NCBI GenBank assembly: GCA_048937405.1 | Contig: JBHLNF010000006.1 | Span: forward strand, 1 to 64,000 | Reading direction: 5' to 3' | DNA from: Promethearchaeota archaeon | GTDB lineage: Archaea > Asgardarchaeota > Lokiarchaeia > Sigyniarchaeales > SOKP01 | Length of the DNA: 64,000 bases | Shown here: one piece after another, positions 1-64,000 of the stretch | How positions within the stretch are numbered: the stretch's first letter is position 1 | How the letters are laid out: each line of letters begins with the position of its first letter | The notes under the pieces: generated by a model | The model's input: the letters and a program-made list of their open reading frames with translations, nothing else | Told to the model about the DNA's origin: nothing | The model's database searches: none | Program-made: the position numbers and the translations under genes

Positions 1-5
1 CAAAA

Positions 6-596
6 TTATAATTTTTCTTCTTTATTACTTGAAAATTTTCGAAAAGCAAAAATAATTCTCTGAATTACAGTAATATTCGTTCCAATTGCTAATATTATCA
101 TCGTCCACCAAAAAGCATATGAAAACCAAATTTGTAAAATTGCTCCAATAAGTAAAATTGGTACACGATCTGTACGTTCTAATATTCCAACACCATATAA
201 ATTTTCAATGCCTAATGCTTCAATCTTAGCACGTGTATAGGATGTTAAAAAAGCTCCAAAAATAACAATTAACCCAATTTCTATTGTAGTATATCCACCT
301 AGTATAATTCCAAAGAATAAAAAAAAGTCTCCAATTCTATCTAATGTAGAATCTAAGAATCCTCCCAATGTTGTAGGTCCTTGAAGTCGTGCTACAACTC
401 CATCTAATTGATCAAAAAATTCAGTAATGAAAAGAAAAATAATTATTATTATCAGGAATTGAAATATAAATCCAAAAAAAGTAATTATCGCTGAAATTAA
501 ACCAAAAAGAGTAAAATAATTAGCTGGGACGTTCTTTAATTTTCTACCTAATGGGAGTAATAGTTTTTCTGAGAATTTTTTAACTTGTAATAACAT
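6..596 (-). CDS. CDP-alcohol phosphatidyltransferase (archaetidylinositol-phosphate synthase-like)
   Basis: DxxDGxxAR...GxxLDxxxDRxxD motif (DQLDGVVAR...GGFLDSTLDRIGD); multi-TM. ATG at 596 preferred over the track start at 641. Confidence 0.9.
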   Translation of the reverse strand: MLLQVKKFSEKLLLPLGRKLKNVPANYFTLFGLISAIITFFGFIFQFLIIIIIFLFITEFFDQLDGVVARLQGPTTLGGFLDSTLDRIGDFFLFFGIILGGYTTIEIGLIVIFGAFLTSYTRAKIEALGIENLYGVGILERTDRVPILLIGAILQIWFSYAFWWTMIILAIGTNITVIQRIIFAFRKFSSNKEEKL

Positions 597-772
597 TTTA
601 TCATCTTCTTTAGAAATATATAAAAATAAAGAATCTCGCACTTAAAAATTATAAAAATAATAAAAATAAATTTCTTAAACTTAATTTATTTAGATTATTG
701 ATTTTTATTAGTTTATCATTATTCAAAAAAAAAATTATGTTATTTTTTAAAAAAAGAATCTTGATACATTTT

Positions 773-2266
773 TTATCTGTTATATAATGGTTTAAATTTC
801 GTTTCAATATATTTCATGAAATAGTCAGGATTTAGTTCTTCTCCAGTAACTCTTTTTATTAAATCATTAGCCCTATATATTTTTCCATATTGATATAAAT
901 TTTCCTTTAAATAATTAAAAAGATTAGAAAATTCTCCTTTCTCACAGTCCTTATTAAAACTAGGATTGTCTTTTAATGCTTTTTGATAGATCTGGGCACC
1001 ATAGAGATTACCAAGTGCGTAAGTGGGAAAATAGCCAAATCCCCCGCTAGACCAATGAGCATCTTGTAATAGCCCTATTGCATCATTCGGTGGAATGATT
1101 CCTAGTAATTCTTCCATTTTTTCATTCCATAAGATGGGTAACTCACTTATTTGAAGATTATCTTCAATCATCATTTTTTCTAGTTCAAATCGTAAGATAA
1201 TATGTAATCCATAAGTCACCTCATCTGCATCTACCCTAATAAATGAGGGATGAACAATATTTATTGTTCTATAAAATTCTTCTAAGGGATAATTTTTTAA
1301 ATTTTCAGGAAAATATTTTTGGAAAATTGGATACCAGTATATCCAAAATTCTTTACTTCGACCCACAATATTTTCCCACATTCTTGATTGGGATTCACCA
1401 ATTCCATATGAACATGAATCTGCTAAAATTGTATCACGAATATCTTCATTAAATCCCATATAATATAGAGCATGACCACATTCATGAATAGTTGAAAAAA
1501 GACAATCTATTAGAAAATTATCCCGTATTCTCGTGGTTATTCTAATATCTTTCGATGATAAAGAAACAGTAAATGGATGAGTAGATTTATCTTGACGTCC
1601 AATATTAAAATTAAAATTTAATTTTTTAATTATATCTAGACTTAGTTGCCATTGTTTCTCAGGATCATAATATCTCTTTAATATTGATTGATCTGGTTTA
1701 TTAGAAGAATTTTCTAATGTTTTAATGAATTTTATTAATTTAGGTTTAAGATTAGTAAAGATTTTTAAAATCCAATCGTAAGTTGCTCCGGGTTCATATA
1801 GATCAATTAATGTTGAATATAAGTTTGGTCCTGTATCTAGTTTTTCAGCATATTCTATCTGAAGGTAGATCATTTTTTCAAGACAAGGTTGAAAAATTGA
1901 AAAGTCACTTTTTTTTCTTGCTTTCTCCCATTCATTATAACCCAAACTTGATTGTTTAGTAATTTCTCCCAATAGATCCTCAGGTACTCTATTTGCTTGT
2001 TCATACAGTCTTTTTGCTTCTCTTATCATAGCAAAATCCGCATCCTTGAGATTATCTAATTTTTCAGCATTCCTGATTAAATCTCCCGTTTTATCTGATT
2101 TTATTCTTTTTTGAATCAAATTTTGAATTAATACCAGTTGGTCAGCCCTTCCTTTAACCGAACCTTTGGGCATATTAACTTGCTGATCCCAACTTAAAAG
2201 ATTTTTAATATAACTTAATTTTTTTATTTCATTGAAATGATCCCAAAGTTTTTTCATCAAATTCAA
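773..2266 (-). CDS. M32 carboxypeptidase (carboxypeptidase Taq family), paralogue 1
   Basis: HECGH, HPF, DIRITTR, IRVDADE, QDAHW, GYFPTYALG motifs; the HESQ motif reads GESQ. Confidence 0.93.
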   Translation of the reverse strand: MNLMKKLWDHFNEIKKLSYIKNLLSWDQQVNMPKGSVKGRADQLVLIQNLIQKRIKSDKTGDLIRNAEKLDNLKDADFAMIREAKRLYEQANRVPEDLLGEITKQSSLGYNEWEKARKKSDFSIFQPCLEKMIYLQIEYAEKLDTGPNLYSTLIDLYEPGATYDWILKIFTNLKPKLIKFIKTLENSSNKPDQSILKRYYDPEKQWQLSLDIIKKLNFNFNIGRQDKSTHPFTVSLSSKDIRITTRIRDNFLIDCLFSTIHECGHALYYMGFNEDIRDTILADSCSYGIGESQSRMWENIVGRSKEFWIYWYPIFQKYFPENLKNYPLEEFYRTINIVHPSFIRVDADEVTYGLHIILRFELEKMMIEDNLQISELPILWNEKMEELLGIIPPNDAIGLLQDAHWSSGGFGYFPTYALGNLYGAQIYQKALKDNPSFNKDCEKGEFSNLFNYLKENLYQYGKIYRANDLIKRVTGEELNPDYFMKYIETKFKPLYNR

Positions 2267-2405
2267 AATTAATTCTTAATATGAGAAATTTTCTGATATA
2301 TTTTGAAAAATTTTATCAATATTTTATATATAATTATTGGTTTTGATAATAATAATTATTTTTTATAAAAAAAAGAATATTAAGAAATAAGATAAAAATA
2401 GAAAC

Positions 2406-3899
2406 TCATAACCCATAAATAGGATAAAATTTCTTTTCAATGTATTTCATAAAATATTCAGGTTTTAAGTCTTCTCCTGTAACTCTCTTTATTAGGTCAT
2501 TAGCACGGTAAATACTACCATATTGGTGAATATTATCTCTAAGATATTTTAATAAATTAGAAAATTCACCCTTCTTATAATCTTCAGATAAGTTGGGAAA
2601 TTGTTTCAGAGCACTATTGTAAAACTGAGCACAATAGAGATTTCCTAAAAAATAGGTAGGAAAATATCCAATATACCCACTACCCCAATGTACATCTTGT
2701 AAAACTCCTAATGTATCATTTGGAGGGATGACACCAAGTAATTCCTCAAATCTAGAATTCCATAACTCTGGTAATTCTTCTACTTGAATTTTATTGTCAA
2801 TCAGGTCTTTTTCAATTTCAAATCGAAGAATAATATGTAATCCATAAGTTACTTCGTCTGCTTCTACCCTTATAAATGATGGATGAACATAATTAATAGC
2901 TCTATGAAATTCCTCCATAGGATAATTTTTTAAATTCTCAGGAAAATATTTTTGAAATATTGGATACCAATAAATCCAGAATTCTTTACTTCTCCCTACA
3001 ATATTTTCCCACATTCTTGATTGGGATTCATGAATACCCATTGAAGTACCAGTACATAAAATTGTATCATGTAATTCTTTCATTATACCCAGTTCATAGA
3101 GAGCATGACCACATTCATGAATTGTACCAGTAATGCAAGCTGGAAACGGTTCTGTTGTTCTAGTGGTTATCCTTATATCTAAAGAAGCAAGCGATGTAGT
3201 GAAAGGATGTGCAGATTTATCTTGTCGTCCTTGTTCAAAATCATAGTTTAATTTCTTTAAAATTTCATAAGTTAATTCATATTGCTTATCAGGATCATAA
3301 TCTTTATTTAATATAGAATCATCAGGTTTATCGGGAGCAGATTCTAGCTTTTTAACAAAATCAGTTAATTTAGGTTTTATTGGATTAAAAATATTAGCGA
3401 TCCAATCATAAGTAGCTCCAGGCTCATATAAATCAATTAAAGTTGAATAGAGATCAGAGTGAGTTTCGAGTTTCCTTGCCTTTTCTCTTTGTAATTCTAT
3501 AGTTTTTTCTAGTAAAGGAATAAACGAGTTAAAATCATTGTTCTGTCTCGCTTTTTGCCATGTTTGTTGTGCTAATGTGGAAGTTTTTTGTATTTCCACA
3601 ACCAATTCTTCTGGTAACTTTGTTTCCTGTTCATATTCTCTTTTTGCTTCTCTTAGCATAGCGGCATCAATATCATTGAGATCACTAACTTTTTCAGCAT
3701 TTCTTATTAATTTTCCTGCTTTTTCTGATGTCAATCTCTTGTGTATAAGTTTAGTTATTAGGGCCATTTGTTCTGATCGACCATCAACATTTTTATAGTC
3801 CATCATATTTACTTGTTGGTCCCATCCTAATAATGCCAATATATAGTTCAATCTCATAATTTCATTAAAATATTCTCGAAGTTGTTTCATAACACTCAT
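2406..3899 (-). CDS. M32 carboxypeptidase, paralogue 2
   Basis: HECGH, HESQSR, IRVEADE, QDVHW, GYFPTY motifs; tandem paralogue of 773..2266. Confidence 0.95.
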   Translation of the reverse strand: MSVMKQLREYFNEIMRLNYILALLGWDQQVNMMDYKNVDGRSEQMALITKLIHKRLTSEKAGKLIRNAEKVSDLNDIDAAMLREAKREYEQETKLPEELVVEIQKTSTLAQQTWQKARQNNDFNSFIPLLEKTIELQREKARKLETHSDLYSTLIDLYEPGATYDWIANIFNPIKPKLTDFVKKLESAPDKPDDSILNKDYDPDKQYELTYEILKKLNYDFEQGRQDKSAHPFTTSLASLDIRITTRTTEPFPACITGTIHECGHALYELGIMKELHDTILCTGTSMGIHESQSRMWENIVGRSKEFWIYWYPIFQKYFPENLKNYPMEEFHRAINYVHPSFIRVEADEVTYGLHIILRFEIEKDLIDNKIQVEELPELWNSRFEELLGVIPPNDTLGVLQDVHWGSGYIGYFPTYFLGNLYCAQFYNSALKQFPNLSEDYKKGEFSNLLKYLRDNIHQYGSIYRANDLIKRVTGEDLKPEYFMKYIEKKFYPIYGL

Positions 3900-4058
3900 T
3901 TTTGGTTCACATTTATGAAAATATTAAATGTCAATTTGTTAAACTCGTTTGGTTTAATCAATATAATATGTTTAGTAATTAATTGAATATTTAATTATTT
4001 TAAAAGAACTATATTATGAACTATTTTTGAACTAGTGATGAGAAAGTCAAAGAATTCT

Positions 4059-5618
4059 TTACTGGGACATTTTTTCTTGTTTTACAAAAAAATCAGCAGC
4101 TAGTTTAATATCATCTATTGTTATATCTCTCCCTAAAGATTTTTCTAATTCTGTTATCAAATTATCACATAGTTCCAAACTAAGAGAACTTCCTTTCTGA
4201 ATTATTATTTTTTGCAATTCTTTAGTAAAATCAACGACTAAAGGTTTTTTTATGTCTTGTTCTAACTCCTTATGGGGTCCAAATAGTTCCATTGGCATTT
4301 CAGTTTCTGGTTTTGATTCTTTTTTTTCTTTTTTGGAAACTGAAATTGGTTTTATAATCTTTAGTTCAGACTTCTGAGTTATAGGAGGTATTATCTCTTT
4401 TTCTGTATCAAATTTTTGAAAAGATACCAATTCTTTCATTGATTTTGAAGGAGAAACTGTTTCTTCTTCAGGAATTGATTCTATCTCTAATAGTTGATCT
4501 AAGGCTTCCGAATCTGGAAGGGCTTTTACTGTAACTTTTCGAGTAAAGACTAATGGTTTTGCTAATTCAAAATCCTTTTCTTTCACTACTTTTTTTCTTT
4601 TATCCATCTCTTCTTGAATTTTTTTAGTTAAATTCTCAATTTTTTGTTCTAAGGTTTTTGTATATTTTACATTTTGGTATGATTTACTTGTATTAAGTAA
4701 TTCCTTATAATTAGCTAATGCTTCAATTTTTTTTCCTTCTAAAACCAAGTTATCTGTTTTTTTCACTAATTCAATAAATTCAGTTGGTAATTTCTTTCTC
4801 AAATTTAGAACTGTCATAATAAACTGTTCAATTTTCGATTTGGCATCAGCATCTCTTAAAGAAATTTCTTCGAAATCAGAAAAACCTAACTCATTTTTTA
4901 TCAATTTCATGTCTGTATCTTCAATCAAATCTCTCTTATTCCCAATCATCAATAGTTTTGAATTTTTACCCTCAATTAAATGAAGCTTCATAAAATGGTT
5001 TATCATTTTTAAATTATAATTTGCTAAATTGAACAGAAAGATAACCAAATCAGATCCACGTATAAATTTTGACCATAAAAGAGAGAAATTATCATTTAAT
5101 TGGAAATCCCAAATATCAAAACAAACATGATCTATTTCTAAAATAGATGTTTTAGCAAAATCCATATGAATCCTTTCTTTTCCGCTTTTTAACATTTCGT
5201 AAAGTGTTGTTTTTCCCGCTCCTGTAGGACCAATTATAGCAATTTTTGAGTGTAAATCCTTTTGTAATTGACTCAAAAACTCATTTAATTCGCCAGTTTC
5301 CCGACTAGGTTCACTTACTTTAAGTGGATCAGGAAATAATTGTTTAAATTTCTCGATTGTTTTTATTATCATTTCATCGATATATTGAATTGAATCCACT
5401 AGATCTGTAATAAACAGAAAAAATAATTTATCAGATGCTCTATGAAATATCTGAAAATCAGTCAAATTTCGTTGAAATGTTTTACCTATTATCGGCATAT
5501 CAATGTATTTTTGTATTATCTTTTTTACATTATCTAATTCATCACTACCAAGTGCCATAGCAAAATTTTTAACAAATACTAGATTGGATTCTAGAAAAAT
5601 ATGAATTTGCCTCAACAT
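4059..5618 (-). CDS. Multidomain small GTPase (N-terminal longin-like domain, Ras/Arf-like G domain, helical and low-complexity C-terminus)
   Basis: G1 GPTGAGKT, G3 region DIWDFQL (no DxxG), G4 NKRD; N-terminal ~120 aa has a longin-like beta/alpha pattern. Confidence 0.75.
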   Translation of the reverse strand: MLRQIHIFLESNLVFVKNFAMALGSDELDNVKKIIQKYIDMPIIGKTFQRNLTDFQIFHRASDKLFFLFITDLVDSIQYIDEMIIKTIEKFKQLFPDPLKVSEPSRETGELNEFLSQLQKDLHSKIAIIGPTGAGKTTLYEMLKSGKERIHMDFAKTSILEIDHVCFDIWDFQLNDNFSLLWSKFIRGSDLVIFLFNLANYNLKMINHFMKLHLIEGKNSKLLMIGNKRDLIEDTDMKLIKNELGFSDFEEISLRDADAKSKIEQFIMTVLNLRKKLPTEFIELVKKTDNLVLEGKKIEALANYKELLNTSKSYQNVKYTKTLEQKIENLTKKIQEEMDKRKKVVKEKDFELAKPLVFTRKVTVKALPDSEALDQLLEIESIPEEETVSPSKSMKELVSFQKFDTEKEIIPPITQKSELKIIKPISVSKKEKKESKPETEMPMELFGPHKELEQDIKKPLVVDFTKELQKIIIQKGSSLSLELCDNLITELEKSLGRDITIDDIKLAADFFVKQEKMSQ

Positions 5619-5852
5619 ATTCGTTCAAACCTAATTAGATTGATTGGAAATGTTATTTTTATATGTAAAGAAGAAACGTTTATTAATATTTTTAATTGAC
5701 AAAAGAATTAAAACTTCTTTACTTATAATTTAGAATAACAATAAAAAATATTAGAATTTATTAATTTTTATTTCTAGAATAAGCCGAAACATCCTAAATC
5801 TTAACTAACTAAAAATTTTTAAAAAGAAAAAAAAGTTTGAACTGTTATTTAA

Positions 5853-6806
5853 ATGCCTTTAAATGAAGAACATATTTTAAAGTATTTAAGCAATTTATCG
5901 GATGCAAAAACTAAAGCAGAACTAATTGGTCTTTTAAAAACCAGGATAGATAAACTTTGTTTTGAGGAATGTGAACGAGATAGAATTGCATGTACTTTAC
6001 AACCAAAATGTTCAAGAAGATTTTTATTAAAATTAAGGATAAAGTCAGGACTTACTATTGAAGATTTACCCAAATTTTGCTATAGTGTCCATAAAGGAGT
6101 AAATGAAAGATTTTTTAGAAATAAAACTGTAATTTATAGACCTTATGATAATTACCTCTATTTGATTGATTTTTTAGATATTTTTTTTCATGGTGATTAT
6201 CGTAAATTAAATAAATTCATTTCATTTAATAAATGGGATGATGTATTTAAGATATTTGATGACAGAATTCAGAACAGAGATGAGAATTTTGATTATTTAT
6301 TAGTAGAGGATTACATTATTTTCAAATTTGGAGATCGATTACATATTGCCTTTTTAAAAGAAAAATATGTTCTATGCAATGCCAATCGTGAAGATATAGC
6401 TAGTCTTGAATTATTATATGGAATTTGTAAATTATATGCAGCCTTATATTTTTCTGAAGTTAACCTAACATATATACCATCCAAACATATAGAGATCACT
6501 CTTAAAGTACCTTCTGATGTTCTAACAAAACTTTCAGGAGAATCCTCTGAAACAAGAGATTCTAAAGCGGATCAATATTTCTGGGATACTTTTTGGGAGG
6601 ATCTTAATGCATTAACCCAATATTGTAATCAAATTAATTTAAATACTGATACAAATCAAAATCTAGAAATTGTATTGTACATCAATCTTTTAACTAATAA
6701 TTATGATGAAGAAGGACAAAAATCACGATTAAGATTTAGAGATTTAAGATTAATTTTCAATTTTATAACACGAATTTATACAGATTATTATATTATTTGG
6801 GTGTAG
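5853..6806 (+). CDS. Hypothetical protein with an N-terminal Cys cluster (possible metal binding)
   Basis: Long ORF; CFEEC..IAC..PKC..FC in the N-terminal part. Confidence 0.6.
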   Translation: MPLNEEHILKYLSNLSDAKTKAELIGLLKTRIDKLCFEECERDRIACTLQPKCSRRFLLKLRIKSGLTIEDLPKFCYSVHKGVNERFFRNKTVIYRPYDNYLYLIDFLDIFFHGDYRKLNKFISFNKWDDVFKIFDDRIQNRDENFDYLLVEDYIIFKFGDRLHIAFLKEKYVLCNANREDIASLELLYGICKLYAALYFSEVNLTYIPSKHIEITLKVPSDVLTKLSGESSETRDSKADQYFWDTFWEDLNALTQYCNQINLNTDTNQNLEIVLYINLLTNNYDEEGQKSRLRFRDLRLIFNFITRIYTDYYIIWV

Positions 6807-6832
6807 AAAAAAGAGAAATAGAGGAGAATTTT

Positions 6833-8104
6833 ATGAATAGTGAAAAAAACAATTTGATAGAAATTAATCAATTAAAAGATTTCGTAAATGATGGTAGATT
6901 TGATGATGCTGTACAAATAATTGCACTCTATCTTGGCGATGCTAGTGAAGAAGATTATTTAGATAGACTTGAAGAAGTAATCGAAGCTTTATTAACATTA
7001 CATGGTGGGCGCACTGTTTTACGCTTTTTAATTGAAAACCTCATCATTGATATACCATCTCTGTTAGAAAATTTATCAAAAAAAGATTCAGTACTAAGAT
7101 ATACTTTTTTATTACTTTTGAAAACAATTTGTGAGAAAGAAGCTGATTTATTTCTTCCTTATAGTGAAGATTTATTAAATTCAGAAGATCCTAATGTCCG
7201 AGAAGCTGCTTTGCAGTTATTAATCTATATGGCTGAAGGAGAAGCAACTATTGATAATACAGCACTGATAAAAGTAATCTTAAAAAGATTATCTGATGAG
7301 AAGGAATTTGTAATAGAAAAAGCAGTACAAGTTTTAAAAGCTATAGGGCATATATCTCCTGGATTGATAACAAAAGTTTTAAAAGAGTATGCAAAAGAAA
7401 TTGCTATTGTTCCAGAAAATGAAGATTTGAAAGAATATATTGATCAAGTATTGAAATCTATTGTTTCAGTCGATAAAATTGAGGAGATAGTAGAAAAAGA
7501 AAATATAATAAAAGAACCTTCTGAAGATCAACTTGAGAAATTAAAAACAGATGAAAGAAGGGATATTTCAATAGAAAAAGAAGAATCTGAAATATTGGAT
7601 AAGGAATTTGAATTAAAAAAGAAAGAATTGGAAATTAAAAAAAGAAAATTGGAATTGGAAGAAAAGGAGAAAGAAATAGAAGAAAAAGTAATACAAAAAA
7701 AAGAAGAAGTCCTTAAATTAAAAGAGGAAATCTTAGAAAAGGAGAGCGATATTGGTGAAGAACCCGAAAAAAAAATACCTAAAAAACTCAAGAAAAAAGA
7801 AGAGGAAATTATTGATAAAGAGATCGAGTTAAAAAAGAAAGACATTGAAATCAAGAAAAAAAAATTAGAGATTGAAGAAAAAGAAAAGGAATTGGAAGAA
7901 AAAGAAATTCGGGAGAGGGAAAAAGCTTTAAAAATAAAAGAAGAGCTAATTGAAAAAGAAAAAGAGTTATCCCAAGTTGAAATTGAATTAAAACAAAAAT
8001 CTATAGAACAAAAAGAACAGAAAATCGTGGACCTGGAAAAAAAGAGAGTTGAGGAAGAATTAGAAAAGGTTCATCATAAGGAAGAAGAAAACAATAATAA
8101 TTAA
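6833..8104 (+). CDS. HEAT/ARM-repeat protein with a long charged coiled-coil tail
   Basis: HEAT-like units (LLNSEDPNVREAALQLL; LSDEKEFVIEKAVQVLKAIG) followed by a K/E-rich coiled coil; ATG 6833 follows a GAGGAG RBS. Confidence 0.75.
   Translation: MNSEKNNLIEINQLKDFVNDGRFDDAVQIIALYLGDASEEDYLDRLEEVIEALLTLHGGRTVLRFLIENLIIDIPSLLENLSKKDSVLRYTFLLLLKTICEKEADLFLPYSEDLLNSEDPNVREAALQLLIYMAEGEATIDNTALIKVILKRLSDEKEFVIEKAVQVLKAIGHISPGLITKVLKEYAKEIAIVPENEDLKEYIDQVLKSIVSVDKIEEIVEKENIIKEPSEDQLEKLKTDERRDISIEKEESEILDKEFELKKKELEIKKRKLELEEKEKEIEEKVIQKKEEVLKLKEEILEKESDIGEEPEKKIPKKLKKKEEEIIDKEIELKKKDIEIKKKKLEIEEKEKELEEKEIREREKALKIKEELIEKEKELSQVEIELKQKSIEQKEQKIVDLEKKRVEEELEKVHHKEEENNNN
7574..7965 (+). repeat. Intragenic ~72-codon tandem duplication in the coiled coil
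   Basis: EILDKEFELKKKELEIKKRKLELEEKEKEIEEK..KEEILEKE vs EIIDKEIELKKKDIEIKKKKLEIEEKEKELEEK..KEELIEKE, offset 216 bp. Confidence 0.75.
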
Positions 8105-9165
8105 TCCTCTGGCTCATCTTCCTCAAAATCTGTACTTGACACAGGTTTACTCTCAATAGGCGCAGTATGTAATCGTCGGACTATCTTTCTTATTTCTTCG
8201 ATTTTCATACTTTCAGGAGGTAAACTTACTTGAATTTCTTTTGCCAGTTTATAAGCAAGTTCTATATATTGTAAATCTTCAAGAAATTCAACAATTTGAA
8301 TTTGATAATCTGTATCAACATCTTTCCCATATTCCATAAGCTTTTCTTTTAATAAAATGTCAATTTTATCTGATCTCTCAACATATTTAACTTTTTTTAC
8401 AAGTTGCTTAAAACTATTCATAATGTTGTACATTTCAGTTTTTGCATAGCTATCAATGTTTTTCAGTACATAAAAAATATAAATTTCTGCTTTCTCCCAT
8501 CTTTTAAATTTTAAACTGGCTTCAACCAATTCTAATAATGCTAATTCATAAAGGAATTTACTTTCAATATTTGGTATAATTTTTTCAAATATCCAATCAA
8601 GCAAATTCGGTTGATCGAACTTATCAATAATATCTATTAAAAATTTTTCTACAGCAAAATATAATTTAGCGTTTTCCGTTTTAGTAGAACTAAGAAAAGA
8701 TACTAATGCATATTTAACTCGTCCCATAGCATCTTCCAGATTTAATGGAGTCTCAGCAAATTTATAAAAAGCTGATTCTAGAATAGGAGTAATTTTATCT
8801 TTTGCTTCAAAATCGTAAACAAAATATTCACCCCAAGCAGGGCTTAGACCTGAAGTCTTTTTAGAGGTTTTTGATTTTTTTGTTCCTGAAGTACTTGAAT
8901 CGGTTGTGGTTTTAGTTTTCTTAGTTTTTAATTTCTCGGACAATTCTTTAACTTGCTCATCAGATAAAAACTCTAAGATTATCTTATCTTTCTCTTTTGG
9001 AACCATTAATTTAAAAAATGTGTCTACATCTTCCTCAAATAATAAGTCCCTCAGTTCTTTTGGGAAAGTAATTCCTGTTTTTGTTTTTTTTACAATATCT
9101 TCAAAAAAGAGTTCATCGTTGGAATTCTGATCTTCTTCCATATGTATATTATTTATAATACACAT
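8101..9165 (-). CDS. Hypothetical protein with an AbrB/MazE-like N-terminal motif and a helical C-terminal domain
   Basis: GITFPKELRDLL resembles the swapped-hairpin G-x-I-x-I-P-K-E-x-R motif; real start probably MEEDQ (~9141). Confidence 0.55.
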   Translation of the reverse strand: MCIINNIHMEEDQNSNDELFFEDIVKKTKTGITFPKELRDLLFEEDVDTFFKLMVPKEKDKIILEFLSDEQVKELSEKLKTKKTKTTTDSSTSGTKKSKTSKKTSGLSPAWGEYFVYDFEAKDKITPILESAFYKFAETPLNLEDAMGRVKYALVSFLSSTKTENAKLYFAVEKFLIDIIDKFDQPNLLDWIFEKIIPNIESKFLYELALLELVEASLKFKRWEKAEIYIFYVLKNIDSYAKTEMYNIMNSFKQLVKKVKYVERSDKIDILLKEKLMEYGKDVDTDYQIQIVEFLEDLQYIELAYKLAKEIQVSLPPESMKIEEIRKIVRRLHTAPIESKPVSSTDFEEDEPED

Positions 9166-9224
9166 TTAAAATTCATTATTGAAGATTGAAGAAAAATCTC
9201 TTACCAATTGATAAATAGTTTTAA

Positions 9225-9262
9225 TTAACCATTAATATTAACTAATTCTACACCACGATGAT
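9225..9262 (-). repeat. Duplicated 3' end of the 11193..11786 gene (28-bp exact direct repeat with 11203-11230)
   Basis: ATATTAACTAATTCTACACCACGATGAT at 9235-9262 and 11203-11230; on the minus strand reads HRGVELVNING* versus HRGVELVNISG*. Confidence 0.9.
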
Positions 9263-9499
9263 GATTTTTTTTTTTTTTAAAATTGGAGAAACATAGATTT
9301 AGATTATTCTATTTAGAGTTGAAATAATTTCTATTTAATTGTGATATCCTCAGAAGCATCAAATTTTTTGTTTTAATTTGTAGAATATTGAGAAAAGTTT
9401 TTATACTAAAGTGTTAATTTCTTTATTTAGTTTTTAAGATTACAATTTTATAATCAAATTTTAACGAATTGTGAAATATAAGATTAAGAGGGTAGAAAT

Positions 9500-11209
9500 T
9501 TGAAAGATTATTCTAACTGGGAAATTGATTTTGATTTTGAAAATGAATCACCATATCTTACTAATCCAAATAGACTTTGGTTGAGAAATCGTCCCCCAGA
9601 ACAACCCAAATCAATAATATATGACCCAATTCCAGTTCATGAATTCATTAAAACAAACGCTAAAAAATATCCAAACAACGTATGCGTTTACCATAAACCA
9701 ACTGATAAAAAATACACTTATCGTGAATTGATTTATTTTTCGGATAAAGTTGGTAATGCCTTGCACGATATGGGTATTAAAAAAGGAGATTCGGTTGCTA
9801 TTATGTCAGAGAATTGTCCAGAATTTTTATTCAGTTCTATAGGTATCATGGAAACAGGAGCCTCTCTAGTTCCCATTAATCCTTTACTCAAGAAGACTGA
9901 AGTTTCTCACATTATTCGAGAATCAGGTAATATTAAGGTAATATTTGTACACATAAATAACTTTAGAACTATTAGAAGAGTTAAAAAAGAAGTTGATTTG
10001 AACAATATAATATTACTCGGTTCTGAGGAGGCAAAAGCAAATACGATAACGTACGACGAATTAATAAGAGATGCACCTTCGAAACCTCCAGATGATTATA
10101 TTGATCCTGTAAACGATATAGCAGCATTAATGTTTACAGGAGGAACAACTGGACTGCCAAAAGGAGTCATGATAACACATGATAATCTAATTCATGGGTT
10201 ACTTTCGTTGATTTATGTAATCCCTACTTCTGAAGGTAAACCCATTAAAGCTTTTTTTGGAAAACGGGCAAGTTTAAGTGTTTTGCCTTTATGCCATGCA
10301 ATGGGATTTGTATTAATGATTTGGGGCCTGTATATAGGTGGAATGCTTGTAATGTTTCCCTTTAATCCTACTGATGTATTGGATGCTATAGAATATTATA
10401 AAGTTAAAAGGTTTTCATTTGTCCCTGTTATGTATCAAATGATTATTAATTCTCCCGATTTTACTGAGAGAGATTTATCAAGCTTAGAGAATGTAGGATC
10501 TGCTTCAGCACCTTTATCCCCAGAACTTAACAGACAATGGGAGAATGTTGTAGGAATAAAAGTAGGCCAAGGTTATGGACTTACTGAATGTTCAGGAGGT
10601 GCGATTACAACTACAAATTGGATACCCGAAGTTAAGCCTGAGAGTATTGGGTTTCCAATTATTGATACTGATGCGATAATAGTAAATCCAGATAAAATTA
10701 AAGATGGTTTAGAAGAATTACCAATTGGTGAAGTTGGAGAACTCATGATTAAAGGACCACAAATAATGAAGGGCTATTGGAAAAGACCTGATGAGACTAA
10801 AAGGGATATTATTGATGGATGGTTGAGAACTGGTGATTTAGCAAGAATGGATAATGATGGCTACTTCTATATTGAAGGAAGAACTAAAGATATGATAAAA
10901 TATAAAGGATATAAAGTAATGCCTCAAGAAGTAGAAGAAAAACTGGTTGAACACCCCGCTATACTTGAAGTGGGAGTAATAGGTATGCCAGATCCAAATA
11001 TTGGTGAAACTATTAAAGCATTCATTGTTTTAAAACCTGAATTCAAGGAAAAAATAACTGAACAAGATATTATTGAATGGGCAAAGGAAAGACTTGCAGG
11101 GTATAAATATCCTAGAATCATTGAATTCTTAGATGTATTACCCCGAACAGCAGTAGGAAAAATTTTTCGAAGAAAACTAAGAGAAAGTCTTATTATCCCG
11201 ATATATTAA
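9500..11209 (+). CDS. Long-chain fatty-acid--CoA ligase (AMP-binding, FadD-like)
   Basis: FTGGTTGLPKG, GYGLTE, GWLRTGD, GRTKDMIK, PRTAVGK motifs. Confidence 0.93.
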   Translation: MKDYSNWEIDFDFENESPYLTNPNRLWLRNRPPEQPKSIIYDPIPVHEFIKTNAKKYPNNVCVYHKPTDKKYTYRELIYFSDKVGNALHDMGIKKGDSVAIMSENCPEFLFSSIGIMETGASLVPINPLLKKTEVSHIIRESGNIKVIFVHINNFRTIRRVKKEVDLNNIILLGSEEAKANTITYDELIRDAPSKPPDDYIDPVNDIAALMFTGGTTGLPKGVMITHDNLIHGLLSLIYVIPTSEGKPIKAFFGKRASLSVLPLCHAMGFVLMIWGLYIGGMLVMFPFNPTDVLDAIEYYKVKRFSFVPVMYQMIINSPDFTERDLSSLENVGSASAPLSPELNRQWENVVGIKVGQGYGLTECSGGAITTTNWIPEVKPESIGFPIIDTDAIIVNPDKIKDGLEELPIGEVGELMIKGPQIMKGYWKRPDETKRDIIDGWLRTGDLARMDNDGYFYIEGRTKDMIKYKGYKVMPQEVEEKLVEHPAILEVGVIGMPDPNIGETIKAFIVLKPEFKEKITEQDIIEWAKERLAGYKYPRIIEFLDVLPRTAVGKIFRRKLRESLIIPIY

Positions 11210-11786
11210 CTAATTCTACACCACGATGATTGAAGTTTTGGTCTATAAAGCATAAAATTGCATGACCACCATGGCTATATACTATAGGAACAGGATGAGA
11301 CTCGGCATTTTCAATCATACTTTTTTTTACAAAAAGAGGGAGAACTGTCTTACATGCTCTGCATTCTACTAAAATCCTTTTAACCAAATCTAAATTAGCA
11401 AAATCTTTTATAGTATCTTCAACACTTTGCTTGAATCCATTAAAAATACCTGGAGAAAAATCACTATAAGATAATATCACTTCTACTTCATAAAAATCAT
11501 TGAATAATAAGTCTATATATTCTAATAATGCTTCCAGTAATTGATATTGGACTCTTGGATTTGCTCCTACTGTATATATAAGATTATGTTTTCTTATATA
11601 TACAATTTTCATATTCCCTTTATCTTTATGAAAGAAAATATCACTGATGGGATTTTCTTTTACTATATTCAGATCCAAATCAAATCTTCTCATAGATCTT
11701 TCTGGTTTCCATTCAAAAAGAGTAAATTTTTCATTGCTAATATTGATAAATTCAAGAAATTCTGCGATATTTTTATAGACAGACAT
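11193..11786 (-). CDS. Hypothetical protein: longin-like N-terminus plus C-terminal CxxC/His Zn-binding domain
   Basis: C-terminal CRAC...YSHGGHAILCFIDQNFNHRGVE; N-terminal beta-hairpin/helix pattern like longin (weak). Confidence 0.55.
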   Translation of the reverse strand: MSVYKNIAEFLEFINISNEKFTLFEWKPERSMRRFDLDLNIVKENPISDIFFHKDKGNMKIVYIRKHNLIYTVGANPRVQYQLLEALLEYIDLLFNDFYEVEVILSYSDFSPGIFNGFKQSVEDTIKDFANLDLVKRILVECRACKTVLPLFVKKSMIENAESHPVPIVYSHGGHAILCFIDQNFNHRGVELVNISG

Positions 11787-12086
11787 AAATTCAACCTAAC
11801 CTTATCTTAGTATAAAAAATATGAAAATTTTTCAATTAAGTTAATAATTTTCAAATGAAAAATTCGAAATTTAACAAAATAATGAGATTTCCCATATTTA
11901 TATCTTTCATTTAGGATATTTAGTTAAAAATAAACTAGGCAATAATTAAATCATTATTAAAGAAAGGGGATTGACTGTCCATATTTTTAGTGAAAAGAAT
12001 AGAAAATAAACTTAATATTTGATAATTTAGTTTTATTATGAATAATGATATTGAAAATTTATTGGAAATATTAAGTGTGATTTTGT

Positions 12087-12944
12087 TTGAATAAGAAAAA
12101 AATTAAATATGAGATTGAACGCTTCCAAGAGACTCACATTAGAAATAAATATAAAAATCTAAATTTTACTATAATTTTAGTTCAACCAGAGAATGCTGGG
12201 AATATTGGGGCTGTAGCTCGTGTTATGGAAAATTTTAATTTTAAGAATCTTATAATCTTCAATCCAATTGAGAACGTTGATAAGATATTAAGTTATAAAA
12301 CTCAAGGTTTTGCTATGCATGGAAAAGATATACTTTATAACGCTGAAATTATAGAAGTAAGTAATAATGAAAATCATTTAACAGAACTGAAAAACATACT
12401 TGAAAGATTTAACTATATTATTGGTACAACTGCCAGAGGAAAGAGAAATTCAAATATTAGAAGATTAGCTATTTTTCCAGAAGATTTATCACTTCCAATT
12501 TCAGAAAAACCACTTAATATTGCTATTCTCTTTGGAAAGGAATCTCGAGGGTTGACTAATGAAGAGATAAACCTTGCTGATCTAATACTAAGAATCCCTA
12601 CTAGTGTTAATTATTCTGCACTTAATTTGTCACATGCATGTGGAATTATTTTATATGAAGTGTTTAAAAAAATTAATTTCCTCACCATTGGTCGAGGAGA
12701 AAATCCTGTGTTACTTGCTGATAAAAAAGATCGTCAAATTTTATTTAAAATGGTAAAAAATATTATAGAAACATTAAAAATTCGGACTTATAAAGAAGAA
12801 AATGTACTTCTTGCATTTAAAAACATTTTTGGACGGAGTATGATGTCATCCAAAGAATTAAGCCTAATTTTAAGTCTATTTTCAAAGGTGAATTCAATAC
12901 TAGGCAATTCAAACCTCTATGAATACAAAAAACCTCAAAATTAA
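12087..12944 (+). CDS. trmJ: SPOUT tRNA/rRNA methyltransferase, TrmJ/TrmH family
   Basis: PENAGNIGAVARVMENF, ILFGKESRGLTNEE, IPT...ALNLSHAC motifs. Confidence 0.88.
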   Translation: MNKKKIKYEIERFQETHIRNKYKNLNFTIILVQPENAGNIGAVARVMENFNFKNLIIFNPIENVDKILSYKTQGFAMHGKDILYNAEIIEVSNNENHLTELKNILERFNYIIGTTARGKRNSNIRRLAIFPEDLSLPISEKPLNIAILFGKESRGLTNEEINLADLILRIPTSVNYSALNLSHACGIILYEVFKKINFLTIGRGENPVLLADKKDRQILFKMVKNIIETLKIRTYKEENVLLAFKNIFGRSMMSSKELSLILSLFSKVNSILGNSNLYEYKKPQN

Positions 12945-12951
12945 ATAAAAA

Positions 12952-13140
12952 TTAATGTATGCTATTATGTTTTTCTTTATTTCTAAAAAATAATAGAAAG
13001 AAAATCGGGATCAGAATGGCTAATTGAGTACAAGCAATCAAATTTAATACCCATAGTGGAAAGGTAGTTATATCTGAAAACATTATAATATCTATTTTAG
13101 CACTGCCAATTAAAAACCAATAAGGACGCCCTATAGAGTT
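12952..13140 (-). pseudogene. Remnant or small ORF encoding a membrane-anchor C-terminus
   Basis: Open frame NSIGRPYWFL...MFSDITTFPLWVLNLIACTQLAILIPIFFLLFFRNKEKHNSIH*; an ATG at 13083 gives 43 aa with one TM and a basic tail. Confidence 0.35.
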
Positions 13141-13170
13141 ATTAATATTTTATTATTGTAAACAAAGATT

Positions 13171-14586
13171 TTATATATTGTCTATTCGATTCTTATTTTT
13201 TTCTTCACGTATTCTTTTTATTTGAACAGCTATTGTCTCAAGAAGTCTAATTTGATTGGTAGTTATCCAAGGACCCTCGCAATCTATTGCGGCATATGGA
13301 ATTTTGTATCTATTTGCTAAGTGTCGTATAATTGCTTGAGAATTCATAGCGGGTTGACAATTAAAAGTCCCTAAATTTATTAGACCATCATAAATACCTG
13401 ATTTAGCGGAATGTAGAAATCTACCGATTATTAAACTTGTTTCAGTAAATCCATTATTGGAAGCATATTTATGACCTTCTTCTATTTGTTTCCAATAAGA
13501 AATCTCTTTGTCAAACAATAATCCTGATTTACTTATTATTTTCCGAAAAATATTGCATTGACTATTTAAAAAATTCATCATTTGTTTACTTGTTTTTGCT
13601 TTTTTGGCATCTAGTATCTCATTTTCATCTAAGGTCGATAAATTTTGAAGATTTATATTAAACTGGTCTTTTGGAGTAATTTTCCCTCTTTTAAATCCAA
13701 ATCTAGTTACCTTTTCTGATATTAGCCAATTTATTGTTTCACGTATATCAACAACTTTAACAATTATTCCTTTTTCAAGGAAAAAATTTTCAACTGGATA
13801 ATGAATAAATAATAAATTTAGACCACCAAAAATCAACACTTTTGGTTTTTCTGTCATTTTAGCTTTTTTAGGAATTTTGGCTATTTCTCTTGCCCAGTTA
13901 ATTAAACCAGTTCTTAACGTCTTTTTTCCTTCTTTAACAGCATTTATAAAAATATTTGTTTTTTCTTCAAATATCCTTAATGCTTTATCTTTTCCTTCAG
14001 CTATGCATTGTAATGCATTCCTCGCTTCAATAAGATAATGCCCTATTATATAATTTATAATTTCCCATACTAGTAATTCTTGACTTAAACCTAAGAAATT
14101 ATTTGAAGATTTTGGACTAACACAGAAGATCACATTTTTCAAGTTTAATCTTTTTGCAAATGAATCCCATAATACTGGCCAAGCACCATTCTGACATGGT
14201 CCAAATTGATTTAAGGGGTCACGATATAGTGTTATTTCATTTTTATCTCTATATTCATGAATATCTTTTAATACAGCTCCTGCAATAGCAACATTAGGAA
14301 GACACTCCCTTCCTGAGCAAATTGTTTTAGCATATTGTAAAGTATTTTTATCAGTTTCATTACTAATCCTTATATTTCGGTTGAATTTCTTATATAAATC
14401 TATAACCAGATGTTTTCCATATGGGTTACGAGGTGCAGGGTCGATATGAACAATCCTAGAATCATTAAATTTTACTTTATTTCCATCACTATCAATAATG
14501 TATTGAAAATCCTCTGAAAATCGTGCTAATTGAGTTATTTTTGCACTTTCTATCTTGCCATCTTTAAGGCATTTAATTTTAGTCAT
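13171..14586 (-). CDS. Partner subunit of a 2-hydroxyacyl-CoA dehydratase-activator system (DUF2229-associated)
   Basis: CSGRECLP, GPCQNG, TFNCQPA, IDCEG...LE motifs; 5 bp from the upstream activase gene. Confidence 0.75.
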   Translation of the reverse strand: MTKIKCLKDGKIESAKITQLARFSEDFQYIIDSDGNKVKFNDSRIVHIDPAPRNPYGKHLVIDLYKKFNRNIRISNETDKNTLQYAKTICSGRECLPNVAIAGAVLKDIHEYRDKNEITLYRDPLNQFGPCQNGAWPVLWDSFAKRLNLKNVIFCVSPKSSNNFLGLSQELLVWEIINYIIGHYLIEARNALQCIAEGKDKALRIFEEKTNIFINAVKEGKKTLRTGLINWAREIAKIPKKAKMTEKPKVLIFGGLNLLFIHYPVENFFLEKGIIVKVVDIRETINWLISEKVTRFGFKRGKITPKDQFNINLQNLSTLDENEILDAKKAKTSKQMMNFLNSQCNIFRKIISKSGLLFDKEISYWKQIEEGHKYASNNGFTETSLIIGRFLHSAKSGIYDGLINLGTFNCQPAMNSQAIIRHLANRYKIPYAAIDCEGPWITTNQIRLLETIAVQIKRIREEKNKNRIDNI

Positions 14587-14591
14587 GATTT

Positions 14592-17537
14592 CTAATTTTC
14601 TCCATTTGTTGTTAAAAATTTATCAAATTTTCGACGTCTCTCTTCAATAATATCAAGAAAAGCTTCAATTCTTGTTTCAAAACCTGCATGTGCTGTATGT
14701 GAATCTATTTCCAGATAACAAAATGTATTACCAGCTAGTTCATCGCGAAAACGGTGGTACATCGTACCATCAGGAGCACAAGAAAAACAAGAAACAAGGC
14801 ATATATAAAGATTACGGTACTTTTTTACATATTGTACGGCAGTATTAATTTCTTGAGTGAAATTCCATATGTTTCTTTTATGTATTGTATTAGATTCTAT
14901 TGTTGATAACATATCTGCAGGAATAACATTGTACCCTCTACTTACGATTTTCCTAGGTAATGCTATATTGACATCTGAAGGATAAATTATGTAAGGTCTT
15001 CCAGCAATGATTACTGTTGGTTCTTTTATAAGTTCTTCCAATTTATTCATCCCTAGTTCTTGATATTTCTTTAAAAATCTTTTATAATGAGCTATCGATT
15101 TTTTACCTGCTCTAATTCCAATTTTACAATCTAATCCCAATTTAAAGGCTATTCTTCCGAATTCCTTTAAAGTTGTGTCTAAAAAATCTTTTGAAAGAGT
15201 GATATGAGGTTCTAATATCTTATTTTTAAAATTTTCAAAAGCAGCGCTTATAATATCTGGAATGATGGTAGTAGATGGACATGTATAGCCATGTATATAT
15301 CCATTTGGAATTTCTAATTCAATCAATCGAGGTAAGAAGATATAATCAACCTTACGATTTATAAGATCAAGTACTGCACCATGAACCAATTCACAGGGAT
15401 AACAAATAGCTGCTAATGTTTTCGTATTACCTAATTTTGAAGGATTTGATAATACGACATTATATCCAAGTTCATTAATGAATTTTGTATATAATGGAAA
15501 TAAAACATGGGCAGATAAAGCCATTGGTAAACCAATCGTCCCACGTGGTTTTTCAAGTAATTTAGGTCCAAACTCATCATATATCATTTTATTTCGTAAA
15601 ACAACTAAATCCACCCCTTCTTTTGCCTCATTTCCTTTTTGGCGCAATAATCTAAACTTAGAACATAAACCACCAAAAGGATATATCTTTTCTCTGATAG
15701 AAACTCTTTGTATTTCACAATTATTTTCACATGCATTACATCTAAATTTATTTTTTATCTCTATTTCTCCTTTAAGGAGGCTTTCAAGCATAAAATATCG
15801 CTTTGGTATATTACCTTCATTTAAAAGATCTGTAACCATGAGTGCACTTCCTACACACCCCATTAATTCTGGATGTGCTGGTACGGTAATCTTTTGCTGC
15901 AAGCGAGCAGCTATAGCTAAAGCAACGGATCTGTTAAGTGCAACTCCACCAAGAAATAAAAGATTTTCTCCAATATGACGAGGACCAATAATTCGAGAAA
16001 TATAATTATCCGCAATGGAGTATACAAGACCAGCAATAACATCTTCTTGAGTAGCTCCTTGTTGTAATACATTTCTTAAATCTGTATTAATAAATGCAGC
16101 ACATCGTTCTCCAAATGATAAAGGTTTTACACTATTTAACGCTATATCACTAATATCTTCTACAGAGATACCCATATCGACTGATGCAGATTCTTCAAGA
16201 AAACTTCCAGTTCCCGCGGAACATCCCTCATTCATAGCGTAATCAATAGGAACGCCTTTTAAAAACGAAATAAATTTTGAATCCTGCCCACCAATTTCAA
16301 ATACAGTATCTATCTCTGATGTTTCTTCAATAGCTGCTCTTGCATGAGCCAGTATTTCATTAAAGCTCCGGCAATTATCTAAATAGACTGATACCATCTC
16401 TCTAGCTGAACCTGTGACTCCACATTGGATAATTTTTATAGATTTATCTCCAACTTGCTCTATAAGCTCTTTAAGACATTGCTTTGTAGCTAATATAGGA
16501 TTGCCCAAAGTTCTCAAATATACGCTTGCATCTATTGAATCATCAGAAACGTTAAATAAGATCGCTTTTGTTGTAGTAGAACCTGCATCTATACCCAATA
16601 TATATGATGCTCCTTCTATAACTTTTCTTTTCGAATTTATTTCAACACGATAATCCAATAAATGTTCTGAATTTTTGAGAGGTTCCTGAGCTTCAAAACT
16701 AATAGTTGATGGTTTAAACCATTCTTTGTAAGGGAGATTTCTTTCTTGAATTTCAGCGGCATACAATGATGCTCCGAAAACTTCAAAATATGAACTTTCT
16801 TGTAAAACTTTTAGTTCTGAATTAACACGAAAATTACGCAAATTTTCAATAAATACTTCGTTTAAAGCTACTCCTCCAATAATTACGATTAAATCTGTTG
16901 GCCATTGAGCTGCATCGATCATTTCACTAACTTTTCTTGCTAAATCGTGAATTAAAGTTTTTGCTATATCTTTAGGTTTACATTCGCCTTTATTGAGCTT
17001 ATGAGTTGCATCAGATTTACAATGGACTGAACAACGTGTTGCTAATTGTGTAATATCTCCATGCAAACTAGCATAAATTCCTTCTTCGATAGATAAACCC
17101 ATCCTTTGAAATTGTTGAACAATAAATTCTCCAGTCCCAGCTGCGCATTTAGATGTTGAAATAATATTTTTTATAATACCATTTTTCATAGTATAAATAC
17201 TAAATGTTTCACCACCAAGTGATAGGAGAATATCTGGCTTTAAATTGTAAAAAGACAGAGCTTTTTCAAGACATTCCGCCTCAGTATAATAGGGTAGATT
17301 AAAGAAACTTCTTGTGGCATTTCCTGTTATTACGATCATTGAATTTTCATTAATCCCATATTGATTAAAGATTTCTTGAATTTTTTCTTTTGGATAACCT
17401 TCATGCCGTTTGATTTCGCTAAACAATATTCCTTGTTCTGTTCTTCGAACCCACTTTACCGAAACCGCACCAACTTCTAATCCTTCATAATATCGTTGTT
17501 TCTGTTGATTAATTTTAAATATACTTTTATTATTCAT
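14592..17537 (-). CDS. CoA-substrate-specific enzyme activase (two BcrAD/BadFG ATPase domains plus DUF2229)
   Basis: KCAAGTG, GIDAGSTTTK, EIGGQDSK, MNEGCSAGTGSF, ERCAAF, CYPCELVHG, CFSCAPD, EIDSHTAHAG. Confidence 0.88.
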   Translation of the reverse strand: MNNKSIFKINQQKQRYYEGLEVGAVSVKWVRRTEQGILFSEIKRHEGYPKEKIQEIFNQYGINENSMIVITGNATRSFFNLPYYTEAECLEKALSFYNLKPDILLSLGGETFSIYTMKNGIIKNIISTSKCAAGTGEFIVQQFQRMGLSIEEGIYASLHGDITQLATRCSVHCKSDATHKLNKGECKPKDIAKTLIHDLARKVSEMIDAAQWPTDLIVIIGGVALNEVFIENLRNFRVNSELKVLQESSYFEVFGASLYAAEIQERNLPYKEWFKPSTISFEAQEPLKNSEHLLDYRVEINSKRKVIEGASYILGIDAGSTTTKAILFNVSDDSIDASVYLRTLGNPILATKQCLKELIEQVGDKSIKIIQCGVTGSAREMVSVYLDNCRSFNEILAHARAAIEETSEIDTVFEIGGQDSKFISFLKGVPIDYAMNEGCSAGTGSFLEESASVDMGISVEDISDIALNSVKPLSFGERCAAFINTDLRNVLQQGATQEDVIAGLVYSIADNYISRIIGPRHIGENLLFLGGVALNRSVALAIAARLQQKITVPAHPELMGCVGSALMVTDLLNEGNIPKRYFMLESLLKGEIEIKNKFRCNACENNCEIQRVSIREKIYPFGGLCSKFRLLRQKGNEAKEGVDLVVLRNKMIYDEFGPKLLEKPRGTIGLPMALSAHVLFPLYTKFINELGYNVVLSNPSKLGNTKTLAAICYPCELVHGAVLDLINRKVDYIFLPRLIELEIPNGYIHGYTCPSTTIIPDIISAAFENFKNKILEPHITLSKDFLDTTLKEFGRIAFKLGLDCKIGIRAGKKSIAHYKRFLKKYQELGMNKLEELIKEPTVIIAGRPYIIYPSDVNIALPRKIVSRGYNVIPADMLSTIESNTIHKRNIWNFTQEINTAVQYVKKYRNLYICLVSCFSCAPDGTMYHRFRDELAGNTFCYLEIDSHTAHAGFETRIEAFLDIIEERRRKFDKFLTTNGEN

Positions 17538-17684
17538 AAGATTTCAACTATTTTATTTTAAATTATATTCTTACCCTAAAATTTTAAAATAATATGATAT
17601 CTTCAAATAATCTATATGAAAAAATCAATTCTAAACTCAAATTATTAAGAGTGATGTTTTTTCATAATTTTACCTTTTTCAATC

Positions 17685-18050
17685 TCATTTTTCAGCATAA
17701 CAACTCTTTTTGAGGGCGTTTAATATTCTTAGATTATATTGATTTCTTACAAAAGCAGGACCCCCTCCCATTTCAACAGTAATCTCAAATACTTCTAGAA
17801 CTTGTTTATAAGTGCATCCTGATTCTAAAGCGTCCTTCATATGTATGAAAACACAAGACTGGCAGTTTAAAACTATTGAGATTCCTAGACCAATTAAATG
17901 TTTATATTTACTTTTGAGATTTCCTTCCTTATATGCTTTTTTAACTATGATATCACTAAAGTATTTATAAGTCTCTAAATTTTCCATAAGGAATTTATGT
18001 GAATAATTATAGTTTTCAATAATTTTTTCAATTATTTGTGTTTTAATCAT
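17685..18050 (-). CDS. Carboxymuconolactone decarboxylase/AhpD-like protein
   Basis: L..KYKHLIGLGISIVLNCQSCVFIH...ALESG...MGGGPA. Confidence 0.85.
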   Translation of the reverse strand: MIKTQIIEKIIENYNYSHKFLMENLETYKYFSDIIVKKAYKEGNLKSKYKHLIGLGISIVLNCQSCVFIHMKDALESGCTYKQVLEVFEITVEMGGGPAFVRNQYNLRILNALKKSCYAEK

Positions 18051-18250
18051 TATTTATAGTTTATTGTTATAATCCTAATAATCAGAGATGATATATAAAA
18101 CCTTCGAATTATTTGGACCAAAAATATTTTAATCCAAATGAATTCCTCTTTTACTGTTAAAATGAATTCTAAGATATATCCTATTAAAAATTATAAAATT
18201 ATTAAATTTAGATTAAATATAAGATAATTTCTTTTGAATTTTTCTTAAAT

Positions 18251-18706
18251 TCAAATTTTTTTTTTTAATTTCTGAAGCAATTGACCTAGTTGTTGAATTT
18301 CGCTCGATTCAAGAATATTAAACAATTTTTTTATTGAATCATCAAAAGGAGCAGCTAATTTTTGAATTCCCATTCCTTTTTCGGTGCATTTAATAATTAA
18401 ACTTCTTCGATCGTTTGGATTTATTTCACGAGTAACTAAATCCTTTTTTTCCATCGTATCTATAACTCCTGTAAGAGTTGGAGGCGTTATATGACATCCT
18501 GTTGCCAATTCCTTAAATTGGAGACAATTGATTTTCCATAATTGGCGCAAGATGCAGTATTGCGTGAGTGTTAAATTTAGATTTTTAGCTATTTTACGTT
18601 GAAATTTATCTAACTTACTTTTTATTTTATAAATAGAATTATATATATCAATAATAGAAAATGAATCCGAAGAGTCTTTTGATATTGGATGAGTCTTTTT
18701 TGCCAT
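18251..18706 (-). CDS. MarR family transcriptional regulator
   Basis: LTLTQYCIL..L...ELA......TLTGVIDTMEKKDLVTR..NPNDRRS...CTEKG. Confidence 0.9.
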   Translation of the reverse strand: MAKKTHPISKDSSDSFSIIDIYNSIYKIKSKLDKFQRKIAKNLNLTLTQYCILRQLWKINCLQFKELATGCHITPPTLTGVIDTMEKKDLVTREINPNDRRSLIIKCTEKGMGIQKLAAPFDDSIKKLFNILESSEIQQLGQLLQKLKKKI

Positions 18707-18992
18707 ATTTGATTTTTCCGACGCAAGAGATTCGATAATTTATATTTTTATTAATATAGTATAGTTTAAATCAATTAATTATTATTATCATAAAGATATA
18801 ACTTTTCATAATAAAAATTTTTTAACTAAAGATTAACCAACTACTCTCTAAATAATTGTTTTAATTGATCGTTGAATTTTTATAAAAAATAGCTGGTTAA
18901 ATGATCCCAATCAGAAGTATCTTTATATTTTTTTTAACTGTAACTGAAATTCCTGATTATTTTCACAGAAGATTCAATTCTTTAGATGGTTG

Positions 18993-19473
18993 ACACTCTA
19001 TAGTTAGTCAAAGTTTTGGAGATTCTCATATTTTATCATCTGGAAATCTTTTGGTTTATACAAGTATGCAGTGAGAACAAACCGTAAATGCTTTAATTGA
19101 TCATCATTGGCGTGAGACTGCGGCTTTTTACTTAAGAGCTATAATATATTATATATATAATGCTTCCTCACCAACTCACATTGATTTACTTCCAATTAAT
19201 AAAAAATATCATTATCGGATGGAAAGATAAGTGGGGGACAATATACTTATTGGAAATTTTGAAGATAATGGTGTTTTTGGCAATAATCATTTTACTATAG
19301 TTTTAGAGGAAGAAATAGGATATAGTCCTAATAAATTAGATATCCATAATGTTATCAATATGATTCCAGTAGTAGATTATAAAGAAATACTTAAAACCAT
19401 TACAATTTTTATGAGTGAAGTGACTTACTTAAATTTGGAAATAAATTTAAATTGGTTTATTTTCAAAAGTTAA
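18993..19473 (+). pseudogene. Degraded ORF with two in-frame stops (includes track ORF 19231..19473)
   Basis: One frame reads ..SQSFGDSHILSSGNLLVYTSMQ*EQTVNAL..RMER*VGDNIL..; identity uncertain. Confidence 0.35.
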
Positions 19474-19638
19474 CTCAATAATAGAAAATCTAAATCTCTA
19501 TGATAACAAAATTGAGTAGAATCAATTAAATTTGTATATTTTTTTCTATAATTTAATCTTATTAGAATTTATTTACTGTTTTTAGATTGAAAACTCTTAA
19601 TTAATTTAAAATAGATGAAGAAAAAATTATTCCATTAT

Positions 19639-19908
19639 TCAGGATTCATTTTTCTTCACTCTTTCTATTAGCATATAAATCCCAGTAAATATTCCGATTA
19701 ATCCAAAAGCGAAAATTATAGGTAGGATAAAGACTCCAATCCAGCCAGTAACAATATCTTTCTCTCCTGTATCTACGTCTATCGCATCATCTAAAATGTA
19801 TTGAATAATCTCCTGGAAAAAAATAAACCAAATAATATATGTTCCTATAATAAATAATATTATGAATAATCCAGATTTAGATATTCTCATCTTATTTATC
19901 GTCAGCAA
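19639..19908 (-). CDS. Small two-TM membrane protein
   Basis: Two hydrophobic segments and a basic C-terminus; likely start MRISK. Confidence 0.6.
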   Translation of the reverse strand: MLTINKMRISKSGLFIILFIIGTYIIWFIFFQEIIQYILDDAIDVDTGEKDIVTGWIGVFILPIIFAFGLIGIFTGIYMLIERVKKNES

Positions 19909-19990
19909 GCCTAATCAGATTAATTTAAAAATATATTTATTAACAATTATAGATGAGATATAACTATAATTAATTTCAAAAAGCAAGAAA

Positions 19991-20632
19991 TTAGATAAAA
20001 ACTTTCTTTTGCAATCTTACATATTCCTTATATTCCAAAAACTCTTCCTCAACATATTCAAAAGCAATATCAAATAATTGTCTCAACAATTCCTCAGGAA
20101 AAGCTTTTTGTTTGAAAATAACTTCATTTACCAATTCTTCAGTAAGAATTTGAGAATTGATTGGCTGGTTACCTAATAAAAAACGCATCATTGCTTTATC
20201 TACTTTAGATTTAATGAGATTTTTTATAAATTTTAGGCTAATATCTCGCTTAGGATCGATAAAATATGGGAAATTCATATCATCCAAGATTTTAATGTAA
20301 TTTAAAGATTCTGTTATTCTATCAACGCAATAATCTAACGCACTTATTGGGAGTCCAAATTTTCCACAGAAAGTTTTTTTGGTTTCATGAACAGGAAAGG
20401 CAAAAGGATGTCTTGAAATAATATAATAAGCCGCAATAAAGAATTTATATAAATTATGCGGAACTTTTCCATTATTTCTTAAATACTTATAGACTACTGA
20501 AACCGTATCTAATAAGTAGTTATGATTAATATCAAATTGTTGTAAAAATTCCTGACCATCCTTTATTATATCAATTGTAATGCGTTCTCTGGTATTAATT
20601 TCTTCATATTGTGGGATATAGAGTTCTAACAT
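19991..20632 (-). CDS. Cyclin-fold / TFB-repeat-like protein
   Basis: FFIAAYYIISRHP....TKKTFCGKFGLPISALDYCVDRI resembles the TFIIB/cyclin repeat (AAxxYxxxR..T..e...fgv...l); no Zn ribbon; ATG at 20632. Confidence 0.5.
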   Translation of the reverse strand: MLELYIPQYEEINTRERITIDIIKDGQEFLQQFDINHNYLLDTVSVVYKYLRNNGKVPHNLYKFFIAAYYIISRHPFAFPVHETKKTFCGKFGLPISALDYCVDRITESLNYIKILDDMNFPYFIDPKRDISLKFIKNLIKSKVDKAMMRFLLGNQPINSQILTEELVNEVIFKQKAFPEELLRQLFDIAFEYVEEEFLEYKEYVRLQKKVFI

Positions 20633-20648
20633 CTTACACACACTAGGT

Positions 20649-20781
20649 TATAATATTCAAATGATATACTAATGGTATATGAATATTATATGATCCTCTT
20701 CATTTATAAATCTACGCATCTTCAGTGATGCATTAGATGATCATTTGTGCAAACATTTAAATATAGAAAAAAAATGATCAT
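20649..20781. promoter_or_regulatory. Divergent promoter region with several palindromic operator-like elements
   Basis: 11-bp inverted repeat TATAATATTCA/TGAATATTATA (20649-59/20680-90); GCATC-N6-GATGC (20716-31); ATGATCAT at 20737 and 20774 flanking TTTAAATA (20756-63). Confidence 0.5.
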
Positions 20782-20817
20782 AATAAGCATTAAGATTTTG
20801 TTAGTGAGACTAAAAAA

Positions 20818-21243
20818 ATGCCATCAGAAACAAAAAAATCATCAGATTTATCTAGAATCACTTTCAGTCTAGATGCTTTTGATGAGAGAGTAATTAATCT
20901 GATGGCAGAAAAGAGAAGACAATCTCGTTCAGAGACCGTTCGAAATTTAATACATAATTGGATTGAAAGCAATCCAAATTTATTAAAAAGTAATTATGAT
21001 ATTGATTTAAATGATATTACTCGAGAAATCGAGATAACTGATTATGATCAAGTTATTCAAAGTTCAATTCAGAGGCTAATAAAGTATTCAGAATTATTTA
21101 ATGAAATTGAATTTGATATTTTAGCAGAACAATTAGAAATTAGTAAAAAAATCCTGAGGGATATTATATTTGAACATAAAAATAAATTAGAGAAATTTGG
21201 TATTAAACTCAGAATCCGAGGAAAGTTAATTATAAAAGAATAA
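20818..21243 (+). CDS. Ribbon-helix-helix regulator with a C-terminal winged-helix-like domain
   Basis: RITFSLD..ERVINLMAEKRRQSRSETVRNLIHNWI is a CopG/RHH pattern; C-terminal EIEFDILAEQLEISKK is HTH-like. Confidence 0.75.
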   Translation: MPSETKKSSDLSRITFSLDAFDERVINLMAEKRRQSRSETVRNLIHNWIESNPNLLKSNYDIDLNDITREIEITDYDQVIQSSIQRLIKYSELFNEIEFDILAEQLEISKKILRDIIFEHKNKLEKFGIKLRIRGKLIIKE

Positions 21244-21257
21244 AAAGTGATGAATAT

Positions 21258-21473
21258 TTGAGTATAGGGAATGTAAATAGATTCCATCATGAAAATATTA
21301 ATGGAGCATATAATACAATTAGTTTTAATATTTCTGAAATCGTTATTCCTTTTTCACGATTATTCAATAAATGTGAATCTGCAGATATATATTCAGGAAT
21401 AGAAAGAATTCCGTTTAAAGAAAGAAATGCAGAATATAGGACTATTTTACAACAAGAATTCATTGGATATTAG
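21258..21473 (+). CDS. Micro-protein, member 1 of an uncharacterised 'IPFS-DIYxG-EF' family
   Basis: Aligns without gaps to 25754, 26118 and 26530; TTG start 14 bp after the RHH stop. Confidence 0.75.
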   Translation: MSIGNVNRFHHENINGAYNTISFNISEIVIPFSRLFNKCESADIYSGIERIPFKERNAEYRTILQQEFIGY

Positions 21474-21536
21474 TGATTCATTTTATAATAGAAACTAGAC
21501 TATCCATTTTTCCAATAAAATTTTGAATTATAGTTG

Positions 21537-22013
21537 TTACTTTCTTCTATTAAATTTTCTTATTTCGTTTTTAAAAGTAGGGGAAGTTGTGATGTCCATA
21601 TTAGAAAGTCTTTCGTTTATAAATTCTATTTGTTCATTAGACAGAAAGTCACTAACATTCATTACTTTTGGCTGATATTCGACAATTTCATCAGCAACCA
21701 TTTTATGGCATAAAAGAGAAGCTGAAAATAATACTTGAGCAGTAAATCTGAAAACTGTCCAACCATTATCGATTAAGAACTTAGTTTTTCTTAAATCACT
21801 TTTCTTTTGATCAGGTGTTTTATAATCTAATTGGATATTATCACATTCGATGGCGATTTTATATTTTTCAATGGCAAAATCAACTGTATATTGACCAATA
21901 TTTACGTTAGCTTCATATAAATCTAATAAATTATTTGGAGCACCATCTACAAAGGATTCTTCATATTTTGATTTACAGGATTGCTTTAAATATTCTTTTC
22001 TCGATGTTGTCAA
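21537..22013 (-). CDS. DUF559/Vsr-like endonuclease-fold protein
   Basis: IGQYTVDFAI..KIAIECD...D..K..FL..GWTVFRF. Confidence 0.75.
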   Translation of the reverse strand: MTTSRKEYLKQSCKSKYEESFVDGAPNNLLDLYEANVNIGQYTVDFAIEKYKIAIECDNIQLDYKTPDQKKSDLRKTKFLIDNGWTVFRFTAQVLFSASLLCHKMVADEIVEYQPKVMNVSDFLSNEQIEFINERLSNMDITTSPTFKNEIRKFNRRK

Positions 22014-22398
22014 GATTAATTACACCTATAATGTTAATAGTTTAAATATATAAAAAAAACTTTTTAGTTTTATGGAGAATCCCTAGCCTTTATAATTTTG
22101 AATTTTAATAGGATTTATTAAAACACACAGAATTTCTCAATATAAAATTAATAATAGGTTTTTGGAATATATAGAATTAAAGGATAATAAAATAGATCCG
22201 GGAAGCAATTAAAGAAGCTTATATTCTAATTTACTGTGATTTTTTTTCTGTATCATTATCGCGATTATAACAATTAAGGACAAATATTTAAATTTCAAGA
22301 CTATTATAATAAAGTCAGTTTTTTTAATTTGAATCTTGTTGGTTGAGAATTAGGAAAAAAATACACAATATTTTTTAATTATTTGATAAATATCAGTA

Positions 22399-23973
22399 GT
22401 GGTTATTATGAATATTAAAAGAAGGATGAGGAATGGTTATATTATTTTAATTGGATTATGTATATTTCTCGGGATTGCAAGTTTGGTTCAAATTTATACT
22501 TTAAATTCCACCATTGACGATTTAACAAATAATAAATTACAGTCAAATATTTATTCTAATAATATTAAATATCATACCGAGAAAATTATCCGATCTATTT
22601 TTAATTATGAGAGTGGAGATACTAATTTAAGAACAAGTTATAATAGTTCATATGAAGAAATTTTAGAATCTCTAATTATTTTAGAGGAATTAAACTCCCA
22701 CTTGAAGTCTTACATATCCGCCCTTAGCTCCTATATTAATTCAATTAATACACTTGCGACTGATGAAACCACTGGACTTTTTATTTTAGTAGATGAATCC
22801 TCTATTTATTTATCTCAAATCGAGAATAATATAGAGAGTTATGAATTAGACATAATTGATCTAACAACACAACAAACTAATCTGACTTTAGCAATTAATG
22901 CAGCAGAATTAAATTACTTAGTAAATTCTCAATATCTTTTAATTAACTATTATCGTAATGAAACAGATGGATTAGTAAGAGATGAATTGGAATTAGAGTT
23001 TATCGATCTTGGAACAGATATTAAAGATAATCTACAATCAATAATAGATAGCCCATATGTGCAAAATAAGACACTTGCAAATGCGATTAAAAGCTGGTAT
23101 ATTAATACTTTTGAACCATTAGTTTTAAATGAAAATGGATTATTTGATACACTTAATTCTCTTATATCAAGAGAGGAGACGCTTAAAGATTTTGATACTC
23201 CAATATCTATTCTCATTAATCAAATATATACTGATATTGAAAGTGATGTTGCTAATAGTATTAAAGACTCAACAATAACAATAATTATTTCATATATCAT
23301 AGTCATTATTTCAATCGTATTGGCAGTAGGGATCAGTATTGCTATTGCAGTCCCTACTACAAAAGGAATTGTTAAAGTAAATAAGTCAATGGAAAATATT
23401 TTAAAGACTGGTGCTAATGCCGTTATTGATGTTGCAAATATGGCAAGTGAATTAGCAGGGAGTGCAAGTGAAGTTAATGCTTCAGCAGAAGAAGTCTCAG
23501 CTTCAACTGAACAAGTAACAAGAGAGATTATGGAAATATTAGATTCATCAGATGAAATTAAAAAAGTAACAGAGATGATCATAGATATTTCAGAGCAAAC
23601 TTATCTATTATCGTTGAACGCAAGAATAGAATCGGGGAGAGCTGGAGAATATGGAAAAGGATTTGCTGTGGTTGCTGATCAAGTTAGAAGACTTGCAGAG
23701 GGGATAAAAGAATCAATTAAAAATACTAAGACTATAATTGATGAGATTATAAATAAAATTAGAAAAACCACACATTCAATGGAAGAAATAAGTGCTGCTT
23801 CAGAGGAACAAACTGTTACAATGGAAGAAGTAAGCACCACTGCCAACAAACTTGATAATCTAGCTGAAGAATTGAAAAACCAATTAACAAAACAGGATAC
23901 AATCCTCAAAGAAGGAAAAAAAAAGCCAAAAAAATTAACTATCAAAAAGAAAATAACTAAGAAAAAAATTTAG
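22399..23973 (+). CDS. Methyl-accepting chemotaxis-like receptor
   Basis: Two TMs around an extracellular domain; ISEQTYLLSLNARIESGRAGEYGKGFAVVADQVRRLA signalling hairpin. Confidence 0.92.
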   Translation: MVIMNIKRRMRNGYIILIGLCIFLGIASLVQIYTLNSTIDDLTNNKLQSNIYSNNIKYHTEKIIRSIFNYESGDTNLRTSYNSSYEEILESLIILEELNSHLKSYISALSSYINSINTLATDETTGLFILVDESSIYLSQIENNIESYELDIIDLTTQQTNLTLAINAAELNYLVNSQYLLINYYRNETDGLVRDELELEFIDLGTDIKDNLQSIIDSPYVQNKTLANAIKSWYINTFEPLVLNENGLFDTLNSLISREETLKDFDTPISILINQIYTDIESDVANSIKDSTITIIISYIIVIISIVLAVGISIAIAVPTTKGIVKVNKSMENILKTGANAVIDVANMASELAGSASEVNASAEEVSASTEQVTREIMEILDSSDEIKKVTEMIIDISEQTYLLSLNARIESGRAGEYGKGFAVVADQVRRLAEGIKESIKNTKTIIDEIINKIRKTTHSMEEISAASEEQTVTMEEVSTTANKLDNLAEELKNQLTKQDTILKEGKKKPKKLTIKKKITKKKI

Positions 23974-24131
23974 AATCAATCTTTTTTTTAAAATCAGAGA
24001 AAGTCCAATTCAGATTTTCTTTGTAATTGAGATTAATTGCGCATAAAGTATATAATAGTTATTCTCAATATAGAAAAACTTTTTAATCTAATGTAATATA
24101 TCATTAACTCATAAATTAAATCTATTTTTAT

Positions 24132-25544
24132 GTGATTAAAACGTCAAAAGAAGAAAATAATCTAAGTTCATTTAGTGAAATTCTTAATGGTGAAGAAATT
24201 GAATATGAAACAACTACTTCCAAGCGTAATGTATTTTTTTGGGCAATGTATGATCTCGCAAACACTATTTATTCCATGGTAATCGTTAGTTTAATTATAA
24301 ATCGTTATGTTCTGGTGATTGGTCAATTAGAAAACGGATTATCCTATGGTACAGCTAGTTTTTTATATGGTACAGTAAGTTTCTTAATGCAACTTGGAGT
24401 TGCTGTATGTGTTCCCATATTAGGAGCCTTTAGTGATAATATAGGGAAAAGAAAGCCTTTTGTTGTAAGTTTAACCGGTATTATTCTTCTTTTTGCCAGT
24501 TTACTTGGCTTTTTCCATGATCTTACAATGGTTCTGGCATTCTATGTTATTGCAAACATAGCTTATCAATTTAGTTTAACTTTTTATGATGCAATGCTTC
24601 CATTTATAGCTAAAAGAGAGGACATTGGTAAGGTTGCTGGATTTGGGGTTGCATGGGGCTACTTAGGTACCATTCTTGCTCTCGTTATAATGTATCCCCT
24701 AATAATATTATTAGGTGATACTGTATCAACTCCACCAGTACTACCTGAAGATGACCCAATACAATATGGATTTTCTGGATACTGGTTTACATTTGTTATA
24801 CCCATGATTCTATTTTTAGTATGCACAATTCCATTCCTTTATGTTCGAGAAAAACAGAAAAAAGTTCAAAGACCACCTATAAATAAGTTAATAAAAAATA
24901 CTTTCAAACAATTAGGTAATACTTTTAAAGATATTCGAAAACATAAATCAATGTTTATATTTATCATTGGTTACTTTTTTGTTGCTGATATTGCTAACGT
25001 TATTGTTCTCTATATGACACCAATAGTAACTGATGGATTACGTATTGCTGGTGGAACACTATTTGCTATACTTTTTATTATTATTGCTACTATTTCTGCC
25101 GTTACTTTCACATACTTTGTTGGAAAGTTTGGCGATAGATATGGTGCAAAAAGGACTTTTTACCTTGTAGGCGCTTTTTGGGGGATTTCATTAACAATTG
25201 GTATTGTTTTAATATTCACAACGCAATCCATTGATATTGGTGCGAATCTTCCCTTTATATTAAGTCTCATTATGGGTATTGTAGCAGGTCCAGCTTTAGG
25301 AGGAACTTGGGTAGCACAACGAATTATGGTAATAGAACTTGCTCCCAAAGAAAAATTTGGAGAATTTTTTGGTTTTTCTAAACTAAGTGGGAAATTTTCT
25401 TCAGCATTAGGTCCATTTGTTTGGGGAACAGTTATGCTTTCATATGATATTATAGGTAAAGTTGCATTTGGTTGGGCAATGATATCTGTTGGTATTATAA
25501 TGGGAATCGGAATATTGATTATATCCTTTATAAAGAATGAATAA
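24132..25544 (+). CDS. MFS transporter, UMF1/Atg22-like
   Basis: WAMYDLAN, PILGAFSD..GKRK, FYDAMLP, GYLG, EFFGF..GK....GP. Confidence 0.88.
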   Translation: MIKTSKEENNLSSFSEILNGEEIEYETTTSKRNVFFWAMYDLANTIYSMVIVSLIINRYVLVIGQLENGLSYGTASFLYGTVSFLMQLGVAVCVPILGAFSDNIGKRKPFVVSLTGIILLFASLLGFFHDLTMVLAFYVIANIAYQFSLTFYDAMLPFIAKREDIGKVAGFGVAWGYLGTILALVIMYPLIILLGDTVSTPPVLPEDDPIQYGFSGYWFTFVIPMILFLVCTIPFLYVREKQKKVQRPPINKLIKNTFKQLGNTFKDIRKHKSMFIFIIGYFFVADIANVIVLYMTPIVTDGLRIAGGTLFAILFIIIATISAVTFTYFVGKFGDRYGAKRTFYLVGAFWGISLTIGIVLIFTTQSIDIGANLPFILSLIMGIVAGPALGGTWVAQRIMVIELAPKEKFGEFFGFSKLSGKFSSALGPFVWGTVMLSYDIIGKVAFGWAMISVGIIMGIGILIISFIKNE

Positions 25545-25753
25545 TCGATAAAATACTAATTATCATTTCTTTTTTTTTTATATACATTTAAGTCAATTTC
25601 TTTATGATTTCCTTTTTTTCATAAAATAAATCAGAATTTCAAGGCTTTTTATATATAAACCTTTCGTTTACTATCGATTTAAATATTTAAGATTTATACA
25701 ATAGGTAAGAAGTATGAATTAATGATAAAACTTACAATTTTGGATAAAGTAAT

Positions 25754-25966
25754 ATGGTTGTAGACAATTATAATAAAAAATGGCAAGAATTTTTTAATTT
25801 ATCAGAAAACCATCCATTTTTTGATATATCACACATCTCAATTCCTTTTTCTGCAATTAAAGATTCCATAAAGCCACAAGATATTTATGTGGGGCACGAG
25901 AAAATTTGTTTCAAGGATAGGCTTCAAGATTATAAAAAAATCTTTATCCAAGAATTTTTAACCTAA
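25754..25966 (+). CDS. Micro-protein, family member 2
   Basis: ISHISIPFS..PQDIYVG..ICFKD..YKKIFIQEFL aligns with the other members. Confidence 0.75.
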   Translation: MVVDNYNKKWQEFFNLSENHPFFDISHISIPFSAIKDSIKPQDIYVGHEKICFKDRLQDYKKIFIQEFLT

Positions 25967-26117
25967 TTGAAGGAATTTATCTACTTTTAGAATATTAATG
26001 GCTTATATAACGAAGAAGAGATTTTCCTTGAAAAAGCAATTAATTTTTTAAAAAAACCATTCAGTTTTTATATTTAGAATTAAATAATCCATAAAGGAGA
26101 TCAACTCTTGATGGATT

Positions 26118-26429
26118 GTGAATACACTTACAGTTGAGAAAAAAGTCATAAAATATTTAGAGAATATATTAAAGCCAGAAATTCTATTTGATAAAAGAAT
26201 TCTTCAAAGAAAGAAATTCATATTATTAACTAAGCTTGTAACAAAATTATTCTCTAATAAAAATTCGAAAGTATACTTCAAAAACATTTCAAATTTGATA
26301 ATACTAGTTTTAAATATGTATAATGAAAAATATCCAATCGATATTTTTTCAAAATCAGAAGATGATGCTCTAAAAAATGATAAATTAAAATATAAACATA
26401 TTTTGAAAGAAGAATTCCTTTTAAAATAG
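26118..26429 (+). CDS. Micro-protein, family member 3 (divergent, N-terminally extended)
   Basis: ISNLIIL..PIDIFS..YKHILKEEFL keeps identical motif spacing. Confidence 0.65.
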   Translation: MNTLTVEKKVIKYLENILKPEILFDKRILQRKKFILLTKLVTKLFSNKNSKVYFKNISNLIILVLNMYNEKYPIDIFSKSEDDALKNDKLKYKHILKEEFLLK

Positions 26430-26529
26430 TGAATTAAATAGGAATTAATCACTAATTTTGTCGGGTCTTTTAATTTAAGTAGATTAAATTTTATTGAAAT
26501 ATTAAATAGTATTCAATGTGAGATAAAAA

Positions 26530-26748
26530 ATGGGATTAGAGGTAGAAAATAAAAATTATTATGAGTTTTTTGATGAAATTAATGTTCAAGAAGAAACATC
26601 AAATATAGCCTATTTAATTATCCCTTTCTCGACGTTGTTTAAAAATGAGAATCCCCCAGATATATATACTGGCAAGCTAGCCATTCCATTCCAAGAAAAA
26701 GATTCCGAATTTCAGCAAATTTTGATGAATGAATTTCTAGTAAAATAG
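26530..26748 (+). CDS. Micro-protein, family member 4
   Basis: IAYLIIPFSTLF..PPDIYTG..IPFQE..FQQILMNEFL. Confidence 0.75.
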   Translation: MGLEVENKNYYEFFDEINVQEETSNIAYLIIPFSTLFKNENPPDIYTGKLAIPFQEKDSEFQQILMNEFLVK

Positions 26749-26808
26749 TTCCTTTTTATTAATTTAAAACCATTAGAAATTATTAAATTCAAGTTAAAGA
26801 CATTCTTT

Positions 26809-27135
26809 TTATTTAGCAATCGGAATGGGTTTATTTGGAAACAAAAATACATTTTGACACATAGGACATGCATTATAGTTTTGAAGCCAAGAAGATACAC
26901 ATCTAAAATGATAAGTACTTCCACAAAATGAACATTTAATTGTTTTATATTTATCTGGATCAATTTTTATATGACAAATTGTACATTGTACTTGCGTTAT
27001 TGATTTTTCTTTTTCATTTTTTAACTTTTTACCACAAAAACAACAATATTTTATTTTATCTTTATTAAACTCAGATAGTTTCCTCCCACAATAAGGACAG
27101 AAATTTAAAATTTTTTCAGACAAATCCATTTTCAC
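26809..27135 (-). CDS. Zinc-ribbon plus C4HC3 RING-type finger protein (candidate ubiquitin E3)
   Basis: CPYCG...CCFCG, then CTIC-x13-CSFC-x4-H-x2-C-x3-WL-x5-CPMC. Confidence 0.8.
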   Translation of the reverse strand: MKMDLSEKILNFCPYCGRKLSEFNKDKIKYCCFCGKKLKNEKEKSITQVQCTICHIKIDPDKYKTIKCSFCGSTYHFRCVSSWLQNYNACPMCQNVFLFPNKPIPIAK

Positions 27136-27220
27136 TATAAATTTTGATTTTTCTCTGATTAATTTAAGATAATTATCATAAAAAAAAGATCTTTAGTCCA
27201 ATTTTTAAATAATCTACCTT

Positions 27221-28519
27221 TTATTCATGAAAAAAATTTAACAAGAGCCAAATTTCAAAAAGAATGCCTATAATTGTAATGATAAATGGGGCTAAATAAC
27301 TAACACTTTCAATGAGAAATGCTCCAATAATACCTGTAGGTAGAATTCCAATTCCCTGAAAAAAGCCTAAAATCCCATAAGATTCAGCTTTTCTGGTTTC
27401 ATCTAAATCAGTTATGATCATTTGCGAGGCACTAATGAATGTAGAAGCTACTATTCCACGCAAAATAGCACCAATACTGAGCAATGGAATCAAGAATACA
27501 CCAAATCCATTTGACCAGAGTATAAAAGCTAGAATTAGGAGAGAAATGTATCCTAAACCAAAAAGTTCACTTATAATTAGAGTTTGCTTTTTCCCTATTT
27601 TATCTGCTAGATGTCCTCCAGGAATGTGAAATATAATACTAGATATACTAAAACTAATTGATAAAAGAGCAAAATATTTATATGTCAAATTATATTGAAA
27701 TACCAATCCTGCAAAATAAATCGACAAGGAAATATTATATACTAATACATCCAATGTAAAAAAAGTTATCATTGCCTTATTTTTAGGAGTTTTAAAAATA
27801 TTACTCCATAAGCTTTTTTCACTATGAGGATTTCTAAAAGAAGCTCTTGGATTTTTGGTTTCATTATTCAATGGATTAGAGATACAAAAAATCGTAATGA
27901 TATAATTAACCAAACAAAAAATTATAAAAATCACAAAATAAATGCGAACTTCTTTTACAATATCAAGCATTACAAATATTTGACCACATACTCCTCCAAC
28001 ATTTATACCAAAAAACATTAAGCCAAACATTAAACCCTTTTTCGATATCTTACTACTTTCAGAAATAAAAATAACAAAACTAATATCTCCGAAAACATAG
28101 CTTATATAGAAAAAAAATATTCCTATAACCAAAAATATAAGATTTTTGGCAATTATTAGTAGAATCAATCCAATAACTGCGAAAGGAACATCAAATAACC
28201 ATATTATTTTACGATTGAAGCGATCAGATAATTTTCCAATCCATGGTTTTGGAAAAAACATTAACATCCCTCCGAGGCTTATAAGAATTCCTGTGATAAA
28301 GAGTGAACCTGTAACTTCCAGTAAGAATGGTTGATAAACTAAAAAAAATGGACTTGAACTAAATCCATAGATAAGTGCTATAAAAAACAATGCCCAGAGA
28401 TTCCTACGATTTGAATTTTCTGCTCCTTTTATATTATTATCTATATAATTAACTTTTTTAATCTGTTCTAAATCCTCTTGAAGATTTAATTTCATGTTAT
28501 TCATTATTTTTTTTATCAA
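27221..28519 (-). CDS. MFS transporter
   Basis: About 12 TMs; GKLSDRFNRK and GHLADKIGKK loop motifs. Confidence 0.88.
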   Translation of the reverse strand: MIKKIMNNMKLNLQEDLEQIKKVNYIDNNIKGAENSNRRNLWALFFIALIYGFSSSPFFLVYQPFLLEVTGSLFITGILISLGGMLMFFPKPWIGKLSDRFNRKIIWLFDVPFAVIGLILLIIAKNLIFLVIGIFFFYISYVFGDISFVIFISESSKISKKGLMFGLMFFGINVGGVCGQIFVMLDIVKEVRIYFVIFIIFCLVNYIITIFCISNPLNNETKNPRASFRNPHSEKSLWSNIFKTPKNKAMITFFTLDVLVYNISLSIYFAGLVFQYNLTYKYFALLSISFSISSIIFHIPGGHLADKIGKKQTLIISELFGLGYISLLILAFILWSNGFGVFLIPLLSIGAILRGIVASTFISASQMIITDLDETRKAESYGILGFFQGIGILPTGIIGAFLIESVSYLAPFIITIIGILFEIWLLLNFFHE

Positions 28520-28902
28520 TTTTTTAATTCTTACTTTAATTCTCCCAAAATTGATCTAATAGAGCCCAACTAATCTGGCTATATGTACTGAAAAGTTTCT
28601 TTCCCTACTTCTGAAAATTCAGTTTATAGCAGATTATTATCTATTTTTGAAGTAAGTCAATGTTTAAGATAAGAGATAGGTTCATAGCAATAATCTATTA
28701 TTAAAACAGCTAAAATTAGTACTTAGAAAAAAAGTTTAATTCAAAAAAGACAATCGCTATAAACTTATTCCATTTTTAATCACTATATATATTAGCACAT
28801 CTTAAATATTTAAATTTTTTGAAATTAATTGGATTTTTTAAAGAAGAAAAGAATATTTAGTTCCATTTAATCCAATTATTATTAATTAATATGAACAGAT
28901 TG

Positions 28903-29691
28903 TTATTTGTATTTTTGAATAAATTCTTTCAATGGAATAGTATATTCCTCTCTATATGAAAAAATATTATTATGTCCAGCTCCTTCAATTAAAACTAATT
29001 TTTTCTCAACTCCATCAGGAATATTTTCGTATATAAGTTTCCCTTCATCACAAGGAATAATCCAATCCTGAGTACCATGAATAACCAATACTGGTTTTTG
29101 AAACTTTCGAAGTCTTGTATCATTTGAATATTCATTTAATCCCTTAGGTGTTATATCTGGTCCATTAACTCGGAATAATCTTGTCATTATATTATACATA
29201 CTTGCGAAACCGCTTTCAAATATTATTCCTCGTAAACTACTCGGATTGTGAGCACCTATTTCTGCAACACAAGTACTACCAAGGGAACGGCCTAAGAGAA
29301 ATATTGAGTTATTCAAATTATTTGATATAATCCATTTATAAAATTTATTATAAATTGGGAAGGCATCTGAAATTAGACTACTATAAATAGGTTCTCCTGT
29401 ACTAAAACCATACCCTCGGAAATCAACAATTCCTAAATTTACACCACATCCAAAAAAAAAATCTAAGAAATATTGATAGTCAGCTGCAATTTCTCCATTT
29501 CCATGGAATAATAAAATATTCGGAAGGTCTGGTTTATTCAGGTAAAAGAAGCCACCAATGACTATTTTTTTGCTAATCTCAAATTTCAATACTCTAATAT
29601 TTGAATCAACTTCAAATGGTTCAGGAATTTTACGAGGGAAAAATACTTGATTTGAAACTATTGGATTATCAATAAATGATTTTTTTACCAT
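28903..29691 (-). CDS. Alpha/beta hydrolase (ABHD13/17-like family)
   Basis: FHGNGE, DFRGYGFSTG, GRSLG nucleophile elbow, IHGTQD, GAGHN. Confidence 0.9.
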   Translation of the reverse strand: MVKKSFIDNPIVSNQVFFPRKIPEPFEVDSNIRVLKFEISKKIVIGGFFYLNKPDLPNILLFHGNGEIAADYQYFLDFFFGCGVNLGIVDFRGYGFSTGEPIYSSLISDAFPIYNKFYKWIISNNLNNSIFLLGRSLGSTCVAEIGAHNPSSLRGIIFESGFASMYNIMTRLFRVNGPDITPKGLNEYSNDTRLRKFQKPVLVIHGTQDWIIPCDEGKLIYENIPDGVEKKLVLIEGAGHNNIFSYREEYTIPLKEFIQKYK

Positions 29692-29727
29692 TTTAGAAAA
29701 CCTATCATACTACTTTTGGAAGTTAGT

Positions 29728-30282
29728 TTACTCTTTCTGTAACACTTTTTTTCTAAAAATTATAAGGATTATAGTAAATGTTGAAAATCCTATAATAATA
29801 AAAACAAACGAATAACTAATTATTGATTGAGAATTACTTTGACCATTTTCCATAGGACACACTTCATATCCGGAAGCAATCCATTCAGTAATACCGCCAT
29901 TCATGTTATATATTTTTGTAAATCCATTATTAACAAGTATTTGACTGGCCGATGCGCTTCTTCCACCAGTCCCACAATATACTATTATTTCTGTATTGCT
30001 ATATGATTCTAATTCGTCAATTCTCGATTCAAGTTCTGAAACTGGGATCAATGTTGCATTACAAATATGATTAAAATCATATTCTGATTGATCTCTTACA
30101 TCTAAAACCAATAAATTTGGATATAAAGCGCTATTGTTTATCATATCATATGCCTCATGAACAGAGATATTTGTTACTGCCTGTGCTTTTACTGTTTTTA
30201 TAGAGTTTTGAAAACTTATTGGAATAAAAATTATTATTAATAAAATAAAAATCTTGGAAATACTTTTTCTAATAGAATTCAT
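29728..30282 (-). CDS. Secreted, membrane-anchored rhodanese-domain protein
   Basis: Signal peptide; LDVR..EY..HI..A; YCGTGGRS active loop; GGITEW; C-terminal TM with basic tail. Confidence 0.88.
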   Translation of the reverse strand: MNSIRKSISKIFILLIIIFIPISFQNSIKTVKAQAVTNISVHEAYDMINNSALYPNLLVLDVRDQSEYDFNHICNATLIPVSELESRIDELESYSNTEIIVYCGTGGRSASASQILVNNGFTKIYNMNGGITEWIASGYEVCPMENGQSNSQSIISYSFVFIIIGFSTFTIILIIFRKKVLQKE

Positions 30283-30313
30283 GATTAATAAAATTATAAA
30301 TTTCTAAGTTTGG

Positions 30314-31060
30314 TTATTTAGCTTTTCCTTGTGATGCAACAGCTTCAATTGCTTGTGCTATTTCTTCAGCATCACCAAGATAATAATGAGTAATTGGCTT
30401 AACATCTTCATCTAATTCATATATTAAAGGTACCCCAGTAGGAATATTTAACTTAACAACTTCTTTATCAGGCATATTATCAAGATATTTAACAAGTGCT
30501 CGTAAACTATTTCCATGTGCTGAGATCAAAACTCTTTTACCAGATTTTATAGTTGGAGTAATTTCATCATGCCAATAGGGTAATACTCGCTCAACTGTAT
30601 CTTTTAAGCATTCAGACAGTGGAATCTCATCTGCTTTTAAATCTGCATATTTTCTTTCATTTCCAGGATATCTTGGATCACTTGTTTTAAGTGCTGGAGG
30701 AGGTGTATCATAGCTTCTTCTCCAAACAAGTACTTGTTCTTCTCCAACTTCTTTCGCCATTTCAGACTTGGAATAACCTTGTAAAGCCCCATAATGCCTT
30801 TCGTTTAATCTCCATGAGCGATAAACAGGAATCCACATTAAATCCATCTTATCTAAAACAATCCAGAGAGTTTTGATTCCCCTTCTTAATACAGAGGTAT
30901 AAGCAATATCAAAGGTATATCCTCCTTCCTTTAGTAATTTTGCAGCTTCATTCGCTTCTTGGATTCCTTTTTCTGAGAGATCAACATCCGTCCATCCTGT
31001 GAACTTATTCTCCTTATTCCAAGTACTTTCTCCATGTCTTAAAAGTACTAATTTATACAT
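30314..31060 (-). CDS. gpmA: 2,3-bisphosphoglycerate-dependent phosphoglycerate mutase
   Basis: [46 protein letters not shown]. Confidence 0.97.
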
Positions 31061-31192
31061 TTTAAATCATATTCTTAAATTTTAATTCTATTGTTATTAT
31101 ATTATTTCAAAACTAAATATTTATCTCTTTTCTATTGACCTTTAATGTGAAAAGATTTTCATTTTAAAAGTAAATTTTTTTCAAAGATATGT

Positions 31193-32080
31193 TTATTTCT
31201 TATGATTTGAGAATTGATTTATATCAAATGGAATTCTTTCACCTTTATCGACCAATCTTCTCATTGGGATTTTCTTGCTTTCTTCAATCACTTTTTGAGT
31301 TGATTGATATTTACGAGCAGGATAACCTATATATATCCAATCAGGATCCAATATTTGGTTAATATGTGTAACAGTCCATACACCAAGAGTTGCTCCTTTT
31401 CCTATTATTGACCCAGGTGAAACAATCGAATTTGCTCCTAATACAACATGATCACCAATAATAACTTTTTTAATTAAAAGATAATCCTCCTTATCTATTC
31501 TTAAAACAATACTTGATAAAATTTGAGCTCCTTGCCCTATCATTATATTATTACCATATTCAATGAATTCTACATCACTCCAACCATCAAACATAGTACT
31601 TTTTAAATCTGCCTTAACATCACACATTTTAAAAGCGACATTACTTACCCAAGGAAAACAAAAATTATTCCATATCCAAAAAATATATTTCTTTATAGTA
31701 TTTCTCAAACAAAAAAAAGCATAATCTCTATTCTTTCGATTAATTCTGAAGATTCCTTCACATGGTTCATGTACTAACTTTAATAAAATTAAAAATAATT
31801 TACCCAAAAGGAGACTAATGAGAAGATAAGAACCCCACCATGCTAATACATCAATAAAGATTAAAAATATCCTCCAATGAAAGAAATTAGAGTCCATAGC
31901 ATTATTGAAAAAAGACATTACCATTACGGTAGGCATTATAAGTGAAAGGATGTGTAATACTAAATAAAGGATATTTGAAGTAAAAGACCATCTAAATCCA
32001 TTAGTGGTAATGGGAATTTTTGTAATATCAATTATCTTTTCTTTTTCATCAAAATTTTTTCCTTGCCCACTATTCGTTAA
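31193..32080 (-). CDS. Membrane protein with a left-handed beta-helix (acyltransferase-like) domain
   Basis: Hexapeptide repeats (IGDHVVLGANSIVSPGSIIGKGATLG); frame open back to 32080 but the first ATG is at 31936. Confidence 0.75.
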   Translation of the reverse strand, partial: LTNSGQGKNFDEKEKIIDITKIPITTNGFRWSFTSNILYLVLHILSLIMPTVMVMSFFNNAMDSNFFHWRIFLIFIDVLAWWGSYLLISLLLGKLFLILLKLVHEPCEGIFRINRKNRDYAFFCLRNTIKKYIFWIWNNFCFPWVSNVAFKMCDVKADLKSTMFDGWSDVEFIEYGNNIMIGQGAQILSSIVLRIDKEDYLLIKKVIIGDHVVLGANSIVSPGSIIGKGATLGVWTVTHINQILDPDWIYIGYPARKYQSTQKVIEESKKIPMRRLVDKGERIPFDINQFSNHKK

Positions 32081-33707
32081 TCATCCCTCCTGTGAATTTA
32101 TTTAGCTCATCTTGATTCAATTTTTTTGCGGGAAATCTTCCAAAAATTGAATCTTTTCCTAATTTATCGTACTTAATAGTAGAACACATAGGTAATACTG
32201 TTGAATTTTTTTCCATTTCTAATCCAGGCATACCACCATTTGATAGACTGAAAACACAATTGTCTCCTAAGCTAACTCCGAAAAAAGTAAGATTTTCTTC
32301 CCCATAAACTCCATCCACCAAATGATTGGAAATGTGTGAAAACGTCCCTATATAACAGTTTTTCCCAAAATCAATATGACTATGAAAAAAAGTTTCTTCA
32401 AATACTGTACCTCTTCCAACTTTATTTGAACCAAAGAATCTTAATTCCCAATTAACTAGCCAAGGAAAAGGTGAACGAACAAATGCAAAAATAGGATATT
32501 TAAATAAGAATGATAGGAAATGATAATAATCTAATGTTTTAGAGGATTCATCTAGATTTCGATCAAATATGCCATGAGTAGGTCCTCTCTTATCTGCCAT
32601 TTGATAAAACCACCTTGTAAACAAAGCTATAAAAAACAAATGGATTAAATAAAGACATATAAATATTAAAGGAGTCATAAGTAAAATTGTAATTATTGTA
32701 GGATTTAGAAGTAATTCTAAATTAAATGTTATTGAGAATAAATTTGGGATTAAGAATCCGAAAAGAAATAAAAAAAACAAAAAACCTGGTAAAATAAAAG
32801 AAAAACCAATGATGATCCAGCCAGTAATTACATAAAAGTGGAAAGGAACAGATAACTCTTTAGTGTGAGCTTTTAAATTCTCCATATTATATACTCTAAT
32901 TATTTCCTTATTAAAAATTTCCTCCTCGAATTGGTTTTTCTTTCCGTATAATTCTAGATTCTCTATTTTTTTAGCGGGAGATCCATGATAAATTGAATTG
33001 CGTTCCAATTTCTGATTAATTGTTGTTATAGAAATCGTATCTAGAATTGTATTAGATTCGACAACTGTTCCTGGCATAACTATTGCATGAGCGCCGATTA
33101 TTACATTATCACCTATAGATACCTTTTTAAGAATTAAATTTTCATTTATTATGATATTTGAAATAATAAAACTTCCTTGACCGACCTTTACATTTTTACC
33201 AAACTCAATAAATTCACAATCAATCCATCCTTTATTCAAAGAATTTGAAAAAGAAGTTCTCACTCCTAATATTTTTAGGACTAAGGTCTCAAGTAAGGGT
33301 AATGATAGTTTTCGTGCTAACCATATAGGCCATTTTCTTACAACTGCTCTTAGACTCCAATAACAATAGTCCTTATCATCACCATTTCTTAAGAAAATTC
33401 CCTCTTTAGGTTTATGTAATAGATTTATGAAGATTAAGAAAATCTTCGCGATTATTGTAGAGCTTAAGGTAATAATTATAAATCCTATAAATAAAACAAT
33501 CGGAAAAAATATATAAAACACCAAATTTAGAGATGTGAAAAATTGCCAAAAATACCATATCCATAATAAGAGTGGTTGAGCACTTAGTAATATTATTAGA
33601 AAATATATAATGAGATACTTCTTTTTCGCTAGAAAATTTGTAGTTCTGGGACCACCTAGAAAAGATGCAGGGCTTGAAATTTTAAAATCACTTTTTCTAC
33701 TCTTTAA
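32070..33707 (-). CDS. Membrane protein with two TM+LbH modules (acyltransferase-like)
   Basis: Hexapeptide repeats (IGDNVIIGAHAIVMPG; FGKNCYIG); frame open back to 33707 with an extra TM; first TTG at 33524. Confidence 0.75.
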   Translation of the reverse strand, partial: LKSRKSDFKISSPASFLGGPRTTNFLAKKKYLIIYFLIILLSAQPLLLWIWYFWQFFTSLNLVFYIFFPIVLFIGFIIITLSSTIIAKIFLIFINLLHKPKEGIFLRNGDDKDYCYWSLRAVVRKWPIWLARKLSLPLLETLVLKILGVRTSFSNSLNKGWIDCEFIEFGKNVKVGQGSFIISNIIINENLILKKVSIGDNVIIGAHAIVMPGTVVESNTILDTISITTINQKLERNSIYHGSPAKKIENLELYGKKNQFEEEIFNKEIIRVYNMENLKAHTKELSVPFHFYVITGWIIIGFSFILPGFLFFLFLFGFLIPNLFSITFNLELLLNPTIITILLMTPLIFICLYLIHLFFIALFTRWFYQMADKRGPTHGIFDRNLDESSKTLDYYHFLSFLFKYPIFAFVRSPFPWLVNWELRFFGSNKVGRGTVFEETFFHSHIDFGKNCYIGTFSHISNHLVDGVYGEENLTFFGVSLGDNCVFSLSNGGMPGLEMEKNSTVLPMCSTIKYDKLGKDSIFGRFPAKKLNQDELNKFTGGMINE

Positions 33708-33823
33708 TTAGGTAAAAATGTCAGTTTTATAGCAATTTAGGATTATATTAGTAGAATAATTATAATCGAATTATTTAATCTTATCTTTTTCATTGATTTA
33801 AAAAAAATTAAATTAAAAATATT

Positions 33824-34183
33824 CTACTCTTCGATAGTAAAATCTTTAATCATAGAAATTGCTTTATTGATATCTATAGTAATGGCGATTAGTTTTATTT
33901 CTTCTTCCTCTTCAAACTCAGGATCCATCATCACAAAATAGAATTTATTACCCTCTGTGTCATATCCGACTTCCATTTCACCACAATCTTCTGGAATTAT
34001 CTTGCCAATACTTTCTGGTGCATTTTCTTTTAAGATTTCATAGATTGCATCTTCAAGTTTTTTCTGATTTTCTCTGATTTTCTTAATATTTGAGAAATCA
34101 AACTGACCCATTGATTCTTGAGCTTTAGAGTTTAAATCATTCCATTCCTGGAACATTTCTTTCAAATTAGGTTGTGAAGCCAT
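33824..34183 (-). CDS. Hypothetical acidic protein
   Basis: Clean ORF with normal composition; no family recognised. Confidence 0.65.
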   Translation of the reverse strand: MASQPNLKEMFQEWNDLNSKAQESMGQFDFSNIKKIRENQKKLEDAIYEILKENAPESIGKIIPEDCGEMEVGYDTEGNKFYFVMMDPEFEEEEEIKLIAITIDINKAISMIKDFTIEE

Positions 34184-34292
34184 AAGAAATCAATAATATT
34201 AATCAAAATAAAACTTCGTATTTTCATAGAAATAAATTAAATTGAAGTAATCTAATATACCACAAAAATTAATAATAAAAAAGAGTGATATC

Positions 34293-34868
34293 ATGGATAT
34301 TAAACTTTCAGATCCAAAATTAAAAGGAATGAAAAGTCTTGAAGAATGTATATACGAACGGGAAAGTGTTAGAAATTATAAAAGTAAAGAAATTGAAATT
34401 GAAAAAGTTTCACAAATTTTATGGGCATCACAAGGGAAAAAGGGTCATAAAAGGACAGTCCCCTCTGCAGGAGCAACATTTCCTTTAGAAATTTATATTA
34501 ATCTGAAAGATAAGGGTTTTTATCATTATAATTTTGAAAAACATATTTTAGAATTAATCATAGATAATGATTTAAGTAAAAAACTCTCTGAAGCATCATG
34601 GAACCAAGATTTCATTTCTAAAGCATATCTCAATATAATAATTTGTGCTATTTTTGAAAGAACTACTCAAAGATATGGAGAAAGAGGAGTTAGATATGTT
34701 TTTATTGAAGTAGGTCACTGCGCTCAAAATATCCATTTAGAAGCTGTATCTCAAGGATTAAGCTCAGTTCCTATAGGTGCTTTTGATGATAATAAAGTAA
34801 AAGATGTGTTAAATCTAAAAAAGAAAATTGAACCGTTATATATAATTCCAATTGGGTATCCAATTTAA
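34293..34868 (+). CDS. SagB/ThcOx-type nitroreductase-family protein
   Basis: RESVRNY, RTVPSAGATFPLE, RYGERGVRY..EVGHCAQN, IGAFDD. Confidence 0.9.
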   Translation: MDIKLSDPKLKGMKSLEECIYERESVRNYKSKEIEIEKVSQILWASQGKKGHKRTVPSAGATFPLEIYINLKDKGFYHYNFEKHILELIIDNDLSKKLSEASWNQDFISKAYLNIIICAIFERTTQRYGERGVRYVFIEVGHCAQNIHLEAVSQGLSSVPIGAFDDNKVKDVLNLKKKIEPLYIIPIGYPI

Positions 34869-34881
34869 TATTATATCTTTA

Positions 34882-35427
34882 CTAATATGATTGGACATCA
34901 AATTCAGCTTTCTCTATTGAAAAAAACATAGCCTTAGATGATATTGCTAATATCTTTCTATGACCCAAATATTTCATACCTATTCTTTCAGCAACTCTCC
35001 CTGCTTTTGAGTTGGTGGGGTGAAGAAATATCATCAATCTTCTTAAATTTAATCTGGTAAAGGCAAATTCCAATAGTTTTTTCATAGCTTCAATTGCATA
35101 ACCATAACCCCTATATCTAGGAAGAAGTATATAGAATATTTCTGCATCCTCACCATTCTCTTGAATTATCAAACCACATGAACCAATTATCTCTTCTTCA
35201 AGTTTACTGCTAATAGCTAATGTAAGTAAAGGATGTTTAGAAGTATAAGAATCCAGAATCATTCGGAAAAGTATATTATTATTATTTTCAAGCTTAATGT
35301 TTAAAACATATTTTAAATTATTTGATACTTCCACATCTTCATAAATATTTGAAAATACTTCAAAATTATCTGGATTAAATTGTTTTAATCTGAGTCTCTT
35401 TGTCTCAAGTGTATTTGGAAGGTTCAT
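34882..35427 (-). CDS. GNAT acetyltransferase, RimJ/RimL type
   Basis: LETKRLRL, EIFYILLPRYRGYGYAIEA, N..A.RVAERIGM. Confidence 0.88.
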   Translation of the reverse strand: MNLPNTLETKRLRLKQFNPDNFEVFSNIYEDVEVSNNLKYVLNIKLENNNNILFRMILDSYTSKHPLLTLAISSKLEEEIIGSCGLIIQENGEDAEIFYILLPRYRGYGYAIEAMKKLLEFAFTRLNLRRLMIFLHPTNSKAGRVAERIGMKYLGHRKILAISSKAMFFSIEKAEFDVQSY

Positions 35428-35522
35428 GTTAAATTTGAATCTTGTAAATTTACATTATTAAGTTTAAAGCTTTTAATAATTTATATACTTTCAAATTATC
35501 TACATTTCTTAGAATATTTTTA

Positions 35523-36350
35523 ATGAGATATGACGAGAATTTAATAGAAAAAAGAATAAAAAATAATATTATATTTTATTCAATAACATTTTTAATTTTT
35601 TTATTTTGGTATTTTTATACAATTATAGATAACGTCTATCCACTTTTCTTGATTTGTTTTTTGATATCTATAATTATTGTAATAAAATACCTGGAAGAAA
35701 AGAAACATGGATTGACTTTACAGGAAAAATTATTATTTGTTTTATTGTTTTTTATTCCATTTTCGTTATTTACTAATATAATCTTGTTTTATAATACTTC
35801 ATTCAAATTTTTCATTCCATTTGACAACTTAATAGGAATAAGACATAATCATAATCTTAATCTTATCTTAGTTTATTTTACAATAATCTTTCTTAAATTA
35901 TTTGGAATCAAGATTTTTTTTTCCAAAAATAGAAGTATTCTTGAGCAAGGGAAAATTGATGATATATTTCAATTTTTTACAAAAAATTTGACTTATAAAA
36001 AAGTAATATTTTTATTAATTCTCTTTCCTTTAGTAGCATTAACCGAAGAATTAATTTATCGAAGTTTATTATTAAGTATTTTAATTTATTATCTTAATTG
36101 GGATTGTATTCTAAGTATAATTATAGTCTCAGTTATATTTGGTTCAGTTCATTATTCCACATCCAAGAATTGGAGTCATGTAATTTCTACATTCGTCTCA
36201 TCTATTATATATTCTCTTGCTTTAATTCAATTAGGTTTATTATATCCTTGGATTTTCCACTTAATGACAAATTTATCTGTGTTAGTTTTCTATTCTCATG
36301 AAAAAAAAAAGAATGCACCTCTGGAAGTATGTGAAAATAATATGAATTAA
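35523..36350 (+). CDS. CPBP (CAAX/Abi) intramembrane metalloprotease
   Basis: EELIYRS, FGSVH, H...N motifs; multi-TM. Confidence 0.85.
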   Translation: MRYDENLIEKRIKNNIIFYSITFLIFLFWYFYTIIDNVYPLFLICFLISIIIVIKYLEEKKHGLTLQEKLLFVLLFFIPFSLFTNIILFYNTSFKFFIPFDNLIGIRHNHNLNLILVYFTIIFLKLFGIKIFFSKNRSILEQGKIDDIFQFFTKNLTYKKVIFLLILFPLVALTEELIYRSLLLSILIYYLNWDCILSIIIVSVIFGSVHYSTSKNWSHVISTFVSSIIYSLALIQLGLLYPWIFHLMTNLSVLVFYSHEKKKNAPLEVCENNMN

Positions 36351-36407
36351 TTTAAAATACTCACCATGAATTTAATATTTTAATCATAGTTTTATATTAT
36401 TTTTTAA

Positions 36408-37223
36408 ATGAAAATCGAATTTCGAGAAGCTAAAAGCATAATTACAAAGAGTAATATTCCTTCCATCGATTATGTTATAAATCCTTATATCGGATGTCAA
36501 CATAGTTGTATCTATTGTTATGCTGAATTTATGATAAGGTTCACTGGTCATAAGGGTGATAAATGGGGACAATTTTTAGATATAAAAACCTATGACTTTA
36601 ATAAAATAAAACCAGAGAAGTATAATGGAAAACGATTACTTTTAAGCTCAGTAACAGATCCATATATCCCACTTGAATTAAAATATCAAAATACAAAAAG
36701 AATATTAGAAAAACTTGTTAGCACAACGGCTCATGTTTCAATATTAACAAAATCAAAATTTGCAGTAAGAGATATTGATTTATTTAAGAAATTTGATGAT
36801 TTGGAAGTAGGAATTTCGATTAGTACTCTAGATGATAATTTTGCAAAATTGATTGAAAAAGGTGCTTCAAGACCCATTGAAAGATTAAATACATTAAAAG
36901 AGATACATGAAAACGGAATAAAAACTTATACATTTATTTCCCCCTTTTTCCCAAAAATAACAGATTTTAAAGCTATTATTAATGAAACCGTGGATTATAC
37001 TGATTCATATATGTTTGAAAATTTGAATTTTAGACCTCATAATACTCCAAGAATTCTAAAAATTATCAAAAGTAATTATCCTGAACTCCTATCTCTTTAT
37101 CAAGAGTTTAGAAGGGATAATAGTCAGTGGGAAATAATAGAAGCTGAAATAGATACTTATTGTAAAAACCTGAATGTTGTTTACTCAATAGAATTTCATC
37201 ATGGAGGATTTTCAAAAAGTTAA
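36408..37223 (+). CDS. Radical SAM protein, SplB/Rv2578c-like
   Basis: INPYIGCQHSCIYCYA, SSVTDPY, ILTKS..RDIDL. Confidence 0.9.
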   Translation: MKIEFREAKSIITKSNIPSIDYVINPYIGCQHSCIYCYAEFMIRFTGHKGDKWGQFLDIKTYDFNKIKPEKYNGKRLLLSSVTDPYIPLELKYQNTKRILEKLVSTTAHVSILTKSKFAVRDIDLFKKFDDLEVGISISTLDDNFAKLIEKGASRPIERLNTLKEIHENGIKTYTFISPFFPKITDFKAIINETVDYTDSYMFENLNFRPHNTPRILKIIKSNYPELLSLYQEFRRDNSQWEIIEAEIDTYCKNLNVVYSIEFHHGGFSKS

Positions 37224-37327
37224 AAAAGCATTCTCAAATTAATTTTTTTAAAGAAAATTTATAAATCACATGCCAAGTAGCTTATTTCCTCATCAAGCTC
37301 CAAAATTATTACTTAAAATAAAACATC
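37062..37327 (+). repeat. Copy 1 of a ~266-bp diverged direct repeat (radical SAM 3' end + spacer + DUF4184 5' end)
   Basis: Collinear with 38306-38571 at a constant 1244-bp offset (stop 37223/38467; ATG 37270/38514). Confidence 0.92.
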
Positions 37328-37341
37328 AGTCCAACCAGTAA
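37270..37341 (+). pseudogene. Truncated 5' copy of the DUF4184 gene
   Basis: MPSSLFPHQAPKLLLKIKHQSNQ* versus intact MPSSIFSHQAPGLLLKIKYPK. Confidence 0.8.
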
Positions 37342-37559
37342 ACCTGTTTTCCTTATTTCAAGTACTCTCCCCATTTCTTAATAAAACTATTGTGTACATA
37401 ATATTTCATGATTTTATATTTTATTTCTCGCATTATTTGAATATTTTAATACTTCTTATATATCTCTTTACTTTTTTGAAGATGTTAAAAATTATATATA
37501 TGAAGAGTCTTATTATTATCTAACAAAATTATAACTATAATCCAAAAAAAAACACAAAA

Positions 37560-38258
37560 GTGTCAAATATGAGAAGAATAATAAAAATAACGTTCCTGTT
37601 AATATGTTCTACCTTATTCCTATTTCCTTTCATACCTAATGCCTTATGTATTACTACACAAGGAGATACTACATTTGGGGTAGATGAAGGTCAAGAATTA
37701 AGTTGGACCGTTACCGGAGGAATACCTGAGTATATAGGTTATAAATATAAGGTTACAATCGAAGATATTTATAATGGCTCTTATATGAGCATTGATTCTT
37801 TTATGATTGATGCTACTGTAAGCTCATACAATAAAACAGAAGATTCATGGACGACATTGATTAATGATGCCTTTTTTGTTGCTGCTAATGAAACTCAAAA
37901 TTTTATTGCATTTGAAAGCACCATAGCTACGGCAGGTTTATATTTTATCATCCCCTCTCCCATAAATTTAACTATGATTGGTGAATATGCTTTAGATTCA
38001 GGATACTATGCAAGTTATTTAATTAATGGAAATAAGCTCACCATTGAAGGCACATTTTTGGGTACACTCCATTTAACTTATAATTCTGATGGAATTCTAA
38101 CTAAAATGGAATCAGAATTTTTTGGTCAAATACTTTCGGTAATGACTTTAGGTGGTGGCGGAGGAGGAGGAGGTATTCCTTTTGGATATTCCTTCTTAAT
38201 TTATACCATAATAGCAATAATAGGATTAGTATATCTTAAAAAGAGAAATATTAAATAA
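37560..38258 (+). CDS. Secreted surface protein with a Gly linker and Loki-CTERM-like anchor
   Basis: Signal peptide; C-terminal GGGGGGGIPFGYSFLIYTIIAIIGLVYLKKRNIK. Confidence 0.8.
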   Translation: MSNMRRIIKITFLLICSTLFLFPFIPNALCITTQGDTTFGVDEGQELSWTVTGGIPEYIGYKYKVTIEDIYNGSYMSIDSFMIDATVSSYNKTEDSWTTLINDAFFVAANETQNFIAFESTIATAGLYFIIPSPINLTMIGEYALDSGYYASYLINGNKLTIEGTFLGTLHLTYNSDGILTKMESEFFGQILSVMTLGGGGGGGGIPFGYSFLIYTIIAIIGLVYLKKRNIK

Positions 38259-38305
38259 TTTTTTTTTATTTCTTTCTGTTATTTCATTATTCCATTTTAA
38301 AGTCT

Positions 38306-38571
38306 ATAATTAAAAATAATTATCCTAAACTTCTATCTACTTATCAGAAATTTAGGATGGATAATAGTTTATGGGAAATAATAGAGACTGAAATAGATGC
38401 TTACTGTAAAGACTTGAAACTTGTTTACTCGATAGAATTTCATCATGGAGAGTTTTCAAAAAGTTAAAAAAGCATTCTCAAATTCATTTTATTAAAGAGA
38501 ATTTATTAATCATATGCCAAGTAGCATATTTTCTCATCAAGCTCCAGGATTATTACTTAAAATAAAGTATC
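38306..38571 (+). repeat. Copy 2 of the ~266-bp repeat, containing an orphan radical SAM 3' end (38306-38467)
   Basis: IIKNNYPKLLSTYQKFRMDNSLWEIIETEIDAYCKDLKLVYSIEFHHGEFSKS* matches the C-terminus of 36408..37223. Confidence 0.92.
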
Positions 38572-39161
38572 CAAAAAAATTCGATGGAACTGCTTTATGC
38601 ATTAGTACTTTTGTTCCTGATATAGTTGTTGTAACTGACCCCTTTTTCTCAACTAACCTTAGAGCGATTACTCATAGTCTATTAGGATTAGTAATATATA
38701 CTATACCTTTGGCAGTTATATTAACAATAGTATTTTGTAAATATATAGGCCCCTTTTTAGCTAAGCTGGCCAAGAAAGATAGAATTCTTACTAAACCCAT
38801 GAAATATTTTGGAATTGATGAATGGGATTCCTTAAAAAAGAAAGAATATAATAGGAAATTCTTTATTGTCGCATCATATTCTGCTTTAATTGGAGGACTT
38901 ACTCATCTTTTACTTGATCTACCAGCCCATGTAACCATAGAATTATTTTTTCCACTAATATTACAATCACCTGATATATTATTATATTCTATAGTTGATT
39001 TTGGTCCTATTATAATAGGAGAAATGCAAATTGAACGTAATTTAACAGTTTTTCAACTTTTATGGATGGTTGAATCTATAATTGCTGGAATTATAGCTCT
39101 TTATCTTCTAAGATATATAAAAAAGCATGAGTTAATTTCAAAGTGGTATAACGAATCTTGA
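38514..39161 (+). CDS. DUF4184-family membrane protein (metal-dependent hydrolase-like)
   Basis: SHQAP, ALCISTFVPD, THS..G, SALIGGLTHLLLD..H. Confidence 0.8.
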   Translation: MPSSIFSHQAPGLLLKIKYPKKFDGTALCISTFVPDIVVVTDPFFSTNLRAITHSLLGLVIYTIPLAVILTIVFCKYIGPFLAKLAKKDRILTKPMKYFGIDEWDSLKKKEYNRKFFIVASYSALIGGLTHLLLDLPAHVTIELFFPLILQSPDILLYSIVDFGPIIIGEMQIERNLTVFQLLWMVESIIAGIIALYLLRYIKKHELISKWYNES

Positions 39162-39254
39162 GAAAAATAAGTTATCACAAGATAAAATTTATGACAAATT
39201 ATTATTATGTCTAATAAACCTTTAAAGTAATAAAAAAAATAACTAAAAAGAAAA

Positions 39255-41633
39255 TTAAAAATTGATTTTATTTAATTTTTGTTTTTGTTTCCAAGAAAAT
39301 CCTATAATTCCTGCTAACATTATTAGTAATATCAGAACAGTATAAGGTCCTGGAATTCCTTGTTTAGATTTTTTTATCATAACTGAAGAAAAACCTAGAT
39401 TTCCTGCATTATCTAGAGCATAGAAAGTTATATGAACATCCCCATATGATAAATCATTCCATTCATCCTCATCAATTCTTCCATTATAGGTCGTTATTGG
39501 TATGGTTGTGGATCCATTATCTAAGCTATACCAAAAAGAATCTAGATTAATTTCGGTAATTGTAATATTGTAAACTGGTGTTGCTTTAAATTGCTTTCCA
39601 GATAAAGGTTCATATATTGTAATAATTGGATCTATTGTATCTTTATAAAGTGATATTTCAGCAGTACCAATAAGACCTTCTGAATTATTGGCATAAAATC
39701 TAAGAGTAAATATGCCTTCAGCTAAATCATTCCACATGGTTTGATTAATTCGCCCAGAAGTTCCACATGTAATATTTGTTATTCCATCATTTATAGTATA
39801 CCATATAAAAATATAATCTGGACTTAAAGAAAGATTGAAAATCGGAGCAATTTCTGCAAAACCTTGATCCTCTATAGGTGAATCTATACTTATTGTTGGT
39901 GGAGTATACAGTGAAATCCAATTACATGGATAGAAGTATAATTTACCATAGCCATTATGAGGATAATTTGTTAATTTAACATTATAAACAAAAAATTGTC
40001 GTGGGTGATACAGAAATACATGAGGATATGTATATGAAGACACATTTATTTGTATATCATGATTAATAGTATTTCTAACATTATCATCAGCAGTTTCTAA
40101 AATTTCTTCTATTTTTGTATCTAACCAGGGAATATTTATTTGAGCTGAATTGTATTCTGAAGAACTATGCATCAATGGATGGAATATATTATATGGATCA
40201 ATGTAATCTGGAGTCCAACCATTAACAAAAAGACATAATTGATCTTTAAAATCACTTAATTTCATTATAAAAGTATAATAGTCAGATCCATTGTCTTCAA
40301 GGGTAATCCCAATATCTTCAAAACAATCAACTAAAAATGGATATAAATCTGCCCTAAAACCATTATAATAAGAGTAGTTAAAAGTTGCGAGATTCGCAGC
40401 ATGCCAAGCAGAATCATCACGATTATCATTAGCAGTAAGTCCAGTTGTATCGATTCCTGGATCATCAATTAAAGTTTGTCTAGCAATCGTTAAATTATAA
40501 AATGGAGCAATATCTGAGCAATTGTAGTAACCATCTCCAAAACCAGGAGATATTGGACTATAAGCCCTTATTGCATTATTATTTAGCAGCTCTTTGATAA
40601 TATATGAATAATTAATTGCATAGGAAATTGCTTTTCTCCATGTTATATTAATTACTTTATTATTCATCCCTAGATAATTATATGTTAATCCAGGAGTTGG
40701 TGCTTCGACAAGTGCAATATTCGGATCTGCTGCAAAATAAGAATAATATGACTCTAATGGGTCAACTAAATAATCGATATCTCCTGATTGTATCGCAGCA
40801 TTTCTAGCAAATGAATCTTCTATAATTACAAATTTCATTGTGTTAATATTTGCTTTTCCTTGCCAATAAGCATCATAAGCATGAAAATTTATTTCAGTAC
40901 TACTATTATATCCATCATATTCAAAAGGACCAGTTCCGATTAAATCTCCCGTAGAAAGATCAATATAATCAGTTTGGGAATGGAATGCAGGAGAAATCAT
41001 AGAAGCCCCCGTAAAACATAATAAATTTAAAAAGGGTCCATAGGGACCATTAAGATGAATTGTGATATTATATTCATTAACTATATCAATTTGCCTCATA
41101 ATGCCAGTTCCATTAGGAAATTTCCATAATATATGAGTTATTGCTGGATCCATAGTATCTGGAAGTGTTCCTGTAGCGTTCGTTAAATAGTTTATTCTAT
41201 CCAAATTCCATTTAGCAACTGTAGAATTGAATGGAGTATTGTCGTGAAAAAGTATACCTTCTCTGAGTTTAAGATGTAAAGTGATATCATCTTGCCACCA
41301 ATACGATTCAGCAAGCCAATTAATCCGCGACATATCTGGATCTGATAAATTATTTCTAAAAAGACCTTCACAAACCTGATCTATTACATTCACGGAAGAT
41401 ATATCAAAGGAATCAACAGGGTCTATAGTGACTGGTCCTGATTTTATACCAACTACAAAAGGTACATAAAAAATATCGTTAGTATCAAGCTTGAATTCAT
41501 TATCATTATTCATATTAATAATATTATTAGAATTTTGAGGGAATAATTGTAAAAAGTTAAATCCAGTTGATATTAGAAGCCCAAAAAATATATATGTAAA
41601 AATTTTTAAATCTTTTTTTAGATCATGGGTCAT
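39255..41633 (-). CDS. ABC transporter solute-binding protein (family 5) with Ig-like repeats and a Loki-CTERM-like anchor
   Basis: TIDP, EGL, LREGILFHDNTPFN, GTGPF, GWTPDYIDP; two GxxTLRFYANN/FYALDNAGN Ig-like units; GIPGPY+TM+basic tail. Confidence 0.88.
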   Translation of the reverse strand: MTHDLKKDLKIFTYIFFGLLISTGFNFLQLFPQNSNNIINMNNDNEFKLDTNDIFYVPFVVGIKSGPVTIDPVDSFDISSVNVIDQVCEGLFRNNLSDPDMSRINWLAESYWWQDDITLHLKLREGILFHDNTPFNSTVAKWNLDRINYLTNATGTLPDTMDPAITHILWKFPNGTGIMRQIDIVNEYNITIHLNGPYGPFLNLLCFTGASMISPAFHSQTDYIDLSTGDLIGTGPFEYDGYNSSTEINFHAYDAYWQGKANINTMKFVIIEDSFARNAAIQSGDIDYLVDPLESYYSYFAADPNIALVEAPTPGLTYNYLGMNNKVINITWRKAISYAINYSYIIKELLNNNAIRAYSPISPGFGDGYYNCSDIAPFYNLTIARQTLIDDPGIDTTGLTANDNRDDSAWHAANLATFNYSYYNGFRADLYPFLVDCFEDIGITLEDNGSDYYTFIMKLSDFKDQLCLFVNGWTPDYIDPYNIFHPLMHSSSEYNSAQINIPWLDTKIEEILETADDNVRNTINHDIQINVSSYTYPHVFLYHPRQFFVYNVKLTNYPHNGYGKLYFYPCNWISLYTPPTISIDSPIEDQGFAEIAPIFNLSLSPDYIFIWYTINDGITNITCGTSGRINQTMWNDLAEGIFTLRFYANNSEGLIGTAEISLYKDTIDPIITIYEPLSGKQFKATPVYNITITEINLDSFWYSLDNGSTTIPITTYNGRIDEDEWNDLSYGDVHITFYALDNAGNLGFSSVMIKKSKQGIPGPYTVLILLIMLAGIIGFSWKQKQKLNKINF

Positions 41634-41910
41634 TATAAGATATTTTTATTTTTTCCTAATATATAAAGATTTGTACGAATAACCTTTATAGAGTTAAATA
41701 AATAGTAGTAAAACCTAACTTTTAGTTGTAAAATTTACGAGTTACTAGTAAAATATTTAGAGAAAAATATTTTAACTCCACTCGATTAATGAGAAGAGCT
41801 GGTTAATTCTTAGCACTTTTAGAAAAATTTATACTAAAAGATTTATCTTTAGAATTATATTGAAAGATCTATCTTTCGATTAAAAGAGATATTTTATTTA
41901 TGAACATATA

Positions 41911-42885
41911 ATGTTTTCAAGCGAACATATGATTAGAAAACAGGAAATCATTGCCTATTTATTATTAATCTTAACTATGGTTATTTGGGGTGGTACTTGG
42001 CCACTAGGTCGATGGTTAGTATCTGAAGAAGTTGGAGGTGAAACAATCCCTCCATTTATGATCGCTTTTATTCGCTATTTCTTAGCAATAATTTGTTTTT
42101 TTCTTATCCTCAAATATAAAGAAGGTACACTAAATTGGCAATTTGCCAAAAAAAATTGGAAAATATTAATAATAATGGGACTGCTTTCTGTGACAATTTA
42201 TCAAGCAGGTTATCTTATAGGAGAAATTTTTACAGCTGCTAGCGATGCAAGTATAATGGTAGCTACAAATGCTATTTGGGTTGTAATTCTTTCAAGCACT
42301 TTTTTAAAGACAGAATTTTTTACATGGAAAAAAGTGTCTGGGACTTTATTAGCTTTTATAGCTATTATTATCGTTGTAGGTTTTTCTCCAAATGTTGAAG
42401 TTTCTAATCGGATATTAGGAGATGTTTTAATTTTGTTAGCAGCCTTTGCATATGCTACGTATACTGTTATTTCACGCTATTTTATCAACAAAAGTAAAAT
42501 TAAGCCTGATTCTTATCAACCAAGTTCGATATGGATTATGACGTGGGTATCTTTTTTTGGTTTTTTAACAACCACTCCAATAGCTTTAGTTTTCAATCCA
42601 GAATTTCTCAATCCACTTGAATATATTTCAATACCCTCCCGTATATGGATTGGTATTATATATTTAGCGTTTTTATCCACAGTAGGAGCATATACCTTTT
42701 ATCTAGAAGGTGTAAAACGTTTGGATGCCAGTCGAGCGGCAATTTTCCAAACATTAGTACCTCTATTTGGTGTCATTTTCTCAGCAATATTTTTACAAGA
42801 AAAGTTCGATATTTTTATTTACCCTTTTGCCTTATTCTTGGTAATTTTTGGAATATATCTTGTAAATTATAAGTCCTCCTCTTAA
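41911..42885 (+). CDS. DMT/EamA family transporter
   Basis: IWGGTW, RY, GDVLILLAAFAYATYTV, G..YLA..ST..AY, LVPLFG....LQE. Confidence 0.9.
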   Translation: MFSSEHMIRKQEIIAYLLLILTMVIWGGTWPLGRWLVSEEVGGETIPPFMIAFIRYFLAIICFFLILKYKEGTLNWQFAKKNWKILIIMGLLSVTIYQAGYLIGEIFTAASDASIMVATNAIWVVILSSTFLKTEFFTWKKVSGTLLAFIAIIIVVGFSPNVEVSNRILGDVLILLAAFAYATYTVISRYFINKSKIKPDSYQPSSIWIMTWVSFFGFLTTTPIALVFNPEFLNPLEYISIPSRIWIGIIYLAFLSTVGAYTFYLEGVKRLDASRAAIFQTLVPLFGVIFSAIFLQEKFDIFIYPFALFLVIFGIYLVNYKSSS

Positions 42886-43167
42886 ATTGAAGATTAAATC
42901 TTTTCAAAGAGTAATAAAAAATTTTATCATAAATACCAACTTCCAGATTCTATTTCTGGAGAAATTACTGTAGTTTACAAAAGAAATTTTGGTCAATTTA
43001 ATAAAGAAAATAATTCCTTTATAGAGGGATTATTTATGTATATAGTTTAAAAAAGATATAGAAGATGAATAATTTCATAAATACTAAAAAATTTAATAAT
43101 CATATTTAAGTATTTAATTGAAAATATAAGAAAATAGATAAGACTTAATAATACTTCAGGTTATATC

Positions 43168-43437
43168 ATGTCTGACTCATCTAAATCAGACTTGGAAAAT
43201 AAAATAAAAGCAGAATATAATAAGAAATTAAAAGATTTAGAAACTAAATTGGTAAAATTACACTACGAATTAAAAAAAATTGAAGGGATTTTCACTCACG
43301 AAACGAAAAGAGTCGATCATTTAAAGCTTTCTAAATTAAAAGCAAAAAGATCAGAATTAAACTCAAATATTATTCAAATAAGAAAAGAAATAAAAAAAGT
43401 TCAAAAAGAAAAAATTAAGAAACTAAGAAAATTGTAA
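43168..43437 (+). CDS. Small basic coiled-coil protein
   Basis: Heptad-rich K/E/L ORF. Confidence 0.55.
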   Translation: MSDSSKSDLENKIKAEYNKKLKDLETKLVKLHYELKKIEGIFTHETKRVDHLKLSKLKAKRSELNSNIIQIRKEIKKVQKEKIKKLRKL

Positions 43438-43559
43438 AAAAACTAAGTTGATCTCACTAAATATGGTATAAATATAATTTTAAAAATAATGACCTGGAAA
43501 TTTTATATAAAATCAACTAAATGTTTTTATATTTTAATTTTTTCCTTTAACAAAGAAGA

Positions 43560-43907
43560 ATGAAGGACAAAAAAGATTATTATGAGCTTTTGGGTATTGA
43601 TAAAAATTCTTCGGAAGAGGAGATTAAGTTAGCTTATAGAAGATTGGCTAAAAAATTCCATCCTGATCTAAATAAATCAGATCCTCAAGCGAAAGAAAAA
43701 TTTATAGAAATAAAAGAAGCTTATGAGACATTAATAGATCCTTCAAAACGTAAAATATATGATCAATTAAAGTATAATCCTCGAACATTTGATTGGAGTG
43801 ATCTATTGAGAATAACAAATTTTAATATTTTTAGACAGATATTAATAGAAATATATAGAAATCGAACTCCTTATAATAAATCACCTCCAGAAGGAATGTA
43901 CATCTAA
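43560..43907 (+). CDS. Stand-alone J-domain (DnaJ-like) protein
   Basis: DYYELLG...[17 protein letters not shown]...KF..I.EAYETL.DP.KR..YD. Confidence 0.92.
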
Positions 43908-44038
43908 TTCTATATTAGAGATCATGAAAAAGATGATTTATTTTATCAAAAAAGGAGTATACAAATCATGCGTTTAGTTTTCTAGATCTTAATTAATTTA
44001 TGAAAAAATAATTAAAATGAAGAAATGATAATATAATT

Positions 44039-44164
44039 ATGACTGAAACAATTCAAGAAATGGGAAATTGTGAAAAGTGTGGTGCGGAGATCAATCTCGC
44101 TGAAGCATGGCGAGTTAATGAGGAATACTATTGCCAAAATTGCTTTGAGAAATTAAATCTCTAA
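44039..44164 (+). CDS. 41-aa CxxC...CxxC zinc-finger micro-protein (not in the ORF track)
   Basis: MTETIQEMGNCEKCGAEINLAEAWRVNEEYYCQNCFEKLNL*. Confidence 0.75.
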   Translation: MTETIQEMGNCEKCGAEINLAEAWRVNEEYYCQNCFEKLNL

Positions 44165-44706
44165 CTTTATTTCTTTAAATCATAAGATTTAAGTATAATT
44201 TACATATTTAATTCATTTTCTGTAAATAAATAGTATTTTGATACAATACGTTGATGCTACTTACACAGTAATTTTCTTAATTCAAAAATTCCCTTCTTTT
44301 ATCACTTTACTATTATTTAATAATTCACTTATTTTTATTTTTCAAGAATCATTCCATTTTTATCCAGTATCATCAAAAGTAGAATTCTCCAGAATTTATT
44401 CGAGCACCTGAAATTAAAGAGTTAAAGAGGGAAGATGTTAACAAGATATTTATCTTTATGTTGTTATCTATATTTGTAATAAGAAATTCTCTATCATGCT
44501 TGCTTATTTAAATTTATGTTTTTTCGGAAATCGTTGATTTGCAATCTTATTAACATTATAAATTCATCAATTTTGCTGTATTTACCTGAATAATAGAAAT
44601 ATTCAATTAGAATTTTTACGGCGATAACACGTGAGAGAATTATAATTTTTATGCAATGTTATTAAAAAAGTGATTAGCTTACATCTTAATAATATATGAT
44701 TAGAAT

Positions 44707-46101
44707 ATGAGAAAAATAAACACTAAGATGTTATTTCACAAATCTACGAATAATACTTTTATTTATATTATTGCGATGGTATCAGGAATTAGCGGGATGT
44801 TATTTGGTTATGATACTGGTGTTATATCTGGTGCTATTCTATTTATCAAGCAAGATTATACTCTTTTACCATTTTTACAGGAATTAATTGTTAGTGCTGT
44901 ATTAATTGGAGCAATAATCGGAGCTTTTATAGGGGGATCGTTAGCTGATCGTTATGGACGAAGAAAAATGATTATTATTGCCGCAATTATATTTGCTGGT
45001 GGTGCTATTGGGACCTCATTAACAATCGATATATTATTCCTGGTCATAGGAAGAGTAATTGTAGGAATTGCTATAGGGATGGCATCCTTTATTGCTCCAC
45101 TCTATATCTCTGAAATGTCTCCACCAAAGATTAGAGGATCATTAGTGTCTTTGAATCAATTATTTATTACTATAGGAATTGTCATATCTTACTTGGTGGA
45201 TTATGCCTTTACACCTATAAGTGGGTGGCGTTATATGCTTGGTTTAGCAGCTATTCCTGCTCTTATATTATTAATAGCAATGATCTTTATGCCAAACAGC
45301 CCACGATGGCTAATTAATAAAGGAAAGGTAAATAAAGCACGTTCTACATTAATTGAGATTCGAAGGACAAATAATATCAATAATGAACTCAATGAAATTA
45401 TCACTAGCCTCGATAAGCAAAAAGGAGGAAGAAAAGATTTGCTTAATCCTTTAATAAGACCTGCAATGATTGTGGGTATATCATTAGCGATTTTTCAACA
45501 AGTTACTGGAATTAACACCGTGATATATTATGCCCCAACCATTTTTGAATTTGCAGGATTTCAATCAGCTGCAGCTGCTATCTTTGCTACAATCATAGTT
45601 GGAATTGTGAATGTGGGCTTTACTATTATTGCAATATTTTTGTTGGATCGCGTCGGACGGCGTAAATTATTGTTACTCGGTTTAACTGGCATGAGTGGGA
45701 TGCTTATAATGCTAGGGTTTGTATTCTTTTTACCAAGTTTATTAAATCAATTAGGAACGTTAGCAGCAATCAGTTTAATAGCATATGTCGCCTTTTTTGC
45801 AATTGGATTGGGACCAGTATTTTGGTTATTAATATCTGAGATATACCCTCTGAAAGTTAGAGGACGTGCAATGAGCGTTGTAACAGAAGCTAACTGGGGA
45901 TCTAACTTGATCATTGCGCTAACCTTTTTAACTTTGATACAATTATTAGGACGTTCAGGTACATTTTGGTTTTATGCCATTGTAGGAATAATGGCATTAA
46001 TCTTTACATATATTTACGTTCCAGAAACTAAGGGAAGAACCCTAGAAGAAATTGAAGAACATTGGCGTGGTGGAAAACATCCACGAGAATTGGGGAAGTG
46101 A
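44707..46101 (+). CDS. Sugar porter family MFS transporter (GalP/XylE-like)
   Basis: FGYDTGVISGA, DRYGRR, PLYISEMSP..RG, PNSPRWL, QQVTGIN..YY, SEIYPL.VRG, PETKGRTLEEI. Confidence 0.95.
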   Translation: MRKINTKMLFHKSTNNTFIYIIAMVSGISGMLFGYDTGVISGAILFIKQDYTLLPFLQELIVSAVLIGAIIGAFIGGSLADRYGRRKMIIIAAIIFAGGAIGTSLTIDILFLVIGRVIVGIAIGMASFIAPLYISEMSPPKIRGSLVSLNQLFITIGIVISYLVDYAFTPISGWRYMLGLAAIPALILLIAMIFMPNSPRWLINKGKVNKARSTLIEIRRTNNINNELNEIITSLDKQKGGRKDLLNPLIRPAMIVGISLAIFQQVTGINTVIYYAPTIFEFAGFQSAAAAIFATIIVGIVNVGFTIIAIFLLDRVGRRKLLLLGLTGMSGMLIMLGFVFFLPSLLNQLGTLAAISLIAYVAFFAIGLGPVFWLLISEIYPLKVRGRAMSVVTEANWGSNLIIALTFLTLIQLLGRSGTFWFYAIVGIMALIFTYIYVPETKGRTLEEIEEHWRGGKHPRELGK

Positions 46102-46107
46102 TATTTT

Positions 46108-48528
46108 ATGAATCAAATGGAATCAGACTATGATGGTGAGGCACCAGGATACCCTGGAAAAGAGCCCAGTTGGACATCAAGTACAAAAGATGGAGTAGGG
46201 ACATCAATATCACATGAAAGTTTAGTTTGGTTTACATTATCTAATGGTATAATTGATGAGGTATATTATCCTCGTATTGATCAAGCTGATATTCGCGACT
46301 TTCAATTTCTTATTTCTGATAATACTAATTTTTTCGAAGAAGAAAGAATTAACTGTGATCATAAGATTTCAACATTAAAGGAGGGAGTACCGGTATATAA
46401 GATCACAAATACCTCACATAAAAGAAGATATATGATAGAAAAAATAATTCTAACTGATCCTCGAAGGAATGTACTCTTGTTAAAAGTAAAGTTTACTCCC
46501 TTGAAAGGAAATTTAGATGAATATCATCTTTATACAATTTTAAATCCTCATATTAAAAACTTTGGTTATGGAAACAATAGCTGGGTGGGTAATTATAAAG
46601 GCGTTCCTATGCTTTTTGCTCAGAGAGAAAATATTGTACTAGCATTAGCATGTTCTACACCTTTTTTTAACATGAGCTGTGGGTATTATGGTATAAGTGA
46701 TGGTTGGCAAGATATAAATAAAAATCATATTTTAAAGCATCGATATTCTCACGCATCAAATGGAAATGTTGTAATAACGGGAGAAATTGATTTGAAAGTA
46801 AGTAGGGGAAATTTTATTATTGCAGTTGCATTTGGTAATAATCCGGCAGAAGCAGGACAACTTGCCCGTGCTACTTTGTATAACAATATTAATCAAATAA
46901 TTGAGGCTTACATGTCTTCTTGGTTAAAATTTCAGCAAAATTGTACAAACTTAGGTCATGTTGGAGAAAAAGGATTTAATATTTACCGGTTGAGTATTGT
47001 AGTTTTAAAGACTCATATGGATAAACGCTTTTCAGATGGCACAATAGCGAGTTTATCAATTCCTTGGGGATTTGCGAAAGGTGACGATGATTTAGGGGGT
47101 TATCACTTAGTATGGCCTAGGGATCTTGTTGAAACTGCAGGTGGGCTTCTTGCAGTGGGAGCTAATTTAGAAGCTTTACAAATTATGATTTATTTAATGA
47201 GTACTCAAAATAAAGATGGACACTGGCCTCAAAATATGTGGTTAGATGGCACCGAATATTGGCATGGAATACAAATGGATGAAACTGCTTTTCCAATATT
47301 ACTAGCAAATGCTTTAAAAGAAAAAGGGCTACTTAAAGAGATTAATATTTGGCCTACTATAAGGAAAGCCGTGAGTTATATAGCATGTAATGGTCCTGTC
47401 TCTCAAGAGGATCGATGGGAAGAAGATTCAGGTTATTCTCCCTTCACTTTAGCAGTAGAAATTGCTGCTTTACTCATTGCATCAGAATTTGCTAGAGAAG
47501 CAGGAGAATTGCAAATTGCGAAATATTTAACAGAATTAGCAGACAATTGGAATTCCAATATCGAAAAATGGACTTATGTTAAGAATTCACATCTCGCCAA
47601 AAGGCTAAATGTCGAAGGTTATTATGTTCGAATAAGTCCTCCTGATCTTCCGGATGTCACTTCTCCCAAGGATGGTTATGTTCCAATTAAAAATAGACCT
47701 CCTGGTGAAAGTAAAGCTCTTTTTGAATATATCGTTAGTCCCGATGCGTTAGCTTTAGTACGATTTGGATTACGTGCTGCTGATGATATAAGAATAGTCA
47801 ACACAGTGAAAGTTATTGATTCTATGTTAAAAACAATAACTTCTACTGGTCCTACATGGCATCGTTATAATAAGGATGGTTATGGAGAACATTCAAATGG
47901 AGATCCTTTCGATGGTACTGGAATTGGTAGGGGATGGCCACTTTTAGCAGGTGAACGTGCTCACTATGAATTAGCGAAAGGCGATATTGATACAGCAAGA
48001 AAGCTTTTAAAAGTGATAGAAGCGCAGGTTGGTTCGGGAGGACTTATTCCCGAACAAATTTGGGATGCAGATGATATTCCTCAAAAAAATCTGTATAATG
48101 GGCATCCCTCAGGTTCCGCCATGCCCTTGGTCTGGGCGCATTCTGAATATGTAAAATTAGTGCGATCATTAGAAGATAACAAAATTTTTGATATGCCACT
48201 TCAAACTAAACTAAGATATGTTGAAGAAAACCATCCATCGAATCTAAAAATCTGGAAATATAATCATAAATTTTCTCAAATGAGCTTAGGAAAGATTTTG
48301 AGAATTGAATTGAGAGCTGAAGCTAGTGTTCGATGGTCCAGTAATGATTGGAATACCTTTCAAGAGTCTAAAACAATTGATACAGGGTTAGGTATCTATT
48401 ATGTAGATTTACCGACAAAAGATATGGATAAACCAGTAAATTTGAGTTTTACCTTCCATTGGTTAAACCAAGATAAATGGGAAAATTCAAATTATGAAAT
48501 CGAATTGACTTCTAAGAGTCCTGATTAA
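46108..48528 (+). CDS. Glucan 1,4-alpha-glucosidase / glucoamylase (GH15 with glucodextranase-N domain)
   Basis: GGYHLVWPRD, QMDETA, DRWEE, RYNKDGYGE, GRGWPLLAGERAHYE, LIPEQIW, PLVWAHSEY. Confidence 0.93.
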   Translation: MNQMESDYDGEAPGYPGKEPSWTSSTKDGVGTSISHESLVWFTLSNGIIDEVYYPRIDQADIRDFQFLISDNTNFFEEERINCDHKISTLKEGVPVYKITNTSHKRRYMIEKIILTDPRRNVLLLKVKFTPLKGNLDEYHLYTILNPHIKNFGYGNNSWVGNYKGVPMLFAQRENIVLALACSTPFFNMSCGYYGISDGWQDINKNHILKHRYSHASNGNVVITGEIDLKVSRGNFIIAVAFGNNPAEAGQLARATLYNNINQIIEAYMSSWLKFQQNCTNLGHVGEKGFNIYRLSIVVLKTHMDKRFSDGTIASLSIPWGFAKGDDDLGGYHLVWPRDLVETAGGLLAVGANLEALQIMIYLMSTQNKDGHWPQNMWLDGTEYWHGIQMDETAFPILLANALKEKGLLKEINIWPTIRKAVSYIACNGPVSQEDRWEEDSGYSPFTLAVEIAALLIASEFAREAGELQIAKYLTELADNWNSNIEKWTYVKNSHLAKRLNVEGYYVRISPPDLPDVTSPKDGYVPIKNRPPGESKALFEYIVSPDALALVRFGLRAADDIRIVNTVKVIDSMLKTITSTGPTWHRYNKDGYGEHSNGDPFDGTGIGRGWPLLAGERAHYELAKGDIDTARKLLKVIEAQVGSGGLIPEQIWDADDIPQKNLYNGHPSGSAMPLVWAHSEYVKLVRSLEDNKIFDMPLQTKLRYVEENHPSNLKIWKYNHKFSQMSLGKILRIELRAEASVRWSSNDWNTFQESKTIDTGLGIYYVDLPTKDMDKPVNLSFTFHWLNQDKWENSNYEIELTSKSPD

Positions 48529-48751
48529 TAAATATTTTATTTTAGCCATTATAAGAAAAAGACTTAAATATCCATTGTTACTAAAGATTCAAATTTTGTT
48601 TTAAGTAAAATTTGATTTAGTAATTTTTTTTTTAATTAACATTGATCTAGCAATTTATTCAGGGATAATAATGGAGTTTAGAGGAATTAATATATTTATA
48701 CCTCATGAAAAAGATATAAAAAGTAATCAAGAATTCCATAAGATAATTTAA

Positions 48752-49258
48752 TTAATTGATTTTTTTATTATTACCTTCGTTATCATTGTTTTTGTTAATT
48801 TCAGGAATAATAATTGAATGATCTTCTTTAATCCGGTCTAAAACAATTTCTGTTTTAACTTCTTCAACTCCCGGTAAATTACGGAGTTTTTCTATTAGAC
48901 CCATCGAATCTTGATGATTCAGACATTTTGCCATAATGAATAAAGGATATTCACCTGTTACTACATACGCATATTTAACTTTATCCATGTTTTCAATCTC
49001 AGTTTTAACGTCTTCTAAGGGATATGATGCGTTTACTCTTAATGAAGCCATAACCATTTCTCGATACCCTAATTCTCTACAATCTATCAATGCAACGTAT
49101 TTTTTAATATAGTCTTTCTCAAGGCGTTGTAACCGGCTTCTTACAGCCGTTTGACTCTTGCCAACTACATAAGATATCTCTTTTATAGTAATTTTAGCAT
49201 CATTTTGGAGAAGTTCCAAGATTTGTCTATCAATATCATTTATATTTTCTATTGTCAT
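48752..49258 (-). CDS. Lrp/AsnC family transcriptional regulator
   Basis: DIDRQILELLQNDAK......S.TAV.SRL.RLE; VTGEY; divergent from the Hdr operon. Confidence 0.92.
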   Translation of the reverse strand: MTIENINDIDRQILELLQNDAKITIKEISYVVGKSQTAVRSRLQRLEKDYIKKYVALIDCRELGYREMVMASLRVNASYPLEDVKTEIENMDKVKYAYVVTGEYPLFIMAKCLNHQDSMGLIEKLRNLPGVEEVKTEIVLDRIKEDHSIIIPEINKNNDNEGNNKKIN

Positions 49259-49509
49259 TTAAAAAATCATCCTTTCTTAAAATTTTAAACTAAATTCATC
49301 TATATTAAATAATAATTAGTTTTTAAAGTATATAATTTTTTTCACTATTTTAAGTTTAATCATTAGATTTATTCGCTATTTTTACCCAAGATTTATAGAA
49401 AAAAAAACTATAATTTATATATGAATTTGCATTTTTAACTAATAAAGTAATTACATATAGATTATTATAATAGTAAAAAAATAAAAAATAGAAAAAAAAA
49501 CTAAAAAAA

Positions 49510-49743
49510 GTGAAAAAAATGGCAGTTCATACATTTAATTATACTGGCTTAAAATGTCCAATGCCAGTTTTGAAAACCAAAAAGGAATTAAGAAAATTAG
49601 CTTCTGGAGATGTTCTAGAGGTAATTGCTGATGATGTCGGTGCTAAAAAGGATATACCGGCGTTAGTTAATAAATCCGGCGATGAATTAATAGAACTTAG
49701 AGAAGATAATGGAAATATTACATTTGTAATAAAAAAAGCATAA
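49510..49743 (+). CDS. tusA: TusA/SirA-family sulfur carrier
   Basis: GLKCPMPVLKT...GDVLEVIADD...DIP. Confidence 0.9.
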   Translation: MKKMAVHTFNYTGLKCPMPVLKTKKELRKLASGDVLEVIADDVGAKKDIPALVNKSGDELIELREDNGNITFVIKKA

Positions 49744-49772
49744 ACTTCAAAGATTAGAGGTTCTGGAAGACT

Positions 49773-50141
49773 ATGAAAACTTATACTTTCTTTGTAAGCA
49801 CTGAGCCTTATAAATTTGAAGCTGTAGATTCATTGATTGAAATAGCAAAAGCTGTGTTAAAAAAAGGTAATTCAATTCGAGGGATATTTTTCTTTGGAAC
49901 AGGCGTATATAATCTTAAAAGGGATATAAGCTGTGGTACTTCAATTAGAAATATTCCAAGTAAAATCCAACAATTTTGTAGAGAAAATAACATTCCTGTA
50001 GCTGGCTGTAGCACTTGGGTTAGTATTACAGGATTAAAAGAACCAGAATTTATTGAAGGAGCGACTGAAGAAGGTTTAGGTGACTTTTCAAATTGGGTTA
50101 TTGAATCAAATAAATTAATTGTATTTGGAGCTGGAGGTTAA
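49773..50141 (+). CDS. dsrE: DsrE/TusD-like sulfur relay protein
   Basis: PY, IFFFGTGVYN, conserved Cys in VAGCST, GLGDF; first gene of an E-F-H triad. Confidence 0.78.
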   Translation: MKTYTFFVSTEPYKFEAVDSLIEIAKAVLKKGNSIRGIFFFGTGVYNLKRDISCGTSIRNIPSKIQQFCRENNIPVAGCSTWVSITGLKEPEFIEGATEEGLGDFSNWVIESNKLIVFGAGG

Positions 50142-50146
50142 GAAAG

Positions 50147-50515
50147 ATGGTGGAATCAATTTTAATAATAAGTGATCAATCACCAGTTGGAAAGAATTTT
50201 GCTGCAGAAGCAATTAGGATTGGCTCTGGATTTGTAGCACTGGGAGAATATATAGACTGTAAAATTGTTTTTATGGGAGATGCTGTTTATTTATTCAATA
50301 AAAATGCTTCTCCTGAAACTGTGGGAATGGATTCAATTGATGAAATTCTTGAGATGGCAGAATTATCTGATTTAGAAGTGTATATAATTGAATCAGCTCT
50401 GAATAACGCAGGCTTGACAAAAGAGGATTTAGTAGAATATGAGAGTATGAAGATTATTACTATTGATGATCTAGTAGATCTAATAGAAAATGCGGATGTA
50501 TGTTTTAGATATTAG
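50147..50515 (+). CDS. dsrF: DsrF/TusC-like protein
   Basis: SPVG....EAIR, VFMGDAVY, ending ENADVCFRY. Confidence 0.78.
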   Translation: MVESILIISDQSPVGKNFAAEAIRIGSGFVALGEYIDCKIVFMGDAVYLFNKNASPETVGMDSIDEILEMAELSDLEVYIIESALNNAGLTKEDLVEYESMKIITIDDLVDLIENADVCFRY

Positions 50516-50530
50516 GAGGAGGAAAATAAT

Positions 50531-50872
50531 ATGACAGATAATCTTGATATAATTTATTTATTCGGATATAGTAGTAATACTGGAAGGCAATTAGAACGAT
50601 TATTTCCTATTATACATTTACAAAAAGTTAAAAATTCTAAAATTGGCTTAGTTTTAATTCATGATGGAGTAATTGGAATTACAACTAAAGGGAGTATTCC
50701 TAAAGAAATGGAAGACTTTCTTGATTTAAATATTGCTATGTTTGCAATGATTCCTGATTTGAAAGCACGTGGTATATCACTTGATTATATCAGTGAGAAA
50801 ATTAAACTCATCGAATATGACGATCTTATAGATATTTTGGATATAACACCAAAAATAGTATCTTGGATGTAA
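50531..50872 (+). CDS. dsrH: DsrH/TusB-like protein
   Basis: LIHDGV, DLKARGI, IEYDDLID....VSW. Confidence 0.8.
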   Translation: MTDNLDIIYLFGYSSNTGRQLERLFPIIHLQKVKNSKIGLVLIHDGVIGITTKGSIPKEMEDFLDLNIAMFAMIPDLKARGISLDYISEKIKLIEYDDLIDILDITPKIVSWM

Positions 50873-50969
50873 TGAAATTAAAAAAAAATATAAAAAAAAA
50901 TTTTTTGCAAAAATTCTGACTAATGTCAGTTTAATAATAGTTTTAAACAAATAAATAAAAAAAAAAAAG

Positions 50970-51401
50970 GTGGTATATATGGCTGAAAATGAAACAATAA
51001 ATTTTATTGTAAAGGATAAATCATTCGAAAAGTTTGCAATGATGATGATCCTTGGTACTACAGGTGATGCCATGGACACAAAAATGAATTTTTTCTTTAC
51101 TTTTTGGGGTTTAAATCTTTTAAAAAAGAAATTTAAACCAAAAGTTGCAGGGATGCCTACCCCTATGAAAGGGATGGCAGCGAAAATGTTTAGGAAGAGA
51201 ATGAAAAAATTTGGAATTGAAGATCCATGGGCAATGATTAAAGATGCAGTTGACAGCGGAAATATGAAATTATATCCATGTCAAATGACAATGGATTTAA
51301 TGGGGATTAAGAGAGAAGATTTATTTGATTGGGTTGAAGATCCTGTGGGTGCTGCCTCATTTTTAGAAATGAGTAATGGTGGAAGAATAGTTTCATTATA
51401 A
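50970..51401 (+). CDS. DsrE2-like (DrsE_2) sulfur carrier
   Basis: FFFTFWGLNLLKK, YPCQMTMDLMG, VGAASFL. Confidence 0.88.
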   Translation: MVYMAENETINFIVKDKSFEKFAMMMILGTTGDAMDTKMNFFFTFWGLNLLKKKFKPKVAGMPTPMKGMAAKMFRKRMKKFGIEDPWAMIKDAVDSGNMKLYPCQMTMDLMGIKREDLFDWVEDPVGAASFLEMSNGGRIVSL

Positions 51402-51447
51402 AATTAATTTTTTTTTTAATTTTTTATATAAAAAAAGGTGATGATAA

Positions 51448-52005
51448 ATGTCTGATGTAGAAGAACAGACAAGAGAATATAAAACAGACGAAGATTTTGA
51501 TCAAGATTTTTTTAAAAATATTGAAAGGAGGTCAAACATTTGGCAGTGCATCCAATGTGGTACATGCACAGCAAGTTGTGAAAGTGGAAGATGGACTGCT
51601 TTGAAGACTCGTTCAATTATTAGAAAAGTTGTATTAGGAGATTTATCGGTATTAAAAGATCCAGATATTTGGTTATGTACTACATGTTATCAATGTTATG
51701 AGCGATGTCCACGAGATGTAAGACCTACAGATGTAATTATGGAATTGAGAAATTATGCTACTAAATTAGGCAATATTTCTCCCAATCATAGAGCCGTTGT
51801 AGGATATTTGAAAAACTTTGGACATGCTGTACCGATAAATGATGAGGTAAGAAAACGAAGAATCGAATTAGGGTTAGAAGAATTACCCCCTACTGCGTTT
51901 AAATTTAAACAAGAGGGGGATGATAAAGATTTAAAAAATATTGAAGAACATATGTTTGATTTACCTCCAGTCAAGGAGGATAAAAAAGAAAAGGAGGAGA
52001 CATAA
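51448..52005 (+). CDS. hdrC: Heterodisulfide reductase subunit C
   Basis: CIQCGTCTASC, WLCTTCYQCYERCPR. Confidence 0.93.
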   Translation: MSDVEEQTREYKTDEDFDQDFFKNIERRSNIWQCIQCGTCTASCESGRWTALKTRSIIRKVVLGDLSVLKDPDIWLCTTCYQCYERCPRDVRPTDVIMELRNYATKLGNISPNHRAVVGYLKNFGHAVPINDEVRKRRIELGLEELPPTAFKFKQEGDDKDLKNIEEHMFDLPPVKEDKKEKEET

Positions 52006-52007
52006 AG

Positions 52008-52925
52008 ATGGTCAAAGAAAATACGTTTGCGTTCTTTTTAGGGTGTATAATGCCTAATCGATATCCTGCTATCGAGAAATCAACGAAATTTGTCATGGAA
52101 AAATTAGGATATGAACTCTTAGATATGGAAAGAGCAACTTGTTGTCCCGCTCCAGGCGTTTTCCGTTCTTTCAATAAAATTGATTGGATGGTAGTTGCTG
52201 CGCGAAATTTATGTATTGCAGAAAAATTAGATGCTGATATTTTAACAGTTTGTAATGGATGCTTTGGTACACTCCAAGAAGTAAATAAACATCTTAAACA
52301 AAACGAAGAACATCGTGAAATGGTCAATAAAAAACTTAAATTATTAGGGGACTATGAATTTAAAGGTACGATTAATGTACGTCATATAGCTGAAGTTTTA
52401 GGATATGAAATTGGACCATGGGGGATTGAAGATCATATAATAAGGAAAGTAAATATTAAGGCTGCTATTCATTATGGATGCCATTTCTTAAAGCCGACAA
52501 GAATTAGAGAAATTGAAAGTTCTGAAGGTCCTACGATAATTGAAGATTTTGTTGAAGTATTAGGTGTCGAATCTGTAAGATTTAATGAACAGCTTACTTG
52601 TTGCGGTGCAGGTGGTGGAGTAAAAGCTTATGATGGTAATTCAAGTATGACAATTTTTGGTGAAAAAATGAAGAATATTGATGAAGTTAAACCAGATATA
52701 ATATTAGATATCTGTCCATTTTGTCATTTACAATTTGAGACAGGACAAGATTATTTAAATAAAAATAAAGCTTGTAATTATGATTATCCTGTAATTCATA
52801 TCTCCCAGCTTGTTGCCTATTGTATGGGAATGGACCAAGAATTTATTGGTCTTCAATATCAGTTAATGGGACGAGAGTTTATTTTTGGGGGAGAACAATT
52901 AAATAAAGAAGAGGAGATTGCTTAA
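52008..52925 (+). CDS. hdrB: Heterodisulfide reductase subunit B
   Basis: FLGC, CCPAPG, TVCNGC, HYGCH, CCGAGGG, CPFCHLQF (two CCG domains). Confidence 0.95.
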   Translation: MVKENTFAFFLGCIMPNRYPAIEKSTKFVMEKLGYELLDMERATCCPAPGVFRSFNKIDWMVVAARNLCIAEKLDADILTVCNGCFGTLQEVNKHLKQNEEHREMVNKKLKLLGDYEFKGTINVRHIAEVLGYEIGPWGIEDHIIRKVNIKAAIHYGCHFLKPTRIREIESSEGPTIIEDFVEVLGVESVRFNEQLTCCGAGGGVKAYDGNSSMTIFGEKMKNIDEVKPDIILDICPFCHLQFETGQDYLNKNKACNYDYPVIHISQLVAYCMGMDQEFIGLQYQLMGREFIFGGEQLNKEEEIA

Positions 52926-54953
52926 ATGACAGTGAAAGAAGAAAAAGTAGTTGAAGTAAATAAATTAGGTGATAAAGATAAACAAGAAGAACCAAGAATA
53001 GGTGTTTTTGTATGTCATTGTGGTCATAATATCGCAGGAACAGTTGATGTTGCTAAAGTAGCAGAATATGCTAAAGATTTACCTAATGTAGTTAAAGCTG
53101 AACATTATATGTTTATGTGTTCAAAACCAGGAGTTCAAATGCTTAAAGATTCTATTGAAGAATTAGATGTTAATAGAACAGTGGTGGCTTCATGTTCAAA
53201 AAACCAACATGGAAGGACTTTTGCTAAAGCAATAGAGGAAATGGGGCTCAATAAACATCGACATCAACAAGTTAATATTAGAGAATTTAATAGTTGGGTG
53301 CATCAGAAAGAGAAAGATAAAGCAACCGAAAAAGCTAAGAAGTTAGTAGAAGCTGGAGTAAATAGAGCAAGAAAGCTAGAGGATGTCGAGACACGGAGAA
53401 TTCCCACGACTAAAGCTGCATTAGTGATTGGTGCTGGTATTGCAGGACTTCGTGCTTCATATGATTTAGCGGAGTTAGGAATTCCAGTTTATTTAGTAGA
53501 AAAATTATCTACAATTGGAGGACATATGACACAATTAAATAAAACATTCCCAACTTTGGAATGTCCACAATGTAGTATTTCTCCATTAACTAATGGTGTA
53601 GCTAATCATCCGTTAATAGAACTCTATACTAATGCTCAAATTAAGAGTGTGGAGGGTTCAATGGGTAATTTTGAAGTTGAGGTTGAAATAAAGCCAAGAT
53701 ATGTTAAAAATAATTGTACATCTTGCGGTGAGTGTGCCTTACATTGTCCTGTGGAAGTACCTAGTGAATGGGATAGTGGAATGTCAATGAGAAACGCAAT
53801 TTATAAAGCGTATCCACAAGCAATTCCAGCTACATATGTGAGAGACAAAAATAGTTGTATTGAATGTAATACATGTATTAATGTTTGTCCCGTACAAGCT
53901 ATAGATTTTTCAATGAAAGCAGAAATTAAAACATTTAAAGTTGGTTCTATTGTTGTTGCCGCTGGCTATGATGAATATGATCCTTCAGAAATTGAAGCGT
54001 ACCATTATAGTCAAGAAGGATATGAAGATGTGATAACACAACTCAAATTGGAAAGGATGTTAGCTCCGGGTTCTCTTACCAATAGTCAAGTATTACGTCC
54101 TTCTGATGGTAAAATCCCTAAAAGTATCGTGATGATACAATGTGTAGGAAGTAGAAATGATCAAGTAGGGAATCAATATTGTACAGGAGTTTGTTGCAAA
54201 TTTGCAATTAAAAATGCTCGAATTGTAAAAGAAATGTATCCAGATTCAGATATTACAATTTGCTATATTGATGTGAGGACTCCCGGTTTAAACTTTGAAG
54301 AATTATACAAATCAGCACAGGAAGTAGGAGTAAGATTTATTAGAGGACGTCCATCAGAGATTCTTAGAGACCCTGTTTCTGGAGAATTAAGAGTAATTGT
54401 TGAAGATACTTTAAGTCAAACTCCTTTAAAATTAAAAGCAGATATGGTGGTATTATCAGCAGCAATGGTACCTCCTGAAGGTATCGGTCCGTTAGGATCA
54501 AAATTACAAGTTCTACGCTCAAAAGAAGGATTTTTAAAAGAATTTCACATTAAAATGAATCCAACTTTAAGCAGTAAAGGAGGAATATTTATAGCGGGGG
54601 CAATTCAAGGTCCTAAAGATATTTCTGAATCAGTTGCTCAAGCGGGTAATGCTGCAGCTATAGCTGCTGCTCCATTGGTAAAGGGCTATATTGAAAAAGA
54701 GATGTTAATTCCTTCAGTAGATTTTGATTTATGTGTTAGATGTGGTCTATGTAAAACTGTATGCGCTCCAGCAGCGATACAAATTAATGATGATGGAACA
54801 CCTGTGGTAAATGAGGTTGCTTGTAAATCATGTGGTATGTGTATGCCTGTCTGTCCTACGGGAGCAATTCAATTATTAAATTTTAGTGATGAACAATTAT
54901 TAGATGAAATAATCGCAATTTCAGGAGGAGGTGTTATATGCGAAAATGAGTGA
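52926..54953 (+). CDS. hdrA: Heterodisulfide reductase subunit A
   Basis: IGVFVCHCG, VIGAGIAG, KTFPTLEC, QCVGSR, YCTGVCC, QGPKDI, plus ferredoxin motifs. Confidence 0.96.
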   Translation: MTVKEEKVVEVNKLGDKDKQEEPRIGVFVCHCGHNIAGTVDVAKVAEYAKDLPNVVKAEHYMFMCSKPGVQMLKDSIEELDVNRTVVASCSKNQHGRTFAKAIEEMGLNKHRHQQVNIREFNSWVHQKEKDKATEKAKKLVEAGVNRARKLEDVETRRIPTTKAALVIGAGIAGLRASYDLAELGIPVYLVEKLSTIGGHMTQLNKTFPTLECPQCSISPLTNGVANHPLIELYTNAQIKSVEGSMGNFEVEVEIKPRYVKNNCTSCGECALHCPVEVPSEWDSGMSMRNAIYKAYPQAIPATYVRDKNSCIECNTCINVCPVQAIDFSMKAEIKTFKVGSIVVAAGYDEYDPSEIEAYHYSQEGYEDVITQLKLERMLAPGSLTNSQVLRPSDGKIPKSIVMIQCVGSRNDQVGNQYCTGVCCKFAIKNARIVKEMYPDSDITICYIDVRTPGLNFEELYKSAQEVGVRFIRGRPSEILRDPVSGELRVIVEDTLSQTPLKLKADMVVLSAAMVPPEGIGPLGSKLQVLRSKEGFLKEFHIKMNPTLSSKGGIFIAGAIQGPKDISESVAQAGNAAAIAAAPLVKGYIEKEMLIPSVDFDLCVRCGLCKTVCAPAAIQINDDGTPVVNEVACKSCGMCMPVCPTGAIQLLNFSDEQLLDEIIAISGGGVICENE

Positions 54954-55398
54954 ATGTGAATATATTGAACCAGAAGTTCTTGAAAAGATGGAAAATATTG
55001 TAGTTTTTATGTGTAATGAATGCGGACAAGGTTCAGCAAACACAGCTGGAGTTGCCCGGATGGCATATAATCCTGCAATTCGAATTGTTCGAGTACAATG
55101 TACTGGTCAAGTCGGTCCTATTCAGATTATGGATGCCTTGAACAACGGGGCAGATGCTGTTGCCTGTGTTGGCTGTTGTTTGGGAGCATGTCATTTCTTT
55201 AATGGGAATATTTTATCAATGCATAGAATAAAATTAATGAAAAAGTTATTTAAAGAATTAGGTTATAGCGATCAGTTTGTTAATCAATATACTTCTCGAG
55301 CTGCTGAAGGAGAAACTGCAGTTGGAGATTTTGATGATATTGTAGAACGATTAGCAACTGCAATAAGAGAGGAGGAGACGTTCAAAGATGGATGTTAG
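54946..55398 (+). CDS. mvhD: MvhD-like [2Fe-2S] subunit
   Basis: FMCNEC, RIVRVQCTG, GADAV..GCCLGACHF..GN; ATG at 54946 overlaps the hdrA end. Confidence 0.88.
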   Translation: MSECEYIEPEVLEKMENIVVFMCNECGQGSANTAGVARMAYNPAIRIVRVQCTGQVGPIQIMDALNNGADAVACVGCCLGACHFFNGNILSMHRIKLMKKLFKELGYSDQFVNQYTSRAAEGETAVGDFDDIVERLATAIREEETFKDGC

Positions 55399-56629
55399 AG
55401 TATTTCAGTTTAATGGATGTAATAAATGCTTCAATGAGACGATTCTTTTAGAAGGAGAATCAATGTATGAGGTGGAGTTTATAAACAATCCGAAAGAATG
55501 GAAGGAGAAAAAAACAGATGTATCAATTATTACTGGATTTTTACTTCCTGAAAACAAGGATGCATTAAATAAAATTAAAAAAAATTCTGAAAAGGTGATT
55601 GCTTATGGAAATTGTGCTACTACAGGAGGGATTTTTGCTCTTGCAAATCAAAAAGGTCATGATGTATCTCCATTAAATAATATCATTGAAAATCCAATTA
55701 ATATTAATGGTTGTTTAGGGGAAATTGAAGAATTAAAATTAGAAATTGAAGATAATGATCTCCCAAAATTAAAAAATCTCTGTATTGTATGCGGAAGACG
55801 AAAAACTTGTGATTACTTAGATGATGTAAAACGACAAATTGAATTAGAAGATACTGAGACATGTTTTAATGACCAAGGATATCTTTGTAATGGTTTTATC
55901 TCCAAAGAATGTAAAGAACGATGTATTGACTATAATGCTCCCTGTAGAGGTTGCAAACCAATTGTTGAACGTTCTGGGGTCAGAATGTTAGGCATGTTTG
56001 GAACTCTTATGGGAAATATTGAAGTTGCGACTGAGCATTCTGAAAAGGGAGCAACTGATAAATTAGCAGACAAGGATGATGATGTGACTGCAGGTCTACC
56101 CGATATAGTAGGTAATTTCTTTAGATTTACTTTGCCAACATCAGGATTGCCAAAAGGTCGAATTCCTTCAAATGGAAACATATTAGAAGATGTTTTTATA
56201 GGAAGACTTATTGAAGAATTACCTCTAATTTCTGGATTATTAGGGGGGGATCATTCAATCTCATTAACATTAAAGATAATTGAAACCTATGAAGACGCTA
56301 ATAATATTGAAGTAAGTGAAAAAACAAAAAATTATCGAAATCAACTATTAAAGTTGGAAATTGAACTTCAAAAGGCAATTCAGAATAAAGATTCAGAAAA
56401 ATATAAGAAAATCACTGATGAAATTCGTAAGATTGCTGGAAATATGAATTTATCTAATCTGTCCTTTGGAGGATTTCGGTCACAAATTGATGATAATGAT
56501 AATTTTGAAGAATATCAAACCCACCCTTTTGAAGTGGTTGAAGGAACATATAAGAATGGTTCAGTTGAATTTACAATTGATCCAATTGGTATTGTAAAAA
56601 AAATTAAAATTAAAGAGGGAAATGCATGA
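55388..56629 (+). CDS. mvhG: MvhG-like hydrogenase small subunit fused to a degenerate large-subunit-like C-terminal region
   Basis: GCNKC, GNCATTGGI, NGC, LCIVC, CFNDQGYLCNG, C...PCRGC; about 150 extra C-terminal residues. Confidence 0.75.
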   Translation: MDVRVFQFNGCNKCFNETILLEGESMYEVEFINNPKEWKEKKTDVSIITGFLLPENKDALNKIKKNSEKVIAYGNCATTGGIFALANQKGHDVSPLNNIIENPININGCLGEIEELKLEIEDNDLPKLKNLCIVCGRRKTCDYLDDVKRQIELEDTETCFNDQGYLCNGFISKECKERCIDYNAPCRGCKPIVERSGVRMLGMFGTLMGNIEVATEHSEKGATDKLADKDDDVTAGLPDIVGNFFRFTLPTSGLPKGRIPSNGNILEDVFIGRLIEELPLISGLLGGDHSISLTLKIIETYEDANNIEVSEKTKNYRNQLLKLEIELQKAIQNKDSEKYKKITDEIRKIAGNMNLSNLSFGGFRSQIDDNDNFEEYQTHPFEVVEGTYKNGSVEFTIDPIGIVKKIKIKEGNA

Positions 56630-59094
56630 GTTTTGAATTATTAAGAGAAGAGATTGTAGATGCTGGTCTATGTCAAGGATGTGGTTTATGTGCTGGTTCA
56701 TGTAAACATATTGAAATGGATGTAAGACGTCCAACTTTAAAAGACTATTGTATATTGGAAAGAGGAGGCCAAGATTGTGGAAAGTGCTATCAAAATTGCC
56801 CTCAAATAATCCAGAAGAAATTTAAAGAAAAACAACCTCTTGCAATTTATTCACTAAGAAGCAAAGATCCAGAAATTATAGATAAAGCATCAAGTGGGGG
56901 TTTTGTTACTTCTTTTACTAAAGAATTGCTAGAAAATGACACGCTTAAAGAAGTTGTTATGGTCCAAGAAGAAGATGAGAAACCAGTTGCTGAGATAGTT
57001 TCTGATCCTAAAGAAGTTATTAAGAAAGCAGGTGTTATTTATGGTAGATCTGGTGTGCTACAAAAATTAGTAGAACTCACTGGTGAAACATTTGACCCAA
57101 TCGGTATTGTCGGTGTACCATGTGAAATACGTGGAGCTGCTGAACTTGAAGAAGAAATGAATCGAAATATTTTAAAAATTGGATTGTTTTGTAGTTCTCA
57201 AATGAGAACTAAGCAAACAGATAAAGGTTTAGTATGTTCTCCTTGTTGTAATGGATGCCCTTCTGGTGTTAATGCTCAAGGATACATTTCATTAATACGT
57301 CAAGGACAATATCAAGATGCCGTAGATTTGATTAGAGAAAGCAATCCACTTCCATCCATATGTGGGAGAATTTGTACTAATGAGTGTGAACATGGTTGTA
57401 CTTTAATAGGAGACGACCATCCTGTTGCAATCCGTGAGTTAAAGAAATTTGTTACTGAATGGGAAATTGAAAGAGCAAAGAATACATCAAAAACAACAGC
57501 TAAATTAAATAGAGATGCGAAAAAAGTAGCGATTATCGGATCTGGACCAGCTGGATTAACTGCAGCGTATTTTTTAAGAAGAATGGGATATGCACCCACT
57601 ATCTTTGAGAAGACAGATCAAACAGGTGGGATGCTAAGATTTGGTGTACCACAATTTAGGTTACCTAATTATGTACTAGATTATGATGTAGGCAGAATCA
57701 TAGATTCCGGTGTCGAAGTAAAACTTAACAAACCATTAGGTCCTGAGATGACTATTGAAGATTTGAAAAATGAAGGATTTGAGGCTATATTTATTGCCAC
57801 TGGACAATATAAACCTCGTACCTTACACTTAGAAGGTGAAGATTTACCAAATGTGCATGTAGCAATTCATTTTCTAATGGATAGAAAATATCGATACTGG
57901 GAAAATAAAGAAGAATTTAAAGGTAAAACTTTAGGCATAATTGGAGGAGGTGCTGTTGCAGTTGATGTTGCTCAAACGGCTCTTAGGTTAGGAGCTAAAA
58001 AGGTTCATCTTGTTGATATTATGTCAGAAGAACAACTCGAATTGGTCTTAAGAGACATTCCTGAAACTGAAATGGAGTTTATAAATTATCACTTCGCGAC
58101 TTCCACTTCCAAAATTACTCAGGATAAAGATGAAAAATTAGTTTTAAATTGTTATAATATTGAATGGGGTACTCCTGATAAGAATGGAAGAAGACCGTTA
58201 AATAAAATTGAAGGATCAGATTATGAAATTCTTGTTGATTCTATTGTAATAGCGGTTGGTCAAGCAGTAGATTTTGAGCAAATAGATGCAGCAACAAATA
58301 ATGAATTAGAAAAAGAACGAAATAGAATTAAAGTAAATGAAATAACATTTGAAACTAATATCCCTGGGGTTTTTGCTGGCGGAGATATTATCAGTAATTC
58401 TAAAGCTGTGGCTATTGCTGCTATAGCTCACGGAAAGGAAGCTGCATTTTCAATAGACAGATATCTAAAGGGAGAAAACTTGATAGATGGAAGATTTAGG
58501 CGAGAGAATTCTTTTTTCACGGGGCCTAAGAAACCCCCAAAAGATTATTCATTAAAACCAGAAACATTAGACCAAGCCACTGAAGAAAAAAGTTGGAGTT
58601 TTGAGGAGATTGATAAAATATTCAATGAGGATATGGCTTTACAAGAAGCGCGAAGATGTCTAAGTTGTAATCATTTCTGTACTCATTGTCAAGATTTCCC
58701 TGCAATATATTCAGACCTTACTGCGGGTGAAGTAGGATCAAAAGAGGGCTTTACTACAGTGGTAGTTTGGACGGAGCGTGGCAAAGCGCTTATTGAAAAA
58801 GCAATTAAAAAAGGTTTATTCGAGCAAGGAAAAGTTGATGAGAAAGAATTGAAAAATGCAATTAATCTAAAATCAAAACGTGAATTAATGAACTTTGAAA
58901 AACCCCCTAGACAACAGGTTTTAGATTATATATCACTGCAAGGTCCTAGCACTATTACAGACATTTCAAAACAAACAGGTCTTGAACCGAGGAAAGCCAG
59001 ATATGAAGCTCTCCGATTAGTTCAATTAATGGAATTAGAAATGAAGACTGAACCTGAAATGGAGGAACCAATATTTTCTATTATATGTGAATAA
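56626..59094 (+). CDS. Ferredoxin-FrhB-like protein with an inserted GltD/NfnB-type flavin Fe-S oxidoreductase module and a C-terminal winged HTH
   Basis: CQGCGLCAGSC; SSGGFVT, GVPCEI, IGLFC (FrhB); PCCNGCP, CGRIC, GSGPAG, GGGAVAVD, FAGGD, EARRCLSC (GltD); CTHCQDF..SDLTAG.VGS..G.TTVVVWTERG (FrhB C-terminus). Confidence 0.85.
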   Translation: MSFELLREEIVDAGLCQGCGLCAGSCKHIEMDVRRPTLKDYCILERGGQDCGKCYQNCPQIIQKKFKEKQPLAIYSLRSKDPEIIDKASSGGFVTSFTKELLENDTLKEVVMVQEEDEKPVAEIVSDPKEVIKKAGVIYGRSGVLQKLVELTGETFDPIGIVGVPCEIRGAAELEEEMNRNILKIGLFCSSQMRTKQTDKGLVCSPCCNGCPSGVNAQGYISLIRQGQYQDAVDLIRESNPLPSICGRICTNECEHGCTLIGDDHPVAIRELKKFVTEWEIERAKNTSKTTAKLNRDAKKVAIIGSGPAGLTAAYFLRRMGYAPTIFEKTDQTGGMLRFGVPQFRLPNYVLDYDVGRIIDSGVEVKLNKPLGPEMTIEDLKNEGFEAIFIATGQYKPRTLHLEGEDLPNVHVAIHFLMDRKYRYWENKEEFKGKTLGIIGGGAVAVDVAQTALRLGAKKVHLVDIMSEEQLELVLRDIPETEMEFINYHFATSTSKITQDKDEKLVLNCYNIEWGTPDKNGRRPLNKIEGSDYEILVDSIVIAVGQAVDFEQIDAATNNELEKERNRIKVNEITFETNIPGVFAGGDIISNSKAVAIAAIAHGKEAAFSIDRYLKGENLIDGRFRRENSFFTGPKKPPKDYSLKPETLDQATEEKSWSFEEIDKIFNEDMALQEARRCLSCNHFCTHCQDFPAIYSDLTAGEVGSKEGFTTVVVWTERGKALIEKAIKKGLFEQGKVDEKELKNAINLKSKRELMNFEKPPRQQVLDYISLQGPSTITDISKQTGLEPRKARYEALRLVQLMELEMKTEPEMEEPIFSIICE

Positions 59095-59128
59095 AATTAA
59101 AACTAATAAATATTAAGAGGTAAAGAAT

Positions 59129-59365
59129 ATGAATTATGATATGGAATTAAACGTCTGTGGGTCAGTATGTCCTGTTCCTGCTTTAAAAACTAAAAAACAA
59201 CTCATGAAAATGAGACCAGGTACAGTTTTAAAAGTTATTACCGATTACAAACCCGCAAGTGAATCTGTTCCACGAGATTTAGCAAAAACAAAACATAAAC
59301 ATTTAGGAACAGAATTCATTGATGATGATGAAATCTGGTATATGTATTTTGAAGCAGTAAAGTAA
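59129..59365 (+). CDS. tusA: Second TusA/SirA-family sulfur carrier
   Basis: LNVCGSVCPVPALKT...PGTVLKVITD....ESVP. Confidence 0.88.
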   Translation: MNYDMELNVCGSVCPVPALKTKKQLMKMRPGTVLKVITDYKPASESVPRDLAKTKHKHLGTEFIDDDEIWYMYFEAVK

Positions 59366-59387
59366 GTGTGCACTCTAAAGAACTATA

Positions 59388-59410
59388 ATTTTTTTTATAC
59401 TTTTTTTTTT
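59388..59410 (+). terminator. Putative archaeal oligo-T terminator of the Hdr operon
   Basis: T-runs (TTTTTTTT-ATAC-TTTTTTTTTT) just downstream of the last operon gene. Confidence 0.45.
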
Positions 59411-59480
59411 AATAATTTTCATTTAGATATTTCATTTTTTAATTACATTTAATATTGCAAATAGCTTAATATTATGTTAG

Positions 59481-61472
59481 TTGTACTCACAAACTTATAA
59501 TCCAAATTTGATGAATATGTCTTATTCAGAATCTAAGGAGCTAGCTCAAGCAAGAAAATTTATTGATAAATGTAAGTTTGATGAAGCGGAACATTTGATT
59601 AAGAATTTCGAAGAAAAGGGAGGACAAATTCTTCATGATACAGTTTTATGTCAATACCTCAAGTGTGAGCTCTTATTTTGGAGAGGATTACATAAGGATG
59701 TTATAAAACTTGCCGAACAAGCATATAAAGAAAGTTTAGGATTAGAAAAAAACTTCCTATCGGTTAATATCTTACTAATAATGGCGTATTCTTTATTAAT
59801 GCTTAATAAATCGGAAGAATCTTACGAGATAGTTAAGCAAGGAGAGAAATTGCTAAAAGCTTTAACCCAAGAATTACCAATAGAATACAAACAAAGAGAA
59901 GCTTATATAGCTTTTCTTAAAGGATGGTATTACACACTAAAAAATGAGGAAGAGAGGGCTATAAAGCAGTTTGAGCTCAGCATATCATTGCGAGAAGAAA
60001 TTAGCGCTGATTTGGAAATTATCCATTCCCTTATTGGAATTGCCTATTTATTTACTTTTCTAAAGGGTGATTATAAACGTGCCTTAAAATATTTAGAGCG
60101 TGGTATAATTATTGCCGAGGAAAGTGGCAATAGATGGTGTATTGGATATCTTACTATGCGTATAGCAAGGATACATATGTTAAAGGGGGAATTGGATCAA
60201 AGTATTATACTTTATGATCGGAGCTTGACAATTTTCAATGATCTTGACAATAAATTTATGGTAGCTTGGATTCTTAGCCTTCTGGGGGATGTTAATAGAC
60301 AGAAAGGAGAATTAAATCGTGCATTGGAAAACATTGAACAAGGTTTGGCATTAGACCGCCAATTAGGATTATTACAAACACTAGCGATAGATCACTATAA
60401 TTTCATTCAGGTTTTAGTTGATATAGGTGATATAAAACGAGCACAGCAAGCTCTTCATGATTTAGAGCAATTGAACAATCAATCAAAAGACAAAATAGTT
60501 AATTTCTTGTATCTTCTTGATAAGGCTATAGTATTGAAAACTAGTCCTCGAGCTCGCAATCGGGTTGAAGCGGAAGAAATATTTAAGCAAGTTCTCGAAG
60601 ATGAGGATTCCAATTTTTTAATTAAGTTAAGAGCACTAACTAACTTATGTGAATTACTTTTAACTGAGTTACGGGTAACTAATGACTTAGAAGTGTTTGA
60701 TGAGTTAACTCAATGTATTACTCGATTATTAGCTATTGCCAAGAAATCACACTCATACTCAATACTGTGCGAGACTTACCTTTTTCAAGCTAAATTAGCA
60801 TTAATTTCATTGAACTTGAAAGAAGCTCGAAGATTATTAACTCAAGGACAGAAAATTACTGAAAAATATGGTCTTATTCTATTATCCCGGAAAATTTCAC
60901 ATGAACATGATGAATTACTTAAACAATTAGAAATATGGGAGAAATTAAAAGAATCAAAAGCACCCTTAGCTGAACGTATGGATTTGTCACGCTTAAATGA
61001 GCAAATGGAGCAAATGATACGAAAACGAGCGATAAACATTCCCGAACTTTCAGATGAAAAACCTGTGCTTCTTTTTATTATATCAGAGGGCGGAATACCA
61101 TTTTTCTCTCAAAAATTTATAAAGGATCAAACTTTTGAAGACTATCTTTTTGGAGGTTTCTTTACTGCAGTTAATACTTTTATTAGAGAACAGTTCTCTG
61201 AAGGGCTTGATCGGGCGATTTTTGGTGAACATACGCTCCTTATGAATTCTGTATCCCCCTTTTTGATATGTTACGTATATAAGGGTCAATCCTATTCTGC
61301 TCAACAAAGGATTAGAACTTTTATAGATAAAATACAGAATGATGAACTAGTATGGCAAACCTTTAAAAAATTTTACCAACTGAACCAAGAAATTCAATTA
61401 AAAGACATTCCCTCTTTAGAATCTCTAATAAAAGAGATATTTATTGATAAAAATATTCAATTAATAAGTTAA
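59481..61472 (+). CDS. TPR-repeat protein with a C-terminal longin/roadblock-like domain
   Basis: Multiple TPR units; C-terminal PVLLFIISEGGIPFFS..LFGGFFTAVNTF..GLDRAIFG..CYVYKGQSY. Confidence 0.85.
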   Translation: MYSQTYNPNLMNMSYSESKELAQARKFIDKCKFDEAEHLIKNFEEKGGQILHDTVLCQYLKCELLFWRGLHKDVIKLAEQAYKESLGLEKNFLSVNILLIMAYSLLMLNKSEESYEIVKQGEKLLKALTQELPIEYKQREAYIAFLKGWYYTLKNEEERAIKQFELSISLREEISADLEIIHSLIGIAYLFTFLKGDYKRALKYLERGIIIAEESGNRWCIGYLTMRIARIHMLKGELDQSIILYDRSLTIFNDLDNKFMVAWILSLLGDVNRQKGELNRALENIEQGLALDRQLGLLQTLAIDHYNFIQVLVDIGDIKRAQQALHDLEQLNNQSKDKIVNFLYLLDKAIVLKTSPRARNRVEAEEIFKQVLEDEDSNFLIKLRALTNLCELLLTELRVTNDLEVFDELTQCITRLLAIAKKSHSYSILCETYLFQAKLALISLNLKEARRLLTQGQKITEKYGLILLSRKISHEHDELLKQLEIWEKLKESKAPLAERMDLSRLNEQMEQMIRKRAINIPELSDEKPVLLFIISEGGIPFFSQKFIKDQTFEDYLFGGFFTAVNTFIREQFSEGLDRAIFGEHTLLMNSVSPFLICYVYKGQSYSAQQRIRTFIDKIQNDELVWQTFKKFYQLNQEIQLKDIPSLESLIKEIFIDKNIQLIS

Positions 61473-61786
61473 AAGTTAAACCCTTATGAAGAAAGAGCAT
61501 CTTTTGAAGAAATTGAACAATAACAAATATATTTTAAAGTTGAAAAATTCAGATATTCAAAATTATAGAATATTATCTTTTTTTACTCTTTTCTAATTTT
61601 TTATATTTGTTTTTTCATTTAATTATCTTAGGTTATATTTATTATTAACAGAATGAATTTAAAGGATTTAAAAGTGTTACAGTACAATATATCTTATATT
61701 TTTATTCTGAGTTAAAAACTGAAATGAGGAAACCTTTAAAAAATGTTATTGACAATCTAGATAAATAAATAGTTATCTTTAGATTC

Positions 61787-62521
61787 ATGGAATTATTGAA
61801 TAAGAGCTTTGAAGAAATAAAAAGAGTCAAGAATCCAGAAATAATAAATGATTTCTTGATAAAATTAAGTGAAGATCCAGATGAGGATTATCTAATTTAT
61901 ATAAACTACTTAATCGATAATTTAGACAAGCAAATTCTTAATAAAGTTAATTTGAATTTAATTTTTTTTATTGGAGAAATTGGAAAAATAGTAATATTAA
62001 ATGATAGGTATTTGACTTTTTTAATAGAGACTTACTATACATCAGATAGATGGATTAGAAATGAGATAATTCAGACAATTGGCAAAATATCCCAAAAAAC
62101 AGAAATTTCAGACGATATAATAAAATTAGTAATTAATGCTGTAAATGATGATTATCACTCTATTAAGAGTAATGCTCTTCAAGTAATATTGAATTTAAAA
62201 GAAATCCCTCTAAATAAGAGTGAGTTTATATTTAGAATATTAAATTTAAAAAATAAGGAGTTAGAAAAATTGTGTATTCAAATAATAGAAAAGTTTCTTC
62301 CAGACTATACTCAACTGATTAACTCGTTGAGTTATTCAGAAAATTATAAAATACTCAAACCATTTGCTATTAGAACTTTATTATTGGTATATTTCAGATC
62401 AGTAATTAATATAGAATCTTTTCGAGAAAAAATTTCAAATTCTAATTGGGAAATGGAATATAAAGAGATTTATGTTAAAGAGATAGATACTTTTGAAAAA
62501 GTTATTCTAAAAAATTTATAA
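61787..62521 (+). CDS. HEAT-repeat protein
   Basis: DRWIRNEIIQTIGKI; VNDDYHSIKSNALQVI. Confidence 0.65.
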   Translation: MELLNKSFEEIKRVKNPEIINDFLIKLSEDPDEDYLIYINYLIDNLDKQILNKVNLNLIFFIGEIGKIVILNDRYLTFLIETYYTSDRWIRNEIIQTIGKISQKTEISDDIIKLVINAVNDDYHSIKSNALQVILNLKEIPLNKSEFIFRILNLKNKELEKLCIQIIEKFLPDYTQLINSLSYSENYKILKPFAIRTLLLVYFRSVINIESFREKISNSNWEMEYKEIYVKEIDTFEKVILKNL

Positions 62522-62530
62522 ATAAACAAA

Positions 62531-63751
62531 CTACTGATATTTTTCTAGAATTTCATCTAAATTTTCATTAGATAATACGATATCATTGAATATTTTTATT
62601 AAATTTTTAATAATTTCTCTTGGATTACCATTTGCTTTATTAAAAATAGAATTTAATATGTCTTCAGACAAAGGAAAGTAAGATTGGGAAAAATCTCTAA
62701 AGTACTCAAAATAGTTCAATTTTCCAAAAAAATATTCTAAATATTTTTTATAAAAAGTGAATATATCATTTTCAACAAAATTGGGTAAAATAATAGGTTC
62801 ATTAATCAGTTTTAAAAGATTCTTATCAATATCTTCAAATTTCCTTAAGATATCTTTGTAGAACTCGATTGATTTTAAAGTAATTATGATTTTTAAACCA
62901 TTTATCTTGTTTAGTCGCACAATTTTATTTAAAATTTTATTGGCAACATCTATTTCAGGTGATTCTTTACTCTCATAAAGCCAGCTCCTATCAAAAACCT
63001 CTTCTTTTTGTTCCTCTATTGGTACAGGTCTCATCATGGAAATTATTTTCTCAAAATCATCAATAAATAAGACGCTATTTACCATGGCATTTTCAATTAG
63101 TACTTTTAACATTGTATATGCATTATTTCTATCTCTTAAATCATGTTTTAAATTTAGTCTTGAAAGTTCCCTAATATCGATTACTTCTCCTAAAAACCAT
63201 CTTTCAATTTCTATTTTTTTATATGGATCTAATTGATGAGCAGTTATCGCATTTATAATATCCAAGATTGATTGTTTATCTTCAAATTCAGTAGCCCATT
63301 CTTCACAGGCAACTTTTTTAACTTTTTCAATTTCTGCTAAATGAAAAAAACCGAATTTTCTCTCCAATGCTCCCCATTTGTTACACAATCTATGAGAAAT
63401 ATTTCTCAATACTTCTATACCCATATTTTCTATGAATTCAGAGTATGTATTGTAATAAAATTTCTTAGTCACATTTTCTAAGGAGATATAAACAATGTTA
63501 TAATAATATAATTCATGCTTTAAAGCCCAGTATAAATGGGTTTTTCCAGTCCCAACGTCACCAATAATGGGTATAATAATATTATCATTTTTTTCAAGGA
63601 TATTAATAATAGAATACAAAAAGTCATATCTAGATTTGACTAATCCAATATCTTCTTCGATCTCTCCTGTCGAAACAAATTTTTTAAACGGAGAACCTGT
63701 AAATTTTAGAAGGTTTAGTAATTTCTGTTCCTTATTCTCAAAAAGAAGCAT
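62531..63751 (-). CDS. AAA+/P-loop ATPase (DUF2791/BrxD-like)
   Basis: Walker A GDVGTGKT, Walker B LFIDDFE, WFLGE helix, GNPREI sensor. Confidence 0.7.
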   Translation of the reverse strand: MLLFENKEQKLLNLLKFTGSPFKKFVSTGEIEEDIGLVKSRYDFLYSIINILEKNDNIIIPIIGDVGTGKTHLYWALKHELYYYNIVYISLENVTKKFYYNTYSEFIENMGIEVLRNISHRLCNKWGALERKFGFFHLAEIEKVKKVACEEWATEFEDKQSILDIINAITAHQLDPYKKIEIERWFLGEVIDIRELSRLNLKHDLRDRNNAYTMLKVLIENAMVNSVLFIDDFEKIISMMRPVPIEEQKEEVFDRSWLYESKESPEIDVANKILNKIVRLNKINGLKIIITLKSIEFYKDILRKFEDIDKNLLKLINEPIILPNFVENDIFTFYKKYLEYFFGKLNYFEYFRDFSQSYFPLSEDILNSIFNKANGNPREIIKNLIKIFNDIVLSNENLDEILEKYQ

Positions 63752-63768
63752 TTTCGATCAAAATGATT

Positions 63769-64000
63769 TTAGATTTTTAATTCCTCAATTCCCAATATTA
63801 TTATATATTCAAGCATTTCATCATCGACATTAGTAATTGGTTCATAGCTAATATTTATATCCTCATTTTTATCTCTTCCTACAATCAAGCAATCATAGAA
63901 AACGGGATCACCATTATCATCTATTACCACTCTATCAGCGATAATAATACCATTACTAATCATTGCAATTGGATTTTTTAATATTTCCCCTTTGAAAAAA
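63769..64000 (-). CDS. Hypothetical protein, probably truncated by the window edge
   Basis: The frame of track ORF 63769..63963 stays open to the end of the window. Confidence 0.5.
   Translation of the reverse strand, partial: FFKGEILKNPIAMISNGIIIADRVVIDDNGDPVFYDCLIVGRDKNEDINISYEPITNVDDEMLEYIIILGIEELKI

Follow-up and report, generated by a model that had tools for sequence, protein, structure and literature searches.

A lineage-specific family of small Asgard archaeal proteins as a candidate fold-on-binding partner module of DNA-associated proteins

The second genes of operons headed by RHH regulators of the CopG/Arc/MetJ type include the partners in type II toxin-antitoxin (TA) systems, which act as co-repressors of their own operons. 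MicroProteins, of the eukaryotic, plant type, are small single-domain proteins that titrate larger proteins with which they share a domain. Archaea also possess small 'u-proteins', known for instance from Haloferax volcanii, which has one-domain zinc-finger proteins (PMC6562870), and from Methanosarcina mazei (PMC12704099). Here we describe a family of comparably small proteins encoded in a 64,000-nucleotide stretch of Promethearchaeota DNA (the window) and elsewhere in the same genome. We tentatively propose that it is a candidate fold-on-binding partner module, modulating the DNA-associated proteins encoded just upstream.

A first-pass annotation of the window had described four short forward-strand open reading frames as a four-member family. 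All four were present where it had placed them, and a search with a family HMM raised the number of paralogues in the genome to six, the two additional members lying in tandem on another contig (C21):

21258..21473, + strand: member A, 71 aa, TTG start; second in the RHH operon (family HMM E 5.8e-34)
25754..25966, + strand: member B, 70 aa; opens a tandem trio
26118..26429, + strand: member C, 103 aa, GTG start; belongs to a divergent subgroup
26530..26748, + strand: member D, 72 aa, acidic (pI 4.2); closes the tandem trio
contig C21, 59761-59970 and 60119-60301: members E and F, a tandem pair found with the family HMM

Paralogy among members A to D is well past chance (pairwise BLASTP E 9e-16 to 8e-5). 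As first described, their C-terminal ~45 residues align without gaps in all four. Because I25, I30, D43, I44, I63, E67 and F68 (member A numbering) are invariant in this alignment, the reported spacings of 18 residues from the first Ile to the Asp and 24 from the Asp to the Glu also hold. This conserved module comprises two IPF motifs, a DIYxGxE turn and an amphipathic end helix finishing in EF. The 'IPFS' that had been called invariant is not: member C has ILVL at that place and lacks the second IPF motif as well, as do its orthologues. Member C also carries a conserved, helical N-terminal extension, and its orthologues of ~103-105 aa are the form of the family most often annotated in public data. 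Members A and C need TTG and GTG starts, respectively; orthologues of both begin with ATG.

The open reading frames are a real protein-coding family under purifying selection. We found a dN/dS of 0.15 in the core and of ~0.95 in the N-terminal tail, which is almost unconstrained, in agreement with the variable N-termini noted earlier. Orthologue pairs gave values of 0.17-0.58, the range found for member A orthologues over their whole length (core 0.15); member B orthologues gave 0.20-0.28. A non-coding origin as an RNA gene or repeat element was rejected, there being no Rfam match and just 67-76% DNA identity between the 3' ends of paralogues. The search across Asgard genomes that the first-pass annotation had proposed recovered it in a single GTDB family of Lokiarchaeia-type Asgard archaea, where 112 of 130 genomes carry between 1 and 9 copies each; 196 genomes across 27 other Asgard families yielded none. 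In public data, it accounts for 241 of 1.84 billion representative clusters. The family is lineage-specific, restricted to one GTDB family of Asgard archaea, and consists of small cytosolic proteins.

With membership in curated families set at a score reaching the curated cutoff or E <= 0.001, the family had no match in Pfam-A, NCBIfam, PHROGs or PADLOC; members C and D reached at most chance level (E 0.008-0.14, far under the cutoffs). Searches of the PDB with family profiles of 37 and 150 sequences gave a best E of ~0.1, and a literature search returned no description of the family. The first-pass annotation had likewise recognised no family. A PCNA-interacting PIP-box tail, defined as a conserved C-terminal Q-x-x-[ILM]-x-x-[FWY]-[FWYL], was also considered and rejected: only member D can be read in this way, and the Q and the fourth position are unconserved in the 150-sequence alignment. 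The AlphaFold model of member D (m0f067c3ba176) has a pLDDT of 71.6 and a pTM of 0.35, with residues 51-70 at a pLDDT of 90-93. The model for the family is locally confident and non-globular, and its low pTM can come from a small or novel fold instead of disorder. Structure searches with the better model only, itself moderately confident, gave no Foldseek match with E <= 0.001, none of 48,161 chains at Z >= 2 in VIA-align, and TM <= 0.44 in a structure atlas; given that confidence, the absent fold match does not prove a new fold.

Members of the family occur in several genomic contexts. In another genus, an Lrp/AsnC regulator gene is followed by a family member on the same strand. A gene for a Hel308-type helicase is followed by a 93-aa gene and then by members E and F, and members stand behind such a helicase gene and 93-aa gene in two genera; the 93-aa companion was compared with the family as a possible diverged member and is unrelated. 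The module is also found in rare fusions, with an EVE domain, with a 170-aa domain and with a segment resembling the 93-aa protein. Larger forms come from genera g16 and g17 and from metagenomes; a search of the present genome for the 170-aa domain found no copy. In a search for longer fusions, one contig only had a member-C-like start running into an integrase, probably through an insertion.

The EVE domain is a reader of modified nucleic acids. Its fusion to the module, together with the conserved place behind the Hel308-type helicase, raises the question of whether the members are themselves stand-alone mini-domains binding ssDNA, RNA or modified bases, encoded beside the helicase and regulators and not bound to them. 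The conserved pattern F, Y, F, Y/F, F plus R57 would suit such contacts through aromatics and an arginine. Net charge, however, is not conserved (pI 4.2-9.8, median pI 6.3, with member D at a net -8 and members C and E basic), and the family matches no known nucleic-acid-binding fold or family. We therefore regard direct nucleic-acid binding as unlikely.

Member A belongs to a further recurrent arrangement, a divergent locus with the following features:

19991..20641, - strand: 216-aa protein, very conserved; divergent from the RHH operon
20642..20817, no strand assigned: divergent promoter region, strongly conserved, containing a pair of TATA-like boxes and, at 20714-20733, a 7-N6-7 palindrome as candidate operator
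20818..21243, + strand: RHH + winged-helix (RHH-wHTH) regulator, 141 aa; opens the operon that member A closes

An RHH_1 domain (PF01402, CopG) was confirmed in residues 13-50 of the regulator (23.2 bits against a Pfam cutoff of 20.5). As the first-pass annotation had noted, one of the small genes follows this regulator: member A starts 14 nt past the RHH stop codon, the gap being 12-20 nt among loci. An orthologue of member A lies directly behind the RHH gene at 21 loci in the genus and at 3 in other genera, and the order of RHH gene then member A, divergent from the 216-aa gene, was conserved in the loci examined. Promoter conservation was assessed from 14 aligned orthologous intergenic regions. 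The palindrome occurs once in the window, and the genome has no exact copy elsewhere. The idea of one RHH operator common to all members was rejected, the conserved palindrome being confined to the RHH promoter. Within the GTDB family, 89 of 102 genomes encode the 216-aa protein (40-92% identity), and three further families of the class have distant homologues. The protein has no Pfam or NCBIfam match, and 10 of its homologues likewise lack a Pfam match.

A ~70-aa gene within 14 nt behind an RHH gene resembles the layout of a type II TA pair, in which case the remaining members would be orphan toxins or decoys. The gene birth and death in the family, with frameshifted extra copies in relatives, would fit as well. 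TA modules are mobile and patchy in distribution, with toxins of families such as RelE/ParE, HicA or MazF and antitoxins conserved to an ordinary degree. The RHH gene, on the other hand, is single copy, 79-94% identical over 22 MAGs, under a dN/dS of 0.02-0.10, and fixed at a locus that is syntenic across genera. Furthermore, no toxin family in Pfam, NCBIfam or PADLOC matched, and an RHH partner is missing for five of the six members. A TA-like pair is accordingly improbable.

The tandem trio of members B, C and D is flanked by two genes of recognisable families:

24132..25544, + strand: MFS transporter, upstream of the trio (Pfam MFS_1 9.4e-30); syntenic context only
26809..27135, - strand: RING-H2 finger protein of 108 aa, encoded convergently to the trio (zf-RING_2 29.5 bits against a cutoff of 27.3)

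The spacers within the trio measure 151 and 100 bp, close to the 100-150 bp first given, and from these spacers a separate regulation of the members is plausible. In two relatives, the MFS gene lies directly behind member A, so that member A and the trio formerly made up one locus. At least 10 genomes of the genus have the RING gene facing the trio, with a membrane-protein gene between them in most relatives. A 212-aa gene behind the trio in relatives was considered as the 170-aa domain seen in fusions; it encodes instead an unrelated membrane protein.

The first-pass annotation had seen in the neighbours a transcription or cell-cycle regulatory module possibly controlled by ubiquitin-like turnover; on this view, the members would serve it as adaptors or substrates, with the RING protein as the E3. 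RING genes and members adjoin each other in two further genera, making three in all, in differing arrangements, and a genuine TFB-like paralogue adjoins E and F in the present genome and in one relative. This adjacency was seen in these two genomes only, and we rejected it as a conserved link. The RING gene is convergent and usually split from the trio, and ubiquitin, E1 and E2 genes were not seen in the locus. For the putative cyclin fold of the 216-aa protein, the one lead in the PDB is a sub-threshold match of its profile to cyclin B1 (E 0.05), beside which stands HSP90 at E 0.02; the protein showed no relationship to the TFB-like paralogue family (hhalign probability 0.3%). Such a turnover module seems slightly less probable even than a TA pair. 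Least credible of all are RiPP-like precursors of exported or modified peptides, for which tandem small ORFs between two MFS genes and a faint NHLP-leader match of member D (TIGR03793, E 0.021, 14.7 bits against a cutoff of 50.9) could be cited, since the N-terminus is variable and the C-terminus conserved, the inverse of the conserved leader and variable core expected, conserved neighbourhoods contain no modifying enzyme, and fusions with cytosolic domains exist.

Our preferred reading remains that of a partner module for DNA-associated proteins, and the members probably act as small binding partners, as predicted from several features. The structural model is locally confident and non-globular and has no fold match; the conserved positions are mainly aromatic or hydrophobic while net charge varies; and members are repeatedly found on the same strand directly downstream of unrelated DNA-associated genes (RHH-wHTH, Lrp/AsnC and Hel308-type). 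The natural fusions show that the module is portable, in further support of partner binding. We propose that the module would have no stable globular fold alone and would fold on binding or oligomerising; as a small subunit that binds proteins, it would modulate the DNA-associated products of genes just upstream. Member A may be co-produced with the RHH-wHTH regulator, given the short distance between their genes, and would bind it, so tuning how it represses at the conserved palindrome, the candidate operator. Comparable roles can be envisaged for other members, with Lrp/AsnC regulators as partners in some cases and the Hel308-type helicase with its 93-aa companion in others; the paralogues would differ in partner and charge.

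The adjacency of members and DNA-associated genes may, however, mean co-regulation and not binding. Two observations run counter to the partner-binding reading. The trio lies behind an MFS transporter gene and not behind a DNA-binding gene, and genus g13 retains both the RHH and the 216-aa gene although no family member could be detected there, from which it follows that the regulator has no strict need of one. A small ORF behind the RHH gene in g13 was compared with the family as a possible diverged member, and this was unsupported.

The family is clearly selected and, with its multiple copies in each genome and its many public clusters, abundant. It is tied to a few conserved loci, whose other genes encode transcription regulators, a helicase of the repair type and a RING finger. 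With proteins of 70 residues, one candidate operator and defined candidate partners, it offers a small and tractable entry point. More broadly, a new fold-on-binding domain might wire the RHH-wHTH/216-aa pair, Lrp-type regulators, the Hel308 helicase and the RING E3 into a lineage-specific network via 3-9 paralogues per genome. We consider this doubtful; if true, it would give prokaryotes an example of a hub-and-adaptor network with a short motif-like domain as its building block. What is new here is the protein family and, putatively, its fold, neither of which has a known match; the proposed role of small binding partner is not of a new kind.

Comparison with known systems places the family closest to three kinds of small protein. 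Like microProteins, its module also occurs inside larger proteins (module + 170-aa domain; EVE + module), so that free copies could compete with or mimic them. Unlike in microProteins, the larger forms belong to other genera and none was found in the present genome, and titration logic would therefore not apply here as such. Member A shares with the second genes of RHH operons its small size, its translational coupling behind an RHH gene and a palindromic candidate operator in the promoter. The RHH protein here differs from the usual ones in having an extra winged-helix domain and in being a conserved single-copy core gene, and the small protein differs from RHH-operon partners in matching no toxin family and in that most of its paralogues have no RHH partner. 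In contrast to the u-proteins, to which it has no sequence relation, the family lacks Cys or zinc motifs, is multi-copy, is confined to a single family of Asgard archaea and is linked to particular syntenic loci. Like them, its members have fewer than about 100 residues, which is too few for an enzyme, and are often missed or unnamed in annotation; the u-proteins are thought to bind larger partners, as we predict for the family described here.

The window, which is AT-rich (GC about 27%), contains four small-protein paralogues, and all four open reading frames proposed by the first-pass annotation were located on the + strand:

21258-21473, +, ORF, member A
25754-25966, +, ORF, member B
26118-26429, +, ORF, member C
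26530-26748, +, ORF, member D

MAFFT aligned the last ~45 residues of these four members with zero gaps, as had been claimed, and seven invariant columns reproduced the reported residue spacings exactly. The "invariant IPFS" description was overstated, because both IPF motifs are absent from member C. Likewise, the count of four stands for the window and not for the genome, as a whole-genome profile search added two tandem members (E and F) on another contig (C21). Pairwise BLASTP E-values were 9e-16 (A vs B), 2e-11 (B vs D), 9e-7 (C vs A) and 8e-5 (C vs D). DNA-level similarity among the paralogues was detectable at the 3' ends only (67-76% identity), so the duplications that gave rise to them are old rather than recent. 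In an alignment of 150 sequences, the conserved positions were I-P-F-S, D/Y-I-Y-x-G-x-E-x-I-P-F, R, P, Y/F, I-L and E-F, with isoelectric points spanning 4.2 to 9.8.

The family is selected, lineage-restricted and multi-copy, and carries a portable module of ~45 residues. Its description as unrecognised was borne out: searches of Pfam, NCBIfam, PHROGs and PADLOC with the members returned no meaningful match, and PDB profile searches reached a best E of about 0.1. A 37-sequence profile (A2) matched 112 of the 130 genomes, and 11 of the 13 genera, of the window's GTDB family, with 1-9 matches in each of these genomes, and gave zero matches in 19 genomes from three sister families. With the 150-sequence profile (A3), the family was present in 46/54 genomes of the same GTDB family and in 0/196 genomes drawn from 27 further families in the phylum. 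Among 1.84 billion cluster representatives searched exhaustively, 241 matched (E <= 0.001); public records that bear a name read "hypothetical protein", come from MAGs of Promethearchaeota or Lokiarchaeia, and have no Pfam domain. NCBI titles of related MAGs (L039-L060) variously read Odin-, Hermod-, Hod- or Promethearchaeota despite RHH proteins 79-94% identical; phylum assignments in these titles cannot be relied on.

Purifying selection was evident among orthologues from related genomes. Over the whole length, dN/dS lay at 0.17-0.58 in member A and 0.20-0.28 in member B; the ribbon-helix-helix (RHH) gene next to member A gave 0.02-0.10, with dS near-saturated. Pooled over 20 orthologues, the conserved core of member A had a dN/dS of 0.15 and its N-terminal part about 0.95, a rough upper bound since some stop-to-stop frames take in a few pre-start codons. 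Some extra copies in relatives are frameshifted or truncated, indicating gene birth and death.

Structure prediction gave a pLDDT of 62.8 and pTM of 0.26 for member A (AlphaFold2, 37 sequences) and 71.6 and 0.35 for member D (150 sequences); the ESM Atlas model of member A was poor. The member D model reached pLDDT 90-93 at residues 51-70, and its sole regular element was a C-terminal helix. Neither Foldseek (PDB) nor VIA-align (48,161 chains) nor an atlas shape search produced a fold match. We infer that the ~45-residue module is an interaction unit that folds on binding. The main rival is that the members bind nucleic acid directly.

In the genome, the family is found repeatedly as the next gene behind DNA-associated genes, and these are of three or more unrelated kinds. 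Upstream of members E and F lie a gene for an 845-aa Hel308-type helicase (DEAD, Helicase_C and archaeal domain 4) and then a conserved 93-aa gene, an order found in 5/6 genomes examined in the genus and 9/20 loci of genus g14. The 93-aa proteins make up another undescribed family of small proteins. Its conserved C-terminus is QNL...L...SQRYFMKLYLK-like, this genome has four members, and the family is conserved in two genera. A real but divergent TFB paralogue (TFIIB zinc ribbon E 1.6e-4; PDB profile match to TFIIB cores, E 4.5e-4) adjoins members E and F in this genome and one relative only; this genome has two such paralogues, and relatives have as many as five.

L005 (contig C21:58261-61470), 1099-1380, 93-aa companion gene, flanked by the Hel308-type helicase gene and the genes for members E and F
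L100 (contig C21:58894-62919), 1501-2814, minus, divergent TFB/TFIIB paralogue of about 420 aa with zinc ribbon, cyclin core and long C-terminal extension

Another subgroup of members lies directly behind an Lrp/AsnC regulator gene in g14. The module also occurs in fusions: with an EVE domain; in one or two copies with a 170-aa domain of no known kind (genera g16 and g17); and, in one genome of another genus (L074), as a member-C-like module joined to a segment resembling the 93-aa protein. On a Loki's Castle sediment metagenome contig (P0273), a 285-aa call runs from the first half of a gene resembling member C into a phage-integrase domain, suggesting that a mobile element has inserted in or beside that gene.

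Across the genus, the next gene after members B, C and D encodes a 212-aa membrane protein, and the convergent RING gene comes after it. At least nine relatives have the membrane-protein gene between member D and the RING gene, but it is missing here (26749-26808); the rest of this genome has only a distant homologue, on contig C16. In two relatives, member A is directly followed by the MFS gene that precedes B-C-D, so members A-D once formed one locus. Here a 2.6-kb stretch (21537-23973) splits member A from the MFS gene, and given the direct contact in those relatives it seems to have been inserted here or lost there:

21537-22013, -, DUF559/MTES-type endonuclease-like gene
22399-23973, MCP signalling-domain protein, 524 aa

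As proposed, member A lies behind an RHH regulator: the 141-aa RHH plus winged-helix gene, whose product exceeds the Pfam RHH_1 cutoff, always directly precedes it (gap 12-20 nt), in every one of the 21 genus loci with enough space downstream, and also in g12 and g14. In g13, an 81-codon ORF behind the RHH gene (L097, G065:C1:106000-115500, 5693-5935) was not recognised by the family profile; it either replaces a member or is one too diverged to detect. Divergent from the RHH operon is a single-copy 216-aa gene, 40-92% identical across the GTDB family. Its product had no match in Pfam or NCBIfam, a sub-threshold profile hit to cyclin B1 (E 0.05) and an equally weak one to HSP90; a language-model look-alike search points to DUF6398 clusters, as a lead only. 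Compared with the TFB paralogue beside E and F, it proved unrelated.

The 176-bp region between these genes (20642-20817) is nearly invariant across 14 species, far above synonymous sites, which are saturated in the same species. It has two TATA-like boxes and a palindrome; TTTATAAA, the palindrome ATGCATC-N6-GATGCAT (20714-20733 in the window, one mismatch) and TTTAAATA all occur in it, and it is likely an autoregulated divergent promoter. The palindrome did not recur upstream of the other members. A toxin-antitoxin pair formed by the RHH gene and member A fits the evidence less well, as do RING-dependent turnover and a peptide-precursor role for the family; our preferred reading is that member A acts with the RHH-winged-helix regulator.

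Follow-up and report, generated by a model that had tools for sequence, protein, structure and literature searches.

HdrABC-type complexes with different electron inputs provide the closest described parallels to a cluster of 12 co-oriented genes on the + strand of a Promethearchaeota archaeon, located at positions 49510-59365 of the 64,000-nucleotide stretch of DNA analysed here (the window). In MvhADG-HdrABC of hydrogenotrophic methanogens (PDB 5ODC and related entries), HdrA, HdrB, HdrC and MvhD are close homologues of cluster products with the same Fe-S and CCG motifs, and the N-terminal half of an MvhG-like protein of the cluster has the MvhG fold. However, the cluster lacks the catalytic MvhA, has an FrhB-family flavoprotein with a nested GltD module in place of the H2 site and sulfur carriers attached to it, and is found in a host that has no McrA and produces no methane. 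Among formate- and F420-linked Hdr variants, FdhAB-MvhD-HdrABC (PDB 7BKB) and the F420H2-dependent HdrA2B2C2 of Methanosarcina resemble the cluster in that an FrhB-family flavoprotein, and not H2, would feed the Hdr core via MvhD. The cluster differs from these systems by the absence of FdhA, by keeping a hydrogenase-derived MvhG remnant as a putative wire and by the presence of GltD inside FrhB. FlxABCD-HdrABC of sulfate reducers and syntrophs, reportedly described by Ramos et al. 2015, is said to be an HdrABC linked to NADH and equipped with an MvhD-like connector; its proposed reaction is electron bifurcation to ferredoxin and to a protein-borne sulfur substrate (DsrC). An NADH link and the connector would be common to both systems, whereas the input of the cluster, an MvhG remnant with FrhB::GltD, is unrelated to FlxABC, and DsrC was not found across the phylum. 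FlxABCD-HdrABC has been cited for Asgards, and the Hdr genes of MK-D1 are annotated in the supplement of the same study (PMC7015854). Flox-type clusters of MK-D1 are listed separately.

Hdr-like genes linked to TusA and DsrE-family carriers are known from sHdr systems with TusA, DsrE3, DsrE2 and LbpA (PMC11094781), and the carriers of the cluster are two TusA, DsrEFH and a DsrE2 of the DsrE2B type that is found beside Sulfolobales sHdr. Unlike sHdr, the cluster encodes a long bifurcating HdrA (675 aa vs ~340 aa), MvhD and an electron-input module; it contains a single hdrCBA set and not hdrC1B1AHC2B2, and no LbpA/GCV_H-family gene is present in the window, the two copies of the genome being located on contig C7, one in a gcvTHP operon and one alone. 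The TusA-DsrEFH-DsrC and TusA-TusBCD-TusE relays share with the cluster the order tusA-E-F-H, the conserved active Cys of the E subunit and three paralogous subunits (PF02635 twice and PF04077), but NCBIfam equivalog scores of the cluster proteins are far below cut-off (e.g. 45 vs 89 bits), DsrH is without Cys and the acceptor DsrC/TusE is missing. In a 2025 preprint on Nerearchaeum marumarumayae (bioRxiv 10.1101/2025.07.22.663070), a cytosolic Asgard Hdr is proposed to reduce TusA-/DsrE-bound persulfides, although there H2 is the donor, via a group 3c hydrogenase, and sulfur assimilation the purpose; a conserved cluster, a dead hydrogenase remnant and FrhB::GltD input are not described in the text consulted.

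Hdr core, MvhG-like protein and electron input

All 12 genes of the original prediction were found at their predicted positions, strand and order, tusA-dsrE-dsrF-dsrH-dsrE2B-type-hdrC-hdrB-hdrA-mvhD-MvhG-like-frhB(GltD nested)-tusA, with intergenic gaps of -23 to +97 nt. HdrC (51448..52005), a 2x[4Fe-4S] protein, scores 176.3 bits with TIGR03290 (cut-off 160), and HdrB (52008..52925) scores 368.5 bits with TIGR03288 (cut-off 345.15) and 306.6 bits against 5odc_B (E 2e-90). HdrB contains PF02754 twice, with two intact CCG motifs as non-cubane cluster site in which all ten Cys are present, and the CCPAPG, HYGCH and CPFCHLQF motifs noted at the outset were all located in this protein. HdrA (52926..54953) is of the full-length bifurcating type with FAD and two ferredoxin-like domains, one inserted (Fer4, residues 262-326) and one C-terminal (598-650). 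Its residues 21-662 align to residues 2-646 of 5odc_A with 642 bits, whereas the match to sHdrA 6tjr amounts to 135 bits and covers residues 340-584 only. Together with the HdrB and HdrC scores, this agrees with the prediction of a methanogen-type Hdr rather than sHdr. The best NCBIfam model of HdrA is HdrA2, below its cut-off, which is also the best for MvhD. The latter (54931..55398; PF02662, 110.6 bits) is the [2Fe-2S] connector, and its Cys pattern is kept in 65/65 distinct orthologues.

The MvhG-like gene (55388..56629) overlaps mvhD by 11 nt and frhB by 4 nt, and encodes, up to residue ~200, a domain of the [NiFe] small subunit that carries Fe-S Cys motifs (PF01058 on 24-109 only), followed by a cysteine-free large-subunit remnant (~260-413). 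The AF2 model matches MvhG (5odc_E) over residues 1-123, with Z 12.2 and rmsd 2.2 A for 120 aligned residues, and FrhA (6qgt_A) over residues 260-413, with Z 12.4 and rmsd 3.4 A for 153, other large subunits matching as well. Orthologues show no variation in the CxxC, GxCxxxGG and later Cys motifs, while no conserved Cys follows C189. The protein is therefore predicted to derive from a group 3c hydrogenase, with a dead large-subunit remnant devoid of metal-binding Cys. As anticipated, no catalytic [NiFe] large subunit is encoded in the window, where neither the four Ni-Fe-binding cysteines (RxCGxC ... DPCxxCxxH) nor a PF00374 match could be found, and the only PF00374 matches of the genome, which is 100% complete by marker genes, lie outside it at 140 kb of contig C19 and 121 kb of contig C26. 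It is established that the cluster has lost the catalytic subunit of the hydrogenase, and its parts and their family assignments are established as well.

The predicted entry of electrons from NAD(H) and/or F420 is consistent with the next gene (56626..59094), whose domain matches identify an FrhB-family flavoprotein that has a FAD/NAD(P)H module of the GltD/NfnB type inserted (~195-680) and a winged-helix-like tail (~761-819), the order of domains being FrhB_N 75-145, Fer4_20 189-283, Pyr_redox_2 299-603 and FrhB_C 667-739. The tail has the order H-H-H-E-E in the AF2 model, and the insert is missing from FrhB in Thorarchaeota and in genome G259. As read from the sequence, the second Rossmann motif ends with an acidic residue (KVHLVD), which would be typical of NADH binding. 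At the same time, the genome can make F420, as it contains CofH above cut-off and two CofE.

Sulfur carriers and distribution of the cluster

The cluster begins and ends with TusA-type sulfur carriers, TusA1 with a CPMP motif (49510..49743; PF01206, 87 bits) and TusA2 with a CPVP motif (59129..59365; PF01206, 65.8 bits). Cys16 of TusA1 is invariant in 40/40 distinct orthologues, and Cys14 of TusA2 in 58/58. Across orthologues from Lokiarchaeia and Thorarchaeota, TusA2 is 61-92% identical. TusA1 is followed by DsrE/TusD-like (49773..50141; PF02635), DsrF/TusC-like (50147..50515; PF02635) and cysteine-free DsrH/TusB-like (50531..50872; PF04077) subunits, whose matches to TIGR03012, TIGR03010 and TIGR03011, respectively, are below cut-off. 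Cys79 of DsrE, equivalent to Cys78 of DsrE/TusD, is invariant in 43/43 distinct orthologues, as is Cys104 in 46/46 distinct orthologues of the soluble DsrE2B-type carrier (50970..51401; PF13686, 87.6 bits). The best solved relative of this carrier is 2qs7, named DsrE2B of Saccharolobus solfataricus (PMC11094781). A PF04358 search for DsrC/TusE was negative in all 399 Asgard genomes, including the present one, with a positive E. coli control. To our knowledge, DsrC/TusE is the only known acceptor of DsrEFH, and hence DsrEFH of the cluster must serve another partner. The predicted absence of dsrAB and dsrC from the window extends to the whole genome, in which neither an NIR_SIR sulfite reductase nor DsrC is encoded. 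The genome also encodes no YeeE-type sulfur importer. A separate TusA gene adjoins NifS and NifU on contig C7, which leaves the sulfur supply for biosynthesis with a carrier of its own.

Of 399 Asgard species genomes, 78 encode the full-length MvhG-like protein, including those of the cultured MK-D1 and Lokiarchaeum ossiferum, and a search of 185,579 species found it limited to Promethearchaeota. Carrier genes and the hdr set occur together in all 36 Loki-class loci with sufficient upstream sequence, and in Thorarchaeota the order is hdrCBA-mvhD-mvhG*-frhB-tusA-dsrEFH, with the carriers again adjacent. The original prediction depended on conservation of carriers beside this hdr in relatives, and such conservation is thus found across both Lokiarchaeia and Thorarchaeota; the genetic link is conserved and the co-location is more than chance. 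Within its own genus the cluster is accessory, present in 32/53 genomes, and neither the MvhG-like protein nor the cluster HdrB is encoded in five near-complete genomes of the genus, whose best HdrB match has 41% identity. Such patchy presence fits a niche function better than housekeeping.

Candidate mechanism and rival explanations

From these parts we infer a single complex, its donor, the direction of its reaction, the bifurcation itself and the identity of its substrate. The hdr products, encoded in MK-D1 by DSAG12_01145-01150, would form a soluble complex of the HdrABC-MvhD type that works without a hydrogenase, into which electrons would enter at the FrhB flavoprotein, with F420H2 and/or NADH as likely donors because of the inserted NADH-type GltD module in Lokiarchaeia FrhB. 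From FrhB, electrons would pass via the Fe-S clusters of the MvhG-like protein and MvhD to the flavin of HdrA, which would split them between ferredoxin and HdrC/HdrB, and the two non-cubane clusters of HdrB would reduce a sulfur-sulfur bond with H2S as the product. This bond might be supplied by the relay of TusA1, DsrEFH, DsrE2B and TusA2, either as a carrier-bound persulfide or polysulfide, or as an inter-carrier disulfide or trisulfide. An NADH/F420H2-fed bifurcating Hdr reducing a relay-supplied S-S bond is the best explanation of the cluster, although we judge its chances to fall slightly short of even. At ~ -270 mV, sulfane sulfur/H2S has far less oxidising power than CoM-S-S-CoB at ~ -140 mV, and hence would leave little driving force for ferredoxin reduction from NADH or F420H2; the lack of a YeeE-type sulfur importer likewise counts against this explanation. 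That the cluster represents an Asgard-specific bifurcating class, an NADH/F420H2:ferredoxin and carrier-persulfide (or carrier-polysulfide) oxidoreductase whose scaffold is that of a dead group 3c hydrogenase, is put forward tentatively, as a proposal with somewhat less than an even chance of being right. If so, TusA/DsrEFH/DsrE2B would take the role of CoM-S-S-CoB in methanogens or of DsrC in sulfate reducers, and an amino-acid-fermenting syntroph would gain a sink for NADH/F420H2 and a source of reduced ferredoxin. This would add a sulfur-based electron sink to Asgard syntrophic metabolism and name the substrate for one or more of the numerous Hdr complexes in non-methanogenic Asgard archaea. 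The cluster thus supplies a testable candidate substrate for this Hdr in archaea making no methane.

The original prediction that HdrB reduces TusA/DsrE-SSH with NADH and/or F420H2 as donor draws support from the methanogen-type Hdr, the missing hydrogenase subunit, the FrhB/GltD input and the carrier linkage, but is weakened in its persulfide substrate by the kept CoM/CoB pocket. Among the pocket residues of the cluster HdrB (R18, G50, G203, K206, F238, T245), the CoM/CoB-holding R14, G46, G198 and F233 of M. thermolithotrophicus, the last being a lipophilic tunnel residue, are identical, and R201 is replaced by Lys, this position being Lys or Arg in the cluster HdrB comparison; position 240 is Thr here, which is not diagnostic since M. 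marburgensis has Val. The M. thermolithotrophicus enzyme has narrow substrate requirements (PMC13261682). A protein-bound persulfide is a plausible substrate of HdrB, but such pocket retention would count against it, as would a buried HdrB site that leaves access of a TusA/DsrE loop cysteine unexplained. With nearly the whole pocket kept, the same complex could instead act on a small CoM-S-S-CoB-like heterodisulfide, with the carriers inserting sulfur into the thiol cofactor or maintaining unusual Fe-S clusters. We consider this unlikely, yet deserving of attention: the cluster HdrB is the most methanogen-like of eight paralogues in its genome (306-308 bits to methanogen HdrB vs at most 43% identity to the other paralogues), and both ComD and ComE are encoded above equivalog cut-offs, so that a sulfonate thiol is possible in this lineage. 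However, the genome yielded neither McrA nor ComA, and the distribution of ComE does not follow that of the cluster: of the 88/399 Asgard genomes with ComE above cut-off, 49 are without the cluster, and 39 of the 78 cluster-bearing genomes lack ComE, those of MK-D1, L. ossiferum and Harpocratesius, all closed, being among them. The attachment of five carrier genes to Hdr in two Asgard classes would also be left unexplained.

In another reading, close to the Nerearchaeum proposal, the reducing power of Hdr would serve assimilation: thiosulfate, polysulfide or S0 would be made to yield the sulfide or persulfide needed for Fe-S clusters, thiolated tRNA and cofactors. In its favour, TusA and DsrEFH/TusBCD are well-known relays of biosynthesis, the genome is without sulfite reductase, and that preprint draws Hdr as acting on persulfides of TusA and DsrE in reductive sulfur assimilation. 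Such a function is nonetheless quite improbable, given the absence of the cluster from near-complete relatives, the separate NifS-NifU-TusA set, the failure to find TusE and MnmA-type acceptors, and the cost of a large bifurcating complex as a route to sulfide in sulfidic sediments. Hdr-type reactions are reversible in principle and elsewhere TusA/DsrE-type carriers beside Hdr-like genes typify sulfur-oxidising sHdr (PMC11094781), which would suit oxidation of carrier-bound sulfane sulfur or thiols by HdrB with electrons, together with those of reduced ferredoxin, confurcated onto F420 or NAD+. This reverse operation appears very doubtful in a cluster without the C1B1AHC2B2 layout, short HdrA or LbpA, in a genome without Dsr, Sox or sulfite-oxidising follow-up, and in hosts that are strict fermenting anaerobes (PMC7015854). 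A still H2-dependent Mvh-Hdr would need an MvhA from elsewhere docking on the MvhG-like protein. The original prediction had named a trans-encoded MvhA completing the complex as one finding that would overturn it, and MvhA genes do exist in trans, at C19:140273-141577 with both L1 and L2 motifs and at C26:120331-121638 with the L1 motif, but each has its own adjacent MvhG with MvhD and Hdr genes nearby. As the MvhG-like protein in addition carries its own fused large-subunit remnant and is translationally coupled to FrhB, and only one hydrogenase, at another locus, has been reported in MK-D1 (PMC7015854), H2 dependence is highly improbable.

A further point against reduction of a relay-supplied S-S bond by the bifurcating Hdr is a layout in which the carrier genes and the hdr genes may be transcribed separately. 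An Lrp/AsnC-family regulator gene (48752..49258, - strand; PF13404 and PF01037) lies 251 nt upstream of the cluster and divergent from it, as predicted, and most Loki-class loci keep it at this upstream position. The gene is instead inserted between dsrE2 and hdrC in MK-D1 and L. ossiferum, at the spot where the present cluster has a 46-nt gap with a T10 run and, after it, a TATA-like box, and hence the cluster may consist of two or three transcription units. In MK-D1, all 13 of 13 orthologues are transcribed, with RPKM values of 182-348 (PMC7015854, Supplementary Table 3).

Gene order and the Hdr core

The twelve co-oriented genes originally read from the sequence as tusA1-dsrE-dsrF-dsrH-dsrE2-hdrC-hdrB-hdrA-mvhD-mvhG*-frhB::gltD-tusA2 (49510-59365, plus strand) were recovered in that order by ORF listing and Pfam/NCBIfam scans, as was the divergent Lrp/AsnC gene (48752-49258, minus strand), 251 nt upstream of the cluster. 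Their products are TusA1, DsrE-, DsrF- and DsrH-like proteins, a DsrE2-type protein (PF13686), HdrC, HdrB, HdrA, MvhD, a 413-aa MvhG-like protein with a [NiFe] small-subunit domain (55388-56629), an 822-aa FrhB with a GltD/NfnB-type module, and TusA2. Genes from hdrC to frhB abut or overlap (gaps of +2, 0, -23, -11 and -4 nt), and the widest gaps of the cluster separate dsrH from dsrE2 (97 nt) and dsrE2 from hdrC (46 nt). Since a TATA-like box follows a T10 run in the latter gap, transcription as more than one unit is possible. Orthologues in cultured Promethearchaeum syntrophicum MK-D1 (DSAG12_01139-01151) are all transcribed, with RPKM values of 182-348 that are about typical for that genome (PMC7015854). 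A literature search found no paper treating the cluster as one unit. The host genome (4.47 Mb in 29 contigs, with marker genes indicating 100% completeness and the window at the start of contig C19) is placed in a Lokiarchaeia-type class of Promethearchaeota, where it shares its order with MK-D1 and Ca. Lokiarchaeum ossiferum. Directly upstream of the Lrp gene lies a gene for an 806-aa GH15 glucodextranase-type glycoside hydrolase (46108-48528), and tusA2 is followed by a gene for a 663-aa TPR protein (59481-61472), which recurs downstream in several relatives.

Assignment of HdrABC to the methanogen type, initially made from motifs, is borne out by HdrB (368.5 bits) and HdrC (176.3 bits) passing the equivalog thresholds of their models (TIGR03288 and TIGR03290, respectively), and by a near full-length match of HdrA (residues 21-662) to 5odc_A at 642 bits. 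In contrast, the short HdrA of sulfur oxidisers (6tjr) matches the window HdrA over residues 340-584 only, at 135 bits. HdrB reaches 303-308 bits (E ~1e-90) against solved methanogen HdrBs. None of the other HdrB paralogues in the genome, which encodes at least eight of them, about 20 HdrA-like proteins and 16 MvhD, comes nearly as close to the methanogen type; the nearest two share 43% and 39% identity with the window HdrB, against 33% for the HdrB encoded next to a genuine MvhA. The best 120 matches listed in the HdrB homologue search are Asgard orthologues only, and a library of 50%-identity representatives yielded one representative at 88% and other full-length matches at 44% or less. Asgards carry many Hdr paralogues, yet the host is non-methanogenic. 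The substrate question bears on models of Asgard syntrophy and eukaryote origin, and this cluster is the sole Hdr module whose neighbours hint at a substrate. In MK-D1 a second hdrCBA-mvhD set (L055:2-2084, also L116; HdrB 42% identical) is divergent from tusA1, and the carrier genes are thus flanked by two Hdr operons; in the host under study that paralogue lies on contig C26.

The hydrogenase-derived subunit and electron input

In full-length alignments of the MvhG-like protein with its orthologues, the small-subunit Cys motifs are invariant and no cysteine past C189 is conserved. Its AlphaFold2 model is confident over residues 1-125 and 259-410, and an exhaustive structural search matched residues 1-123 to MvhG 5odc_E (Z 12.2, rmsd 2.2 A, 120 aligned) and residues 260-413 to FrhA 6qgt_A (Z 12.4, rmsd 3.4 A, 153 aligned), as well as to the [NiFeSe] large subunit 4kl8_L (Z 11.8), HycE and NuoD-type proteins. 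These structural matches, along with the lack of conserved cysteines after C189, identify the protein as a fusion of a small subunit with a reduced large subunit devoid of metal ligands. The cluster also records the conversion of a [NiFe] hydrogenase into an electron wire, with the large subunit reduced to a cysteine-free stub and a flavoprotein replacing the H2 site, a history comparable to that of Complex I. Completion of the complex by an MvhA encoded in trans, which would refute the original prediction, was weighed against the whole genome: real large-subunit genes do exist outside the window, at C19:140273-141577 (RICGLC and DPCISCATH motifs) and C26:120331-121638 (RICGIC motif), but each already has its own MvhG gene adjoining, with MvhD and Hdr genes nearby. 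A second remnant of hydrogenase origin may be the 472-aa product of C26:144388-145806 (L137:6389-7807), which combines a [NiFe] small-subunit domain with a long additional region; its gene is divergent from the hdrCBA-mvhD operon that is the closest paralogue.

The GltD module of FrhB spans approximately residues 195-680, between the FrhB motifs KIGLFC and C..HC.DF, and its closest solved relatives are NfnB/GltD-type proteins. The Asp that closes its second dinucleotide-binding motif (KVHLVD) would fit an NADH-type site. F420 is also available to the host, given genes for two CofE proteins and for a CofH that scores above cut-off. Thorarchaeota orthologues differ in being plain FrhB proteins of 345-385 aa without the GltD insert. 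The insert is also missing from the 380-aa frhB product of one Loki genome (G259; L048:7859-8998), where short linker motifs left at the junction suggest that, within Lokiarchaeia, the NAD(P)H module was deleted secondarily and recently. All forms retain the C-terminal tail of FrhB, modelled with an H-H-H-E-E order of secondary structure, as in a winged helix.

Sulfur carriers and the substrate of HdrB

A full-length MvhG-like protein was found in 78 of 399 Asgard species genomes: 63 belong to the host's own family and six to the family of MK-D1 and Ca. L. ossiferum (six of its 14 genomes), the remainder being Sigynarchaeum, one genome of a further family (f16) and seven of a distant family including Thorarchaeota. 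Outside Promethearchaeota, none turned up in a pattern search across 185,579 species genomes. Comparison of 20 neighbourhoods and 65 further loci placed tusA-dsrE-dsrF-dsrH-dsrE2 ahead of hdrCBA in all 36 Loki-class loci reaching far enough upstream, and tusA2 in every Loki-class locus continuing past frhB. In Thor-type loci the order is hdrCBA-mvhD-mvhG*-frhB-tusA, with either dsrEFH or another tusA coming next; the exception, L129, has no carrier in about 7 kb downstream, its upstream side lying beyond the locus end. The expected association of sulfur carriers with hdr is thus kept across both classes. Carrier cysteines are invariant across orthologues, and TusA2 is strikingly conserved (61-92% identity over both classes). 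The cluster itself is accessory, occurring in 32 of 53 genomes of its genus, and five near-complete members without the MvhG-like protein are also without the window-type HdrB (best match 41% identity). Two Thor loci (L059:5776-6549 and L060:6578-7351) have two further genes between their two tusA genes, one for a conserved membrane protein of 131 aa and one for a 120-aa product that is DsrE-like by eye.

Given this conserved link, sulfur borne by the carriers is the best candidate available as substrate of the cluster's Hdr. A predicted complex of HdrB, HdrC and TusA2 scored 0.00, below the mark, which speaks neither for nor against binding. Matches of TusA1 and TusA2 to YedF models, and of GltD to YgfK and 'near Sec' models, all concerned with selenium handling, lie far below cut-offs. 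In the HdrB of M. thermolithotrophicus, for which narrow substrate constraints were stressed in a 2026 study, CoM and CoB are contacted by backbone NH of G46 and G198 and by R201, R14, R240 and F233 (PMC13261682). Equivalent positions in the window HdrB are G50, G203, K206, R18, T245 and F238, a pattern kept in all orthologues, with Thr, Ser or Gly at position 240 (M. thermolithotrophicus numbering) in every Asgard orthologue. Arg240 was rejected as a marker of lost CoB binding, since the bona fide HdrB of M. marburgensis has Val there and its loss consequently means nothing. With the other contact residues largely kept and position 240 not telling, the pocket is essentially that of a CoM-S-S-CoB reductase. 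CoM is conceivable as a lineage-specific substrate, as the host encodes both ComD (203.9 bits, cut-off 148) and ComE (246.9 bits, cut-off 221.5) of sulfopyruvate decarboxylase. Of the 399 Asgard genomes, 88 have ComE above cut-off, including 49 of 53 in the genus. Across the phylum, however, the occurrence of ComE does not follow that of the cluster, with both present in 39 of the 399 genomes, the cluster only in 39 (three closed genomes among them) and ComE only in 49, so that a CoM-type thiol cannot be the general substrate. The comD and comE genes (C18:19544-20598; L145:7545-8599) adjoin a TnpB gene, in a host without McrA and ComA.

With carrier-borne sulfur as the favoured substrate, one might speculate that a polysulfide chain on the carrier threads the HdrB tunnel to the buried site. 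The architecture with an input other than H2 is considered likely. The whole mechanism as stated, in which relay-borne sulfane sulfur is reduced at HdrB by NADH or F420H2 with ferredoxin reduced by bifurcation, is put forward tentatively, with doubt slightly outweighing confidence. Modular Hdr complexes and TusA/DsrE relays are known kinds, and the cluster is a variant of them, not a new category. A 2025 Nerearchaeum preprint draws persulfides on TusA and DsrE as being reduced by Hdr, with H2 as donor (10.1101/2025.07.22.663070). The chief value of the cluster lies in its testability, since its presence in cultured MK-D1 and Ca. L. ossiferum renders the hypothesis directly testable.

Other sulfur genes of the host

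To our knowledge, DsrC/TusE is the sole acceptor known for DsrEFH and TusBCD, and it was found in none of the 399 Asgard genomes, the host included. The absence of dsrAB and dsrC noted for the window extends to the genome as a whole, in which searches for sulfite reductase, a YeeE-type importer, McrA and ComA found none. A second sulfur island (C7:445414-452079; L132:415-7080) encodes a 794-aa CoA-disulfide-reductase-rhodanese-TusA-rhodanese fusion, followed by OsmC, a CCG/Fer4 protein, NifU, NifS and a separate TusA; by itself, the fused flavoprotein is a candidate for an NAD(P)H-dependent reductase of persulfide or polysulfide. A further TusA-DsrE pair is located on contig C28. A second dsrEFH set, 38-50% identical to that of the window, adjoins genes for two AMP-binding enzymes (C10:73722-74829; L134:4722-5829), and in two other genomes (L052/L102 and L078) it is the immediate downstream neighbour of tusA2, encoded on the opposite strand.
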